This document shows, piece after piece, positions 1 to 64,000 of a DNA stretch of 64,000 bases. Location of the stretch: positions 11,385 to 75,384 of the forward strand of contig CAVYSE010000020.1 in the NCBI GenBank assembly GCA_963771075.1. Direction: 5' to 3'. A program made the position numbers and the translations under genes. Below the pieces are notes generated by a model. That model did not search any database and was not told the DNA's origin. It saw only the letters and a list, made by a program, of their open reading frames with translations. Each line of letters begins with the position of its first letter. The stretch's first letter is position 1. Source of the stretch: a candidate division FCPU426 bacterium. Lineage in GTDB: Bacteria; Oederibacteriota; Muellerivitia; Muellerivitales; Muellerivitaceae.

Positions 1-1
1 C

Positions 2-2803
2 TTGAATCATTTCTCCGATTTAAGGTTGACGGGCGGGAACGGCTGGTCGGGCACGGGGGGAAGCGTCCAGGTTTCCATCGGCGCCCTGGACCTGGCGGAC
101 TCGGGTTCGGAATTGAGCGTGCAGGGAGGTTTCGGCCCCGCAAACGGGTCCGCGGACGTCACGATCGGCGCCCTGACCGGCGCGGGGGTGCTTTCCATCT
201 CCAGCAGTGGACAGAGCGGCCTGCAAATCGCCAGCGGGGATTTTGCGGGGGTGATCGGGGGCGACTCGGGTATGGAAAAGACCGGCCCGGGTGCCCTGAC
301 CCTGACGGGCGCCTGCACCTACGCGGGCCCCACCACCCTCACCGGGGGAGTCCTCAATGTCCAGGGGGACAACAACCTGGGCGATAGCGGCCAGTTGCTA
401 TTCAACGGGGGCACCCTCCAAGCCGGGGCCGGTTTCGCCACCACCCAGACCGCATCCATCAATGCCCCCCTGGGCACCGTGGACCTGAACGGCAACTCGG
501 TCACCTGGAACGGAACAATCGGCGGAACAGGAACCCTGGCGGTGGACAACAGCGCTTTTCTTGTAAGCAACCGGCTTTATTTGAACAATCCCAATACCTA
601 TTCGGGGGGAACGAGCGTTGCCTGGTGTGAACTTTGGGTATCCAGCGATTCGGCCTTGGGCGCCAATACCGGTTCCCTGAGCCTGAATGACGCTTACCTA
701 TCGGCGACGAACAATATCGGTTTTAACGCCTCCAGGAACCTGAACCTGATTGCTTCGGGTTTCCTGGACCCCGAGGGCTTCCAACTCACCTGGAACGGCG
801 TGATCAGCGGTTCCGGAGGACTGGGAATCAATGACCTGAGCGGTTCCACGACGGGCTGGGTTCTTTTGACGAACAACAATACCTATACGGGCATTACCAG
901 TGTTTTTTCCGGTACCGGCTTGGCCCTCGCCGGCCATGGGACCCTGGGCACCGGGAACCTGATCAACGACGGCTGGGTGGATTTCAGCCAGACCAACGCC
1001 TCGGCCGTTTCAGGAACTTCCGTAACCGTGTGCGGCATCTTTGGTTATGGAAATCTTAACCTGGGACAAATCGATCTGGTGACGGGAACGAACAACTCCA
1101 ACGGCCAAATAGGCGGTGTCATCGCCGACGGCGGCATCGCCGGGGGCGTGGGGGCTTCCCTCACCAAGGTGGGTTCGGGCTCCCTGACCTTGACAGGGGC
1201 CAACACCTATAGCGGGGGTACGGTCCTGCAGGACGGCATGATCCTGGCGGAAAACCAGGCGGCGCTGGGTACGGGGAATGTGGCCGTCAACGGGGGAACC
1301 CTCTTCGTCGGCAACCTTTTTTCCCTGAATATCAGCGGCCATTACACCCAAGCGGCCGCCGGCACCCTGCAATTGGCCTTGGGACCCTTGGGCCAGGACG
1401 ATACGCTCCGGGTTTCGGGCGCGGCCAGCTTGAACGGCACACTGTCCCTCGCCCCGGCCAGCGGTTTTACGGCCCAACCCGGGAATAGCTTCTTGCCGGT
1501 CACGGCGACTGGCGGGGTGGACGGGCGATTCACCAGCCTGGATAGCGATATCGGAGGCATCCGGTTTTATCCCCTCTACCAGCCGGATGACCTGATCCTG
1601 GAATGCCTTCCCGCCTCCTTCGCCTCCGTCGGCGTGACCCCGAACCAGCAGTCGGTCGGAGGAGGGTTGGACGGCCTTTACGGCAATTCCACTTATAACA
1701 ACCTGATGCAATTCTTGGGAACCCAAACCACGGCGCAATTGACGGGCGACATGGAAAAATTGAGTCCGGAGGGGTTGACCCCCCTCTTCCGCATGGCCTT
1801 CGCCTCCGAGGAAGTGCAGGGCCAGGCCATCAACGAACGCTTGGAAGACCTCCTGGGGTTGACCAGCATCTGGGGCAACGGCTACGCCCGGTACGGGGAA
1901 GAACCCGCCTTCGCCTCGACGATGTCGGCGGGCCAGGAAGCCTCGATCGCCCGTCGGGTGAGGGACGTGAACCGCCTGGGCGGATTTGTGAGCGGGCTGG
2001 GAAATTTTGGCACCGTCACCGGAAGCGGGGATGAGGCGGGTTATAGTTACTCCACAGGAGGGGTCCAGGCGGGCGTGGACTATTGGCTGAACTGCTCGCT
2101 GGTGGCCGGGGTGCTGGTGAGCTACGACACGCAGGGCACCCGTTCAGGAACCGCAGGCTCCGTCAGCGGCAGCGGTGAGCGGGCGGGGTTGTACGGCGGG
2201 TATAAGCAGGGGGTACTGCGCGTGATGGGGGAATTGGACGGCGGCGTGAACAATTACAGCACCCAGCGCCTGACCCTGGGCCCGGGCGGGGCCAATGCCA
2301 CCGCCACGGGTTCGCCCCAGGGGGAACAACTGGACGGAGAATTGGAAGTGGCCCTGGACCTGACCGGTTCGGGCCTGATCCTGTCGCCTTTTGCCTCGGG
2401 CCAATATGGGTACGTTCAAGTGAACGCCTTCCAGGAATCGGCCAACGCGCTTGTTGGCGAATCGTTCCCGACCCAGGGGCAATCGGACTTGGAAAGCCGG
2501 GTGGGGTTGAGGGCGGGGACAAGCTGGCCCCTGGGCCTTTTTAGCCTGGCACCTTCCATCAGCGCCGCATGGGAACATTTTTTTCAGGGTAATCAGGACC
2601 AACTCACGGCGAACTTCGGCGCCCCGGGCAGCGCCTTTACCGTGGCCGGCCCCGCGACAGGCACCGACGACATGGACCTGGCCGCCGAGTTGGAAGCCCA
2701 GGTCTCCCGGCAGGTCACCTTCTTCGCCCAGTTCGAGGGCAAGGTGGGATTGGCGAATGTCGATTCGAAGGACATAACCGGCGGGGTGAATTGGGGTTTC
2801 TAA
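2..2803 (+). CDS. Classical (type Va) autotransporter, 5' partial. Passenger with beta-helix-like Gly/Asn/Thr-rich repeats plus C-terminal autotransporter beta-barrel.
   Basis: The ORF runs off the window start. It contains repetitive GGxL/NGG passenger motifs. The C-terminal ~270 aa have alternating hydrophobic residues and end in GVNWGF, an aromatic terminal residue typical of autotransporter barrels. It is clearly paralogous to the C-terminal half of the next gene (e.g. MEKLSPEGLTPLF...AINERLEDLLGLTS shared). Confidence 0.85.
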   Translation: MNHFSDLRLTGGNGWSGTGGSVQVSIGALDLADSGSELSVQGGFGPANGSADVTIGALTGAGVLSISSSGQSGLQIASGDFAGVIGGDSGMEKTGPGALTLTGACTYAGPTTLTGGVLNVQGDNNLGDSGQLLFNGGTLQAGAGFATTQTASINAPLGTVDLNGNSVTWNGTIGGTGTLAVDNSAFLVSNRLYLNNPNTYSGGTSVAWCELWVSSDSALGANTGSLSLNDAYLSATNNIGFNASRNLNLIASGFLDPEGFQLTWNGVISGSGGLGINDLSGSTTGWVLLTNNNTYTGITSVFSGTGLALAGHGTLGTGNLINDGWVDFSQTNASAVSGTSVTVCGIFGYGNLNLGQIDLVTGTNNSNGQIGGVIADGGIAGGVGASLTKVGSGSLTLTGANTYSGGTVLQDGMILAENQAALGTGNVAVNGGTLFVGNLFSLNISGHYTQAAAGTLQLALGPLGQDDTLRVSGAASLNGTLSLAPASGFTAQPGNSFLPVTATGGVDGRFTSLDSDIGGIRFYPLYQPDDLILECLPASFASVGVTPNQQSVGGGLDGLYGNSTYNNLMQFLGTQTTAQLTGDMEKLSPEGLTPLFRMAFASEEVQGQAINERLEDLLGLTSIWGNGYARYGEEPAFASTMSAGQEASIARRVRDVNRLGGFVSGLGNFGTVTGSGDEAGYSYSTGGVQAGVDYWLNCSLVAGVLVSYDTQGTRSGTAGSVSGSGERAGLYGGYKQGVLRVMGELDGGVNNYSTQRLTLGPGGANATATGSPQGEQLDGELEVALDLTGSGLILSPFASGQYGYVQVNAFQESANALVGESFPTQGQSDLESRVGLRAGTSWPLGLFSLAPSISAAWEHFFQGNQDQLTANFGAPGSAFTVAGPATGTDDMDLAAELEAQVSRQVTFFAQFEGKVGLANVDSKDITGGVNWGF

Positions 2804-3189
2804 CCGCGCTGACTCAAACCGTTCTTAGGACCACCTGGGCCGGTGGATGGGGTAGGTGGGTAAAATAGGTACCACGAACTCAGCCCCTGCGGCTCCATTC
2901 AGAAGCTGAAAAAAACTTTGCTCTTCATCGCGATCTTCGCGGAAATCGTTTGAGGCAAGTTACCGGTAATAGATAAAAACAGGGCAGTTGTCAAATCGAT
3001 AATATTTGTATTCATCCATAATTGTAAGAATCTTCCCTTATTTCCGTTCAATTCGAGGTAAGATTTGAAAGCTGTTCCTTTCGCCCCCCTTCAGGGCAAC
3101 CGGTGCCCCGGTTGCCGAATGGGGATTCATTCAAAAAACCAAAATTCAAACAATCCAAATCACTTAATCTCCACGAAAAGGGAAGAACT

Positions 3190-6100
3190 ATGAAAAACCT
3201 CTTTGGGATACCAGCGTTGAAAATCTCCGCGTTTGCGGTCGCGGCTCTTGGGTTCATCCTGGGTCCAGGGTTGGGTTGGACCCAATCGAATTACCAGATC
3301 ACTGACGCCAGCGACCTGGCCGCGGCCATCCCGGCCATCAACTCGGGCGCCGTTTCCTCCACCCTGACCTTCCAGGATTCCTTGATCAACCTTTCCACCC
3401 TGTCGGGCCCCCTGAGCGTGATCGGGTACGACGTCAACATCCAGGCCGCTCCGGCGGGCAACTATTTGAGCGTCTATAACGCCACTTTCGGGGCCACGGC
3501 CAGCCTCAACTCCACGGCCTTGGTGGCGGTCAGCGCCTCCAACCTGGTGAACTTATCCGGCGGCGGATATTTCGGGACGGACGGGTCGGGAAACGGCCTG
3601 GCGGGAAACGCGGACTCCCTGGGCGCGGGAAGCCTCGCCTTGTCCCCGGGAGCTTCGCTCAACCTGCAGGGTGGCAACGGCGATAGCGGAACGGGCACGG
3701 GCGTGGGCGGCGCCTCGGGGAGTTCCACCCTCTCGGTGGCCTCCATGCTTTCGATGGATTCCAGCTCGGTCGCGGTCGCGGGCGCGGGGGGCGGCTCGGG
3801 AAATGGGACCTTGGGTAACACGGAAGGTTCGGGCGGCGACGCCCTCGTGACCCTGGGGCCCCTCAGCGAAACCTCGGCCAGTTACCTGGGGAGTTCAACC
3901 GGAAATCTTTCCACCTTCACCCTCACGGGCGGCAATGGCGGCGGGGACAGCGCCCAGGGTAACGGGGGCAATGGGGGCGCGGCTTCCCTGAGCCTTTCCG
4001 GCCCGGCATCGGTGGATACAAGCACCGTGATTCTTACGGGAGGCAATGGCGGGTCGGTCAACGGATCGGCTATTGACGCCAACCTAGGCAACGGTGGCCA
4101 GGGCGGCGCGGCGGGCCTGATCCTGTCCGGTGGATTGTCCCTTCGGTCCGGCAGTGCCATCGTGACGGGCGGTAAGGGGGAAGCACCCAAAGTGGCGCGA
4201 ATATCGGGGGCGTTATCGGCGGCGCGGGCGGCGCGGGCGGCGATGCCGTTGTTTCCATCGGATCGGATGTGTCCCTCAGCGCGGCGAGCGGGGCCTCCAC
4301 CCTCGGGATCGCCGGAGGGAAGGGCGGCAACAACGTGAGTGAGGATTGGGGGGCCGGAGGCACGGGCGGCAGCGCTGTGCTATCGGTGGCGGGGATGGTT
4401 TCGGTGGATTCCAGCGCCATCCAGGTATCCGGCGGGTCGGCCGGCCAGGGAAACAACCAGACGGGATCGGCGGGAAGCCAGGGTGGGAACGCGACCGCGT
4501 CCCTGACCTCCTTGGTCATGACCTCCAACAGTTTCGCCGCTAATTCCGCTATCGGCACCCGGTCCAGTTTCTCGCTTGCCGGTGGGAATGGAGCGGTGGA
4601 ATTCGGCGATGGCAACGGGGGCAACGGGGGGCAGGCTCTCCTGACGCTTACCGGATCGGGCTCGGTGGATTCCAGCGACCTGGAAGTGGCGGGGGGCGGG
4701 GGCGGGTCTTACGACGGCTATGACAAATTGGGGGGCCCGGGGACCGGCGGCATTGCCGGTAACGGTGGGGATGGAACGGTTTCAGCAAGCTTGGGACTCA
4801 CCCTGACCGCGGCGAACCAATCCGCCACCTTGAGGGTGTCGGGCGGCGGGGGCGGAACCGGAAGCGAGGCGGGTAACGCGGTTCCGGGGGTGGGCGGTTC
4901 GGGGGGCACAGGGAGCCTGGAAGCCGGGCCGGTATCGATCGATTCCAGCACCCTCCAGGTCCTGGGCGGGGTGGGCGGCGCGGGGAACGGCCAAAGCGGC
5001 GTGACAGAAGGCATGGGCGGGGATTCGAACGCCATGGTCCAGGGGTCCCTGGTCCTGACCTCAAACCAGTATTTCACCCATTCCGGGGTCGGGGCTTCCT
5101 CCAATTTGATCCTGGGCGGGGGTTCCGGGGGAAGTGACCTGAACCTGGGCCAGGGGGGGACGGCGGTTCGGCGGCCCTGACGGTTTCGGGCGGTGTATCG
5201 TTGGATTCCAGCAACGTGACGGTCTCGGGCGGTTTGGGCGGCACGGCGGTAAATGGCAATGGCGGCAACGGCGGTGGGGCCTCGGTTTCCCTCGCGTCAG
5301 GCTTGTCCCTCACGGCGGGATATGGCGCCTCCAACCTCGATGTGCTCGGAGCCAATGGCGGAACGAACAACGGCACCGCCGCAGGCGTGGGCGGGTCGGG
5401 TGGCTCGGCGGAACTGTGGGTTTCGGGCCCAGTCTCGGCGGATTCCAGCTCGATCAACCTTTCCGGCGGTAATGGCGCTTATGGCGTGGGCTCAACCCAA
5501 GGCCCGGGGGGTGATGCATCCATGAACGTTGGATCATTGGTAGTCACTTCCAACCAATATTTCGGGGGCCTCGGCAGGGGAGTTCAATCGGGAATCACGG
5601 TCACTGGCGGCGAGGGCGGTTTTACAAATCAGGGCAACGCGGGCGCCGGGGGAGGCGAATTTCACCTCGTCCAGGGCGGTGTCGGTGGATTCGGGGCTCG
5701 TCCAAATCACCGGCGGGGCCGGAGGCAGCTCCACGAACGGAGCGGGGGGCCAAGGCGGCGGCAGCTCCATGACGGTTGGGACCGATTTGAATTTGACCGG
5801 GACCCACCAGGGTTCGGTCTTGACCCTATTGGGTGGGGCTGGAGGCAACGGGGCCGATGGCGGCGGTACGACCTTGACGGTCGGGGGCAACCTCTTATCG
5901 GATTCCAGCGTCGGAATGATCACCGGTGGCGCGGGCGGCAATGCGGCCAGCGGGAACGGCGGCAATGGGGGCAACGCGGCGGTCCTCGCCGGTGGGAATT
6001 TAAACCTGACTTCAACCATTAGCGATGACACTTTCACATTGGCGGGTGGGAAGGGGGGGCAGTCGAATGCCTCCGGCGTGGGGGGGATGGGCGGCAACGC

Positions 6101-9100
6101 GCTGCTGTCGGTGAATGGCGCGGTCAATGTAAACGCCGGGTCGTTGGAAGTCGCGGGGGGCGCGGGTAATTCGGACTATGGTTCCGCTGGTTCCATGGAC
6201 GGATCAGGCGGGAACGCGACCGCCCTACTGACCAATATGACCTTGACCTCGGATAATTATTTCGGTGGGCCCAACGTGGGTTCCCAAGCCAGTTTCACCC
6301 TCGCGGGGGGACAGGGCGGAAGTGACCTCAACCTGGGCAACGGGGGCGAAGGAGGCTCCTCGGCCTTGACGGTTTCGGGATGCGGTCTCGTTGGATTCGA
6401 GCGAATTGGCCCTTTCCGGCGGGGATGGCGGCGGCACCACTAACGGTACGGGCGGCACCGGTGGTAGCGCGACGGCCTCCTTTGGATCGATCTTGACCCT
6501 GACCGCCGCCCACGGCGATACCACTTTTACGGTGGCCGGTGGGGCGGGTGGCCAGTCGAATGGTTCCGGAACGGGCGGAACGGGCGGCGACGCGCTCTTG
6601 TCGGTCAATGGGGCTTTATCGATCGATTCCGCCAATGTGACCGTGGCAGGGGGGATTGGCAATGTCGGCGTTGGTTCCACCGGGTCCATGAACGGCGCGG
6701 GCGGAAACTCAGGTGCCGCTATGTCGGGCCTGTTTATGACCTCGAATAGTTATTTTGGGGGCCCGAGCGCTGGGTCCCAGGCCAGTTATGTCCTCGCGGG
6801 GGGAAACGGGGGGAGTGACACGGGCTTGGGCAACGGGGGCAAAGGGGGCTCGGCGGCCTTGACCCTCTTGGGCGGAGTTCAGGCGGATTCCAGCCTGGTT
6901 CAAATAACAGGAGGCAGCGGTGGAAGTTCCAGCGCAGGCGTGGCGGGCCAGGGTGGCGACAGTTCCTTGACCACCGGAACGGGTATCAGCCTGTCTGGAA
7001 CCTACCAGAGTTCGGTTTTGGATATCGCGGGAGGGTCGGGCGGCAATGGGGCCGATGGCGGTTCGGCGGCCTTGACGGTCGGGACGGCGATCACGGCCCA
7101 TTCCAGTTTCGTGACGGTTTCGGGAGGGTCGGGTGGCAATATCGCCAGCGGAAACGGGGGAAAAGGGGGCGACGCGACGGCGGTCCTCGGCACCTCTTTA
7201 GACATGGTCGCGGACAACAGCGATACCGGGTTCTCGGTGCTCGGTGGGAAGGGCGGCCAGACCAACGGATCAGGGGTGGGCGGGGCGGGCGGTGAGGCGG
7301 TTTTGACGGTCGCTTCCTCGGTGTCGGCGGATACCAGCCAGGTGAACATCCTGGGCGGCAACGCCAACTCGGGTTACGGTTCGAGCGGCGTTACCGAAAT
7401 GGCGGGCGGCGACGCGAACGCGTCCCTGGGTTCCATGAACCTGACCTCCAACCTTTATTACGGAAATCCCGGGGCCTATACCGGACCGGCCGCCCTAAAC
7501 CTGACGGGTGGGAATGGCGGTTATGACAGCAACGCGGGCAACGGCGGCCAGGGCGGTTCGGCATCCCTGACCGTTTCCGGGGGGTTCTCCATTGATTCCA
7601 GCCAGGTCGGTTTAAGGGGAGGCGTGGGCGGTAACGTGTCCAGCGGAACCGGGGGGCAGGGGGGAAACGCGTGGGTTTCCATCGGCACTGACTTGACCCT
7701 GGGTTCAACCTACGGGAGTTCGGGCATGAACCTGTACGGAGGGGGCGGCGGGAGCAGTTCCTCCGGGGTCGGGGGGGCGGGCGGCGACGCGACACTCCTG
7801 GTTTCGGGCGCCTTCTCGGGAAGCAATATCAACGTATTGGCGGGTAACGGCTCCAACGGTGGCAACGGCGGCAACGCCATTTTTGACGCGAATTCCGCGG
7901 CCTTGAACGGTAGCGCCACCCTGACCCTCCAGGCGGGGAATGGGGGCTCCGCCGGCAATGCGGGGGTCACCCTTGGTTCCCTCGACCTGGTGGACGCGGG
8001 TACCTTCATGAGCGTGCAGGCGGGAACGGGCACGTCCAACGGCGCGGCGAACGTCCAAATCGGATCGCTCGCGGGAGCAGGGGGACTTTTCGTCAACAGC
8101 GCGGGCAACAGCAGTTTGCAGGTTTCCAGCGGCGATTTCACCGGCGTCATTTCCGGAAATACGGGGCTGGACAAGACCGGCGCCGGGGCCCTGACCCTGA
8201 CGGCCGACAACACCTATTCGCAGGCCACTACCCTGGATGGGGGCGTCCTTCAATTCGGGGCTGACGCCAACCTGGGCGCCAGCGGCCAGCTGGTTTTCAA
8301 CGGGGGAACCCTGCAGGCGGGCAACGATCTCATCACCAACGAGACGGCGACGCTGGCATCTACGGCGGGAACCATTGACCTGAACGGCAACGCCGTGACT
8401 TGGAACGGAGTGATCGGCGGGCCGGGGTCCCTCAACGTGATCTCCTCGGCGGCGGGTTCGGGCCTCCTGACCCTTTCCAACACGAATACCTATGCGGGGG
8501 CCACATCCATCGTGAATACCGCGGTGGGTGTTTTTGGGGATTCCAACCTGGGGACGGGCGGGATTGTGCTTAATGGCGGCACCCTGGCGGCTTTGGACAA
8601 CCTGACCCTTTCCCATTCCATCACCCTTCTCGCGAACGGCGGGACCGTGGAGGATGACGCGAATAACATTACTTTGAGCGGAATCATCAGCGGTTCCGGC
8701 GGATTGAACCTTGAGGGCACCCCTTTTCACGGGGTTCAAGTTCTTAGCTTGACCGGGGCCAACACCTATTCGGGCGGGACAACCATCGGAGCCTTGTATT
8801 TACAGATCCAAAGTGGAGCCGACTTGGGGACGGGGACCGTTGTGTTCAATGGAGGGATATTACAGGCGGGCGCCAGTTTCGCCGCCAATCAAGACATCGC
8901 ACTTAATAACGGGTCGCGTGAGATTGATCTCAACGGCAACTCGGTCACCTGGAACGGCGTTATTAGCGGGAATGGGGAATTGGAGGTAGGGGATTCCTCT
9001 GGAAGTGGAAATGGGGTTTTGCGGCTGACCAATTCCAATACCTATACGAATGGGACTTTAGTGAATGGGGCTAATCTTTGGGTTTCCAGCGACGCCAACC

Positions 9101-11265
9101 TGGGCGCGGCCTCTGGCACCCTCAACCTGAGCGACGGCCAACTTTCGGCCTCCGACAACATCAATTTCAACGCCTCGAGAAACTTGGACCTGACCGGAAG
9201 CGGCGGCTTGTTGGATACCGAAGGCAACCAGATTACCTGGAACGGTGTCATTAGCGGCTCGGGAAACTTTGAGATCGGGGATGGCAGCCATTCCAGCACG
9301 GGGGCGGTGACCCTGACCAATGCCAATACCTATACCGGTTCCACCGTGGTCGATTTGGGCACCAGTCTGGTCCTCTCCGGCAATGGGACCTTGGGCGAGG
9401 GTATGCTGGGAGCTAATGGAACCGTCGATTTCAGCCTGACTAACGCCTCGGCCGTGGCGGGCACGCCCGTAACGGTTTCCTCCATCATCGGGAACGGCAA
9501 CCTCTACCTGGGCCGGATCGACCTGGTGACGGGGACCGATAACGCCAACGTGGAATTCGACGGGGTTATTTCCGACGGCGGGGCCGCAGGCGCGGGCGTC
9601 ACAGGCGCCTCGCTGACCAAGGTGGGTTCCGGGGCCTTGACCCTGACGGGCGAAAACACCTATAGCGGCGGCACGGTCCTTCAAAGCGGAACTCTCGTGG
9701 CGGGAAATAGCCAAGTGTTCGGCACTGGCGATGTGGCCCTCAACGGGGGTACCCTTCAGATCAGCGGGCCCCGGTCCCTGAACGTGGGGGGCAATTACAC
9801 CCAATCGGCCGGGGCGACCCTGGCCCTGGGCTTAGGCCCCATCGCGACTTCTTGGGACACCCTGGTGGTCGGGGGCACCGCCCACCTGGGCGGAACCCTG
9901 GAAGTGGTTTCCTACGGGGGGTTCGCCATTCACGACAACGAGACCTTCACCATCGTGGAGGCGGCCGGCGTGACCGGAACCTTCGGGAGCGTACAGGATT
10001 CCGTGCCCGGAGACGCGGTGTCGGTGGCCTACAACCCCACCGACGTGATCCTTTGCACACTGGCCAACGCGCCTTCATTCCATTCGTTGGGCACGACTTC
10101 CAACCAAAAACAGGTCGGCTCGGCCTTGGATAACCTGGCCACGGGTTCGGGTTCATCCGCCCTGATCACCTTCCTGAACAGCCAGTCCAATTCCGCCCTC
10201 CCGGGCGAAATGGAAAAATTGAGCCCGGCGGGATTAACTCCCCTTTTCCAGATGGGATACGCCTCGGCGGAAGTGCGGGGGCAGGCCATCAACGCGAGGC
10301 TGGAGGACCTCTTGGGTCTCACCAGCGTCTACGGCAACGGCCTGGCGAGGATGGGCGGAAGCCCGATGTTCGCCTCGACCCTGCCGGCGCGGGAGGAAGC
10401 GGGGATCGCCCGGCATGTTTCCGAGGACAACCGCCTGGGCGGGTTCCTGACCGGGCTGGGCGATTTCGGCACCGTCTCGGGCGATGGCAACGCTCCCGGT
10501 TACAGCTTTTCCACGGGAGGAGTGCAGGCGGGCATCGACTATTGGTTCGACCGCTCCCTGGTGGCCGGTCTTCTCTTCGGCTATGACCAGTCGGGAACCG
10601 GCACGGGAAGCACCGCCAGCGTCAGCGGCAGCGGGGAAATGGGAGGCCTCTACGCCGGATGGAAGGCGGATGAGCTTCGGATTTTGGCCCAGGTGACCGG
10701 CGGGCTGGACAACTACAGTACCCAGCGCGAGACGCTGGGCATGGGCGGGGTCAACGCCGTCGCCACGGGTTCGCCCCAGGGGGAACAACTGGGCGGGGAA
10801 CTGAAGGTGGCCTTGGACCTGACCGACGCCGGCCTGATCCTCTCTCCCTTCGCCTCGGGCCAGTATGGCTACGTGCAGGTGAACGCCTTCCAGGAAGCGG
10901 GAGGCGGGGTGCTGGCGCCCGAGTCCTTCCCGAACCAGGGGCAATCCTCCCTGTCGAGCCAATTGGGCCTCAAGATGGGGACGAGCTGGTACCTGGGAGA
11001 CTTCAGCCTGGCGCCCTCCATCAGCGCCGCCTGGGAACATTTCTTCCAGGGCGACCTGGACCAGATAACGGCTAATTTCGGGACCTCGGGTTCATCCTTC
11101 ATGGTGAGCGGACCCGCCACCGGGGCCGACGACGCCCTCTTGGGCGCCGGCTTGGAAGCACAGTTCTCCCGGCAAGTCACCTTTTTCGCCCAGTTCCAGG
11201 GCAGGGTGGGCATGACGAACGTGGATTCGAAGAATATTTCGGGCGGGGTGAACCTGGCTTTTTAA
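3190..11265 (+). pseudogene. Giant (~2690 aa if intact) classical autotransporter with Gly-rich (GGNGG / VDSS) repeat passenger and C-terminal autotransporter barrel. It is disrupted by four single-base frameshifts. Track ORFs 3103..4338, 4269..5180, 5201..6022, 5679..6443 and 6391..11265 are segments of one gene.
   Basis: ATG at 3190 after an AAGGGA ribosome-binding site, followed by a signal peptide MKNLFGIPALKISAFAVAALGFILG. The five successive ORFs in frames 1,0,2,0,1 all carry the same repeat family (LTVSGGVSLDSS..., GGNGGSDLNLGNGG...). Restoring one G in the G5 run at 4176-4180, one G in the G7 run at 5153-5159, one base near 5680, and removing one base near 6379-6386 makes one continuous frame. 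The C-terminus ends GGVNLAF with an autotransporter barrel homologous to ORF 2..2803. Confidence 0.8.
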
Positions 11266-11331
11266 GCGCCAGGTTGGGATGGGATCTTCTTGAGATCGGA
11301 AACAGTTGGAATATACACGGGATAGGCGGTC

Positions 11332-12015
11332 ATGAAGGGAAAACGGAAAAAAAAGCCGAAGGGTAAAGGAATCAACTGGAAGAGGGGATGGCCCCTTCTT
11401 TTGGCTTTTGGGGCGGGCCTTTTGGCTGGCGGCGGCCTGATCGCCCTCTTGGAACACGCCTGGGCCCCTCCCCCCCTACCCTCCGAAACCGAGAAGATCG
11501 AGTCCACGGACGTCAAACAATTGTTAAGCCAGGCGGTTGAGGCTTTTCACCTCAAAAATGACCCCCGCAAGACCTTGCGGCTGTTCCAAAAGATATTGAC
11601 GATCGACCCGAACAATTATGACGCGAACCTCTATTGCGGCACCCTCTACGCCCAACAGATCGATCCGCCCGATTTCGGCGCGGCCATTTACCACACGAAC
11701 CGGGCGTTGAAAGTCAAAAAGGACTACATCATCCTCATGGCTTATGGCGGCCTGTTGTGGCAAGACCAGGACTGGGCCGAGGCGGAAACGGTTTTCAGGG
11801 ATTGCGTGAATGAAAAACCGGGGGATTATTACGCATGGTGGTCCCTGGCCTTCATGCTGGAACAAGAGGGAAAATACGCCGAGGCCTTGGCGGATTACAC
11901 CCAGTCCGAAACGCTGACGAAGGATGCCGCGGTAGTGGCCCGGATCGAAGCCCAGCGGATGTCCTTGATGAAAAAGATGGGGGCTGTCAAAAAGCTGAAG
12001 GGGGAGCGGGGTTGA
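11332..12015 (+). CDS. Membrane-anchored TPR-repeat protein
   Basis: Lys-rich N-terminus followed by a single hydrophobic helix (WPLLLAFGAGLLAGGGLIALL). TPR-like helical repeats (LRLFQKILTIDPNNYDANLYCGTLYAQQ...). Confidence 0.6.
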   Translation: MKGKRKKKPKGKGINWKRGWPLLLAFGAGLLAGGGLIALLEHAWAPPPLPSETEKIESTDVKQLLSQAVEAFHLKNDPRKTLRLFQKILTIDPNNYDANLYCGTLYAQQIDPPDFGAAIYHTNRALKVKKDYIILMAYGGLLWQDQDWAEAETVFRDCVNEKPGDYYAWWSLAFMLEQEGKYAEALADYTQSETLTKDAAVVARIEAQRMSLMKKMGAVKKLKGERG

Positions 12016-12081
12016 AAGATGGTTTCCTGCAGTTGGGTAACCCGCAGTGGGGCGGGTCTGCGGGGAGCGACGACCGGAGGA

Positions 12082-13272
12082 TTATTTCAATTCGGGGTGT
12101 TCGGTGGTCAGCCTTTGCAGGTTGGAGATGGCCTTTTCGTTGTTGGGGTCTAATTTCAGGGTTTCCACCCAGTTTTTCTTCGCCCCGGCCCAATCATTGG
12201 TACGGTAACAATTGAAACCCAGGTTATAAAATTGATCGGCTTGGGCAACGTTGTCGTTGCCGGACGCGGGTGTTTGGATATTATCCAGTTGTTTTTTCCA
12301 ATCGGATAATTGGGGGTTATCGGGGTCCAGGGTTTTGAGACGGTCAAACGCGGTTTTTGCCTTGGATGCGTTTTTGGCCTTCAGGGCGGATTCAAACTTT
12401 TCCAAGGCGAGTTTCCGGTTGATTTTATCTAGGGAAGAAGTCCAATCCGTTTGATCCGGTTTTAAAACCAGGGCTTTCTTATAAAGGCTCTGGGCTTTGG
12501 CCAAGTCCCCCGAACGCTCAGCCTTTTTTGCCCGTGCGGCTAAATCGTTCGCGGAATCCCCGTTTTGTGATCCCTCTTCTTGACCATTGGAGGGTGTGGC
12601 CGCCGTACTTGCCTGGGATTTCGCTGTTTTATTTTCACCGCCGGCCTGGACCAATTGCCGGAAAGCTTGAACTTGGGGTTGGGCGGGATCCAAATCGACG
12701 GCTTTATTCAAGTAATTTAACGCGGATGCGCGATCGCCATTTGTATAGGCTTGAACCGCTTGGTTGTATAGGCTTTTGACCACACCATTAAAGGAATGGT
12801 CGGGGTTTTCCTGGAAGTCGGGAATGAAAGAATCGGATATTCCATTCGATTCCTTTTTTTCCATTTGGGGAAGAAGGTTCACGACCACCGGTACCTGGTC
12901 CTGGTCGACCTTGACCAGGAGGGTCAAGCGATACCCGTTCTTGAACCCCCTATTTATTTCGGCCGTGAAGCTTTTTTGGTTGGTCAATCCGCCCTTTTGG
13001 ACAACCTCGTTGGTAGTGGCATTTCTCAGGATCCAACCGCATAAAGCCGCATCACTTGAGACCATTAGATTAAATCCGTCTTGGTGGTCACGGACCGTCG
13101 TGTCCAGGTGTGCCCAAACCGCGTCCTGGTGGAACTTGTAGGTCGTGGACATGTTTTGAATGGCGAGAGGCGACGCGGAGGGCGTGGGGTTGGGGGAGGC
13201 ATCGTCGCATTGGCACGGCAAGGGGTTAAATGAAAATAGAAGGGCGCAAAGGTAAAGGAGCCGGAGGGTCAA
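12082..13272 (-). CDS. Secreted or lipoprotein TPR-repeat protein
   Basis: N-terminal signal peptide with Cys (LLFSFNPLPCQC). C-terminal TPR-like repeats. The start overlaps the upstream outer-membrane-protein gene stop by 4 bp (ATGA), which suggests translational coupling. Confidence 0.65.
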   Translation of the reverse strand: MTLRLLYLCALLFSFNPLPCQCDDASPNPTPSASPLAIQNMSTTYKFHQDAVWAHLDTTVRDHQDGFNLMVSSDAALCGWILRNATTNEVVQKGGLTNQKSFTAEINRGFKNGYRLTLLVKVDQDQVPVVVNLLPQMEKKESNGISDSFIPDFQENPDHSFNGVVKSLYNQAVQAYTNGDRASALNYLNKAVDLDPAQPQVQAFRQLVQAGGENKTAKSQASTAATPSNGQEEGSQNGDSANDLAARAKKAERSGDLAKAQSLYKKALVLKPDQTDWTSSLDKINRKLALEKFESALKAKNASKAKTAFDRLKTLDPDNPQLSDWKKQLDNIQTPASGNDNVAQADQFYNLGFNCYRTNDWAGAKKNWVETLKLDPNNEKAISNLQRLTTEHPELK

Positions 13273-14477
13273 AACTCCACCCCGGTGCGAATCAGGAAAG
13301 CGACTTGGTTATAGGACGCTGAGCGCAACCCGGTCCCTGGACCGTTAGTTTCATTCCCGGGCCCAAAGGAACCATTGAAGGGAAGGGCGAGGGCGGAGGG
13401 CGCGAGCCTGTCTAAAGTAAAGTCGTTTTGGTTGTTGGTGGCGTGGATTTCCAGGAATAGCACTTTGAGCCGCATTCGAAGTTTGGCGTATACGGAAACT
13501 TGCGGCTTTTGGGCAAGGGAGGGAATGAAGTTATTGCCGCCCGTAAAGGCATCGTCGAGGGAGTTGCCCATGGGGATTTGCGCTTCCAGGACGAATTGAT
13601 CAATGGACAAGGCTCCCCAGGTCCCGAGTTGTTCTTCTTGTAAACCTAACGCGAGGGCGCTGGTATCACTGAAGTGGGAAGTGTTTTGAACCCCGTATTC
13701 GGCGGTCAAGTCCGTGTTTTGATGCATATCGAGGTCGGCCGAAAGGGAGGCGGAAGGGCCTCCGTTGAATGAGGAATAATCGAAGAAATCGGTGGCGGTA
13801 CCGCCCACATTCGCTTTTAAGGTCAAGTCCAAGTCGTTGGAATCGATCCGGCACCGAAGCTGGCCCAGGCTATAGGCCTGGGTGGTATCTTCCTGCACCT
13901 GTTGGGCAGAGAAAAGGCTTGGGGTATAGAAGAAGCTTAGCGCCAAGGGCGACGAACCCTGGCCCTGGGTGTTTTTTGAATCTCCAAAGCCGAAAAATAG
14001 CGAGATCGGTATCGTCGCCCAAACCCCGTCCACGCGGTGGATGCCCATGATGGGATAGGCTCCAAAAAAAGCGTTGTTGGTCAAGGTTTGAAAGAGGTCA
14101 AAACGGCCCACCGAAACCTGGAACGAGGGGTCCAGGTAAGAGATTTTCGCCAATCGAAGGTCGACTTCGGAGGCTGAATCGGAAGTTGAAAGGCTTTTCC
14201 TAAAGCGGATCAAGCCATCTGCTGATACGGAATTCTCGTCCAATGAACGCTTGGCGGAAAGGTCGAACATGGAAAAGGCTTGGCCTTGCAGATCGGCGTC
14301 CTGCTGGAAATCCGCTTGGAGAAGAAATTTGATTTCGCGGGAGCTTTCACTGACTGGGGGCGGGGCCACCCATTTATTTTCTTGTCCCGTTTCTAAAAAC
14401 GAATTTTGGGAAAACGTTTCTTCGGCCAGCAGGAGAGTTGGAAGACAGAATAATATAAAGAAAGTTCTGATTTTCAT
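13269..14477 (-). CDS. Outer-membrane beta-barrel protein (family unassigned)
   Basis: Signal peptide MKIRTFFILFCLPTLLLA. Amphipathic alternating beta-strand pattern throughout. C-terminal residue Phe (..RTGVEF), typical of an outer-membrane-protein barrel. Confidence 0.6.
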   Translation of the reverse strand: MKIRTFFILFCLPTLLLAEETFSQNSFLETGQENKWVAPPPVSESSREIKFLLQADFQQDADLQGQAFSMFDLSAKRSLDENSVSADGLIRFRKSLSTSDSASEVDLRLAKISYLDPSFQVSVGRFDLFQTLTNNAFFGAYPIMGIHRVDGVWATIPISLFFGFGDSKNTQGQGSSPLALSFFYTPSLFSAQQVQEDTTQAYSLGQLRCRIDSNDLDLTLKANVGGTATDFFDYSSFNGGPSASLSADLDMHQNTDLTAEYGVQNTSHFSDTSALALGLQEEQLGTWGALSIDQFVLEAQIPMGNSLDDAFTGGNNFIPSLAQKPQVSVYAKLRMRLKVLFLEIHATNNQNDFTLDRLAPSALALPFNGSFGPGNETNGPGTGLRSASYNQVAFLIRTGVEF

Positions 14478-14593
14478 TTGACACCTGATATGACTAAAAA
14501 ATGTTGCTATTTTTTTGTTTAAAAAAATGCTGTTTTATTGTACATTTTTTAAAGTTGTTGGAAACAAAATTTTTACAATATTTGGGGCGGGAT

Positions 14594-15712
14594 ATGAAGA
14601 AGTGGCGGGTGGTTGAAACTACGGCGTTCCTAATTGCCGTTTTGGCTTTGCTTTGGGGAGGGCAAGGCGGCTGCAAGAAAAGCAATTCACCTTTTGGCGT
14701 CAACGCGCCCCAGGGGTTGGATGTGCCTACGCCTACTCCGACACCTATTTCGGGCGCCATAGAAGTTTTTGTTCAGGATAATTTTGTTGCCATGCAGGGT
14801 GTCACCGTATTTATCATCAACCCTTCGGGTGTAACCTTTGGCCCGTCTTTAACCCAACCTACTGTTGGGATGGCCCCTATTAATCCTCCTAATGTTCAGC
14901 CCGGCGTTTGGACTGCTTTTTTACCAACCCAGGGGGTTAGTTTTATGGTTGGTTTAAATAATAACCTGGAACCATATCAGCGTTATTATTACAACTCTAC
15001 TCAGACATTTAATGTTTCGCCTTCTGGTCAAGGATCGGTTTCTTTTCTTTCAACAGGGAATAACAGTGTTTCTTTGTCACCGGTTTCTCAGATTTATCCT
15101 TATGCCTATCCTTACGACATACCTTTAACAGCGACTTATATTAATAATGGAAATATTAATGTTCCCGTTTCAGTGAGTTGCGCTGGTTTGCCGGTAGGAA
15201 TGAATAGTTCGCCAACTAGTTTTATTTTAGGTGAAGGAGTAACAGTTCAACCGATTAATATTGTTAAAACTGCTTGTTATTCTTCTGATTTGCCCTTCTC
15301 TGTTAATGTTGTTGATTTTATGAACAGGTCGGTTTCTTCTTCTGCTACGACTCTATATCACGATTATTCTGTTCCTGTTTCCATTTACTACTACTACAAC
15401 CCAGGCGGCGGCTGTTCATCTTATGACCCCTGTACCGGTGCTGGCGCCTGTTATTGTTATAACTTTGGGATTCAACCCTCGAATGATTGTGGGGTTACGT
15501 GGACTTATTCGATGGATACAGGTTGTGGTAATTCCGGTAAAGGGACAATAACCTCAGGATCAAGCGGGGAAGTATCCTATTGTCTTAAATCTGGGTGGTT
15601 TGTCTGTTTCACCATTACCGAACCCTTTTCCTCAACTTCTTTTCAAGCGTGTGGAACTCTCAATAGTACGGGGTCAATCACTAATTTGATGGTCACTAAT
15701 TACACGAATTAG
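14594..15712 (+). CDS. Lipoprotein with Cys-rich C-terminal region (unknown function); first gene of the low-GC island
   Basis: ATG at 14594 gives MKKWRVVETTAFLIAVLALLWGGQGGC (lipobox-like). The track ORF starts earlier at an unlikely alternative start. Markedly lower GC than flanks. C-terminal CYCYNFGIQPSNDCGVTW...GCGNSGKG cysteine cluster. Confidence 0.6.
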   Translation: MKKWRVVETTAFLIAVLALLWGGQGGCKKSNSPFGVNAPQGLDVPTPTPTPISGAIEVFVQDNFVAMQGVTVFIINPSGVTFGPSLTQPTVGMAPINPPNVQPGVWTAFLPTQGVSFMVGLNNNLEPYQRYYYNSTQTFNVSPSGQGSVSFLSTGNNSVSLSPVSQIYPYAYPYDIPLTATYINNGNINVPVSVSCAGLPVGMNSSPTSFILGEGVTVQPINIVKTACYSSDLPFSVNVVDFMNRSVSSSATTLYHDYSVPVSIYYYYNPGGGCSSYDPCTGAGACYCYNFGIQPSNDCGVTWTYSMDTGCGNSGKGTITSGSSGEVSYCLKSGWFVCFTITEPFSSTSFQACGTLNSTGSITNLMVTNYTN

Positions 15713-15725
15713 AAAGGAAACTTTT

Positions 15726-16477
15726 ATGTTTTCTGCTCGTTTGGTTTTGTTGGTTTTGATTATTGGAGTTTTACCTGCTTGTACTGGTAAAACAGGACCT
15801 GCTGGTCCTAATGGTTCAAACGGCACATCGGCGCCGAATACATTTGAGGCCATGTTCCAAAACGGTGTTTTCCCTTCGACTTCCTATACAGGTGAACTTG
15901 ACACTTGGGTGAACGGTGGTGCGCCAGGGCAAACGAAATCGCTTCGCCTTATCTTGAACTTAATACAGGTTCGGCCTATTCAGATTATTCAAGAATCTTG
16001 ATACGTTTTAATGTTTCTACGCTTCCGTTAAACGCTTCAATTGTTTCTGCTGAATTGTTACTTACAACGGAAACCCAAACAACTGTTAGTTCAAGCCCTA
16101 TTACCATTGGTTTGCATAATTTAGCAAATGATACCTTTTCGGCCTGTAATTGGCTATTTAATGCTAATTGGGGAGGGTGGAGCGGTAGTCAGAGTTGGAA
16201 TTTATGTACAGGGGATACCACTCCGCAACAGGAGGGATATATAAACCCAACCACGATCAGCACCGTTGTTTTCACATCCGCCAACAATTCCAAATCCCAA
16301 GTATTCAAGTGGAGCATCGACCCGACCATTGTTCAGGCCTGGGTGGCGGGTACTTACAACAACGGGTTAATTCTTAAGTCAGAGGGTGAGTTTGGCGAAC
16401 CGACTTCGGCGGTGGATTTCTACCCCTACACGGATACAACGGGCAAAGCGGCGCAACTCATTGTTGAATATCAATAA
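15726..16477 (+). CDS. Lipoprotein with collagen-like GPAGPNG stretch and DNRLRE-like domain. Frameshifted, joining ORFs 15726..16001 and 15905..16477.
   Basis: Lipoprotein signal (VLPAC). DTWVNGGAPGQ...YLELNTGSAYSDYSRILIRFNVSTLPLNASIVSAELLLT resembles the DNRLRE secreted-protein domain. The frame changes 0 to 2 near 15925-15935 at an A3 run, consistent with one missing A. Confidence 0.5.
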
Positions 16478-16492
16478 ACTAAAAGGTTAAAA

Positions 16493-16951
16493 ATGAAAAA
16501 ATTACTCAGCCTCATTCTCTTGGTGATGTTCCTGATGCCAATCGTTTCGCATGCGGAATCGTCCATTCGAGTGTTGGTAACTATTCGTGATGACAGCGAT
16601 TCGGCGAGTCAGTTTAAAAGTTTGATTATGGAACGGTTAACCGACATGAAAGATATTAGTGTCATGAATGACCCGAAAACCCAGACCGAAGATATGGAAC
16701 TGAAAATGGTATTGCTGGAACAGAAGAATGACAATGGCGATATCATCGGGTTCACCCTATCGATCGATACTTACAAAAACTGCAAATTTAACATACTGGA
16801 AATCATGACCGCCGATAATATCGACCGTTTAGGAAACATGGTTCTGGATTATTTGAAGACCAAAATATTTAAACCCTACCTGGATAATAAATTGTGGATT
16901 GACCCGAGTTTGAAGCCGAAACCCGCTGATGATAACGATATCAACCCTTGA
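16493..16951 (+). CDS. Small secreted protein, unknown function (low-GC island)
   Basis: Signal peptide MKKLLSLILLVMFLMPIVSHA. Charged, low-GC coding region. No recognisable domain. Confidence 0.6.
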   Translation: MKKLLSLILLVMFLMPIVSHAESSIRVLVTIRDDSDSASQFKSLIMERLTDMKDISVMNDPKTQTEDMELKMVLLEQKNDNGDIIGFTLSIDTYKNCKFNILEIMTADNIDRLGNMVLDYLKTKIFKPYLDNKLWIDPSLKPKPADDNDINP

Positions 16952-16978
16952 TTTTTAATAAACAGGCAGGAGGATCAA

Positions 16979-17428
16979 ATGCTTTTTGACCTATTCAAGA
17001 AAAAAGAAGAAATCGGCAATCAAGTCGAAATCGACGGTTTTTTTAAAAGCCTCGGCGATTCAACGAGCCCCCAAAGGTTCGATAAGGCGGCGGAAGCCTT
17101 CCGCGCATCCCTTCAAGTTGTCCTGAAAGAATCGGCGGACAACGCCCGGGAAGTCGTCATTGATTTCATGAATTTTCTCAGTGACGACGGCTTAATCCAG
17201 AACTCTGATACCCCCGCTTGGGAAGTGCCCTATGGATGCCGGGTAGAAGGTTTCAAACGCTTGATGGCCAAAGATTGGGCCGGTCTCTCAAAGAAGTTCA
17301 GCGAACCCGGTGCGGTGCAAAAGGTCCTTTCGGATAGCCTGGAACAGGACTTCCCATTATCCAAACAGGCCCAGGCTTTTTTTGGCCTCAAGAAAGACCG
17401 GGACCCTTTGGATTCATTTCCGGGCTAA
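16979..17428 (+). CDS. Hypothetical cytoplasmic protein (low-GC island)
   Basis: No signal peptide. GGAGG-like ribosome-binding site (caggaggatcaaATG). Same strand and tight spacing with the three upstream genes. Confidence 0.55.
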   Translation: MLFDLFKKKEEIGNQVEIDGFFKSLGDSTSPQRFDKAAEAFRASLQVVLKESADNAREVVIDFMNFLSDDGLIQNSDTPAWEVPYGCRVEGFKRLMAKDWAGLSKKFSEPGAVQKVLSDSLEQDFPLSKQAQAFFGLKKDRDPLDSFPG

Positions 17429-17443
17429 GCGGCCCGAAGCCCC

Positions 17444-18619
17444 TCAACGGACCAGCAGGACCTTCTTCATTTTGTGGTCGAGCGGTTCCACCAAATAAAT
17501 CAGGTAAATCCCGCTGGCGCAGGGGTTGTTGGCGTAGTTGGTGCCGTTCCAGGGGGGGCCGGCATAGGTGATGGGCTGGTTCGCGGTTTGATTGGGTACG
17601 AGTGCCTTGATGAATTCACCGGCGGTGTTGTAGATCTTCAACGAATAAGGCCCGGGGAACTGGGAATAGCCCACGAAAATTGAAAGCGGCCCCTGCGCGG
17701 GTCTGAAAACATTCTGGCTGACATAAAAGTTGTCCTCATAAGGTATGGTCGCCGTCGGGGTCAAGGTGACGGTCGGCGACAAGGTGATGGTGGGCGTCAG
17801 GGTGACCGTCGGCGTGATCGTGATGGTGGGAGTTGAAGTGGGGGTTAGGGTTTGGGTGGGGGATGGGGTGGTTGTTGGGGTGAGTGTCGAGGTGGGGCTA
17901 TCGGTGGCAGTCCAGCTGGCCGTCGGTGTCACCGTAAAGGTCGGGGTGGGGGTTGGGGTCAAGGTTTGGGTCGGTGTGATGGTGGGTGTGATGCAGGGGG
18001 GGACATAGACCAATTCATAATTGGCCCCCGTCGATCCGACTTCCCCATCCGTCGCCGCGAAGTCCAGCAGGTTCGTCCCCCCGATGTTCAAGTCCGCCGC
18101 CGGCACATTGACGGGGGTATTGAGCGAACCGGGGCCTGTCACACAACCTCCCGCCCAAGCCGATCCGCAGGTAGTGATCTCATTCCCGTTGAGGGTGACC
18201 GCCGCGAAATCATCCGCCTGGTAATAGAAGATAAACGACCCCGTACTCATCCAGGAGGGGATGGTGAAGGTCTGGTAGATGTGGTAAGTCCAAGGCGCGG
18301 TCGGTTCGGGTGAATCCGCGGAGTTGTCGAAGCTGATCCAGTTAGAACCGGGATAGGGGGGCGGCTCCGGGTTATCCGTGACGACCACCGCTGGCATGGG
18401 GCTGGGAAAGACGGTGCCCGACGAATAGATATAATCCGCCCCGTTGCCGCTGTAGAAAACCAGCTGGGACGAACAGGAGGGGACCTGCGTTTCGGTTGGA
18501 AAGGGAGTCGCCGTAAAAGTGGGGATTTGGGCTTGGGAAGGCAATGCCGTTAGGCTCAGGAGACCCAGGGCCAGGCAAGTGCCAAAGAATAGGTGTTTTT
18601 TCCTAATACCTGAAGCCAA
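17444..18619 (-). CDS. Secreted protein with long Pro/Thr linker and T9SS-type C-terminal sorting domain
   Basis: Signal peptide. ~80 aa of TPT/TLTPT linker. C-terminus YSLKIYNTAGEFIKAL...WNGTNYANNPCASGIYLIYL...KMKKVLLVR matches the Por_Secre_tail pattern (IYD.G..V...WDG....G..VASGVYFY...KKMLLLK). Confidence 0.75.
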   Translation of the reverse strand: MASGIRKKHLFFGTCLALGLLSLTALPSQAQIPTFTATPFPTETQVPSCSSQLVFYSGNGADYIYSSGTVFPSPMPAVVVTDNPEPPPYPGSNWISFDNSADSPEPTAPWTYHIYQTFTIPSWMSTGSFIFYYQADDFAAVTLNGNEITTCGSAWAGGCVTGPGSLNTPVNVPAADLNIGGTNLLDFAATDGEVGSTGANYELVYVPPCITPTITPTQTLTPTPTPTFTVTPTASWTATDSPTSTLTPTTTPSPTQTLTPTSTPTITITPTVTLTPTITLSPTVTLTPTATIPYEDNFYVSQNVFRPAQGPLSIFVGYSQFPGPYSLKIYNTAGEFIKALVPNQTANQPITYAGPPWNGTNYANNPCASGIYLIYLVEPLDHKMKKVLLVR

Positions 18620-18789
18620 GATTCATACTCCTCGCCAAGATGGCGATATTTTACCAGAACCTGTGCCTTTCAATCGCAAGTTCGAAGGGTGTCATGTTGT
18701 AAGCCAAGTAGTTTAACTGAAATACTTTTGTTTTTTACGCGTGTTAATAAGAGAAGTTAGGCTTTTAGGGTGGGCGCCCTGGTAAAAGG

Positions 18790-19440
18790 CTAATTGATCC
18801 GGTTGATGAAATTCATGACAGCGGCCTCGCTCACGAAGCCCGTCATCTGGGTGGCGGGCCCATTGTCTGGATATTGGACCACCAAGGTGGGGAAGCCGGT
18901 CACGTGGTATTTGGCCTGCAGGTCGGCGACCTCCGGCGGGTTCTGGCCCTGTTCCTGTTTCGCGTCCCACACCGCCACCGGCACATAATTTTCGTTGATC
19001 TTCGAGGCGTCCTGGGTGTTCTCGAAAACATTCTCCCTCATGCGTTTGCAGTAACCGCACCAATGGGCCGTAAAGGCGTAGAGGATCGGTTTCCGGCTCT
19101 GTTGGGACAAAGCCTGCCCCTGGGCGGGTTGTTGCCAGTCAATCGTGCCGCTTCCTAAGGAGCTTCCTCCAAAGGCCTTGGAAATCAAACATAATGGGAA
19201 CATTTGTCCGTGGTAACAGGCGGCCAGTATGTCGGTGAAAAGAAAACCCGACAGGCCCAGTGCCAAAAGAACCCTGCCAGCTTTCTTTTTGAACTCCGGG
19301 ATGCCCCAAATTATCGAGAAGCAGGCCGGGAGCAAACCCACTAGCGGTATTAGGGAAGCGGCTCCCACGGCGAAATGCCATTTTCCGATGGGGTTTCGGG
19401 GCGCTTGGTTACTTTTCCTGCGAACTTTGCGAGGTGTCAT
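18790..19440 (-). CDS. Membrane-anchored thioredoxin-fold protein (thiol:disulfide oxidoreductase-like)
   Basis: Two N-terminal hydrophobic segments followed by a WCGYCK active-site motif (thioredoxin CxxC) and a thioredoxin-like C-terminal fold signature (GFPTLVV). Confidence 0.75.
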   Translation of the reverse strand: MTPRKVRRKSNQAPRNPIGKWHFAVGAASLIPLVGLLPACFSIIWGIPEFKKKAGRVLLALGLSGFLFTDILAACYHGQMFPLCLISKAFGGSSLGSGTIDWQQPAQGQALSQQSRKPILYAFTAHWCGYCKRMRENVFENTQDASKINENYVPVAVWDAKQEQGQNPPEVADLQAKYHVTGFPTLVVQYPDNGPATQMTGFVSEAAVMNFINRIN

Positions 19441-19671
19441 GGGCGTATTTTACGTGGAATTAGTTCGGGGACCAGCCCCCTCAAGAAAATATAAAGAGAA
19501 CCCCTCGGCCTTGACCGCGAAGCCAAGGATCACTTTGGAACTGCCCCCCCAAGTTCTATGACAAAACACTTGTTTTCCAGCGTCCCCCTCCCGAAAAACG
19601 ATTTAGGAACGCCGATCAAAGTTTTGACATGGGCCATTTCTTGGCGAGTAGCCCTTCCGAAGGATGGCCGA

Positions 19672-19956
19672 TATGGTGGTAAAAGGTTACCAGGAACATG
19701 TTCCAATCCATTCCGCCTTGGGTGTCATGGATCGTCGCGGCTGAGAATTAAAATCAATCGGACGAATTATTTTGAAATTTACATTCCCGCCTCCGCAAGC
19801 TTGATAGTATCATTCATCAGGTTTAACGCCCCTTTTTGAAATTGAGGGGAAAGAAAAATAAAAAAATTAGGGGAGCCGCCATGAAGCATCAAGGGTGGAC
19901 TTTATTTCTCGTGTTGGTATTAGGCCAAGCCTTGGTCCTGTCCCACCTGGCCTGCG
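19672..19956 (+). repeat. Copy A of a duplicated ~285 bp leader plus signal-peptide segment (pairs with 22066..22345)
   Basis: Direct comparison: ...AAAGGTTACCAGGAACAT...GGGTGTCATGGATCGTCGCGGCTGA[G/A]AATTAAAATCAATCGG...TTGAAATTTACATTCCCGCCTC...TTGATAGTATCATTCAT...TTGAAATTGAGGGGA...ATGAAGCATCAAGGGTGGACTTTATTTCTCGTG... Confidence 0.8.
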
Positions 19957-21974
19957 GGAACGGCAATACCCCCACCAGCGCCCCCGCACCCGTGACGGTC
20001 GTTCAACTGGTGACGGCCACACCCACCCCCACAACTTCAGGCACTGCCCTATTCACGGCTACCTCCACAAAAACGATCACTTTAAGCCCCACCGTCACCA
20101 ATTCCCTTACGATTACCTTCACGCCCACCATCACGGGAACCTTCACCCAAACGAACACTCCCACGGTAACGAATACCCCCACCGCGACCTCGACTCCCAT
20201 GATCCTGTCGGTGGCAACCGTCCTCGGCACACCCGCGGACTCGACGCAGGCCCCCGGGGCGCAGAATGTGCCCATGATGCAGTTCAGCGTTAACAATCCC
20301 GGACCTGCCCCGGTGACCCTTTACGGATTTATTTTTCAATCCGTGGATTCAAGCAATGGGTCGCAAATATCGGGGGTCGCCCTTTTGAATTCCCAGGGAA
20401 CCCTGTTGGATAGCCGGGATTACAATTCGGGCTATGTGACGTTGGGAGGCGCTCCGCTAACGATCCTCGCAGGCGGTTCGGCTACTTTTGTGACGAATTA
20501 TAATTTTCAGGCGACGGCGGCGACCGGGGAATACAGCATGTCCCTGATGGGCATCAAGGGCCGGGATGACACCGGGCAGCTGGTCCAGGTCACAGGGGTT
20601 CCCGTGAGGGGCGCCCTGATCACGGTCGCGCAGTCGACCTTGGTCCCGACCAATAGCCCGACCAATAGCTTCACCTTCACTCCAACCTATACGGGAACCA
20701 TCACCCCGACGATCACCATGACCCCTCCCTTTACGGCGACTCCCACCCCGACTTCGACCCCCTACCTTTTGTCGGTGGCGACCCTCGCGGGTACGCCCTC
20801 GGCTTCGTTACAGATTCCCGGGGTGCAGAACGTGGCGGTGATGCAGTTGAGTGTGAACAACGCTGGATCAGCCCCAGTTACCTTATACGGATTGGTATTA
20901 CAGGCGGTCGATTCCACCTATGGGTCACAGATCGAGGCGGTGGATCTTTTAAACGCCCAAGGCGCCTTATTGGATAGCAAGCCGTTTGGCAATTCGGGTT
21001 ATGTGACCTTGGGAGGCGCACCCCTGACAGTGCCGGGGTCTGGCGCGGTGACCTTCGGGGTGAATTATGACTTTCAGGCGTCGGCCGGGAATGGAACCTA
21101 CACGGTGGGTTTGACGGGTTTGCGGGGAGTCGATGACACCGGCCAACCGGTACAGGTATCGGGGATTCCGGTGACGGGCGCGGCCATCTCGATCGCCCAA
21201 CCAACGGTGACTCAAACGGTCACCCCGACCAGCAGTCCCACCATCACCTTTACGCCCGCCAATACCTCCACGCCTTCTTGTCCAAGTGGGGAGTACAATT
21301 GCGGGGGCCAGTGCGTCAATTTTCAAACCGACAACAATAATTGCGGGGCCTGTGGGTTTGCCTGCGCCGCTGGACAAGTTTGTTCGGGCGGTTCTTGCCA
21401 ATTAAGCTGTGAGACCGGCGAGACGAATTGTTCCGGGCAGTGCGTCAACCTTCAAACGAGCGACCAAAACTGCGGGACCTGTGGACATGCCTGCGCCGCT
21501 GGACAAGTATGTTCGGGTGGTACTTGCGCCATTAGTTGTCAAAGTGGCTTAACGAATTGTTCGGGGGAGTGCACCAACCTGCAAACCGACAACAGCAACT
21601 GCGGAGCCTGCGCTCACCCATGCGCGGCCGGGCAAATATGTTCGGGCGGTTCTTGCCAATTAAGTTGCGAGAACGGAGAAACCGCTTGTTCCGGGCAGTG
21701 CGTCAACCTTCAAACGAGCAACCAAAACTGCGGGGCGTGTGGGGTTGCCTGCGCCTCTGGACAAGTATGTTCGAGCGGGAAATGCACAATTACCTGTCCT
21801 TCGGGCGAAACCGCATGCCCTTCTTCTAGCCCGACCGGTTGTTTCAATCTCTCCAATGATGTCAACAACTGCGGGTCGTGCGGGCATGTGTGCGCTCCCG
21901 GCCTGGATTGTGTTGGCAGTAGTTGCGTCAATACGGTGCCAACCGTAACACCGACCCCGACCGCCACGCCCTGA
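19881..21974 (+). CDS. Lipoprotein: two copies of a ~170 aa domain, Pro/Thr linkers, then seven tandem ~30 aa cysteine-rich repeats (C..G.T.C.G.C.NLQTD..NCG.CG..CA.GQ.CS.G.C)
   Basis: ATG at 19881 after an AGGGGAG ribosome-binding site. MKHQGWTLFLVLVLGQALVLSHLACG lipobox. Internal duplication (LSVATVLGTPADSTQAPGAQNVPMMQFSVNNPG... twice). Seven CxxC-type repeats at 21290-21960. Confidence 0.8.
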   Translation: MKHQGWTLFLVLVLGQALVLSHLACGNGNTPTSAPAPVTVVQLVTATPTPTTSGTALFTATSTKTITLSPTVTNSLTITFTPTITGTFTQTNTPTVTNTPTATSTPMILSVATVLGTPADSTQAPGAQNVPMMQFSVNNPGPAPVTLYGFIFQSVDSSNGSQISGVALLNSQGTLLDSRDYNSGYVTLGGAPLTILAGGSATFVTNYNFQATAATGEYSMSLMGIKGRDDTGQLVQVTGVPVRGALITVAQSTLVPTNSPTNSFTFTPTYTGTITPTITMTPPFTATPTPTSTPYLLSVATLAGTPSASLQIPGVQNVAVMQLSVNNAGSAPVTLYGLVLQAVDSTYGSQIEAVDLLNAQGALLDSKPFGNSGYVTLGGAPLTVPGSGAVTFGVNYDFQASAGNGTYTVGLTGLRGVDDTGQPVQVSGIPVTGAAISIAQPTVTQTVTPTSSPTITFTPANTSTPSCPSGEYNCGGQCVNFQTDNNNCGACGFACAAGQVCSGGSCQLSCETGETNCSGQCVNLQTSDQNCGTCGHACAAGQVCSGGTCAISCQSGLTNCSGECTNLQTDNSNCGACAHPCAAGQICSGGSCQLSCENGETACSGQCVNLQTSNQNCGACGVACASGQVCSSGKCTITCPSGETACPSSSPTGCFNLSNDVNNCGSCGHVCAPGLDCVGSSCVNTVPTVTPTPTATP

Positions 21975-21997
21975 CGGGAACTACGTCCAGAGTAAGC

Positions 21998-22018
21998 CCT
22001 CCCCCGACGGGGGAGGGA
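21998..22018 (+). terminator. Perfect 9 bp GC hairpin (CCCTCCCCC-gac-GGGGGAGGG) 24 nt after the lipoprotein stop; possible terminator lacking a U-tract
   Basis: Read directly from the sequence. No T-run follows, so intrinsic-terminator function is uncertain. Confidence 0.3.
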
Positions 22019-22065
22019 AGTGCCGGTTATCCAATCATCCACCGGTGTGAGACGGCTAAAACCAT

Positions 22066-22345
22066 GGTGGAAAAAGGTTACCAGGAACATATCCAAATCC
22101 TTTACGCCTTGGGTGTCATGGATCGTCGCGGCTGAAAATTAAAATCAATCGGTGAATTAATTTGAAATTTACATTCCCGCCTCTACAAGATTGATAGTAT
22201 CATTCATGAAGTTCGACGCCCCCTTTTTGAAATTGAGGGGAATGTAAATAAAAAATTAGGGGAGCCGCGATGAAGCATCAAGGGTGGACTTTATTTCTCG
22301 TGTTGGTATTAGGCCAAGCCTTGGTCCTGTCCCACCTGGCCTGCG
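22066..22345 (+). repeat. Copy B of the duplicated leader plus signal-peptide segment
   Basis: See copy A. It contains a plausible extended -10 promoter element, TTGATAGTAT. Confidence 0.8.
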
Positions 22346-23907
22346 GGGGCGGAAACAACAACCCGACGACTCCTGGCGGCAATAATAACGGGTCCAACCC
22401 AACCTCAACCTTTACCACGACCGCCCAAGCGACCAACACCCAGACTTCCAGCCCTACCTTCACGAAAACCCTTGTCAATTCGCCCAGCCCCACCTTGACC
22501 CTCACGAACACCCCGACCAACTCGCCCACGGGCACTCCCACTGTTACCTCCACCCCGACCTTGACGGGAACCATCACGAACACGCCAGTCTTCACCGCTA
22601 CCGGCACCATCACCGGCACGCCGACCTCCAGCTCGACTGAAACGGCCACCGATGTTCCTAGCGGCACCCCCACAACCACGTCCACTACCACGTCCACCCC
22701 CATCATGACCGGAACCCTCACCTTTACCGCGACCGCTGACCCTTCCGATACGCCTACCGCCAGTGGGACCCCAACCGCGACCTTAACCCAAACGGATACA
22801 CCCACGGACTTGCCCACAAGCACGCCGACCGACCTGCCCTCCGCCACGCCCACCCAAACCTCGACCTCGACGGTGGGAATTGGTTCCGCTTGCTCGTACG
22901 ACAGTGACTGCGCCACCGGGGATTATTGCTCGGGCGTGACCTGCGCGGCGAAATTGAACCAAGGCAATGTTTGCTCGGCGGCCGATCAATGTATAACCGG
23001 TAATTGTGTGGATGGTTATTGTTGTAATACCGCTTGCGGAAGTGGTGTTTGTTCGGCGGTCCTAAAGGGCGGAGGATCGAATGGGGTTTGTGGTTGTATA
23101 GCGATTGGCCTTCCATACCCCTTGAGTCCCAATCAATGCTGTACCAGTTACGGGGCAGGCGGGGTTTGCCAAAACGCGCCAACACTCACGCCCACCGTTA
23201 CCCCGACCTCCACGCCGTCCGCGACCCCCACCTCCACACCCACCGCCAGCCCCACCGTTACCTTAACCGGCACTTTCACTCCCACGCCTGGGTCGAACGG
23301 TGTGACCTGGACTTTCTCGGATTGCGGGTCGGGCAGTTCCGGCCCCACGGACGGATGGATTCAGGCCTCCCCGACATCCCCTTCAACTTTGGTTTCCATT
23401 CAAACCATCACGGGTTTGGGTAGTGGGCTTGTTGGTTCAAGCACTTGCGGATTGGCTTTCTATCTCCCCGGAGGCGCCATGTCGAATGGTATGTGTAGCT
23501 GGCAGTCAACGGGGACGGACATCGAGACAGTTTCGGCCTACGCTAACTTATCTGTACCCATCAACTGGACCCAAAACGGGTTAACCACGATATCCCTTCA
23601 ATTTACCTATAATGGTTATGGAGCCGGTATCCAACCGATCATCGTGGCGGGTTCCGGTCCGACGACTTACAGTGGAACCGTCGTTAATGACAACCAAAGT
23701 TCACCCAGTTGGTTGACGGCCATCTTTAGTCCATCCTTCAACGGTTCTGATGGAACCCAAGTTTTGGCGGCCGGTTTAGTTGTGAACGAAATGGCTCCAC
23801 CCCTCTCCATGCCCAATCCACATCCCCCCCCCGCTACTATTTGCGCGCCGTCCGGTGAAGAATTGGGCCCTGAAACCATATACGTTGATAACATTGAATT
23901 TTATTGA
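22270..23907 (+). CDS. Paralogous lipoprotein: identical signal peptide, Pro/Thr/Ser-rich region, Cys-rich module, C-terminal beta-rich domain
   Basis: The first ~25 codons and ~200 bp of upstream leader are near-identical to gene 19881..21974. Cys-rich GSACSYDSDCATGDYCSGVTCA...CCNTACGSGVC region. Confidence 0.8.
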   Translation: MKHQGWTLFLVLVLGQALVLSHLACGGGNNNPTTPGGNNNGSNPTSTFTTTAQATNTQTSSPTFTKTLVNSPSPTLTLTNTPTNSPTGTPTVTSTPTLTGTITNTPVFTATGTITGTPTSSSTETATDVPSGTPTTTSTTTSTPIMTGTLTFTATADPSDTPTASGTPTATLTQTDTPTDLPTSTPTDLPSATPTQTSTSTVGIGSACSYDSDCATGDYCSGVTCAAKLNQGNVCSAADQCITGNCVDGYCCNTACGSGVCSAVLKGGGSNGVCGCIAIGLPYPLSPNQCCTSYGAGGVCQNAPTLTPTVTPTSTPSATPTSTPTASPTVTLTGTFTPTPGSNGVTWTFSDCGSGSSGPTDGWIQASPTSPSTLVSIQTITGLGSGLVGSSTCGLAFYLPGGAMSNGMCSWQSTGTDIETVSAYANLSVPINWTQNGLTTISLQFTYNGYGAGIQPIIVAGSGPTTYSGTVVNDNQSSPSWLTAIFSPSFNGSDGTQVLAAGLVVNEMAPPLSMPNPHPPPATICAPSGEELGPETIYVDNIEFY

Positions 23908-24584
23908 TCAGCTTCACTAAAGCGCGATCCCTGAAAGGATTTGACCTATCAAGCGGTATCGTTCAATCCCCGGGTTCCCGTTAATTGTGTCGGCAATATT
24001 TTCACATGCCTGCGGTACCAGTGAAAAAAGGGGCAAAACCCCTTTTTCCATCCTGCTACCTCACCCTGAGGCGGCGTGACAAATAACCGGGCCGGAAAAA
24101 ATTTCAGGTTTTGAATTTCTGCTTTCTGCCAAATCACGCCTTCCCATGGCTTCTTTACCAAACACCGACCCACTAGGAGAAACATTTGTTGGCGGCCGAG
24201 ACCAATGAAAATTAAAATCAATCGTACGAAGCCCATCATCTGGGTGGTGTCCACCCAATTGGCCAAAGCCACCCTGTGGGACTCAGTTATCAAATTTAAG
24301 GGTTTTTTGAAGATTTTGGTAAATCAACTCTTTTGCCGTTTGATTTCTTCCCCATCGGAAAGTTCGCTTTCCCTCCTGTCCGGCTTCAGGCCGGTCCCAG
24401 GGCCTAAAGCGGCCAGATGAGGGACGGCATTCTCAGAAATACCCCTAATTCCCTTATTTGAATTCGTGGCTTGGTCACGAATTACCCTCCTTCGGGGCCT
24501 ACAGCGCCTAATCGTACGGCAGAACTCTTCGAAATCCCTTCATTTTGTGTGACCGTAATACGGGCTCGTAAGGCCATCGCTTCG

Positions 24585-24692
24585 AGGTATGGGAGGGGTA
24601 ATAGCCGAAGCGCCCGCCCAACCTTTTCCGAGGCAGACCCTTACCGGTCCGTAATGCGTCTTTGGGTCAGTATCGGGTTGGCGCTTTGCATT
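24585..24692. repeat. Diverged direct repeat copy 1 (~110 bp). Conserved core CGGTNNGTAATGCGTCTTTGGGTCAG[T/G]ATCGGGTTGGC.
   Basis: Aligned by eye to 25155..25258. The core 38-mer is near-identical. Flanks are similar but diverged. Confidence 0.6.
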
Positions 24693-24907
24693 GGAATATG
24701 CACAATCCGACTGCCCGAGTCCTCATAAAAGAAAATCCTCAAAAAACCCTTAAAAATGGCATTCGCCCGGCGAATGCGAAAAATAAGGGTTTTTCGCGTG
24801 GATGGTTTGGGTACTAATAGACCCTTTAAAATAAGGGATTTGCTTGTCCGAGGATCGGACAAGTGGAAATAAGGGAATTGGCCATCTCCTGGGAAAAGCC
24901 AGGGCTC

Positions 24908-24946
24908 GTTGCCAATTAACGTCAGGGCCTGACGTTAATTGGCAAC
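24908..24946. repeat. Perfect 39 bp palindrome: GTTGCCAATTAACGTCAGG-G-CCTGACGTTAATTGGCAAC (19 bp arms, 1 nt centre)
   Basis: Verified base by base. Candidate dimeric DNA-binding-protein site or RNA hairpin. Confidence 0.9.
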
Positions 24947-25154
24947 AAGAATCACCCCACATCTAAAACAAGGGAGTTCTAATTCGGAGTATCCGATTTA
25001 TAAAATAAGGGTTTTTTGAAAACCGAGGGAAGCCTTTTGGCATTGGCCGACCTTTGGGACTAAACCGGCCAAATGGGATAAAGCCAAATCAGAAATACTC
25101 AAATTTCCCTTATTTTTAGTGTTCGTAATACGAACAATCAAATCCCTAGCTTCA

Positions 25155-25258
25155 TGGTTGAGGAGGAGCAGAAGACGATGCGCCCGGGTTACCTTCTCCC
25201 GGTCAAACCCTAATCGGTTTGTAATGCGTCTTTGGGTCAGGATCGGGTTGGCCCGGAT
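25155..25258. repeat. Diverged direct repeat copy 2
   Basis: See copy 1. Confidence 0.6.
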
Positions 25259-26040
25259 CAGGGTTTCGATGGCCTGGTAGTTTGCGAACCAGCCCTTATC
25301 ACAAACGCCATGGTCAATCGGGGTTTATCAGGACTCCATCGTCAGGGGCTTGGTCGGATCGGGTTGAACTATCGCGGGGTAACAAAGGGCCCGGGCTGGA
25401 TCTTTTGTTCACGAAAATGAAAAAGCCCGAACAATTTTGCCCAGGCTTATTTCAACTAAACAATAAAACTAATTACTTCTTTTTCTTCTTGGCGGGTTTC
25501 TTCTTCGTGGCCACAGTGGACCTCCTTAAGTTTTAAAATCATATTGATATTAACATACTTTACCGAGAATTTTATATTTTTAATTTCAAAAAAAGAAATG
25601 TACTTCAACCGCATTTTATATTTTTTCGAAAGCAGTCGGAATGTGCGCAGAACTTGGAACAGGAATTCTTTAGAGCTTATATCCTCGGGGGCGTTAAATA
25701 GTCACGGAGTTTGCGATTAGCCACGACGGGCCATGTAGCTAAGCGCAAGCGCATGCTACAGGGCGGGGAACCACATTGGACATCTCCCAAAACGCTTTTG
25801 AACAATGTTTTCTAATAAAATCTTCCGCCCTGTAATACCTCTTCATAATTCATTGATAAAACCAGCCTAAATACCATTCTTTTGGATTTGTCAAAATCTC
25901 TTAGTGGTGTAATCATTGTTTTTACAGGCTTTTTTGTTGAATCCCTAACTGATTGAAAATAACGTAATTTTTTTGGAATAAACGGTTTCCCTCCGTCCTT
26001 TAATAGGTAGAGGAGGGGTTAGGTTAATGGAGGTATCCAT

Positions 26041-26619
26041 TTGGATGACCGGGCCTTGGTTCAAGGGCTCTTAAGTAAGGAGGGGTCTTCCGAGCGGTTC
26101 TTCTTCCATACCTACCGTCCCAAACTTTACCGCATCGCGACCTTCATCCTGGGATACAACGACCCCGAGGTGGAGGACGTGGTTCAGGAAACTTTCCTGG
26201 CCGCGCTCCAGGACCTCCCCAAATTCAAGTTCCACTGCGATTTTTTCCGCTGGTTGCGCCGCATCTGCGTTTACCGGTGTTACGAACGCATCCGCCGGAG
26301 GAAACGCCAGGCCGTCAGCGCCCACGAGGAGCTGGAAAATCTAACCCACCGGGCCGCAGTGGAAAAGGAAGATTCGAGGGCCAGGGAAGTGGAAGAACAC
26401 GATCTTTTGAAAGTTCTCCGGGAAGAGATCGCAGGTTTGGGGAAAAAGTGCCGGGAAATTCTCGAGCTGCGGGACCGGCGTGGAAAAAATTACGCGGAGT
26501 TATCCAAACTCCTGAAAGTTCCCATCGGCACCGTGATGTCCCGCCTGGCCCGGTGCAAGGAAACACTGAAGGAACGGGTGTTCAGGGCGGCCCGAAAAAG
26601 GGGGCTCCTCGATGGATAA
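26041..26619 (+). CDS. ECF-type RNA polymerase sigma-70 family factor
   Basis: TTG start 8 nt after GGAGG. Sigma-70 region 2 (..YRIATFILGYNDPEVEDVVQETFLAA..) and region 4 helix-turn-helix (..YAELSKLLKVPIGTVMSRLARCKETL..). It overlaps the downstream anti-sigma gene by 8 bp. Confidence 0.85.
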   Translation: MDDRALVQGLLSKEGSSERFFFHTYRPKLYRIATFILGYNDPEVEDVVQETFLAALQDLPKFKFHCDFFRWLRRICVYRCYERIRRRKRQAVSAHEELENLTHRAAVEKEDSRAREVEEHDLLKVLREEIAGLGKKCREILELRDRRGKNYAELSKLLKVPIGTVMSRLARCKETLKERVFRAARKRGLLDG

Positions 26620-27268
26620 ACTGATCGAGAAATTTTTCAAGTCCGAACTGACCGAGGCCGAGGAAAAGGCCCTGGCACGGAGCCTGGAAAAATCCGAGGA
26701 GGTCGCTGGGCAGTTCTCGGATAGGGCTGAGCGGGCCTATTTATCCTACGGCCTGCCCCAACCCCGAGTGCCGGGTCCCTGGACGCATTTCGTCCATTCG
26801 GCCTGGGGGAAGCTGATGCCCCTGGTTTTGGCGGTTGGCGGAATCACGGTCATATATCTAGGCACGAAGCCGGTGGTCGAACAGACACCCCCGGCGGTCA
26901 TCTCGGGCGGGGTGGAGGGGACTATGCATACACCGACGATACCGAAAGTGAAAGCACGGGTGGTCCGGCCCTCGTCCCCGGTGAAATGGCTGGGAGCGCC
27001 TCCAAGAGAGGAACTGGATACCGATTACCACCACTTGAGGGTGGTCGTGAACCAGGAGGGTGACGGAATCGTCACAGTCAGGGTTTTGGGGCCGGAGGGA
27101 AACGAGGTTCGGCGGCTTTATGACGGGCCGCTGGAAGAGGGTTGGTGGGCCTTCATTTGGGACGGCATATTAGAAAACGGTCATCCGGCCTCGCCGGGGG
27201 TTTACCGCATCGAGGTGGGAAGCGCATCCGGTATCAAAAGCCAGGAAGTTGCGGTTAATACGAAATAA
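26612..27268 (+). CDS. Anti-sigma factor: single transmembrane helix plus periplasmic FlgD-Ig / T9SS-tail-like beta-sandwich domain
   Basis: Translationally coupled to the sigma factor. Cytoplasmic N-terminal helix, transmembrane segment LMPLVLAVGGITVIYL. C-terminal ..VTVRVLGPEGNEVRRLYDG...WAFIWDGILENGHPASPGVYRIEV.. resembles FlgD-Ig-like domains. Confidence 0.7.
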   Translation: MDKLIEKFFKSELTEAEEKALARSLEKSEEVAGQFSDRAERAYLSYGLPQPRVPGPWTHFVHSAWGKLMPLVLAVGGITVIYLGTKPVVEQTPPAVISGGVEGTMHTPTIPKVKARVVRPSSPVKWLGAPPREELDTDYHHLRVVVNQEGDGIVTVRVLGPEGNEVRRLYDGPLEEGWWAFIWDGILENGHPASPGVYRIEVGSASGIKSQEVAVNTK

Positions 27269-27349
27269 AATGCTGTTGGATGGGGCCGGGAGGTGAACCC
27301 GGTCGGGGAGCCATCCTTTTATCGGTTCAAAAGATTGAGGGAGGCTGGT

Positions 27350-30300
27350 ATGAAGTTTAATCCAATGGGCGGGAATGGCTCCACTATAACCCCGGAGGAA
27401 TCATTTTTGGGTCGTAAATCCTAAGGATCCCTAGGCGTATTCTGGGCATTCCTTTTAGTCGCCGGAGGGTGGTTGTTGAGCCCGGGCGCCATCGCCCAAA
27501 CAAATACTCCGACCCTGACCGTGACGATGACTTCGACCCCGGCTCCCGTCACGGTGGAACTGACGCCGGATGTAGCGCTCTCTAACGCCACCCAAGCCCC
27601 GGGAGCGGCCAATGTCCCGGTCAGCGAGCCCTTTATTATCAACTTGTATGGACAGCAGCCCGTCACTTGGACCGCATTGACCGTGACCGCATCAGGGACG
27701 GGAAACACTGCCGGTATTACCAGTCTTCAGGTTTATCTGGACAACGATTACAGCGGCACCGTCGATGCGGGGGACACTCTCCTGGGTGCGGGCACTTTCA
27801 GCGGTTCGACCGCCACTATCCCCCTGAGCTACATTCTTTCCCCCGACGGTTTTGGTTCGTTCCTGGTTGTCGCCAATTTCTCCTCGAGCGCCGTTACTGG
27901 CACCTACGCTTTCAACATCACGGGAATGACTGGATCCTCCAATCTGCCCGTGGCCTTTACCGGTTTACCCTTCGCGGGAGTCACCATCACGATCCCCGGC
28001 CCCACGCCCACCGTGACCAATACCAGAACCATTTCCTCCACGCCGACCTCCACCCTTACTTCGACTATCACCTTGACAGCGACCGTCACCAACACCCCTT
28101 CTGGTACCTGGTATGCCACCCCCTGGACCAACACCCCCATCCCCCCAAATTCCTATACGCCAACCCCTATATTCACTTATACCCCCACGCCGGGATGGTT
28201 CAACGTGGCGTTAGGGCCCAATTCACCGACTTTTAACAATCCCTTATTGGTGGGTACCAGTAATCTCCCGGTGATCCAAGTTGTGTTGAGGAATGATAGC
28301 GGCTATTCCGCCACACTCACTGGATTGACCTTTACGGATACGGGCTCGGGCACTCCCTCTTCCGGTATTGACAGCTTCCAGCTTTATAACGACCTCAACG
28401 GAAACGGAATCGTGGACAATGGGGAACCCTTGTTGGGCGCCGCGAGTTTTACCGGTTCGACCGCCACCTTCAGTTTCACCCAGAACCTGGCGGCCGCCAC
28501 TGGAAGTGTGACCTTGCTGGCTGTCGCCGAATTCGCGTCAACGGGAAGTACGGGAACCTATACCTTCAGCGTCACGGGAGGCTCCGGATTCAACGGTTTG
28601 GGCGGCCCGGAGGGTTTCAGCAACCTTCCAGCCACCGGTGCGCCTATCACTATCACCTACCCCACGCCCACCCTGACTTCAACCAACAGCTACACACCCA
28701 CCGCTACCACCTCGGCCACCCCCAGCCCGACGAGCACCCCGACCAACTTGGGAGGCTTTACCTCCACGCCCACTCCCTGCGTCCCCGTTCTCCAATCCAG
28801 CTATACCTTCGACACGGGAACCGAGTGTTGGAGAACTTGGGGCGGGCCGGTAGGTTCTGTCCTACAGTGGGATTCAGTAGATGGCCATACCAATCCCGGT
28901 TCCTTGGAGGCCATCCTGCCCTATACGTCCGGCAGTGTCAGCCAGGCCCTGATTTTCCTGGACTTGTCCTCCGCGCCCCCGTGACCATTCCGGCGGGAAG
29001 CACCCTCAGTTTCTGGTATAAGGCCTCCACCTCGGTGGGAAACCTGCAAGTTTTCGATGCGAGCGTCACCCAGGGAAGCGGTGGACCCGTTTCCTACGTG
29101 TGGAACGATGGCAGCTGGCAATCCAGCCTGGCCACTTCCTGGACCCCGGTGACCTTTACCATGAACCCGGCGGGCCCCAACGCGGTGGAGGAGTTCGGGT
29201 TGCAAGTGCCGGCTGCGGCTGGCTCCATCACATCGCCGGTGACGGTTTGGGTCGACGATGTGACGATCAACCTGGCCGGATCGTTCACGGCCACACCGAC
29301 CGTTGGATCTACCTCGTCCAGTTGCTATCTTTTTGCGACCCAATGGGGAGGTTACGGCACTGGGGACGGTACATTTAGCGAAACCACGGGCGTGGCGGTG
29401 GCTCCTTCCGGAAACGTTTATGTGGTGGACGCCGAGAACTACCTCATCCAGGAATTCACATCGAGCGGGTCTTTCTTGACCCAATGGGGAGGATCGGGTA
29501 CCGGGTACGGGAAATTTGCCTTTCCCTGGGGGGTGGCGGTGGCCTCCTCTGGAAACGTTTATGTGACGGATATTGAAGACAACCTGATCCAGGAATTCAC
29601 CTCGAACGGGACCTTCTTGACCCAATGGGGAGGCTCGGGAAACGGGTATGGGTTCTTCACGGCTCCCTATGGCGTAGCCGTGGCCCCCTCGGGAAACGTA
29701 TATGTGGCGGATACCGAGAACAACCTCATCCAGGAATTCACCTCGAGCGGGTCTTTCTTGGCCCAATGGGGAGGCGCAGGATCCGGAAACGGATTTTTCG
29801 ACTATTCCTTGGGGGTGGCGGTGGCTCCCTCGGGAAACGTTTATGTGGCGGATTTCGGGAACAACCTCATCCAGGAGTTCACATCCGGCGGGTCCTTCGT
29901 GACCCAATGGGGAGGTAACGGCACAGGGAACGGGAAGTTTGCCTATCCCTATGGCGTGGCGGTGGCCCTCTCAGGAAACGTATATGTGGCGGATACCGAG
30001 AACAACATCATCCAGGAATTCACATCGAACGGGTCTTTCTTGACCCAATGGGGAGGCTTAGGAGCCGGAAACGGGTTATTCGACTATCCCTTGGGTGTGG
30101 CAGTGGCACCTTCGGGAAATGTATATGTGGCGGATTATGGGAACGATCTTGTCCAGGAGTTCACCTCCTGCCTTTCCCCCACGCCCACGAGCAGCCCGAC
30201 GGCCACCGTCTCTCCCACGCCTACCAGCACCAATCTAGGGGGCCTGACCTCCACCGTGACGAAGACCCCCACGACCACGGTCACCGCGACCATCACGTCC

Positions 30301-32796
30301 ACGCCGGTCTCTTGCTCCCCCGCGCTTCTTTCTTCTTATGTTTTCGATACCGGCACCCAATGCTGGACCGCTTGGGGTTCCGTCACGGCCACCGTTTCGC
30401 AGGACACGACGAACTATTACGCAGGGGGCGGCTCCCTAAAGGTCGTATTGCCCTTCACCAGCAATATCCAACAGGAACAGATCGGCATCCAGTTCCCAGG
30501 CTCGGGCGTCGCCATCCCCGCCGGGAGCACCATCAGCATGGAGGTCATGGCCTCCAACAATGGGAACGCCCTGCAATTGTTTGACCAGAGCGGCGCGAAC
30601 GCGGTTAGTTGGGACGCCGGAGGCTGGGTGAACGCGGGAGGCTATGCCGCCGGAACCTGGTTCCCGGTCTCCTACATGGTCAACCCGGGAGCACCCACAT
30701 CCGTCGTCCAATTCGGTTTGGAGGTTCCCGCGGGTTCGGGATCGAGCTACGCCAACGGACTTCCGGTCACGGTCTGGATCGACAACGTGACCATCACCCC
30801 ACCCGTTTATTGCCCGGTCACGATGGTCGACGCTTTCGCGACTGAGGGCTCGGTCAACCTCTGGGGTGGGACCTGGACGACGATCGGTTCCGCGGACACG
30901 ATTGGCGTGACCTACGACGGCCCCGGGACCAATGGGGATCCCTATTCAGCGGGTGTGACGGGAACCCTGGCCACGGGCGGCTGGGCCAATTGGTACACGT
31001 TCCTTTACGCCACCGACACGGTCTTCGACGCGGCGGCCAACGGCCTCCAGGGCATCCAGTTTTGGATGAAGGGGGACGGCGGCACCTACCGCATGGTGGT
31101 CTTTTCCCAAGCGGTGACGGACAACGACTATTACGGTGTGAATGTCACTCCTCCCAACGACGGCAACTGGCATTTTTACCCCGTGCCCTTTTCCTCCATG
31201 GTGACCGTGGGATGGGGAACCCAGACGGGCTTGCCGAGCCACTTCGGGGCCACCGACCTTTTGGGCCTCCAATTTGAGACCGTGACCGCGCCGTCCACCT
31301 TCGCATTCTCCGTGGATCAGATCGCATTTTATTGTTCCACCACGGCCGTCCCCACCCCGACCTTGACGGTTTCAGCCACGGCTACGAAGAGTCCCACCCC
31401 CACCGTGACGCCCACTCCCACAAGCACCAACCTGGCAGGTTACACCTCCACTGTCACGAAGACCCAGACAGTCACGGCTACATCCACGATGACCCTAACG
31501 CCCACCGTCACCTTGTCTCCCACGGTGACCTTGTCACCCACCGTGACCTTGTCGGTCACTCCCACGAACACCAACCTGGGGGGCCTGACCTCCACCGTGA
31601 CCCTCACCCCGACCACCACCCCCACCTCCGTGGTGGTGGCCGTCAGCTCGGGTTCCACCGGCGCCGTCAATGTCTCGCCCGGAACCAGCAACGTGCCGGC
31701 CCTGCAGGGCAACTTGATCAACCTCGGCACTGCGCCGGTCACCCTTACCAACCTGACCTTGACCGACTTCGGCACGGGAAACCCCGGGAATATCGTTACC
31801 CTCTACGCGGTGATCAACGGGTCCTACGTGAGCCCCATCTCGGCCTTTGCCGGAACCACGGCTACGATCAATTTGAACAACTACGTCCTGAATGGTTCCG
31901 CGAATCAAACCCTGCAGATCATGGTGAGTTTCTCCGACAGCGCGTTGGGAACCTACCAATTGTCGATCGGCTATTTTAACGGGATCAGCGGCAATAACGG
32001 CCAACCGGCTTCCTTCACGGGATTCCCGGTGGAGGGTTATATGGTGAATTGCGAACCGCCCACCTCGACTTTCACATCGACCCCGACGGCTTCCGCGACG
32101 GCCACCCCGACGGCGACCCTTACGGCCACTTGGAGTGCTACCGTCGTCCCCACGGGAACCATTACGGTGACACCCTCGACCTCGCCGACCGTGACCCGTA
32201 CGCCCACCATCACCTCCACCGGCACCTTCACGGCCACCCCGACCTCCACCTACTCGGCGACCCGGACCCCGACATGGACCTTCACCTAGCCCCACCCCTA
32301 CGTCCACAGCGACTTTCACGGCCACTTCTACCCCCACACCACAAACACCTCTACGATGACCCCCACGCCCACCTTCTCCGGCACCTGGACGGTCACGTCC
32401 ACCCCCACGACCACGAGTTCCCTGACGGTCACCGTCACTCCGACGATCACCGCCACGCCAACAGCGACCTCCACCGAGGTACCCCTGGTGGCCGGGTCTT
32501 CCCTGAAAGTATTGCCTCCACAAGGGGGCGCTTATGTGGCCCCGGACCCGGTCTCGGGGAATACCGCGATGTTGGCCTATTGGATGGCCTCCTCCGGAAC
32601 GGCCCATATCCGTATTTTCAACGTCGTCGGCCAGTTAACGGCAAGGCAGGATGAAGAGAAGGCGGCGGGGGCTCAATCCAGCCTGTTGAACCTGGGCGGA
32701 TACGCCGCGGGCGTGTACCTGTACAAGATCGACATGAACTACGACTCGGGCGGGACGGACTCCGTGCCGGTATCGAAGTTTTTGGTGGTGCGCTAA
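27350..32796 (+). pseudogene. ~1,800 aa secreted protein: signal peptide, Ig-like/beta domains, six-bladed NHL-repeat propeller, CBM-like modules, Pro/Thr linkers, T9SS-type C-terminal domain. Interrupted by an in-frame TAA (27422) and three frameshifts. Track ORFs 27473..28984, 28825..32289 and 32356..32796 are segments.
   Basis: ATG at 27350 with GGAGG 8 nt upstream. MKFNPMGGNGSTITPEESFLGRKS-TAA-GSLGVFWAFLLVAGGWLLSPGAIAQ is a signal peptide with an in-frame stop. A C5 run at 28970-28974 is one C short. There is a compensating +1/-1 pair in the Pro/Thr linker at about 32285 and 32340. Six NHL repeats (GNVYV.D.ENNLIQEFTS.GSFLTQWGG.G.GNG.F). The C-terminus IRIFNVVGQL...GGYAAGVYLYKIDM...KFLVVR is a T9SS C-terminal domain. 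Confidence 0.75.
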
Positions 32797-32819
32797 TGAG
32801 GCCGCAGGGAGGTAAGTCC

Positions 32820-34211
32820 ATGAAAACCACGGCTTATCAGCTCCTGGGGTGGGCACTGCTCCTGGCGTTCGCTTGGGCGGCGGCAGACAGGTGCGGAGCC
32901 CAGGCCCTTTCCACCGCGTCCATCCAGAACCCTTTTGAAAGCTCCGAGGCCTCGGCCCGCTCCATGGGGATGGGCGGCGCCTTCGTGGGGGTGGCGGACG
33001 ATTCCTCGGCTCTATTCTTCAATCCCGCCGGATTAGGAAACCTGAGGGGGATCGACCTGGCGGTCGACCACCAGATTGGTTTGGCTGGCATTACCGAGGA
33101 CCTCTTGATTCTGGGACTCCCCCTGGGCCAGGGCTATGGCCTGGGCATCAGCGGCCAATTCGTGAATTACGGCAGTTTCGACGGCAGGACTGCCGATGGA
33201 ACCCCAACGGCCAGCCCCACCGCCTACCAGGCGGGTTTCGCCCTGGGAGGGGGAATGGAACTCGTCCCGGGTTTTTTCATGGGGGCGGGCCTCCAGGGAA
33301 CCGTTCAACAGTTGTCTTTGAGTAGCTACACCCTGTTCAATGGAAACGCGGGATTGTTATATGTCATTCCAGGCGGTTGGCGATTGGGGGCCTCATACGG
33401 CGGATGGGGAACGGCGGCGGTGAACGCGAACGCCCCCGCGATCCTTCGGGCCGGGGTTTCGAAACTTTTTTCGGGAAAGGGGCCTTTCTCTCTTCTGGCG
33501 GCGGCTTCTTACGATTACGAGTCCCAATTCGGCAGTGACGCCCTCGTGGGCCTGGAGGGTGCCTACCGGAAGAACTTTTTCGTGCGTGTGGGTTTCCAGG
33601 GGAACCTGCAAGATAGCGGCATAAACGGGTTCCAGGGCCTCACGGCGGGTGCCGGCCTGGCATTCGCGGACTTCAGCCTGGATTACGCTTTCGAGCCCTT
33701 CGGCGACGTTGGTACCACCAACCGGGTGAGCCTGGCCTACCGCTTTGGGACCGAACCCACTCCGGCGGCTCCTGTCTCCAAGATTCCCACAACCCGGCCG
33801 GTCATCCAGACGACAGCCCCCAACCCAGGCCAGCCCCAGCCGGTCCAAAGCAACCCGGCAGGAACAGGCCAGTCCTTGACCGTTCAGTTTGACCTGGTTT
33901 CCCAGGACATGGCCAAAGCCCAGACCTTGGAACAGGAGGGCCGCTCGAAGGACGCGGTGAGAGCTTATCTTGCGGTCATCAAGGACGATCCCCAGAACGC
34001 CAAGGCTTGGTGGCGTTTGGGCAATCTCTACTACCATATGAACTACAAAGCCTACGCGGTCCAGTGTTTTGAAACCGTCCTCAAGTTGAAGCCTGATATC
34101 AAAACCCTGGCGGATTGGCTGGAAAAATACAAGGCCTCCCCGGAAAACCCGGCTTCAAACGCCTCTGGGGTGCAAACCCCGGTTATTCCCTCGACCCCCG
34201 GGCCCCAATAA
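32820..34211 (+). CDS. PorV/FadL-like outer-membrane beta-barrel fused to a C-terminal TPR module
   Basis: ATG at 32820 after GGGAGG. Signal peptide. SMGMGGAFVGVADDSSALFFNPAGLG is the N-terminal signature shared by FadL/PorV-type outer-membrane channels. C-terminal AKAWWRLGNLYYHMNYKAYAVQCFETVLKLKPD is TPR. Confidence 0.65.
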   Translation: MKTTAYQLLGWALLLAFAWAAADRCGAQALSTASIQNPFESSEASARSMGMGGAFVGVADDSSALFFNPAGLGNLRGIDLAVDHQIGLAGITEDLLILGLPLGQGYGLGISGQFVNYGSFDGRTADGTPTASPTAYQAGFALGGGMELVPGFFMGAGLQGTVQQLSLSSYTLFNGNAGLLYVIPGGWRLGASYGGWGTAAVNANAPAILRAGVSKLFSGKGPFSLLAAASYDYESQFGSDALVGLEGAYRKNFFVRVGFQGNLQDSGINGFQGLTAGAGLAFADFSLDYAFEPFGDVGTTNRVSLAYRFGTEPTPAAPVSKIPTTRPVIQTTAPNPGQPQPVQSNPAGTGQSLTVQFDLVSQDMAKAQTLEQEGRSKDAVRAYLAVIKDDPQNAKAWWRLGNLYYHMNYKAYAVQCFETVLKLKPDIKTLADWLEKYKASPENPASNASGVQTPVIPSTPGPQ

Positions 34212-34501
34212 TTGGGCCTTTCAGCAGGGAGCTAGTCGAGGCTCGACCCGTTTTTGGATGAAATGATGTTCAAATTGATCGTCTGACCAATGCTTTATAC
34301 TTGTCGAGTGCGTGTGGGTGGCAGCTTCATTTGGGAGGCGATTGATCAAAAAGTTGGTATGAATAACGGTCCTCTTCAACTCCATCCTCTTGCGGATACC
34401 CCACTTTCCCGGACCCCTTTTCAGCAAATCCACCGAAACCAGTTTAGGCCACAGTTGTCCGGCCACCGGCTGTCAGCAATTATTTAGAAAAAGGAGCGAT
34501 T

Positions 34502-36886
34502 ATGGAAACGATGAGAAGGGTTATAAAGATGGCCGGTTTTTTAGCCTTTATTTTTGGAGGCTTGGGAATCGGTTCGGGGCTATGGGCACAATATTCGAAT
34601 GAGGATGGGAGCGGCGATTTATGGACGGGAACGGGCTCCTCCGCCTCCGGGAATTGGAGCACCGCCACCGGTGAGTACAGCACCGCCACTGGGACAAGCA
34701 GCTCGGCATACGGACAGGCTGCCACGGCCAGCGGGCTGAGCAGCATCGCCATCGGGAATCTGAGTAATGCCGGAGCGAGTTGGACTACCGCCGTTGGATC
34801 GGAAAGCAACGCCGCCGGACTGGGCAGCTCGGCCTACGGGGATGCCGCCACCGCCACAGGAACTAGCAGCACCGCCCTCGGCAATAACAGCACTGCCAGC
34901 GGGAATTGGAGCACGGCCACCGGAGAGGGCAGCAACGCTGGGGGAACTTCCAGCGCTGCTTACGGGCAATCCGCCACCGCCACCGGATCGGGTAGCATAG
35001 CCATCGGGAATCAGAGCAACGCCAGCGGGAATTGGAGCACGGCTACCGGAGAAGACAGCAACGCCCTCGGGATTTCCAGCTCCGCTTACGGGCAAGCCGC
35101 CACGGCCAGCGGGAATTGGAGTACCGCCGTTGGGAATTTAAGCTCCGCCAGCGCGACTGACAGCACCGCCCTCGGCAATAACAGCACCGCCAGTGGAAAC
35201 TGGACCACCGCCGTGGGCGAAAACAGCAGCGCCAGCGGGGTTGCCAGCTCTGCTTATGGGCAAGCCGCCACTGCCAGCGGGCTGAGCAGCATCGCTATCG
35301 GGAATCAGAGCAATGCCGAAGGAAACTGGAGTGTCGTTGTCGGCTCGGACAGCAGCGCCACCGGGACTTCCAGCGCCGCCTATGGTCAATCCGCCACCGC
35401 CACCGGATCGGAAAGCATTGCTATCGGGAACAAGAGTAACGCCACTGGGAACTGGAGCGCCTCCGTGGGTGGAGACAGTACCGCTAGCGGAACTTCCAGC
35501 GACGCTTTCGGGCAGGGTGCCACGGCGAGTGGGAACTGGAGCACCGCCATCGGGAATTTAAGCTCTGCCAGCGCCACCGACGCTACCGCCATCGGAAATT
35601 CCAGCACAGCCAGCGGAAACTGGAGCACAGCCACCGGCCAGGGCAGCATGGCCAGCGGGGCGAACAGCACTGCGATTGGGGTAGGGAGTTCAGCCTCAAA
35701 TTATGGAAGCTCAGCTTTTGGAGCTGGCGCCACCGCCACGGGATCCTACGGCACCGCCACAGGATATGAAAGTAATGCGGTTCAAGCGGGCGATACCGCC
35801 TATGGTGTCAGCGCCATCGCTAGCGGATATTTAAGCACGGCCACGGGTTTTGCAAGCAATGCCAGCGGTTGGGAAAGTACCGCTACTGGAGTAGCCTGCA
35901 CGGTCATTGGGGATTACAGCACCGCCACGGGGTCTTTCAGTACCGCAAGCGGGACTAATTGCACCGCGAACGGATACGGAAGTAGCGCGAGTATTTATAA
36001 CAGCACCGCCACGGGATATGAAAGCATGGCATCAAATTCCTTCAGCACCGCATATGGGGCGGAAGCCATAGCCAGCGGTGAGAACAGCACTGCCACTGGA
36101 TTTTTAAGCACCGCCAGTAATACATACAGCACGGCTACAGGATGTAACAGCAATGCGAGTGGGTTGAATAGTACTGCCGCCGGTTTTAGCAGTAACGCCA
36201 GAGGTAGCAACAGTACCGCTACTGGCTCTTACAGCCAGGCCACCACAACGAATAGTTCGGCTTATGGCGTCAGCGCAATCGCAAGCGGTATCAACAGTAC
36301 TGCAACAGGAACAAACAGCACCGCCGTCAACCAAGGGGACACGGCTTACGGTGGATTCGCCACCGCAAACGGTTCTTTTAGCACATCCCTGGGGGAATAC
36401 AGCGCCTCCACGGGCGTCAATAGCACCGCAGTGGGGTCCGGAAGTATCGCCAGCGGAAATAACAGCACGGCCATCGGGGCTAATAGCGTGGCGAGCGCGA
36501 ACAATAGCGTCGCCTTGGGGACGGGGTCCTTGGCGAACCAACAAAATATCGTCTCGGTCGGAAACGCCAACACCGGTTTGACCCGCCGCATCACCAACGT
36601 GGCGCCTGGAGTAGCCAGCACCGACGCGGCCAACGTGGGGCAGTTGACCAGTTCCGCCCAGACGGCCGGGGTCATGGTGGGGGCGGCCGCCAACGCTTCC
36701 ATGGGATTGATGGGGCTTCCAGGCGCGACTCGGGTGGCCCTGGGCACGAGCGTCATGGGCAACCAGGTGGGGATGGGCCTGGCCGTACAAAGGAGCTTTG
36801 ATAGTTGGGCCGCCTCCCTGAGTACCTCCACCGATGGAAATCTTGATTACATGCAGGTAGGCGGCTCGGTCGGTATCAGCTTTTAA
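34502..36886 (+). CDS. YadA-like trimeric autotransporter adhesin (type Vc)
   Basis: Signal peptide. More than 40 head repeats of the S.A.G..S.A.G type (NSTASGNWSTATGEGSNAGG...). Neck/stalk motif NVAPGVASTDAANVGQL. C-terminal membrane anchor ending ...VGGSVGISF. Confidence 0.85.
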   Translation: METMRRVIKMAGFLAFIFGGLGIGSGLWAQYSNEDGSGDLWTGTGSSASGNWSTATGEYSTATGTSSSAYGQAATASGLSSIAIGNLSNAGASWTTAVGSESNAAGLGSSAYGDAATATGTSSTALGNNSTASGNWSTATGEGSNAGGTSSAAYGQSATATGSGSIAIGNQSNASGNWSTATGEDSNALGISSSAYGQAATASGNWSTAVGNLSSASATDSTALGNNSTASGNWTTAVGENSSASGVASSAYGQAATASGLSSIAIGNQSNAEGNWSVVVGSDSSATGTSSAAYGQSATATGSESIAIGNKSNATGNWSASVGGDSTASGTSSDAFGQGATASGNWSTAIGNLSSASATDATAIGNSSTASGNWSTATGQGSMASGANSTAIGVGSSASNYGSSAFGAGATATGSYGTATGYESNAVQAGDTAYGVSAIASGYLSTATGFASNASGWESTATGVACTVIGDYSTATGSFSTASGTNCTANGYGSSASIYNSTATGYESMASNSFSTAYGAEAIASGENSTATGFLSTASNTYSTATGCNSNASGLNSTAAGFSSNARGSNSTATGSYSQATTTNSSAYGVSAIASGINSTATGTNSTAVNQGDTAYGGFATANGSFSTSLGEYSASTGVNSTAVGSGSIASGNNSTAIGANSVASANNSVALGTGSLANQQNIVSVGNANTGLTRRITNVAPGVASTDAANVGQLTSSAQTAGVMVGAAANASMGLMGLPGATRVALGTSVMGNQVGMGLAVQRSFDSWAASLSTSTDGNLDYMQVGGSVGISF

Positions 36887-36999
36887 ATTGCGGTTTTATG
36901 ATCTAAATTTTTCTCCAAGACCCCCGGTTGACCCGCCGGGTGCCTTGGACGAATAGGCCTGTGAAATGCGGTAATAGATTTAGGGAGAGAAACCAAACC

Positions 37000-37668
37000 A
37001 TGAAAAAGATATCTACTGATGGCTTTCTAAGATGGGTTTTGCCGACCGTGCTATTCATCGGCACCCCCTGTTTACTGGGGGCTCAACCCGCCGTCGATTT
37101 CAGCAACATGGACAAGGGTTTGAGGGCCGAAAAGGCCGGGGATTATCCCCAGGCCCTGAAATGGTACCGGATGGTTGCCGATGAGGGAGCCTCCGCCGAA
37201 TGCAACATCGGCACGATGTACGCCCAAGGGTATGGGGTGACCCGAAATTACCAGGAAGCCATGAGGTGGTTTCTCATGGCCGCAGGGCAAGGGAACGCGT
37301 CGGCCCAGTGCAATATCGGAGTGATGTTCGAAAAGGGGCGTGGTGTGACGGTGGACAACCAAAAAGCCATTGATTGGTACCAAAAGGCCGCCGCCCAGGG
37401 AAACGCCCTGGCGGAGTTCAATATTGGAAATTTATACGAATCGCGGGGCAGGCCCCAGGATTACCCGGAGGCCCTGAAGTGGTACCAGAAGGCCGCCGCC
37501 CAGGGCTTTCCTCCGGCGGAATGCGGCATGGGGTCGCTGTTCGCCAAGGGCCGGGGCGTGACCCAGGATTATAAGGAGGCCTTGGAGTGGTACCAGAAAG
37601 CCGCCGCGCAAGGCTACGAGCCAGCCCAAAAGGTGATCGAAGAAATCAAAAAAATAATGGCTAAGTGA
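37000..37668 (+). CDS. Sel1-repeat (SLR) protein with signal peptide
   Basis: ATG at 37000 after AGGGAGAG. Six repeats of the ..A..WY.KAA.QG.A.A...G.MY..G.GV..D...A..W form. Confidence 0.85.
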   Translation: MKKISTDGFLRWVLPTVLFIGTPCLLGAQPAVDFSNMDKGLRAEKAGDYPQALKWYRMVADEGASAECNIGTMYAQGYGVTRNYQEAMRWFLMAAGQGNASAQCNIGVMFEKGRGVTVDNQKAIDWYQKAAAQGNALAEFNIGNLYESRGRPQDYPEALKWYQKAAAQGFPPAECGMGSLFAKGRGVTQDYKEALEWYQKAAAQGYEPAQKVIEEIKKIMAK

Positions 37669-37887
37669 ATAATTTTCTATTTTCCAAGACGGGGAGCCAT
37701 CTATAAATCTGGGAGAAAAATGGAGGTCGACTATAAGTCATAAAAATCTTATGCTCCTTGTTGCTGGATATTTTCTTGCTCTAGCCACCTTTCTCCATGC
37801 CGGAGTCGTCTCCTTGACAGAGACGGAAGTCTTGCGGCTCAAGGCCCTGGTAAAGTCCATCCCGTAAGCCATTAGAAGGAGTCCAAA

Positions 37888-38259
37888 ATGCCGGACGCAA
37901 ATATTTATATGGAAAGGCGGGTTGCCCCGAGGATTAAGGTCAATGTCCCTGTTAAGTACCGTTTTCTTGAGGACGAAAAGGAAATAAAAACCGTATTGGA
38001 GCATCGGGAAAGGGAAAAAAGCGCTCTTGCCATGGATATCAGCCTGGGTGGAATGCAAATTACCACGGACCAGGCGATTGAAGAAGGGGACGTTCTGGAA
38101 TTTGAAATCATATTGCCGGATCTTTCCGAAAGCTTGTCTGCTATTGCCCGAGTGGTTTGGGCGAATGAGAACACCGGGGGTATTCATTTTTTAAAGTTAA
38201 GCGAAGAGGATTTTTTGGTGCTAAAAGTTTACGTACATAAGGCCACCATGAATCAGTAG
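37888..38259 (+). CDS. PilZ-domain protein (putative c-di-GMP receptor)
   Basis: RxxxR (RVAPRIK) and D-x-S-x-G-G (DISLGGMQI) signature motifs with the correct spacing. Confidence 0.75.
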   Translation: MPDANIYMERRVAPRIKVNVPVKYRFLEDEKEIKTVLEHREREKSALAMDISLGGMQITTDQAIEEGDVLEFEIILPDLSESLSAIARVVWANENTGGIHFLKLSEEDFLVLKVYVHKATMNQ

Positions 38260-38371
38260 CATTATTCAAAAGGACGATGGCGTTGGTATCCACGAAGGGG
38301 AACTGGATTAGACAAGTCTTCCCGATGAGAGAGGCACAAGCCCACAGTTGTATGTCCGATAAGGGGCAAAC

Positions 38372-40303
38372 ATGAAAATAACTTTGCCAGCGGCAGTTGT
38401 TTGTTTCCTCCTCCTCGGCTTCGCAAACCCAGTTGGCGCCCAAGTCCCGGCCAATTACAGCCTGGTTTGGAGCGACGAGTTTTCCGGCCCTCCGGGTAGT
38501 TCCCCCAACCCCGCTAACTGGGCTTATCAAACCGGCGCGACCGGATTCGGGAACAACGATCTTCAAAATTACACCGCCGACCCGGCAAACTCGCAGATTG
38601 TGGCCGACCCCAACGCCACGGACGGCAGCGCCCTGGCCATCATCGCCCTGGACCCGGGCGGCAACAACGGCCAGCTGGGCGATTACACCTCGGCGATGAT
38701 CCAAAGCCTCGGCCTGCAGAGTTTCCAATACGGCTATGTGGAGGCACGCATCCAAATGCCCACCGCGCCGGGCATGCATCCCACCTTTTGGATGATGGGC
38801 ACCGACTACCCAACCATCGGCTGGCCCAAGTGCGGCGAGCTGGACATCATGGAAAACAACGGCCAACCCGCCAACCAATCCCTCAATTTCGGTTCCATCC
38901 ACGGCCCGAACTATACTGGCGCCGAATACGGGACCACCTACACGCTTCCGGCCGGACAGCAGTTCCAAAACGCCTACCACACCTTCTCCATCCTTTGGCA
39001 GCAGGATCAGATCGCCTATGGGGTGGATGGCAACACCTACGAAACCTTCACGCCCTCGAACATCGGGGGCAATAGCTGGGTCTTCAACAACCCCTTCTAC
39101 TTTCTTTTGAGCCTGGAAATCGGGGGAAGTTGGCCCGGTCCGCCCACCGCCTCCACCTCTTTTCCCCAGACCTTCCTGGTGGATTACGTGCGGATTTATC
39201 AGCCCGATACCCCCACTCCGACGGGAGTCTGGTTGACTTCCACCCCCACCCTCACTCCCTCGCAGACTTCCAGCCCAACACCCACATTCACCCCGGGTGG
39301 GGTGGATTGTCCGGCCACGATGATCGACGACTTTGAGAACCAGGCCCTCAACGGTGTGCCCCCGGCCCGCCCCAACCTCTGGGGAGGCGCCTGGCAAACC
39401 TATTTTTCTTCCGCCACCATCGGCGTTACCTACAACGGTCCGGGGGCAGACGGCACCAACTATTCGGCGGGGATCACCGGAACCATAACTGCAAACAACG
39501 GTTATGCGGGCTGGCAGACGAAACTTTTTTCAAATTCGGCACCATTCAACGCGCCCGCCAACGGGCTCGACCGGATCCAATTTTGGTTCAGGGGGGACGG
39601 TAATGTTTACCGGGCCAACCTCTTGAACGCGGCCGTGACCGACGGCGATGCATATGGGGTGGATTTCCTTCCCCCCACGGGTGTTTGGACCTTTTACCAG
39701 GTTCCGTTCAACACCATGGCCCGGCAGGGGTTCGGTACCCAAACGGGCTTGCCCCTGCACCCCTCGGGGGCCGACTCGAAGGGGGTGGGTTTCCAGGTCG
39801 TCCAAACCCCCGCAGCTTTCGCCTACTCGGTGGACCAGGTCGCCTTTGCCTGTGATCTCCCGACCGCGACGCCTTATCTTAGCCCGACGGTCACCAACAC
39901 CCCCACGGCCAGCCTCACACCCACTATCACCCTGACGCCTACGATAACTTCCACCCCTACCATCACCTTGACCCCCACCGTCACGGGCACCCCCACGCCT
40001 ACGGCGGTGATTACTACCCAGTCCATCGGAGTGCCCTATCCAAACCCCGCAAAGGGTTTACCAGGGGTGAACTTCAATGTTCAGTCGCCAGAGGCCGCCA
40101 CCGTGGCCTGGGATGTCTTCACGACGGCCTTCAGGAAAATAGGTGGTGGAACTCAATCCATCACCGCTAGCGGCACAGTGACTTGGAACTTGAACGATAA
40201 CCAGGGCAATCCGGTGTCCAACGGCCTTTATTACGTCCGGGTGAAGGTCAATGACGGGTCGTCAACCATGACGAAGATTTTGAAGGTTCTGGTTATCCGG
40301 TAA
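38372..40303 (+). CDS. Secreted GH16 beta-glucanase (laminarinase-like), Pro/Thr linker, CBM-like module, T9SS C-terminal domain
   Basis: Catalytic motif GELDIMEN preceded by HPTFWMMG. A CBM-like ~170 aa module shared with the NHL protein (..RIQFWFRGDGNVYRANLL..YSVDQVAFAC). C-terminus VPYPNPAKGL...SNGLYYVRVKV...KILKVLVIR is a T9SS C-terminal domain. Confidence 0.85.
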   Translation: MKITLPAAVVCFLLLGFANPVGAQVPANYSLVWSDEFSGPPGSSPNPANWAYQTGATGFGNNDLQNYTADPANSQIVADPNATDGSALAIIALDPGGNNGQLGDYTSAMIQSLGLQSFQYGYVEARIQMPTAPGMHPTFWMMGTDYPTIGWPKCGELDIMENNGQPANQSLNFGSIHGPNYTGAEYGTTYTLPAGQQFQNAYHTFSILWQQDQIAYGVDGNTYETFTPSNIGGNSWVFNNPFYFLLSLEIGGSWPGPPTASTSFPQTFLVDYVRIYQPDTPTPTGVWLTSTPTLTPSQTSSPTPTFTPGGVDCPATMIDDFENQALNGVPPARPNLWGGAWQTYFSSATIGVTYNGPGADGTNYSAGITGTITANNGYAGWQTKLFSNSAPFNAPANGLDRIQFWFRGDGNVYRANLLNAAVTDGDAYGVDFLPPTGVWTFYQVPFNTMARQGFGTQTGLPLHPSGADSKGVGFQVVQTPAAFAYSVDQVAFACDLPTATPYLSPTVTNTPTASLTPTITLTPTITSTPTITLTPTVTGTPTPTAVITTQSIGVPYPNPAKGLPGVNFNVQSPEAATVAWDVFTTAFRKIGGGTQSITASGTVTWNLNDNQGNPVSNGLYYVRVKVNDGSSTMTKILKVLVIR

Positions 40304-40576
40304 CGGGAAACTCTTGTCAAATCCCATAGAATCTGGTCGTTAGATGAGTCAAGCACCCCGAAAATTGTCCAGGTCAGAAATCCGAATTGGACAGAATGAT
40401 CTTTTGAGATATAGCTTTCAGGTTAGTTAAAAGGAACTAAAAATCATTTTGGCGAAACCGAGCCGCAAGCGTTGTTTGATGTCAAAGCCATTCGTGGTCG
40501 GGGCTCTTCAAGACCTCTTTGGGCAAGCTGGTTCCCGGTTTTTTTAAAATAGGATTTCCGGGGGAACCGCACCAGC

Positions 40577-41815
40577 TCAATACCGCCGCTGGGGTTTGGG
40601 ATCCGGCTTACGGTTCAAGAGATCCTCGATGTAGGACACGAGTTCCTGGGTTTCCATCGCGGCGACTTGATCCGGTGATTTCAAGGGCGGGGTTGGCTCT
40701 GCCGGCGCGGCTGGTTCCGCTGGGGGTGCCGGCTCCAGCGTTATTGGGGGCGGCGGGGTTTCGGCGATCGGGACGGGTTCCGGGTTCTCAACGGGCGCTA
40801 ATGGCTCCACCGGGGGAATCGGTTCCACTGCCTTCACCGAAGAGAGTGTTGATTCCGCCTCCGACATTTTTCCTAATTCTTCGAGGCTTGGCAGGGAAGG
40901 CATGAGTAAAAGGGGTTGCTGTGTTTCCGGAAGGGCCACCGCCGGGTCGGGGCCAGACCGCTGGAAATCCGCTATTTTCTCTTTGACCGGTGGTTCGGCC
41001 TGATTGACCGCCCCTTGGGGAACGGGCGGGTTGCCCGGGAAGATAGGCTCCTTGACCGGGATCTTTACCAGATTGGGAGATTCCGAGGAGATCGGCTCGA
41101 TGGGTGGTTTGGGAGCAAGGGAAATGGGCGCTTCCTGGGCGGTGGGCAGGTCTTTGGGTGCAGGTTTCGTCTTCATAGCCTCGGCGCTCATTGCCCGAAC
41201 AGCCTTGGGAGGGTGTTGGTCGACCGGCAATTGGACATGAAAGGGGGCCAAAAGGGAGTAAAAGTAATATAGAAAGCTCTGGTATTGCCGGGTGGCGAAT
41301 TGAACCAGGGCATCCTGAAGCGGTAGGTTGTCGCCCTTGCCCAGCCGGGTCAGCAGGTCCTTGACCGAACGGAAATAGGCCCCCGCGTCCTGGTACTTGA
41401 CGTCCTTCCAGAGAAATTGAAGTGATTCGGCGATGGCCATAATCTCCTGGCACATGCCCATCCGCTCGGTCCCGTCCTGGAAACGGATCCATCCCTGCTC
41501 GCGGAGGTTCTCCATGACGTAATCTTCCAAGATATCCAGGCGGTCCTCCGGGTCCACCATCCGGTCGAACGATTCCTCCTTCATCGTACGGATCAGGTTG
41601 CCCAAGCTGAGGCCCAATATCTGCTTGAGCAGAACCTGCTTGGGGATATTCCTCGTGTTCGCACGACTAAACTCGTCCAGGCTTTCCCGCATGCCCGAGA
41701 CACGGATGAGGTTCTTGGCGATCTTCAAGCTGGCGCCGTCAAAAAAGATATACATTTCGTTCCTGGTTCGGATGGGAGGATCGTGGGGTAAGGCCATCCC
41801 TGACTTCCCTGACAT
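40577..41815 (-). CDS. Hypothetical protein: ~200 aa N-terminal globular domain plus long Pro-rich (PxPxEP) C-terminal region
   Basis: Long ORF with plausible codon usage. The true start is uncertain among several internal Met codons. No recognisable catalytic motif. Confidence 0.5.
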   Translation of the reverse strand: MSGKSGMALPHDPPIRTRNEMYIFFDGASLKIAKNLIRVSGMRESLDEFSRANTRNIPKQVLLKQILGLSLGNLIRTMKEESFDRMVDPEDRLDILEDYVMENLREQGWIRFQDGTERMGMCQEIMAIAESLQFLWKDVKYQDAGAYFRSVKDLLTRLGKGDNLPLQDALVQFATRQYQSFLYYFYSLLAPFHVQLPVDQHPPKAVRAMSAEAMKTKPAPKDLPTAQEAPISLAPKPPIEPISSESPNLVKIPVKEPIFPGNPPVPQGAVNQAEPPVKEKIADFQRSGPDPAVALPETQQPLLLMPSLPSLEELGKMSEAESTLSSVKAVEPIPPVEPLAPVENPEPVPIAETPPPPITLEPAPPAEPAAPAEPTPPLKSPDQVAAMETQELVSYIEDLLNRKPDPKPQRRY

Positions 41816-41917
41816 TCTACCGCCTGGGACCGCGCGATAAAGTCATTCCATGGGGATTTCGCCCCCGGTCGCAATCTCTTTATACTCTTGGTATTAACTT
41901 TATGGAAATGAGTGCCG

Positions 41918-43858
41918 ATGCAAGAACCCTCCCAATCCCACCCCCCCGCTCGATCCCGGATCCTCTGGCGCCTGGTCCTATTCCTTTGCTTGATCCTGGT
42001 GGCCATTCTGGGCGCCCGCAAGATCTCGGCCCATGACATGGGGTTCCATCTCAAGGGAGGGGAATGGATCGCCCAACACCGGCAGGTGCCGCAGGTGGAT
42101 ACCTATACCTACAGCGCGCAAGGCAACCCCTATATCGATTCCCATTGGCTTTACCAACTCGCCCTTTATGGGCTTTACCAGGCCGGGGGTTATGACGCCC
42201 TGACCCTGGCCCATGTCGTCCTCTTGTTTTGCGGTTTTCTTTTACTGGCTCTTCGGTGCCGTAAACCCCGGGCCCCCGACTGGTTGAACCCCGCCCTCCT
42301 CACCCTGGCGGCCTTCATTATGGAAAGGAGGTTCGTGGAGAGGCCGGAGATCGTTTCCTGGCTTTTCCTGGGCGCCACCCTGTGGGTTTTAGAAACCTAT
42401 TCTTCAAAACGGAAACCGATCCTATGGCTTTTGCCGCTCCTTCAGCTGGTATGGGTCGATATCGAGGGGCTTTTCGTGCTGGGTTGGATCGCCATGGGAG
42501 CCTACTGGTTGGGTTCCTGGCGGGAGGAAAAAAAACCCGATCCCCGGCTGACTATCTTTTCAGGGTTGGCCATCGCGGCCGATTTCCTGAATCCCTATTT
42601 CATAAGGGGAGTCGCCTATCCTTTTTCCTTCATATCCAAGATGCAAGGCGACATCTACAACCAAACCGTCACGGAACTTCGGTCTCTTCCCGATTTTCTT
42701 TCTCCTTCGGTCCTTTCAGGCGATTCTAAAAGCTTCGCCTATTTCTACTGCCTCTACCTGGTAGCCTATCTCTTGGTCACGGCCTTGACCCTCAAAAGGC
42801 GCAAGTGGACCGAACTACTGGTCGCCGTTGCATTTGGTTATCTCTCCATCAAGGCTGTTCGAAACATTCCCCTGGGCCTGATCGCCACGCTTCCTTCCGC
42901 GACGGCGGGGTTGTCGGACCTGATCGAAAAGATTAAGGGCGGGTGGACCGGCCCAGCCATGGGGACCGATCGGGCCTGGGGGGCCGACCGGGCCTGGAGG
43001 GGCTGGCTACAATATGGCCTTCCCGTCCTTTTCGCCCTGGGGTTAACGGCCTGGGGAGCGAGGGTGGCCACCAGCGCCTATTACCTCGCGGACCTGAGGC
43101 CCGAACGTTTCGGCCTGGGATTGGACCCGGATATGCTGCCCATGGAGGCGGCCCAATATATGGCCCGGGAGCGGTTGGACGGGAAGATCCTGAACTCCCC
43201 CAATTTTGGGGGATGGCTGGAATGGGGGGGGAGTCCGCCCCTATACATGGACGGGCGGTGGGAGGTGATGGGGGATGACCTTTATCGGCGTTACCTGGAC
43301 ATGACCTTCACCCAGGGAAGGAGTTGGGGGGGATTAAGCGCCGAATTGATCCGAACGGGGGCGGACATCGTGATCTTCGAGCCCAGGGTCGAGGGGTCCT
43401 GGGCCGAACAACTCAGTTCCTTATCCGACTGGCGGCTGGTTTACCTGGACGGTTGCAGCGCCCTTTATTTAAAGAAGGGGTACCGGGACGATATTCCGGA
43501 TTTTTCCTGGGACGGGATGGTCACATCCCTCGGCCTGAGGCCCCTGGCCGAAGGGGACCTGGAGGAAAGCCTGGGTCGCATGGGCCATTCACGAGTTTCC
43601 TACTGGTTGGACGGGTTTATCCATCCCCGGGCTTTTCCCTGGGGGATCTTTAACCGCCGGATACTGCTGACCCATTATTCGCAGGGCCAGGCCGCTTTAA
43701 GCCTGGACCTGGAATTGGCACGCCAAAGCGGAGGGTTTTACGAACCCTTCCTCGGTTGGCTGGCCCAGGATTGCCTCAAACAAGGAAACCGGGAGGGGGC
43801 CCGCCGAGTCTACGCGCGAATCATGGAGTTAAGATCAGGGGATCAACCCGGCCGGTAG
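41918..43858 (+). CDS. Polytopic inner-membrane protein, possibly a GT-C-fold glycosyltransferase-like enzyme (low confidence)
   Basis: At least 10 predicted transmembrane helices in the first 330 aa, then a ~300 aa soluble domain. Start ATG 41918, with an alternative GTG at 41912. Confidence 0.55.
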   Translation: MQEPSQSHPPARSRILWRLVLFLCLILVAILGARKISAHDMGFHLKGGEWIAQHRQVPQVDTYTYSAQGNPYIDSHWLYQLALYGLYQAGGYDALTLAHVVLLFCGFLLLALRCRKPRAPDWLNPALLTLAAFIMERRFVERPEIVSWLFLGATLWVLETYSSKRKPILWLLPLLQLVWVDIEGLFVLGWIAMGAYWLGSWREEKKPDPRLTIFSGLAIAADFLNPYFIRGVAYPFSFISKMQGDIYNQTVTELRSLPDFLSPSVLSGDSKSFAYFYCLYLVAYLLVTALTLKRRKWTELLVAVAFGYLSIKAVRNIPLGLIATLPSATAGLSDLIEKIKGGWTGPAMGTDRAWGADRAWRGWLQYGLPVLFALGLTAWGARVATSAYYLADLRPERFGLGLDPDMLPMEAAQYMARERLDGKILNSPNFGGWLEWGGSPPLYMDGRWEVMGDDLYRRYLDMTFTQGRSWGGLSAELIRTGADIVIFEPRVEGSWAEQLSSLSDWRLVYLDGCSALYLKKGYRDDIPDFSWDGMVTSLGLRPLAEGDLEESLGRMGHSRVSYWLDGFIHPRAFPWGIFNRRILLTHYSQGQAALSLDLELARQSGGFYEPFLGWLAQDCLKQGNREGARRVYARIMELRSGDQPGR

Positions 43859-43946
43859 GGTGAATAGCCGGTAAAAGAAAGGGTACCGTAGGAAAACTAA
43901 AAACCCGCTAGAATGTGGCTTCCAATCCATCCCCTGGAGTGAACCC

Positions 43947-44300
43947 ATGCCCGAATTTAAAAAAGCCTATGTCACCCTCATGGTGAACGACCTGGACAAG
44001 TCGGTTGACTTTTATAACGGAACCCTCGGCATGTACGAGGACCTGCGGTTCGGCGACAGCTGGTCCGAAATGACCACGAAGGGCCTCACCCTCGGGTTGC
44101 ATCCCAAGCGGCCGGGGACCCATCCCTCCCCCCATGAAAATCACATTTCCATCGGGTTCGAGGTGGCGGACCTGAAAAAAGCCGCCAGGGAACTGGAAGA
44201 GAAGGGAGTGGCCCTCCATTACCAGGAAAACGACGTGAATTTTTTGGCCTTTTTCAAGGACCCGGATGGAACCCCGCTTTATCTTGTGCAGGTCCGATAG
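43947..44300 (+). CDS. VOC-family (glyoxalase/bleomycin-resistance fold) protein
   Basis: ~117 aa paired beta-alpha-beta-beta-beta module with metal-ligand-like His/Glu positions (HISIGFEV...E). Confidence 0.7.
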   Translation: MPEFKKAYVTLMVNDLDKSVDFYNGTLGMYEDLRFGDSWSEMTTKGLTLGLHPKRPGTHPSPHENHISIGFEVADLKKAARELEEKGVALHYQENDVNFLAFFKDPDGTPLYLVQVR

Positions 44301-44306
44301 GCGGCT

Positions 44307-46364
44307 TTGGTCTTGAAACCCATTGGAACTGTCCCACGGGCATTGACCTTGGCGCGATTTAACACCTGGTGGAAAGAGCTTTCGGAGGAGGAAGCGGAAG
44401 AACGCCGGTTATTGGAGCCGGACCGGGTTTTCCTCATTTCGGCCCTCATGTCGCTGGATATCGCCATCAATGCCTTTTACCTGGTGTGGCGGGTTCGGAA
44501 CCAACAGAGCGACCCCTATTACAATCTGCTGCCGGGCGGATTAACCCTTCTTCTATTGGGCTTGCTCCGGTGGAAGCCGGACCACTACCGGTGGATTGCC
44601 CGTTTCTGCCTCCTCCAAGTTTTCCTGTTTATCATTGCCGGGCCCGATATCTGGAACCCCGGCTATCTGGCCCCCACGATGGTGTTCCTGCCCCTTCTCC
44701 CTTTCTTATCCCTGATGCTGGACGGCCCCCGCGCGGGCCTGGTGATGATGGCCCTGGAAAGCCTATTTTTCTTGTTTTACCTCCACCAGGTGCCAGGCCT
44801 TGCGCCCCGAGACGGACAGATGCGGTTCAACCTCTTGTTGAACATCCTGGGATATTTTTGGGTGGGCTGGGCCGCCTGGCGCCAGTTCCAGCGGCTGAAT
44901 GGAATCCAAAAGGAAAATGCCTCGGTCCTGAGGGAACTCAATGACGAATGCGAGCGCAGCTTGAAAAATGTTTTCGAGAAACTGGAGACCCATGTGAGGC
45001 AGATGGGCCTTCTCCTGAATGGGGAGGGGCCGGTGGACCCAACCCTCCTGACCGACCCTGTCGCGTCCATCCATGGGCTTTTGAGGGGATTCGGGCAAAA
45101 CCCCGGTCCCGGTGAGGAAAAGGAATCCATCCCGGGCGGCCTTGAGCAGTTGGGGGAAGCGCGCCTGAGGGTCGCTAAAATTCTGGCGGCCGCGATTTTG
45201 ATCCTTCAGAGCTTTTCGGTTTTTAGGATCCTGTATTCCCATCCGCCCTTGAGGTTCTATCCGTTCCTGGCGCCGTACCTATTATTGGTTTTCGTGGCCT
45301 TCGTTTTGTTAAGGCAAACCCGCTGGGAAAAACGGTTGGCTTGGCTGCTGGTGATGACCGTCATCGCCATTTTTTTCACGGGATGTCTTTACTGGGGATA
45401 CGGTGAACCGGCGCCGGGCCTCGTCTCCCTGCCCGCCATCCTCATGTTCTCGTCCTTGCTGGAATTAGAGGGCTTTTGGCTCCGGGGAACGGCGATGACG
45501 TTTTGCCTGGCGGGTCTCGGTTTTTATAGCCTTACCCCCGCTCCCTTGCCATCCCCCCAACTCAAGTTGTTGGTCTCGCTGATGTTGATGTTGCTGGTGG
45601 CCTTGGCCTCGGGCTGGGTCTTTTGGCGCCTACGCCGCAGGCTTCTCATGCTTTTGGAGGATCAAAATGAAAGATATCGGGTTTCGCTGAGGGTCCGGCG
45701 GCGGCTCCTGGGCACCCTCCGGCACGATATTATCAACCCCCTTTCGGCCATCAACCTGTTTTTGTCCGTCAACCCACGAACTCCCGATTGGGCGCAGATC
45801 CGCGCGCTCACGGCCCGAATGGCGAATATCCTTCGCAACAGCCGGGACCTGCTCGAGACCGGTCCCCAATCGACCGCCGCCCACCTGGGACGGCTGGATT
45901 GGAATTTGCTGGTGGTACGGGTTCGGGAGGTGTTTGGGGGTTGGCTGGGGCAAAAGGGACTGACCCTGGAGGTCCAAGGGGATACGTCAACGAATTTCGC
46001 CTGCCATCCGGAAGTTTTGTGCGACTCGGTGCTGGCCAATCTGGTCTCCAACGCCATCAAATTCTCACCGCGGGGAGCCAAGATCGAATTGACCTGCGGG
46101 GTGGCGGGAACCCAGGTGTGGATCCGGGTGGCGGACCGCGGGCCGGGCATACCCGGAGCCTTGTTGGACGAATTCCGCAAAGGACACCGCCTGCCCTCGG
46201 GCAAGGGAAGCGAGGGGGAAAAGGGCACCGGGTTGGGCCTGCTCTTGGCCCACGATTACGCCCGCTTCATGGGGGGAGAGTTGGAATTGGGACCCCGGGA
46301 GGGCGGGGGCACCGAGGCTACCTTGCGATTAAGGAAATACAATCCGTTACCCGCCGAAAATTAG
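44307..46364 (+). CDS. Sensor histidine kinase with two polytopic membrane modules (the start may be TTG at 44349)
   Basis: H-box LGTLRHDIINPLSAI. HATPase_c motifs (N-box LVSNAIKFS, G-boxes DRGPGI, GTGLGL). An N-terminal 230 aa membrane module is homologous to ORF 46520..47218. Confidence 0.85.
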   Translation: MVLKPIGTVPRALTLARFNTWWKELSEEEAEERRLLEPDRVFLISALMSLDIAINAFYLVWRVRNQQSDPYYNLLPGGLTLLLLGLLRWKPDHYRWIARFCLLQVFLFIIAGPDIWNPGYLAPTMVFLPLLPFLSLMLDGPRAGLVMMALESLFFLFYLHQVPGLAPRDGQMRFNLLLNILGYFWVGWAAWRQFQRLNGIQKENASVLRELNDECERSLKNVFEKLETHVRQMGLLLNGEGPVDPTLLTDPVASIHGLLRGFGQNPGPGEEKESIPGGLEQLGEARLRVAKILAAAILILQSFSVFRILYSHPPLRFYPFLAPYLLLVFVAFVLLRQTRWEKRLAWLLVMTVIAIFFTGCLYWGYGEPAPGLVSLPAILMFSSLLELEGFWLRGTAMTFCLAGLGFYSLTPAPLPSPQLKLLVSLMLMLLVALASGWVFWRLRRRLLMLLEDQNERYRVSLRVRRRLLGTLRHDIINPLSAINLFLSVNPRTPDWAQIRALTARMANILRNSRDLLETGPQSTAAHLGRLDWNLLVVRVREVFGGWLGQKGLTLEVQGDTSTNFACHPEVLCDSVLANLVSNAIKFSPRGAKIELTCGVAGTQVWIRVADRGPGIPGALLDEFRKGHRLPSGKGSEGEKGTGLGLLLAHDYARFMGGELELGPREGGGTEATLRLRKYNPLPAEN

Positions 46365-46519
46365 ACCTTGCCTTTATCCTGCCGAATAGAACCCTTTTTC
46401 CGGGTAGTTGCATTCTTCAATTGGGATGCCTGTTAAATGGGGTAAGATAATGAACGCCGCAAATAACGGCGTGTCACGGCGATTCCGCCCCATGCCGGGA
46501 ATGCCAGGGGAGCAGGGTT

Positions 46520-48525
46520 TTGAACCTATTTACGGCTTGGTGGAAAAATCTGGGGGAGGGCGAAGAGCTCAACCTCGAAATCCTGGAAGGGGAGCGTTTT
46601 AATTTCGTCTCCGCCTTTTTGATCTCGGATGTTTTGATCAACGGCATTTACGTCTTCTGGCGGGTTTATAACCGCCTTCCTTACGCCTGGTTCCCCCTTG
46701 TGGCGGGCCTGGCCACCCTGGCCCTCTGGGCTTGGCTCCAATGGAAACCCTACCACCGGACCTGGGTGATCCGGCTTTCACTCGTTGAGATATTGCTGTT
46801 CATCGTGACCGAACCCGGTTTTTGGGACCCCGGTTATTTCCCGCCCACCATGGTTTTTTTGCCGTTGCTGCCCTTTCTCGCCCTCCTTCTGGATGGCCCC
46901 CGAACGGGCCTTTGGATCATGCTCTTAGAATGCGTCGTTTTTTTCCTGTACGTTGATACCGTCCCCACCCTCGACATTCGTGAAAGCCAAATGCGCCTGA
47001 ATTTTTTCCTGATGCTCGTTGGTTTTTTTTGGCTGGGCTGGCTGGCCTGGCGCCAGTTCAACCGGCTGACCGCCCTCCAGAGGGAGAACGCCGGGATTTT
47101 AAAAACCCTTAACGAGGAAAGCGGCCGGAACCTGAAAAATGTCTTTGAGGTCCTGGAGGAGCGGGTGGAGGGGTTGGACCTGCTGCTGGGGGGGAGAGCA
47201 TCCCGCCCCTTTCCCTGATCGCGGGAAGAATCCGGGACATGACGGAGGTGTTAACCGGGTTTAAACGGCAATCCCCAGGCATTTACGAAAATCGGCCCAT
47301 TCCCGCCCGGACGGATCTACTGGAGACAACCCGCCTCATCATCGTGAGGGTCTTCACCGATCTTTTGTTGGTCATGTTGGTGATCGCCATTATTCACAAT
47401 TTGATGGCCTATCACCGGCCGTGGCGTACCCTCATTTGTTTTTTCATACCCCTGGGTCTCTTCTTTCTTTTCCGGTGCTTCCTGGTCCGGCGCGTTCATT
47501 GGAACGATTCCCTCTCCTGGATTTTCCTGATTCTCTTTTACGCCAATTTCATTTCGGGTTATTTTTATTGGGGTTGGCTCGTCCCGGCGCCCGCGGTCAT
47601 TTGCCTTCCCGCGGTGATCCTCACGGCCACCCTCTTGGAGGTGTCGGGGGGGTGGTTGAGCGCCGTCGGGGTGGGCCTCTGCTGGCTGGTCTACCTGGTT
47701 TATTACTTCTCGCCCGCTCCCCGGACTCTGCTCGAGACCAAGCTCCTTTTAACCCTGATGTTGTTGACGCCGGTCGTCCTGGCCGCAGGCTGGGCCTTTT
47801 GGCGCCTGAGGGGAAAACTGACCCGGGAACTGGAGACCCAAAACGAGAATTACCGGCGGTCGCTGAATGTCCGGAGGCGCCTTCTGGGCACCCTGCTTCA
47901 CGACCTCGCCAACCCCCTCACCGCCTTGCAACTCCATTTGACCCTTCAATCGACCTCGGCGGATGTGAGCCAGGTCCGCGACCTCAACCGGCGCATGCTG
48001 AACATCCTCAAGAACAGCCGCGACCTGTTGGACTCGGAAGACCAGGCCTCGCCCAACCGGCTGGGCCACATGGGTTGGGGCACCTTGGTGGAGAGGATCC
48101 GGCAGGTTTTTGGGGGGCGGCTGGAACAAAAGGGGATGACACTGAGGCTCCAGGGCGACCCTGACTTGAGGTTCATCTGCCTCCCCGATGTGCTTTGCGA
48201 TTCGGTAATGGCCAACCTGGTCTCCAACGCCTTGAAGTTTTCCAACCGGGGCGGAACCATCGAGATCACCTGCGCGGCCGCCGGAGCCCAGGTCCGAATT
48301 CGGGTGGCCGACCGGGGGCCGGGAATACCCGAGGGGCAATTGGATGATTTCCGCAAGGGCCGCCATTTGAAATCGGGCACCGGCAGCGAGGGTGAGCAGG
48401 GTACGGGCTTAGGGCTGCTCCTGGCCCGCGATTACACGCGATTCATGGGAGGGGAACTGGATTTAGGCGTCCGGGAAGGCGGTGGCACGGAGGCGAACCT
48501 GCGCTTAAGGAAATACGACCCCTAG
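46520..48525 (+). CDS. Paralogous sensor histidine kinase. Frameshifted, joining ORFs 46520..47218 and 47239..48525.
   Basis: Same architecture as 44307..46364. Frame 2 changes to frame 1 inside a G7 run at 47187-47193. Adding one G gives ...LDLLLGGESIPPLSL..., with ESIP aligning to the ESIP of the first kinase. H-box LGTLLHDLANPLTAL and an intact HATPase follow. Confidence 0.8.
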
Positions 48526-48771
48526 ATCATCGAGTTAAGGTACGGCGCTTTTGGCTTAAGACTCCTGATAAACCGAGGGGGCTGTTCGATCGTAGGCCGA
48601 TCCCATTGTTCGGTGGTTTGGCTTTGGATGCGATTTTTCCGCTTCCGCATTTACCGCACCGCGAATCCCTGGCCAGCGAGGCATCCCACCCGGCCATCCG
48701 GCTCCCTGAAGGAGAGGCTATAAGGGATTTCGCCAAGCTTGAACGGCCGTTCATCCGTTATCGGTTTGCCG

Positions 48772-50073
48772 CTAATGATCCTTCGGCACCGACAGGGCTA
48801 AGAGGCCCGCGAACAGCAGGGTCAAGGCCAAGGCCAACATGCCGTATTCGAAACGCTGGGTCGCCTCCTTGATATAACCGATGATATTGGGCCCCACGAA
48901 GCCGCCCAGGTTTCCCACCGAGTTGATCAGGGCCAAGCCTCCCGCGGCGGAACGCCCGCTCAAGAAGCCCGCCGGCAAACTCCAGAAGGGTCCCAGGGTG
49001 CTCCAGATGCCGGTGGCGGCCGCGCAAAGCGCGAAGAAAGCCAGAAGGGGATGGCCCGCTTGGAAGGCCGCTCCCAACCCCAGGGCCGCTGACGCCCCAA
49101 AAGCGCATAGGGCCAGATGCCATCTTCTTTCACCGGTTGCGTCCGAGCTACGGGCGACCCACACCATCCCGATGGAGGCGCAAAGGTAGGGCAGGGCGGA
49201 TATCAGGGCCACCGTTGCGTTGCCAAGCCCGGAAAAGTTCTTCACGATCTGGGGAAGCCAGAAAGCCACTCCGTAAAAACCGATGACGATGGAAAAATAA
49301 AGCCCGCAAAGCCTCCAGACCCTGGGATGAGTCAGGGTTTCCCACAGCGAATAGGGATGCCTGGTCTCAATCTCTTTTTTCTCTTTCTCCATCATTTCCT
49401 GAAGCAGGGTCCTTTCCTCCGCCGTAAGCCACGGGGCCTTTTCCGGGTTGTCGGCCAGGTAAAAGTAGGTCGTGAAACCCAGCAACAAGGAGGGGACGCC
49501 TTCCAAAAGAAAGAGCCATTGCCAACCCATCAGGGACCCGATTCCCCGCATTTGGAGAAGCGCCGCCGAAAGGGGCCCGCCGACGACTCCGGCTAAGGAT
49601 GTGGAAGTCAAAAAAAGGGCGAAGGTTCTTGCCCTTTCCCGGGCGGGAATCCAATAGGTGAGGTACAGCAGGATGCCGGGAAAGAAGCCCGCTTCGGCGA
49701 TCCCCAAAAGCAGGCGAAGGGCGTAGAAACTGGCGGGAGTTTTGACGAACATCATGCAGGAGGAAACCAGGCCCCAGGTGACCATGATGCGGGTGATCCA
49801 GACCCGGGCACCCAGCCTTTGCATCATCAGGTTGCTGGGGATCTCAAAGAGGACATAACCGATGAAAAAGATGCCGGCCCCCAGGCTGTAGGCGGTATCG
49901 CTGAATTGAAGGTCGGATTTCATTTCCAGGGCCGCGAAGCTGATGTTGAACCGGTCCAGGTAATTGAGGATGTAGCAAAGAAAAAGATAGGGGATCAGGC
50001 GCCAGGAAACCTTGGCGACGACGTGTTTTTCCAGGTCCATGGCCGCTCCCCGTGAAAATGGATGCGCCGACAT
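48772..50073 (-). CDS. MFS transporter (anion:cation symporter-like family)
   Basis: 12 transmembrane segments. MFS signature region ..LNYLDRFNISFAA..GAGIFFIGYVLFEIPSNLMMQRLGAR.. Probable start at MSAHPF (50073) or MDLEKH (50040), not the track start. Confidence 0.8.
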   Translation of the reverse strand: MSAHPFSRGAAMDLEKHVVAKVSWRLIPYLFLCYILNYLDRFNISFAALEMKSDLQFSDTAYSLGAGIFFIGYVLFEIPSNLMMQRLGARVWITRIMVTWGLVSSCMMFVKTPASFYALRLLLGIAEAGFFPGILLYLTYWIPARERARTFALFLTSTSLAGVVGGPLSAALLQMRGIGSLMGWQWLFLLEGVPSLLLGFTTYFYLADNPEKAPWLTAEERTLLQEMMEKEKKEIETRHPYSLWETLTHPRVWRLCGLYFSIVIGFYGVAFWLPQIVKNFSGLGNATVALISALPYLCASIGMVWVARSSDATGERRWHLALCAFGASAALGLGAAFQAGHPLLAFFALCAAATGIWSTLGPFWSLPAGFLSGRSAAGGLALINSVGNLGGFVGPNIIGYIKEATQRFEYGMLALALTLLFAGLLALSVPKDH

Positions 50074-50170
50074 TGTAGCCTCGGGTTGATCGGGTTGGTA
50101 TCCTAGCCTGGAAATCGGAAAGGGTTCCACGCAATTGGAGAATGAATTCCCATCGGGCGTTCGGAAGAAT

Positions 50171-51313
50171 ATGGCGGGCCTTTTGATCCTGACCCTTTTG
50201 GCGGGTTTGGGCGAAAGGCTGGGCGAGCGCTTTTTTCCCATTTATCTTTTGGCCCTGGGCGGCGGCGTTTACGCGGTCGGCCTGCTGGGGTTCTTCCAAA
50301 ACCTGCTTTCGGCCTTCGCTTCCTATCCGGCGGGCTGGATGGCGGACAAGTGGGGCGGTAGGAAAACACTCCTTTTTTTCACCCTCCTCGCCTCGGCGGG
50401 TTATACCTTGGCCGCCTTCGCCAACCAATGGTTCCTGGCGGTACTGGGTTCTGTCCTTTTTCTTTCCTGGTCCGCCGTTTCCACCCCCGCTGTCCTGGGC
50501 GTAGTCTCAAAGGTACTTCCTTCGAAGAAAAGGACCCTGGGCGTCGCCCTGCATTCCCTGGTACGCCGGGTGCCCATGGCTCTTGGTCCCGTCATCGCGG
50601 GTTTGTTGATGGCGGCTTATGGCGAAAAAACGGGGCTTCGCCTGTCTTTTTTAATGGCGCTGGTTTGCTGCGGGGCAGGCGGGCTTTTCCTATGGCTTTT
50701 ATTGAAGTCGGATGACCCCCAAGAGGAAAAGGCGGTGGGTAACCCCAAAAGTCTTTTCAAGATGATGGACCCCCGCCTGAAGAACCTTCTTTTATCCGAT
50801 ATCCTGATCCGTTTTTGCGAGCAGATTCCCTATCCCTTCGTGGTGATCTGGTGCCTGAAAACAATCGCCCATCCCCTTTCGGCCCCTCAATTCGGGGCCT
50901 TGACGGCCATCGAGATGGCCACAGCCTTCCTGATCTACCTGCCCATTGCCCGATTGGCCGACCAGGCGGGGAAGAGGCCTTTTGTCCTGGTAACCTTCGT
51001 GTTTTTTTCGGCTTTCCCCCTCTTCCTTTACTACAGCCAGTCCTTGGGATGGCTGGTGGCGGCTTTCGTGTTGAGGGGCTTCAAGGAATTCGGGGAACCG
51101 GCGCGCAAAGCTTTGATCTTGGACCTCTCCCCCTCGGACCAGAAATCGGGAATGTTCGGGTTTTATTACTTGATGAGGGATTCGGTGGTCTCCCTGGCCT
51201 CCCTGGGCGGGGCCTTCTTGTGGAACATCGGCCCTCAATACAACCTCTTCGTCGCCTTTGGGTTCGGGCTTTTAGGTACCCTTTGGTTCGTAATGAAGGG
51301 ACGGGATGTTTGA
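50171..51313 (+). CDS. MFS transporter, divergently transcribed from the previous gene
   Basis: ATG at 50171 (MAGLLILTLLAGL...). 12 hydrophobic segments. MFS loop 2-3 motif (ADKWGGRKTLLF). Confidence 0.75.
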   Translation: MAGLLILTLLAGLGERLGERFFPIYLLALGGGVYAVGLLGFFQNLLSAFASYPAGWMADKWGGRKTLLFFTLLASAGYTLAAFANQWFLAVLGSVLFLSWSAVSTPAVLGVVSKVLPSKKRTLGVALHSLVRRVPMALGPVIAGLLMAAYGEKTGLRLSFLMALVCCGAGGLFLWLLLKSDDPQEEKAVGNPKSLFKMMDPRLKNLLLSDILIRFCEQIPYPFVVIWCLKTIAHPLSAPQFGALTAIEMATAFLIYLPIARLADQAGKRPFVLVTFVFFSAFPLFLYYSQSLGWLVAAFVLRGFKEFGEPARKALILDLSPSDQKSGMFGFYYLMRDSVVSLASLGGAFLWNIGPQYNLFVAFGFGLLGTLWFVMKGRDV

Positions 51314-51409
51314 GAGGATTGATTGGGGCGCTGAAAGGGGACCAGGAGCTATGGGATGAAGACCCTGGACGATTTGTTCACAACCCATTTTGGAAAAGAG
51401 TGAGGCTAA

Positions 51410-52273
51410 ATGAAAGAAGTTTGGACAACCCACAAGGCGATTCAATGGGCGGTACCGCTTTTAAAACAAAGGCAAGTTTGGAATCCCCGGTTTAGCGCGA
51501 TCAGCTTGGTCGCTCTAGGATTGGGGGTCGACCCCATTCATCTCCATCTGCAATTCAACCGGCGATTGAAACCGGTCGAACTGAAACGAATCCGGGGATA
51601 TATCCGTCGGCGGATGGGCAATGAACCCCTGGAATATATCCTCGGGGAGACGCATTTTTTCGGGTTTCCCTTCAAGGTAACACCGGCGGTGCTAAGGCCC
51701 CGGCCTGAAACCGGTCGGCTGGTGGAATTGGCACTGGATTACCTGGCGACCCTCCCAGAGGAAAAACGCAAGGTCCTGGATTTGGGAACCGGATGCGGTT
51801 GTATCGCGGTTTCCGTCGCCCGATATATTCCCTGCAAGGTTTGGGCGGTGGATATATCGGGGAAGGCATTGGCGGTCGCAAAAGAGAATGCCGATAAGTT
51901 GGGTGTCGGGAAGGCCGTTCAATGGCGGAAGGGAAGCTGGTTTTCGGCCTTGAAAAATACGGATCCGGCGCAATTTCAGGTCATCCTCTGTAATCCGCCT
52001 TATATCGCCGGCTTTGATAAAAAGATTTTGAATAGGGAAATTACTTCGTATGAGCCGACGGTAGCCGTCTTTGGGGGCATATCGGGCTTGAAACCCTACC
52101 AGGAAATAGCACGGGGGTTCGAAAAATGGCTGTCCCCTGGAGGAAAAGCCTTCTTGGAACTGGAGCCCATTCGGGCGGGGAAGATCAGGTCATTATTTAA
52201 GAATCAAGCCCGTAAAAGCTCATTTGGCATGGATGATTACGGGGTGAAACGGGTTTTGGTTTTGGAAAATTAG
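51410..52273 (+). CDS. prmC: Release-factor glutamine N5-methyltransferase PrmC/HemK
   Basis: SAM-binding motif LDLGTGCGCIAVSVA and catalytic NPPY (ILCNPPYIAG). Confidence 0.85.
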   Translation: MKEVWTTHKAIQWAVPLLKQRQVWNPRFSAISLVALGLGVDPIHLHLQFNRRLKPVELKRIRGYIRRRMGNEPLEYILGETHFFGFPFKVTPAVLRPRPETGRLVELALDYLATLPEEKRKVLDLGTGCGCIAVSVARYIPCKVWAVDISGKALAVAKENADKLGVGKAVQWRKGSWFSALKNTDPAQFQVILCNPPYIAGFDKKILNREITSYEPTVAVFGGISGLKPYQEIARGFEKWLSPGGKAFLELEPIRAGKIRSLFKNQARKSSFGMDDYGVKRVLVLEN

Positions 52274-52320
52274 ATTTCGGATGTTGAGGTTACCATCATT
52301 CGTTTAGAGAACAGTTATTT

Positions 52321-52566
52321 TCAAGAAGGAACGAAAACCTCGAGGGGAACCCTCTTGTCGACCTTTCCGTTCTTGCAACGGTAGGTGATCTCCTTGGTGG
52401 CTGGGTCGTAATCCAACAATGTGACGATTTTGAGTTCGGTCTTTTCCGCCACACTGACCGAGCCCGATAGACCCCTTAAAGGAACCTGTTGATCCTTGGC
52501 GTATTTCACGACAACCTTTTTACCTAACCGGCACACGACCAGCTCGACGGGGATTAATTTTTCCAT
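52321..52566 (-). CDS. Small hypothetical protein (81 aa)
   Basis: ORF only. Downstream of, and probably co-transcribed with, the HPr gene on the minus strand. Confidence 0.4.
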   Translation of the reverse strand: MEKLIPVELVVCRLGKKVVVKYAKDQQVPLRGLSGSVSVAEKTELKIVTLLDYDPATKEITYRCKNGKVDKRVPLEVFVPS

Positions 52567-52698
52567 TTTGTTCTTTTCCTCGCTTTCCTTGGCGTTACCC
52601 GCCCCAAAAACACCCGACGAACTATCCTGCGGTCCTGGCTATATCCAAAGCTTGATAAAAGGAAAAACAAATGAAATAGAACGAATGTTTTATATCGG

Positions 52699-52971
52699 CT
52701 AATCCCTTTCCCCGAATTTATTCAAAAATAAGGCCTGGATCGCCATGGAGGCCTCCGAGGCGTCATCCCCCTCAAAGACGAGCGTCAGTTCTTGCCCATA
52801 GCCGGCGGCAAGGGTCATCAAATTGATCAGGCTCTTGGCGTTCAGGCTTCCGCTGTTCCTTCGAATCAAGATGCGGCATTTGTATTGGGAGGTCGCCTTG
52901 ACGAACGTAGCGGCGGCGCGGATATGAAGACCGAGGCGGTTTAAGACTTTGACAGTTTTGGTGATTTCCAC
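52699..52971 (-). CDS. ptsH: HPr-family phosphocarrier protein
   Basis: NRLGLHIRAAATFVK (GLHxRPA-like active-site His region) and ..SLNAKSLINLMTLAAGYGQELTLVFEGDD.., matching the HPr fold signature. Confidence 0.8.
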   Translation of the reverse strand: MEITKTVKVLNRLGLHIRAAATFVKATSQYKCRILIRRNSGSLNAKSLINLMTLAAGYGQELTLVFEGDDASEASMAIQALFLNKFGERD

Positions 52972-53359
52972 GGCGTACCCTCGTTAGAAATGTTTTTGGA
53001 ATAACGGATTGGATAATATTTTGAAAGAAGGTCCTGGCGAGAACAACCGCCAGGAAAGCGAATCGACGGATCAATTATAAATCCATAAGAAGAACCGCCA
53101 GAAAAAATATTTTTGAACCTGCCATTTTAGTTGCAGTTTTTCCGCAACTTTTTTGGCGCGGCTATTTGTGGTGGAAAATACTTTTTCGTGCCACAGGAGC
53201 TGGGGTTGAATAGGACGAACGGGAGTTAAGGTTTGGCACAACTTATGTTGTGACGAATTAGTAATCATGCAAAGAGCTGTATCTGCAGTGCGTGTGGATT
53301 TATCGAGTTGTTCCGTGAGGATGGGAAGTCTTTTCGGCCATCCGCCTACCTTGGATTCC

Positions 53360-53553
53360 AATAAAATTACAAATCCAGCGCTCTCACCAACGACCGGGTG
53401 ATTGGGTTCAACGCGAATGACGCTACGGTCACGGTTTACACCTCGGCTTATAGCACGACGATCAGCGATCTCGAGGAAAGGGATGTGAATTCGTTGAACC
53501 ATCTCTATGTAGTCAATTTGGGGAACAACCGGATCGTGAAATACACGCTCTAG
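53360..53553 (+). pseudogene. Orphan NHL-repeat remnant (…DVNSLNHLYVVNLGNNRIVKYTL*) without a start codon
   Basis: An open frame follows a TAA at ~53357. It matches the NHL consensus (YVaD.gNnRI.kf). An upstream out-of-frame segment (MQRAVSAVRVDLSS...) may be a further decayed part. Confidence 0.3.
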
Positions 53554-53636
53554 ATTGTTTCGACCGGGCACGATAAACCGAACTGACGCTTTAAAAACCT
53601 AGTATTCAACCATATGAAAATTTTATTTGGTGGGGC

Positions 53637-53668
53637 TTGACATTTATTTGGGAAGGGGAGTAATGTTC
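53637..53668 (+). promoter_or_regulatory. Candidate sigma-70 promoter: TTGACA, 18 nt spacer, TAATGT
   Basis: CTTGACATTTATTTGGGAAGGGGAGTAATGTTCC lies immediately upstream of RNA-element copy 1. Confidence 0.4.
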
Positions 53669-53679
53669 CAACATCAAAC

Positions 53680-53812
53680 GCGAGGCTTTAAGGTCCAACT
53701 TGCCCCGGCGTTTCCCGAAAGGGAAGAACAGGGTGCTAAAGCGGTTAAGAGTTTAAGAGATTCTATCTAAACCCGATCCGCCCAAAGTGGACCGGGTTTT
53801 TTGTTTTACACC
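53680..53812 (+). ncRNA. Copy 1 of a tandem triplicated structured RNA-like element (conserved core plus intrinsic terminator)
   Basis: GCGAGGCTTTA...AACTTGCCCCGGCG-[TTCCC-GAAA-GGGAA hairpin]-ACAGGGTGCTAAAGCGGT...then a hairpin CCCGATCC/GGACCGGG followed by TTTTTTGTTTT. Confidence 0.5.
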
Positions 53813-53888
53813 GAAAAACCCTTTAAAAACTAAGTTTTGCCCCACTGGTTCCTTGAACTGCGGGGAAGGCAAACATTGTTTGCCACCG

Positions 53889-54030
53889 GCGAGGCTTTAT
53901 TAACCTACTTGCCCCGGCCGGCTTTCGTTGGATGTTTCAACGGAGGGAACAGGGACTAAAGCGGTGGAAGATTATTGGAACAACCATAATCCCAAACCGC
54001 TGAAGCAAACGGTCTGGGATTTTTTTATTC
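53889..54030 (+). ncRNA. Copy 2 of the element
   Basis: GCGAGGCTTTA...ACTTGCCCCGGCCGG-[CGTTG...CAACG hairpin]-ACAGGGACTAAAGCGGT...then a hairpin CCCAAACCG/CGGTCTGGG followed by ATTTTTTTATT. Confidence 0.5.
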
Positions 54031-54220
54031 CTAGAAGTTTCGATGTGGGGAGGATTGAGCAGTAAAAAGTTCAATTTTGTACGGCGGGATTTAACAGGCG
54101 GTGAAAAAGCCTTCAACCGGCTTTTTCTTTCTAGTGTGCGGGTCGCAGGCGACCCGTCCTAGCCCCTGGCTTTTACGGAACGTTACCAATCGCGGTTTTG
54201 GATGGTAACCCCCTGAAAGC

Positions 54221-54340
54221 ACCAACTTGCCCCGGCCGGATTCGTTCCAGCTTTTGGAATGGACAAACAGGGAGCTAAAGCGGTATCGCGATGAAGACTT
54301 TTTCATCCCGGCCCGCTTAAGCAGTGGGGCCGGGTTTATG
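54221..54340 (+). ncRNA. Copy 3 of the element, 60 nt upstream of the porin gene. Its terminator has a weak U-tract, which would suit a regulated leader.
   Basis: AACTTGCCCCGGCCGG-[TTCCA-GCTTT-TGGAA hairpin]-ACAGGGAGCTAAAGCGGT...then a hairpin CCCGGCCC/GGGCCGGG followed by TTTATGG. The core GGCCGG is complementary to CCGGCC in the terminator 5' arm, a possible antiterminator pairing. Confidence 0.5.
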
Positions 54341-54399
54341 GCCCCGGGTGAACTGGACACCTTAAAAACCCATTAAATTTTTTAAAAAAGGGGCTAAAA

Positions 54400-55881
54400 A
54401 TGAAAAAGTTATTCGCTTATTGGTTGGTATTACTGGCGGGTTTATTCCTGACGACCGCCAGGGTTGGCGCGCAGGAACCATCTTCGGTTGGGAATTCGAA
54501 GCAGGATGCTCCTTCGACGGATACCCCGGCGGCGGTCTCGGCTTCGGATATCGAAGCCCTGAACAACCGGCTCAACGCCCTGGAAAAGGGATCGGTCGTG
54601 TTGTCCACCGAGCATAATTACCTCGATATTGGCACCCAAAAGGGCGATATCGTCTTTAAGATCGGCGCGGTAGTGCAGGGGGATTACCGGTCCTATTTCT
54701 ACCCGGCTTCCAGTTATGACGACAACCTGCCGATTGGGGCTGCGGGCGGCGGTGTCACGAATTTTGAGGAGGGGGCGACGGCGGCTTCGGTCAACAAATC
54801 CAGCAGTACCTTCCTGGACCGCAAGGTCCGGTTGGACCTGGTTGCCCTCTTTGACCAGACTGTGGGTTTGCGATACCAGGCCGAATTTGGCGCCACGGGT
54901 TACGCCATCCAGGACGCCTACGCCTTCGTAAAGGCGGACCCGGCTTTCCAATTCCAACTGGGAAAGTTCAAGGTGCCTATCGGCCTGGAACGCCTGCAAA
55001 ACGACACGGATACTCTTTTTGCCGAGCGCGCCCTGCCCACCGACCTGGTCCCCAACCGTGACCTGGGCGGCCTTATCGGCGGGTCGGTTCATAATTACGC
55101 CCTCTACGCGGTGGCCTTGACCAACGGGACGCCCGACAATTACACGCCCAACAACGCCGACGACCAAAGCCTGACCGGCGGTAAGGAATTATCGGGAAGG
55201 GTTTTCCTGACGCCTTTCCAACCCACCGATTCCTTTCTCAAGAACCTTGGGGTTGGAATCTCGGGGTCCTGGGCCTGGAACGTGAGTTGGAACAGCAACG
55301 CCTATCCCAATTATTTCGTCACCTCCCTGGGCCAACAGCAATTCTTCGCCTATCGGACGGGCGTTTCCCCCCAGGGCGATTTTTACCACCTATCCCCCCA
55401 GGGCTACTTTTATAACGGTCCCTTCGGATTGTTGGGAGAGTATGTCCAGTCCACCCAGAACGTCGGGACCTCCGCCAAGACTTCCGTGAGCCTCAATAAC
55501 CAGGCCTTCCTGTTGCAGGCTTCATGGGTTATTGGCGGGAGGGCTTCCTACCAAGGCGCGGTCGCGGATAATGACTTGGATCTTTCCAAGGGCCGTTGGG
55601 GTGCTTTGGAGGTGGGCTTTCGGGTGCACCAATTGACCATCGACCCGAATGCCTTTAGCGCCACGGAAGCCTCGGATGTGGCGGCCACCAATTCGGCCCA
55701 GCAGGCCACGGCTTACGGCGCGGGTTTGAACTGGATTTTCGACCCCCATTTCAAGCTGGTCTTCGATTGGGAGGAAACGGATTTCGTGGAAGGGACCCAG
55801 GTGACACCGAACATTACCGGCACCGTTACGACCCTGCATCCCGAGGATGTTTTCACCATCCGGGCCCAGGCCAACATTTAA
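54400..55881 (+). CDS. OprO/OprP-family anion-selective porin
   Basis: Signal peptide [25 protein letters not shown]. ~470 aa beta-barrel with the Porin_O_P family layout. First gene of the sulfate-uptake cluster. Confidence 0.75.
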
Positions 55882-55898
55882 ATAATAAGGAGAAAAAC

Positions 55899-56927
55899 AT
55901 GAAAAAAATAAATCTTAGTCTCGGATTGCTGATGGGTCTTACCGCCGCTTCCTGGGTTTATGCCCAGGAGGCCCCAGTCGGGAAAACGGGGGGCGCGGTT
56001 AGGATTCTCAACGTGTCCTACGACCCTACGAGGGAATTTTACGCGGATTACGACAAGGTTTTCGCCGGCTACTGGAAAAAGAAAACGGGGCAGGATGTGA
56101 CCGTGGACCTTTCCAACGGGGGATCGGGCAAGCAGGCCCGGGCCATTATTGACGGCCTGGAAGCCGATGTGGCGACTTTGGGGCTTTCGGGCGATATCGA
56201 CGCCATCGCGGCCAAAGCCCAGCTGCTTCCCGACGATTGGGAAAGCCGGTTGCCCGACCATAGCGCCCCCTATACCTCCACCATTGTTCTTTTGGTGCGC
56301 AAGGGGAACCCCAAGGCCATTAAGGATTGGGACGACCTGGTGAAACCCGGGGTGGCCGTGATCACTCCGAACCCGAAAACTTCCGGCGGCGGCCGATGGA
56401 ACTTTCTGGCCGCCTGGGGATGGGCTCTTTCCAAATATGGAACGGAGGATAAAGCCAGGGAATTTGTAGGCAAGATCTACAAGAATGTCCCGGTGTTGGA
56501 TTCAGGCGCGCGGGGTTCCACCACCACTTTTGCTGAAAGGGGCCTGGGAGACGTTTTGATCGCTTGGGAAAACGAGGCCTACCTGGCCGTCAACCAGTTG
56601 GGGAAGGACCAATTCGAGATTGTTTATCCATCCTCCAGCATTTTGGCCGAACCTTCAGTGGCCTGGGTGGACAAGAACGCCGCGAAACACGGTACGACCG
56701 AGGTGGCGGAGGCCTACCTGAAATATCTCTACAACCCCGTGGGGCAGGACGTCATAGCCCGCAACTACTACCGGCCCCGGTCTAAAAAGGTCGAGGAGAA
56801 ATACCGCAGCCAGTTTCCCGTGATCAAGCTCTTTACCGTCAACAAGGTGTTCGGTGGTTGGAAAAAAGCCCAGCCCGCCTATTTCAACGACGGCGGGGTC
56901 TTTGACCAAATCTACCAACCTAAATGA
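55899..56927 (+). CDS. sbp: Sulfate/thiosulfate ABC transporter periplasmic binding protein
   Basis: ATG at 55899 after AAGGAG. Signal peptide. Strong Sbp/CysP family similarity (e.g. ..WENEAYLA..). Confidence 0.85.
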
Positions 56928-57017
56928 ACCAGTTGGCAGTCCACAGTTCGCAGTTCGCAGTCAAGCGGGTAACACCCTATTCCCCATGGAGTCTTTATCG
57001 AAGGGGTTATTTTCGGG

Positions 57018-57048
57018 AAGCCGGTTCATTGGGGGCCGGCTTTTCCCC
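57018..57048 (+). terminator. Hairpin AAGCCGG-(11 nt)-CCGGCTT followed by TTTCCCC; possible attenuator between sbp and the HPr-like gene
   Basis: Read from the sequence. 7 bp stem with a short, imperfect U-tract. Confidence 0.3.
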
Positions 57049-57070
57049 AAACCAAAAAGGGTTGGAATCC

Positions 57071-57349
57071 ATGGCCATCATCGAATCCATACCGGTATTA
57101 AACCGCTTAGGGCTTCATCTGCGGGCTGGGGCCGAATTGGTCAGGACTTGTTCCCGGTTCCAATGCCAGGTGAGGGTGGGGCATGGCGGAAGGTCGGCCA
57201 ACGCGAAAAGCCTGATCCAACTCTTAACCCTCGGCGCCCTTTATGGTACGGTACTGGAGTTTTCGGCCCAGGGCGAGGACGCACCGGAGGCCATCAGGGC
57301 GATCCAAAAGTTATTGAAATCTTGGGAGGAGTTGGAAATTGACGAATAA
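57071..57349 (+). CDS. HPr-like phosphocarrier-family protein embedded in the sulfate transporter operon
   Basis: MAIIESIPVLNRLGLHLRAGAELV...GRSANAKSLIQLLTLGALYGTVLEFSAQGEDAPEAIRAIQKLL aligns along its whole length to canonical HPr (GLHTRPA...GKSASAKSLFKLQTLGL..G..V.ISAEGEDE). Confidence 0.75.
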   Translation: MAIIESIPVLNRLGLHLRAGAELVRTCSRFQCQVRVGHGGRSANAKSLIQLLTLGALYGTVLEFSAQGEDAPEAIRAIQKLLKSWEELEIDE

Positions 57350-57658
57350 CAAATCATCTTTCACCACCAAACACTTCGGCCCGCAACCGAAGTGTCGATG
57401 ACCAAGGCACCAAGAACAACAAAGCCAATTAGATTAGGAACAACCGAAACAAAGGAATTGGGTTAGAACCGATAACAAAACTAAGATGTAATATTAACCA
57501 CTAAGGCTCAAAGACACCAAGTAAAGCAAAAGGTTTGGATTTACTTCGTTTTTCTTCTGCCAATCTAACGAAGTTCTTGGTGCCTTGGTGTCTTGGTGGT
57601 GAAAAAGAGAGTTAAGTGACTTGGCGTCTTGGTGGTGAAAAATTTTAGGTGGTATTAA

Positions 57659-58486
57659 ATGAATTCTAAATCTCCTGGTGTACTCCCGGGGTTCCGTCTC
57701 TCCATGGGCTACACCCTTTTTTACCTGGGCCTCATTGTTTTGATCCCCCTGGGGGCGATGGTATTAAAAACCACCCAGCTCACCTGGGTACAGTTCCTGG
57801 CGACGGTCCTGAGTCCCCGCGTACTGGCTTCTTTTCGGCTGACTTTCGGGTGTTCCATCATTGGGGCGGCCATCAATTCGGTTTTCGGGGCCGTCGTGGC
57901 CTGGGTCCTGGTCCGCTATACCTTTCCCGGGAAACGGCTTTTCGACGCCCTAGTGGACCTTCCTTTCGCCTTGCCCACGGCCGTGGCCGGCATCACCCTG
58001 ACAGAACTCTATTCCCCCCAAGGTTGGATCGGCCGTTGGCTGATTCCCCTGGGTATCAAGGTGGCCTATACCCCCCTGGGTGTGGCGGTGGCCTTGACCT
58101 TTATAGGCCTTCCTTTCGTGGTCCGGACCCTTCAACCGGTCCTTGAGACGATGGATAAGGATATGGAGGAAGCGGCGGTCAGTTTAGGGGCGAACCGCTT
58201 TACGATCATTACCAAGGTGATTTTGCCCAGTCTCGTACCTGCCTGGATCACCGGGTTTTCCCTCGCATTCGCCAGGGCGGTGGGGGAGTACGGTTCGGTC
58301 GTGTTTATCTCGGGAAACATGCCCATGAAGACCGAAATTACGCCCTTACTTATCATCTCAAAACTGGAACAATACGATTACGCCGGGGCCACGGCCCTGG
58401 GGGTGGTGATGCTGGTGATTTCATTTGCCATGCTGTTGACGGTGAATTGGCTTCAGGCCAAAACAGGCAAGCATCGAATCCATTAA
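57659..58486 (+). CDS. cysT: Sulfate ABC transporter permease CysT
   Basis: Six transmembrane segments with an ABC transmembrane type-1 EAA-like loop. Adjacent to cysW and cysA. Confidence 0.85.
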   Translation: MNSKSPGVLPGFRLSMGYTLFYLGLIVLIPLGAMVLKTTQLTWVQFLATVLSPRVLASFRLTFGCSIIGAAINSVFGAVVAWVLVRYTFPGKRLFDALVDLPFALPTAVAGITLTELYSPQGWIGRWLIPLGIKVAYTPLGVAVALTFIGLPFVVRTLQPVLETMDKDMEEAAVSLGANRFTIITKVILPSLVPAWITGFSLAFARAVGEYGSVVFISGNMPMKTEITPLLIISKLEQYDYAGATALGVVMLVISFAMLLTVNWLQAKTGKHRIH

Positions 58487-58569
58487 CATTAAAAGAGGAA
58501 GATTTGACTCGAGAAACGATTATTGTTATTTCTAAAGGAAATCGCGCCTCGCTGGACCCCAATCGGGGT

Positions 58570-59418
58570 ATGACCGAGCCGGGATGGGTGAAGTTTACCC
58601 TGATCGGGATCTCCCTCCTGTTTTTAGGGCTTTTTTTGGTGATACCTTTGGCGGAAGTGTTTGTTTCGGCGCTCCAGAAGGGGATCGGCTTTTATTTCGA
58701 CGCGATCCGGGACCCGGCCGCCCTTTCGGCCTTGAGGTTGACTCTCCTCACCGCGTTTTTCTCCGTTTTTTTCAATTTGATCTTCGGGTTGGCTTCAGCC
58801 TGGGCCATCACGCGGTTCGAATTTCCCGGCAAAAACCTGCTTATCACCTTGATCGACTTGCCTTTCACCGTCTCCCCGGTCGTGTCTGGCCTGATCTACG
58901 TGCTGCTCTTCGGTTTACAAGGCTACCTTGGGCCCTGGGTCTTGTCCCACGGAATCCACATTATCTTCGCAGCGCCCGGTATCATCCTGGCCACGATTTT
59001 CGTGACCTTTCCCTTCGTGTCTAGGGAACTGATTCCCTTGATGCAGGAACTGGGCTCGGAAGAGGAACAAGCGGCTTTGGTTTTGGGTGCGAACGGATGG
59101 CAAATTTTTTGGCGGGTAACCTTGCCCAATATCCAGTGGGGCCTTCTCTATGGGGTCATTCTTTGTAACGCCAGGGCAATGGGGGAATTTGGGGCGGTAT
59201 CGGTGGTTTCGGGCCACATCCGGGGACTGACCAACACCCTGCCCTTGCATGTGGAAATTCTCTATAACGAATACAATTTTACGGCCGCTTTCGCAGTCGC
59301 TTCCTTATTGACCTTTTTGGCGCTGGTGACCCTGGTCGCCAAGGCGATCGTTGGCGCCCGCACCGTGCAAGAGAGGGAAATCCTTCCCATCTCCCATGAA
59401 AGCGAGCCTGCCCTATGA
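58570..59418 (+). CDS. cysW: Sulfate ABC transporter permease CysW
   Basis: ATG at 58570 (MTEPGWVKFTLIG...). Paralogous to CysT. The stop overlaps the cysA start (ATGA). Confidence 0.85.
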   Translation: MTEPGWVKFTLIGISLLFLGLFLVIPLAEVFVSALQKGIGFYFDAIRDPAALSALRLTLLTAFFSVFFNLIFGLASAWAITRFEFPGKNLLITLIDLPFTVSPVVSGLIYVLLFGLQGYLGPWVLSHGIHIIFAAPGIILATIFVTFPFVSRELIPLMQELGSEEEQAALVLGANGWQIFWRVTLPNIQWGLLYGVILCNARAMGEFGAVSVVSGHIRGLTNTLPLHVEILYNEYNFTAAFAVASLLTFLALVTLVAKAIVGARTVQEREILPISHESEPAL

Positions 59419-60458
59419 GTATCGAAGTCCGGGGGATCTCAAAAACCTTTAACGGTTTTCAAGCCGTGCGGGATGTCAGCCTGAAACTGGAAAGCGGGTC
59501 CCTGACCGCCCTGCTGGGCCCCTCGGGCTCGGGGAAAAGCACCCTGCTTCGCATGATCGCCGGGTTGGAAACCCCCAATTCGGGCGAGATCCACTTGACC
59601 GGCCGGGAAGCCACCTATATTTCAGCTAAGGAACGCAATGTCGGGTTTGTTTTCCAGCATTACGCCCTTTTCAAGCACATGACCATCTTCGAAAACATCG
59701 CCTTCGGTTTAAGGGTCCGTAAATATGCGGAGAAGGACATCAAGGACAGGGTTTTCGAACTCCTCAGTCTTATCCAACTACAGGGCCTGGAAAACCGGTA
59801 TCCATCCCAGCTTTCGGGAGGCCAGCGCCAAAGGGTGGCGGTCGCCCGCGCCCTTGCGCCTCGGCCGGAGGTTTTGCTATTGGACGAGCCCTTTGGGGCT
59901 TTGGACGCCAAGGTACGGGAAGAATTAAGGGAGTGGATTTTAAAGCTCCACGAGGAAACCAACGTGACGACCCTTTTCGTGACTCACGACCAAAATGAGG
60001 CGCTGGAAGTGGCGGGCCGAATTCTGATTATGAACCAGGGAAGGATTGAGCAAGATGGCACTCCGCTTGAAATCTTCGACCAGCCAGCCACCCATTTCAT
60101 CGCCCAGTTCGTGGGGGAGACCAACTATATTGACACGAAAATTAGCGAGAAGGGTTTGGCGGTGTGGGGGCCTTTCCGATTCATGGTTACCCCCTTCTTT
60201 AAATTGGGGCAGAAAGTGCGTATTTATTTTCGCCCCAATGACGTTTACATGACCGCTCAATTTGAGACCCTGCAGGTGAAGGCCAAGGTGCTTTCTATCC
60301 GTTTCAAGGGAACGATGATGGAATACAAACTCGACGTGGGGGAAGAAAAGCAAATTATCGCTCAGGTACCCAAGGGCGTGGCCTTGGCCAGCGGGTTTTC
60401 CGAGGGGGCGGAGGTATTCGCCGCCATTACCGCCTTCCACGTTTTTCCGCTGGATTAG
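59415..60458 (+). CDS. cysA: Sulfate/thiosulfate import ATP-binding protein CysA
   Basis: Walker A GPSGSGKST, ABC signature LSGGQRQRVA, Walker B LLLDEPFGALD. C-terminal TOBE-like domain. Confidence 0.9.
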   Translation: MSIEVRGISKTFNGFQAVRDVSLKLESGSLTALLGPSGSGKSTLLRMIAGLETPNSGEIHLTGREATYISAKERNVGFVFQHYALFKHMTIFENIAFGLRVRKYAEKDIKDRVFELLSLIQLQGLENRYPSQLSGGQRQRVAVARALAPRPEVLLLDEPFGALDAKVREELREWILKLHEETNVTTLFVTHDQNEALEVAGRILIMNQGRIEQDGTPLEIFDQPATHFIAQFVGETNYIDTKISEKGLAVWGPFRFMVTPFFKLGQKVRIYFRPNDVYMTAQFETLQVKAKVLSIRFKGTMMEYKLDVGEEKQIIAQVPKGVALASGFSEGAEVFAAITAFHVFPLD

Positions 60459-60591
60459 GAATTCTTGATAACCCCTCCACTGGGGGTTGTGTTAGTCCTT
60501 AAAAATGTGTAATTTCATAGGCCTTTAACGTAGAGGCTGGACTTTCCCGGGCGAAAAACCCAGGTTTAACCAAGACTATTATGGGGAGAAT

Positions 60592-61509
60592 TTGTTGAGC
60601 CAGCAGGAACCAAAATCCTTTTCGCACCTGAAACAACTTGAAGCGGAGAGCCTGTTCATCATCCGGGAAGTCGTTTCGGAATTCAAAAAACCCGTCATGC
60701 TCTATTCGGTGGGGAAAGATTCTTCCGTCATGCTTCGCCTGGCCCAAAAGGCCTTCCACCCGGGCAAGATTCCCTTTCCCCTGATGCACGTGGACACAAG
60801 CTACAAGTTCCCCGAGATGTACCAGTTCCGGGACAAATTGATCGCCGACCTGGGCGCCAAGCTTCTGGTGGAACGCAACGAGGATGCTATCTCGGCCGGT
60901 TCCAGTCCCTTCAAATACGGGGTGGATAAATGCTGCGCGCTGTTGAAGACCCAGGGACTGTTGGACGCCCTCACCAAGCACGGTTTTGACGCTGCCTTCG
61001 GCGGGGCGAGGCGGGAAGAGGAAAAATCCCGGGCGAAGGAAAGGGTTTATTCATTCCGGGATTCCTTCGGCCAGTGGGACCCCAAGAACCAGCGGCCCGA
61101 ACTTTGGGACCTCTATAACTCCAAGATCAACGAGGGGGAATCCATTAGGGTTTTCCCCCTTTCCAATTGGACTGAACTGGATATTTGGCTCTATATCGAG
61201 ATGGAAAAGATTCCCGTGGTACCCATTTACTTTACCCACGAACGAAAGATCATCAAACGCAAGCAACTCCTGATTCCTTGGGCCCCCCATATCCCCCTTT
61301 TGCCGGGAGACGAAGTGAAACAGATGAGGGTTAGGTTCCGGTCCCTGGGATGTATGTCCTGCACGGGTGCCATCGAGTCCGAAGCCTCCAGCTTGCGGGA
61401 TATCATCGAGGACCTGGTTTTGACCCGAAAGAGCGAGCGGGAAAATCGCATTATCGATCACGGCTCGGACAGTTCCATGGAGCAAAAGAAAAAAGAAGGA
61501 TACTTCTAA
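60592..61509 (+). CDS. cysD: Sulfate adenylyltransferase subunit 2 CysD
   Basis: PAPS-reductase-fold PP-loop SVGKDSSV and the CysD-specific C-terminus. TTG start. Confidence 0.9.
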
Positions 61510-61588
61510 AAGCAGTCGGCAGCCGACATCTCTAAAGACGTGAATGTGAAAAATTGTTTGTTAACGGTTAACTAAATTGGGAGTCGTA

Positions 61589-62858
61589 ATGACTATCGAC
61601 GAGAAATCGGAAATCAGCTACGCGAACATGGGCCTCCTGCGGTTTTCCACCGCGGGTTCGGTGGATGACGGCAAGTCCACCTTGATCGGGCGGCTGCTTT
61701 TTGACTCCAAAAGCGTCTTTGAGGACCAATTGGAGGCCATTCGCAAGACCACCTCCAAAAAGGGAGGGGAAGAGATCGACCTGGCTCTCATCACGGACGG
61801 CCTTGCCGCCGAACGGGAGCAGGGTATCACGATCGACGTGGCCTACCGCTATTTCGCGACTCCCAAGCGCAAGTTTATCATCGCCGACACTCCCGGCCAC
61901 GAACAATACACCCGCAACATGGTCACGGGAGCCTCCACCTCCAACCTGGCGATCATCCTGCTGGATGCCCGTAACGGGGTTATGACCCAATCGAGGCGCC
62001 ACGGTTTTATCGCAAACCTTTTGGGCATCCCCCATCTGGTGGTCGCCATCAATAAGATGGACCTAGTGGATTATTCCCAGGAGGTATTCAACCGCATCCG
62101 CGCCGAGTTCGGGGCCTTCACGAAGGAAATTGGCGCGCCCGAGCCTATGATTATTCCCATTTCCGCGCTCAAGGGCGACAATGTGGTGGAAAAGAGCGGC
62201 GCCATGCCTTGGTACCAAGGGCCCGCGCTTTTGCATTATTTGGAAACCGTGGAGATTAACCGCGACCTGAACCAGGAGGATTTCCGCTTCGCGGTGCAGA
62301 CCGTGATCCGGCCCAACCTGGATTACCGGGGTTTCGCTGGCCGGATCGGCTCGGGCCGAATTCGCCGGGGGGATCGGGTGGTCGTTCTGCCCTCGGGGAT
62401 CGAGACATCCGTCAGGGCTATCGACACTTTTGAGGGGGAAATCGAGGAAGCTTTCGCGCCCCTTTGCGTGACCCTGCGCTTGAAAGACGAGGTGGATTTG
62501 TCCCGAGGGGACATGCTCGTCCGCCCCGACAACCGGCCCCAAAGCGGGCCCCTCTTTACCGCCGATCTCTGCTGGATGGTGCAAGAGCCCTTGAACCTCA
62601 GGAAAAAGTATTCCCTCAAGCACACCACCCAGACTGTGAAAGCCATGGTGGTGGACATCGAGTATCGGACCAACATCAACACATTGGATAAGGAGAAAAG
62701 TGGATGAACTTGGGATGAACGATATCGCCCGGGTCAAGGTCCAATCGCTCAAACCCCTCTATTTTGACCCTTACAAGAAGAACCGCAACACGGGCAATTT
62801 CATTCTGATCGATGAGCTGTCTAATAACACGGTGGCGGCAGGCATGATCGTCGGGTGA
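61589..62858 (+). CDS. cysN: Sulfate adenylyltransferase subunit 1 CysN (GTPase), frameshifted near 62697
   Basis: G1 [10 protein letters not shown]3 DTPGHEQY, G4 NKMD. Frame 2 changes to frame 0 at an A4 run (gagAAAAgtgg). Removing one A yields ..[42 protein letters not shown], the canonical CysN C-terminus. Confidence 0.85.
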
Positions 62859-63069
62859 AAACGAGCATCCCCTTTTAACAACCTGAAGATCACAAAGTTA
62901 AATTTGATGTTTTATTGAGGATTTTAATGACGTGCTTTATGTTCTTTGTATTCTTTGTGGTGGAAGTTTGGGGTTTTGTTAGAGACTCTAAATCCTATTG
63001 CGCATTTTTCATGGTTTATGGTTAAAATCTACCCTTCACAGCTGATCTTCCGTAAGTAAATGAGGAAAC

Positions 63070-64000
63070 ATGCCTACTGCGCTCATCATTCACGGACATT
63101 TTTACCAACCCCCCCGGGAAAACCCCTGGACGGGGGTCATCGATGACCAACCCAGCGCCCAGCCTTTTTCCAATTGGAATGACCGGGTCTATTATGAGTG
63201 CTACCGCCCCAACGCTTTCGCCCGGGTTTTCGACCTGCGAAGCAACCGCATTGAGAACATCACCAATAATTACGAGTTCCTCAGCTTCAACATGGGCCCC
63301 ACACTTCTCTCCTGGATGGAGGTTTACCATCCCGGTACCTACCGAAAGATCCTATTGGCCGACCAAGAAAGCCAAAAGCACAACAACGGCCATGGCAACG
63401 CCATCGCCCAAGGTTATAACCATGCCATCCTTCCACTCTGCAATGACGCCGACCGGGTTACCCAGGTCAAGTGGGGGATCGCGGACTTCAAATATCGGTT
63501 CGTCCGAGACCCGGAGTCACTCTGGTGCCCCGAGACCGCCTGCGACGACGCGACCCTGTCGGTATTGATCGACGAAGGCCTGAAGTACGTCATCCTCTCG
63601 CCCATTCAGGCCCAGCGCGTTCGTCCACTTTCCGGGGGCGAGTGGCAGGACGTTTCCAACAGCTCGATTGATCCCAGCCTGGCCTATCGTTATTTTCACC
63701 GGGACGGATCGCGTCGTTCGATCGACATTTTCTTTTATGACATGAACATCGCCAAGTCCATCGCCTTCGAAGGCGCGCTCATCAGCTCCCAAGCCCTGCT
63801 TGAAAGAATCGGTCGCGCAGGCCGAGGCGAGGGACGGGTCATCCAGGCTGCCACCGACGGGGAATCCTATGGCCACCACACCAAATTCGGGGACCGCAGC
63901 CTGGCCTATGCCCTTGAAGTCGAGGCCGCGAACCACGATTACTGGGTCACCAATTATGGGGCTTTCCTGGACAAGAATCCGCCCTCCCAGGAAGTGGAGA
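63070..64000 (+). CDS. Glycoside hydrolase family 57 protein (alpha-glucan branching enzyme / amylase-like), 3' partial
   Basis: I translated the frame manually and it stays open to the window end. N-terminal IIHGHFYQPPREN (GH57 HQP motif) and ATDGESYGHH (GH57 catalytic-region motif). It is not listed in the ORF track, presumably because it has no stop within the window. Confidence 0.7.
   Translation, partial: MPTALIIHGHFYQPPRENPWTGVIDDQPSAQPFSNWNDRVYYECYRPNAFARVFDLRSNRIENITNNYEFLSFNMGPTLLSWMEVYHPGTYRKILLADQESQKHNNGHGNAIAQGYNHAILPLCNDADRVTQVKWGIADFKYRFVRDPESLWCPETACDDATLSVLIDEGLKYVILSPIQAQRVRPLSGGEWQDVSNSSIDPSLAYRYFHRDGSRRSIDIFFYDMNIAKSIAFEGALISSQALLERIGRAGRGEGRVIQAATDGESYGHHTKFGDRSLAYALEVEAANHDYWVTNYGAFLDKNPPSQEVE

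Follow-up and report, generated by a model that had tools for sequence, protein, structure and literature searches.

What kind of regulation occupies the 830-bp leader region upstream of the porin-sbp-HPr-cysTWA-cysDN genes, and to what signal would it respond? In the window, that is, the entire 64-kb stretch of DNA analysed here, three paralogous RNA elements are found at positions 53676-54341 (+), each followed by a hairpin and a U-tract. A preliminary description of the locus had proposed three tandem, terminator-bearing paralogues in front of sulfate-assimilation genes, and this is confirmed in the sequence: the conserved block ACTTGCCCCGGC (at 53698, 53907 and 54225) and the block CAGGG(N1-2)CTAAAGCGG (at 53729, 53950 and 54268) each occur exactly three times in the window and only here, the remaining near-matches to both blocks carrying 2-3 mismatches and appearing at chance frequency. 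A GC-rich hairpin with a T-run lies behind every copy, as claimed (53769-53807, 53988-54026 and 54307-54341), the tract of copy 3 being weak (TTTATGG, 54335-41), and copy 1 does contain the GAAA-capped hairpin. The boundaries of copy 3 have to be redrawn. Its start is not 54221 but 54082, given the 5' segment CGGCGGGATTTAA (54082-54094) that it shares with copies 1 and 2; this segment is separated from the CCAAC motif by a 126-nt structured insertion that the orthologue in locus L014 does not contain. The small hairpins that had been thought to separate copies 2 and 3 therefore are part of copy 3. The revised extents of the copies are 53678-53807, 53886-54026 and 54082-54341, and the features of the region are as follows.

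53637-53666, + strand: promoter-like element read from the sequence, TTGACA (53637-42), 18-nt spacer, TAATGT (53661-66)
53678-53744, + strand: copy 1 aptamer (class 1), covariance-model match of 83.7 bits, coordinates checked
53678-81 with 53708-11, + strand: copy 1 P1, ACGC with GCGT
53682-91, + strand: copy 1 L1 with the putative third strand, GAGGCTTTAA; turn at 53692-94
53695-707 and 53731-44, + strand: copy 1 P2, descending strand CCAACTTGCCCCG and ascending strand GGGTGCTAAAGCGG
53712-26, + strand: copy 1 P3, hairpin with GAAA loop; linker AACA at 53727-30
53745-53807, + strand: copy 1 expression platform, with spacer hairpin (53745-68), terminator stem-loop (53769-99) and U-run (53797-807)
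53741-44 with 53778-81, + strand: copy 1 antiterminator, GCGG with CCGC (inside the terminator stem-loop)
53886-53964, + strand: copy 2 aptamer (class 2, GGGA-CU subtype), covariance-model match of 69.9 bits, coordinates checked
53886-90 with 53917-21, + strand: copy 2 P1, CCGGC with GCCGG; L1 GAGGCTTTAT at 53891-900
53904-16 and 53952-64, + strand: copy 2 descending strand CCTACTTGCCCCG and ascending strand GGGACTAAAGCGG
53922-47, + strand: copy 2 P3; linker at 53948-51
53965-54026, + strand: copy 2 expression platform, with spacer hairpin GATTATTGG..CCATAATC, terminator (53988-54021; from a terminator scan, read on the - strand) and U-run (54020-26)
53997-54000, + strand: CCGC of the copy 2 terminator; antiterminator AGCGGT/ACCGCT, seen in the MFE fold of this copy
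54082-54283, + strand: copy 3 aptamer (class 3), delimited by alignment with the L014 and L024 copies, which are without the insertion
54082-85 with 54235-38, + strand: copy 3 P1, CGGC with GCCG; L1 GGGATTTAA at 54086-94
54095-54220, + strand: copy 3 structured insertion of 126 nt, at the turn
54221-34 and 54270-83, + strand: copy 3 descending strand ACCAACTTGCCCCG and ascending strand GGGAGCTAAAGCGG
54239-65, + strand: copy 3 P3; linker at 54266-69
54284-54348, + strand: copy 3 expression platform, with spacer hairpin GATGAAG..TTTTTCATC and terminator-like stem (54307-34)
54274-83 with 54313-22, + strand: copy 3 antiterminator, GCTAAAGCGG with CCGCTTAAGC; CCGC at 54313-16
54400-62707, + strand: operon under the presumed control of the leader (Pfam matches)

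Do these elements belong to a known class? No Rfam 15 family, sul1 included, matches the region at the curated threshold, neither the window nor any of 18 loci reaches the gathering score of any Rfam model, and the SAM-II, SAM-II long-loop and SAM-V models (RF00521, RF01726 and RF01826) produce no match at E<=10 to the region or to single aptamers; the failure of the preliminary description to place the copies in a riboswitch class is matched by the Rfam search. The sul1 motif, an orphan cis-RNA candidate in front of a sulfate transporter and sulfur/methionine-related genes that is represented in Rfam (Weinberg et al., 2017, PMC5737381), is similar in its genomic setting but, as described, is a different motif, associated with sul1-class predicted sulfate transporters rather than ABC transporters; membership in sul1 was rejected because its Rfam model does not match the region. 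By contrast with these searches, the elements have numerous relatives of their own. A strict pattern search detected 60 copies in 43 genome loci, and the covariance-model and HMM searches gave 317 matches in 253 distinct contexts, with 196 unique full aptamers and including 80 metagenome loci. The search of relatives that the preliminary description had called for accordingly yielded about 300 further copies, from FCPU426, Elusimicrobiota and Firestonebacteria MAGs and metagenome contigs, with covariation and with linkage to sulfur/methionine genes at more than 100 other loci. Copy 2 has orthologues in L014, L017, L019, L022 and L038; the model match of copy 3 (43.3 bits) covers its 3' part only.

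The alignment of these relatives defines the fold. From the 5' end, the consensus aptamer begins with P1 (4-5 bp) and the U-rich strand GAGGC-UUU-AA. A turn, in which 3-140 nt can be accommodated, leads to the descending strand CCAAC-UUG-CCCCG, which is directly continuous with the 3' strand of P1; the hypervariable P3 hairpin, a GAACA linker and the ascending strand GGGNG-CUAAA-GCGG complete the element. Covariation supports an H-type pseudoknot in which the 3' tail pairs with the loop closed by P1. In P1, 3-4 pairs show changes on both sides (pair 3:34 is GC in 122 copies and CG in 74; 2:35 is CG in 107, AU in 39 and UA in 6; 5:32 is CG in 172, UA in 15 and UG in 9), and the covariation score of this helix was reached by none of 500 shuffles in two separate alignments and collapsed in slid controls. 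In the lower P2, six unique copies have U:A in place of C29:G60, 20 copies represent a bulge-migration variant with U28:A62, and the junction pair 31:57 is found as G:C, A:U, U:A and C:G; position 7 of the third strand changes together with the lower-P2 variants (21/21 and 5/5), an indirect hint of a triplex for which shared ancestry is an alternative cause. P3 forms at least 4 bp in 177 of the 184 distinct hairpin segments, with a median z-score of -3.9 and common GNRA loops. Three tandem copies and an insertion polymorphism between close relatives (L019 copy 1 compared to the window) might suggest a non-functional repeat or a REP-/MITE-like mobile-element remnant that was locally duplicated. 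However, the copies are conserved, with compensatory changes, across MAGs labelled as several phyla, they are co-directional with the downstream gene, their gene set is coherent, and neither terminal inverted repeats nor a transposase is linked to them; because of the covariation and the gene linkage, we consider this explanation effectively excluded.

In contrast to these helices, the closing helix GCTTTA/TAAAGC that had been postulated for copies 1 and 2 shows zero compensatory change in the 196 unique copies, and its C:G position is mismatched in 13% of them. The GCTTTA segment is better read as the putative U-rich third strand of a triplex, although a plain Watson-Crick helix between GCUUUA and UAAAGC may exist instead; the core of the predicted triplex is invariant, so that covariation is uninformative on this point. 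Altogether, 21 of the 74 columns of the profile show no variation, and in many others variation is rare. The columns identical in all 196 unique copies are 12-13 (UU), 24-27 (UUGC), 65-68 (UAAA) and 70-72 (CGG), and column 11 is U in 182 copies and G in 14.

A relationship to a known class is suggested by the order of these strands. When the consensus of the 196 unique copies is compared with the contact table of the SAM-V riboswitch (RF01826; found with metY and bhmT of Pelagibacter; PDB 6FZ0; PMC6061858), the topology is the same, namely a 4-bp P1, a third strand, a turn, a descending P2 strand running into descending P1, a stem-loop, an A-rich linker and a 3' ascending P2 strand, and the UUU of L1, the descending UUG and the ascending (C)UAAA are all in place, corresponding to U8-U10, U19-G21 and C46-A50 of SAM-V. 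Even the variants have parallels, with C10 of the third strand changed to A, as A7 of metY, and U11 to G, as in AGUUG of bhmT; in both systems, furthermore, metY is a linked gene and the 3' strand doubles as a part of the aptamer and a regulatory element. The SAM-II riboswitch (RF00521; metX, PDB 2QWY), which controls methionine biosynthesis genes and is OFF with SAM bound, shares the topology too, and its U10-U12, U21-G22 and U44-A46 are equivalent to the UUU, UUG and UAA of the family (PMC3303485). This correspondence suggests that the UUU/UUG/CUAAA triad represents the nucleotides that in SAM-II and SAM-V hold the adenine and the sulfonium of SAM. Given the lack of an Rfam match, homology to SAM-II/V rests on the topology and 11 core nucleotides; nevertheless, the initial view that no known class fits, which holds with respect to Rfam, has to be amended, as an RNA with this topology and invariant core is not unrelated to SAM-II/SAM-V.

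There are differences as well. The family spans 70-220 nt compared to about 50 nt in SAM-V, with 5-6 G-C pairs and conserved bulges in the lower P2 (3 pairs in SAM-V), 5 nt rather than 3 in L1 ahead of the UUU, an additional conserved upper part, CCAAC...GCGG, and a turn that accepts insertions up to about 140 nt; it employs an intrinsic terminator and an antiterminator instead of Shine-Dalgarno (SD) occlusion, is found in other phyla, and has its copies grouped in ordered arrays of 2-3. In SAM-II, P1 usually has at least 6 bp, no stem-loop follows P1, and the distribution is mainly proteobacterial (PMC3303485), whereas the present family has a shorter P1 stem (4-5 bp) followed by a stem-loop, with a periphery and expression platform that differ as they do from SAM-V; compared with both classes, its lower P2 is longer and bulged and its L1 is longer. 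Judging from the sequence comparison, then, the structural variant appears to be new, and its kind, a SAM-II/SAM-V-like pseudoknot, is one already known.

How would such an aptamer act on the genes behind it? The terminator competitor that had been proposed, pairing of GGCCGG in the aptamer with CCGGCC in the terminator, is not general; GCCGG instead pairs with the 5' CCGGC to form P1, with strong covariation. The conserved competitor is AAAGCGG: the invariant 3' strand CUAAAGCGG can alternatively pair with CCGC(UUU) in the 5' arm of the terminator, yielding an antiterminator. A terminator of at most -10 kcal/mol with a U-run is present in 198 of the 219 copies, and in 191 of these 198, folding without the 3' arm lets GCGG pair into the 5' arm of the terminator. 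Of 214 terminator 5' halves, 193 contain a stretch of 4 nt or more that is Watson-Crick complementary to AAAGCGG, compared to a mean of 48 for permuted 7-mers, and CCGC is the top 4-mer in these segments (188/214). In the window, the terminator of copy 1 (-17.0 kcal/mol) yields in the same manner, the MFE fold with the 3' arm withheld pairing GCGG with CCGC; the partner of GCGG is CCGC also in copy 3, where the stem is stable (-22.3 kcal/mol), the U-tract, weak here, is absent in the L014 orthologue, and GGCCCC (54340-45), located downstream, is able to pair with the terminator 3' arm. With intrinsic terminators in 198 of 219 copies, SD occlusion by the 3' strand, the platform typical of SAM-V and most SAM-II riboswitches, is not the general one here; the minority of copies without a U-run (for example, in L015 and L040) may act on translation. 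The arrangement has the generic features of a transcription-attenuating riboswitch, that is, an aptamer 3' strand shared with the antiterminator, in a 5' leader co-oriented with the gene.

A terminator/antiterminator design does not by itself require a small-molecule ligand, and the pseudoknot could instead be the binding site of tRNA or of a sulfur-responsive RNA-binding protein, like PyrR, TRAP or the BglG type, which multi-copy leaders could titrate; the HPr-domain ORF inside the operon fits with this idea. We regard such an attenuator as improbable. An invariant core, next to a pseudoknot that covaries and a peripheral hairpin that is hypervariable, as seen here, is what a metabolite aptamer usually looks like; moreover, the core coincides with a known SAM pocket, and the arrays are not consistently accompanied by any candidate RNA-binding protein.

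A further question is whether the copies act in cis. The preliminary description allowed for either a triplicate cis-regulator or a trio of small RNAs; the evidence sustains the former, a cis-acting terminator-bearing RNA in a sulfur-operon leader, and disfavours the latter. SAM riboswitches are capable of acting in trans once their transcripts have been terminated, as SreA/SreB do in Listeria, and each copy here does end in a strong terminator. The hexamers TTGACA and TAATGT noted before copy 1 are indeed present, with TAATGT ending 11 nt before P1, although a consensus promoter scan made no call because the -10 hexamer fits at just 3 of 6 positions; TATAGT or TATGCT occurs about 10-14 nt before P1 of related first copies, and TTGACT-17-TAATAAT precedes the first copy in L011 and L028. 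In the window, the gaps from U-run to the next P1 measure about 78 and 55 nt, so promoters of their own may precede copies 2 and 3. In many related arrays, however, the next copy starts roughly 5-30 nt past the previous U-run, which leaves no space for a promoter. Furthermore, the copies point in the same direction as the downstream gene, whose start codon, equipped with an SD-like sequence, follows 20-70 nt further on; in Elusimicrobiota MAGs, ORFs come immediately after single copies; and the layout of the invariant 3' strand makes it a competitor of the terminator. Trans-acting small RNAs with their own promoters, clustered by chance upstream of sulfur genes, were therefore rejected as a classification, given the relatives that lack promoter room and the co-orientation near start codons, and we give this explanation very little weight. 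The promoter-like element would then be the putative start of the whole leader, from which a single transcript probably runs across all three copies.

Arrays of two or three copies, with subtypes in a fixed order, are usual in FCPU426-labelled MAGs and metagenome contigs (the metagenome loci comprise 53 singlets, 52 doublets and 13 triplets). Class 1 almost always comes first, followed by class 2 or 3 (orders 12 in 35 arrays, 123 in nine, 13 in eight and 1? in 19). Tandem pseudo-cooperative riboswitches, in which 2-3 complete units of the same class, each with its terminator, precede one ORF, are expected to give a steeper, more digital response, and triplets are documented for c-di-GMP-I/II, FMN, glutamine, Moco, guanine and, in one case, SAM-I; for SAM-II, 44 tandem pairs are on record (Sherlock et al., 2022, PMC9481103). 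In contrast to these precedents, arrays are common rather than exceptional in this family, and the copies within them can be told apart as subtypes whose 5'-to-3' order is fixed.

So what could the signal be? Pfam matches bear out the gene content attributed to the operon, with Porin_O_P, a sulfate-type solute-binding protein (SBP), HPr, two CysT/W-like permeases, a CysA-like ABC ATPase, a CysD-like PAPS_reduct-domain protein and a CysN-like GTP_EFTU-domain protein, and the porin-SBP order follows the arrays also in L014, L017, L019, L024, L029, L034, L040 and L041. Across the family, the downstream genes encode sulfate SBPs, permeases, ATPases and Porin_O_P (OprO/P); Cys_Met_Meta_PP/homocysteine synthase (MetY; O-acetylhomoserine sulfhydrylase), MetW, MetX-like and CysK-like proteins; and 1-Cys peroxiredoxin, DsrE-like proteins and ExbB-ExbD-TonB. 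Methionine/SAM metabolism genes thus follow some of the copies; sulfate uptake, peroxiredoxin and TonB systems predominate among the genes, and no MetK signature was found downstream of any copy in 123 loci. This composition leaves room for a different ligand reporting sulfur status. The same terminator/antiterminator RNA, its SAM-II-like scaffold re-tuned, would then sense a metabolite such as SAH, homocysteine, cysteine, APS/PAPS or sulfide-derived compounds, or the ordered copies of classes 1, 2 and 3 would respond to different ligands and jointly act as a multi-input gate, with SAM being the ligand of none or not all of the subtypes. Indeed, with its sulfate uptake, LsfA-like 1-Cys peroxiredoxin, DsrE-like and TonB genes, the gene set is more like a sulfate-starvation regulon than a SAM-cycle one, the classes are ordered within arrays, and in about one class-1 copy in four, three sites near the presumed pocket are changed in a correlated manner (GCUCC, G(C/U)GAGC and A7 lost). 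The ykkC and purine riboswitch scaffolds are known to switch specificity by few substitutions. Nonetheless, the equivalents of the nucleotides that read the adenine and sulfonium of SAM are invariant in all three classes, MetY, MetX and MetW are typical SAM-II/V targets, and control of sulfur metabolism genes by the S-box is an established precedent (PMC6061858). We consider a ligand other than SAM unlikely, if worth keeping in mind. Somewhat less probable still is the specific variant of this idea under which the SAM-II-like scaffold has diversified into three subtypes, always in the order class 1-2-3, that do not all sense SAM and at least one of them, for example, the class-1 GCUCC/G(C/U)GAGC variant, reads another sulfur-status metabolite. 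If the subtypes do differ in ligand, the array would amount to a natural three-input RNA logic gate over a sulfur-starvation regulon of candidate phyla, and among its members might be the first riboswitch for a sulfur metabolite other than SAM.

The reading that we favour, and consider reasonably probable, is that of three serial SAM-responsive transcription-termination OFF switches that control the porin/sulfate ABC transporter/cysDN operon. The 830-bp region would be one long mRNA leader with three complete riboswitches, each comprising an aptamer, an antiterminator and an intrinsic terminator. As the core matches SAM-II/SAM-V, transcription most likely stops when SAM is sufficient: bound SAM would lock the 3' strand in the triplex, leaving CCGC(UUU) free for the terminator, whereas with SAM scarce, AAAGCGG would pair with CCGC(UUU), and this antiterminator would break the terminator and let RNA polymerase read on. 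Three switches in series would multiply their read-through fractions, resulting in a tight, steep (pseudo-cooperative) response. In functional terms, the scheme is akin to that of SAM-I (the S-box), where an anti-antiterminator stabilised by SAM turns off sulfur metabolism genes by transcription termination (PMC6061858); the S-box regulon of Firmicutes works alike but shows no sequence or covariance-model similarity to the present family.

If SAM binding is confirmed, the family would be a deep-branching, structurally expanded member of the SAM-II/SAM-V pseudoknot superfamily, one that uses transcription termination rather than translation control and resides in lineages that have hardly been studied (represented by MAGs with the labels FCPU426, Elusimicrobiota and Firestonebacteria). 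The about 300 copies missed by current Rfam models imply that sulfur/methionine regulation is under-annotated in these MAGs, and the ordered two- and three-copy arrays are a natural test bed for the shaping of dose-response by serial riboswitches. One RNA class stands before genes for sulfate uptake, homocysteine synthesis, 1-Cys peroxiredoxin, DsrE-like proteins and TonB systems, and, again provided that SAM is the ligand, it would offer the first handle on the control of sulfur acquisition in these uncultured bacteria.

The three elements upstream of the sulfate operon (porin-sbp-HPr-cysTWA-cysDN) belong to an RNA family that is a genuine, well-supported cis-regulatory RNA. Exact matches to the 12-mer ACTTGCCCCGGC and to the block CAGGG(N1-2)CTAAAGCGG are confined to these three sites in the 64 kb window, which bears out the preliminary description of three paralogous copies of one architecture; the remaining near-matches to both blocks carry 2-3 mismatches and are at chance frequency, those at 24397 and 60541 proved unrelated on reading, and a covariance model search of the window found no copies beyond the three. 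All lie on the plus strand upstream of the porin start codon at 54400, and there is no credible ORF between this codon and the poorly coding upstream stretch. A GC-rich hairpin and then a T-run come after each copy, the latter reduced to TTTATGG in copy 3, so that the terminators and their weakest tract were correctly read from the start. The coordinates of the parts were all checked against the window sequence:

53678-53807, + strand: copy 1
53886-54026, + strand: copy 2
54082-54341, + strand: copy 3, starting at 54082 with the 5' block CGGCGGGATTTAA
54095-54220, + strand: 126-nt insertion within copy 3

The orthologue of copy 3 in L014, one of the related loci that carry further copies (43 genome loci and 80 metagenome loci, the latter being L044-L123 from peat and bog samples), is collinear but lacks the insertion; hence the hairpins originally placed between copies belong inside copy 3. 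Insertions of this kind (about 110-126 nt, with three hairpins, beginning CAGGCGG and ending CCCCUG..CUGAAA) sit in the turn of the aptamer at three sites:

Window, 54095-54220, + strand: turn insertion of copy 3
L019, about 4830-4940, - strand: turn insertion
L012, about 1870-1980, + strand: turn insertion

L019 is a near-identical MAG locus whose copy 1 also bears a related insertion, absent from copy 1 of the window, and this is an insertion polymorphism between close relatives. A separate 'type B', apparently missing the 5' GGCGAGGCUUUAA, was rejected: longer upstream reads show GGCGAGGCUUUAA further upstream, split from CCAAC by structured insertions. Directly 5' of P1 of copy 2 lies a perfect 7-bp hairpin (GGCAAAC-AUU-GUUUGCC, 53869-53885); in L014, L022 and L036, the orthologous copies are preceded by its GUUUGCCA part but not by the hairpin itself. 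Neither strand of the approximately 1.3 kb 5' of the leader (52274-53571) has a clean long ORF, the sole candidate being a 166-aa GTG ORF on the minus strand with no Pfam match; the plus strand reads ..VVNLGNNRIVKYTL followed by a stop, and the stretch may be a decayed gene.

The Rfam search that had been proposed along with the initial view that no known class applied agrees with that view: at the gathering threshold, Rfam 15 gives no match in the whole window or in 18 related loci, and at E<=10 the region and two single aptamers yield only chance matches (miRNA, CRISPR-DR, twister-sister; 11-17 bits). We found no description of the motif in the literature on Elusimicrobia riboswitches, sulfur riboswitch candidates, SAM-VII or cysteine, sulfide or homocysteine riboswitches; sul1, the only published sulfate-transporter-linked orphan motif found, is in Rfam and has no match here. 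With one genome scanned per GTDB species, the exact pattern gave 60 matches in 43 loci, often 2-4 per locus, from MAGs labelled FCPU426, Elusimicrobia/Elusimicrobiota or Firestonebacteria, with a few labelled Acidobacteria or Proteobacteria. The covariance model, built from 53 of these 60 matches, finds 97 copies in the 43 genome loci and 199 in 80 metagenome loci retrieved with a looser pattern, and a profile search over everything gives 317 hits in 253 distinct contexts, with 196 unique full-length aptamers. Such a search of relatives and metagenomes had also been suggested beforehand, and it provides copies, covariation in P1 and lower P2, and linkage to sulfur genes.

The helix P1 is formed by the 4-5 nt directly 5' of GAGG and the 4-5 nt directly 3' of CCCCG, in combinations such as ACGC/GCGU, CCGGC/GCCGG, UGGC/GCCA, AGGC/GCCU and CGGU/ACCG. 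Among the 196 unique copies, pair 3:34 is GC in 122 and CG in 74, pair 2:35 is CG in 107, AU in 39 and UA in 6, and pair 5:32 is CG in 172, UA in 15 and UG in 9; the P1 covariation score was reached by none of 500 shuffles on two alignments, and sliding the register lowers the paired fraction from 93-95 % to 23-49 %. The lower-P2 helix joins GCCCC to GGG(N)GC; in rare cases C:G becomes U:A (6 unique copies), a variant of 20 copies has the bulge shifted and a U:A pair created, and the junction pair, between the G after CCCC and the C of AACAGGG, is seen as G:C, A:U, U:A and C:G. Because the 3' strand of P1 sits inside the lower-P2 helix, the fold is an H-type pseudoknot. P1 is followed by the hairpin P3, of 5-73 nt, with at least 4 bp in 177 of 184 distinct segments, a median z of -3.9 against shuffles, and loops that are often GNRA.

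Profile columns 15 and 21 (53900 and 53906 in window copy 2) hold the A that follows UUUA and the first A of CCAAC; they change as a pair (AA 179, UU 6; window copy 2, with UUUAU..CCUAC, is of the UU type), which suggests a non-Watson-Crick contact across the turn. Class 1 has P1 ACGC/GCGU and a short GNRA hairpin; in about a quarter of its copies, three sites beside the presumed pocket are altered together, with GCCCC becoming GCUCC, GGGNGC becoming G(C/U)GAGC and GAGG losing its A. A further variant has GCCUC/GAG-GC, with GCGG replacing GAGG. Linked three-site or other pocket-adjacent variants occur, among others, at:

L002, 2853
L017, 3014 and 3885
L023, 77 and 3832
L025, 5420
L026, 1318
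L030, 6894
L038, 2125
L042, 825

The closing helix GCUUUA/UAAAGC of the preliminary description had to be abandoned: the 196 unique copies contain no compensatory change, the variants being C10 to A (22 copies), U11 to G (14) and G69 to A, with C10 kept in five of six. By analogy with SAM-binding pseudoknots, we read the 5' U-tract as a putative Hoogsteen third strand, not a Watson-Crick partner, which would account for the missing covariation; in the invariant core, covariation has no power. The crystal structure of SAM-V begins with a 4-bp P1 and has a 3-nt turn; its P2 descending strand (..A18 U19 U20 G21..) continues straight into the P1 descending strand, followed by a stem-loop, by A40-A42 with A-minor contacts and, closing the order, by the P2 ascending strand (..C46 U47 A48 A49 A50..). 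U47 is the pairing partner of the SAM adenine, which is stacked between G21 and A48, and the triples U9.A48:U20 and U10.A49:U19 frame the sulfonium (PMC6061858); U10-U12, U21-G22 and U44-A46 play the same roles in SAM-II (PMC3303485). The present RNA, with P1, GAGGC-UUU-AA, turn, CCAAC-UUG-CCCCG, P1', hairpin, GAACA and GGGNG-CUAAA-GCGG, has the strand order of SAM-V (PMC6061858). Furthermore, the columns UU, UUGC, UAAA and CGG are invariant (196/196 unique copies), and the third-strand variants mirror natural SAM-V ones, A before UUU (metY) and GUU (bhmT). The co-change of third-strand position 7 with lower-P2 variants (21/21 and 5/5) fits a groove contact, and shared ancestry could also account for it. 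The Rfam SAM-II and SAM-V models do not recognise these sequences. We conclude that the RNA is a structural variant related to SAM-II/SAM-V, not a categorically new mechanism, and the likeness of its core to theirs makes SAM the probable ligand.

How could such an aptamer control its genes? Downstream sequence suffices for this question in 219 distinct copies; in 198 of them, a hairpin of at most -10 kcal/mol is followed by a U-run 30-95 nt 3' of the aptamer. With the terminator 3' arm withheld, the MFE fold pairs the GCGG of the invariant CUAAAGCGG into the terminator 5' arm in 191 of these 198, so that the strand predicted to hold the ligand is also the one that builds the antiterminator. 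Of 214 terminator 5' halves, 193 contain a stretch of at least 4 nt that is Watson-Crick complementary to AAAGCGG (permuted 7-mers: 48 on average), the commonest 4-mer in these halves is CCGC (188/214), and in many copies AAAGCGG is repeated in the terminator's own 3' arm, a strand-exchange design. With ligand bound, the terminator would form and the switch would be OFF; free of ligand, the 3' strand would pair into the terminator 5' arm as an antiterminator. A ligand-responsive terminator/antiterminator leader is what we consider highly likely, and control by a protein effector improbable. The antiterminator put forward earlier, GGCCGG with CCGGCC, is not general because GCCGG forms the 3' strand of P1.

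Copies that lack the U-run are few (L015, L040, L007/L009) and may act in another way. A search of the AAAACGG variants, which make up a small subgroup lacking ordinary terminators, for compensation in the antiterminator partner found none. In a small subgroup, CUAAAACGG replaces CUAAAGCGG, with no ordinary terminator downstream and no compensating change in either proposed partner:

L119, 4931-5018
L099, 519-610
L077, 5441-5526
L057, 2145-2239
L030, 6595-6686

In window copy 3 (54326-54348), GGCCCC past the terminator-like stem can pair with the stem 3' arm GGGGCC, and CCCCGGGTG..CTGGACACC near this stem is kept in L024. The U-tract of this copy, weak in the window, is missing in the L014 orthologue, and the last copy may work by another mechanism or by an extra one.

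Metagenome loci carry 53 single, 52 double and 13 triple arrays. Besides class 1, there are class 2 (P1 CGGC/GCCG) and class 3 (CGGU or GGCGGGAUUU, often with insertions); class 1 almost always stands first in multi-copy arrays (12 in 35, 1? in 19, 123 in 9 and 13 in 8), preceded by a -10-like TATAGT/TATGCT, and the window is a 1-2-3 array. Terminator strength shows no difference between classes, and the first copy's terminator is not distinctive. The gap from the U-run to the start of the next aptamer can be roughly 5-30 nt, and the copies in such arrays must therefore share one transcript, which speaks against trans-acting sRNAs, an explanation to which we assign very little probability. Arrangements in which several riboswitches act in series and independently on one ligand are already known and make the response steeper (PMC9481103); the present family is unusual in its routine use of tandem arrays and in their fixed class order.

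The copies examined are all co-oriented with a downstream ORF, whose start codon typically lies 76-130 nt past the aptamer, often with an SD-like sequence; a crude longest-frame test gives the same strand in 105 of 127 arrays, and in its 20 'opposite' cases the frame picked is an antisense shadow of a recognisable gene on the same strand. In the window, Pfam upholds the early assignment to sulfate assimilation, with Porin_O_P, a sulfate-type binding protein, an HPr-domain protein, two permeases and an ABC ATPase, then a PAPS_reduct-domain (CysD-like) and a GTP_EFTU-domain (CysN-like) protein at the end of the operon. The HPr-domain ORF (56924-57349, + strand; PTS-HPr, E 2.4e-22), which separates the sulfate-binding protein gene from the cysT-like gene, is an unexpected PTS phosphocarrier within a sulfate-transport operon; in L014, L024, L034 and L041, porin-sbp is likewise followed by a third ORF of about this size. 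Two-copy arrays are repeatedly followed first by a gene for a conserved protein of about 105-120 aa (..KV.VQLT.EAL.DFK.IQ..), a family that Pfam does not match:

L016, 3757-4101, - strand
L017, 3194-3625, - strand
L030, 7002-7328, - strand
L036, 3164-3523, + strand
L051, 1826-2164, + strand

Counted in two independent locus sets, the genes downstream of copies include sulfate-binding proteins (13 and 15) and Cys_Met_Meta_PP/homocysteine synthase (9 and 10), together with permeases, ABC ATPases, Porin_O_P (11), CysK-like PALP enzymes, MetW, MetX-like hydrolases, 1-Cys peroxiredoxins (7), DsrE-like proteins, ExbB-ExbD-TonB with TonB-dependent receptors, DUF3034 and family-less small proteins; MetK, AhcY, MetE and MetF signatures were not found among them. 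This gene set would fit another sulfur metabolite too, and such a ligand, or ligands specific to subtypes, appears a rather unlikely alternative to SAM. With SAM as the favored ligand, these sulfur-acquisition and methionine-synthesis genes are compatible with its use as a signal of sulfur sufficiency, a role with a precedent in Firmicutes, where sulfur metabolism genes are under S-box control (PMC6061858, introduction).
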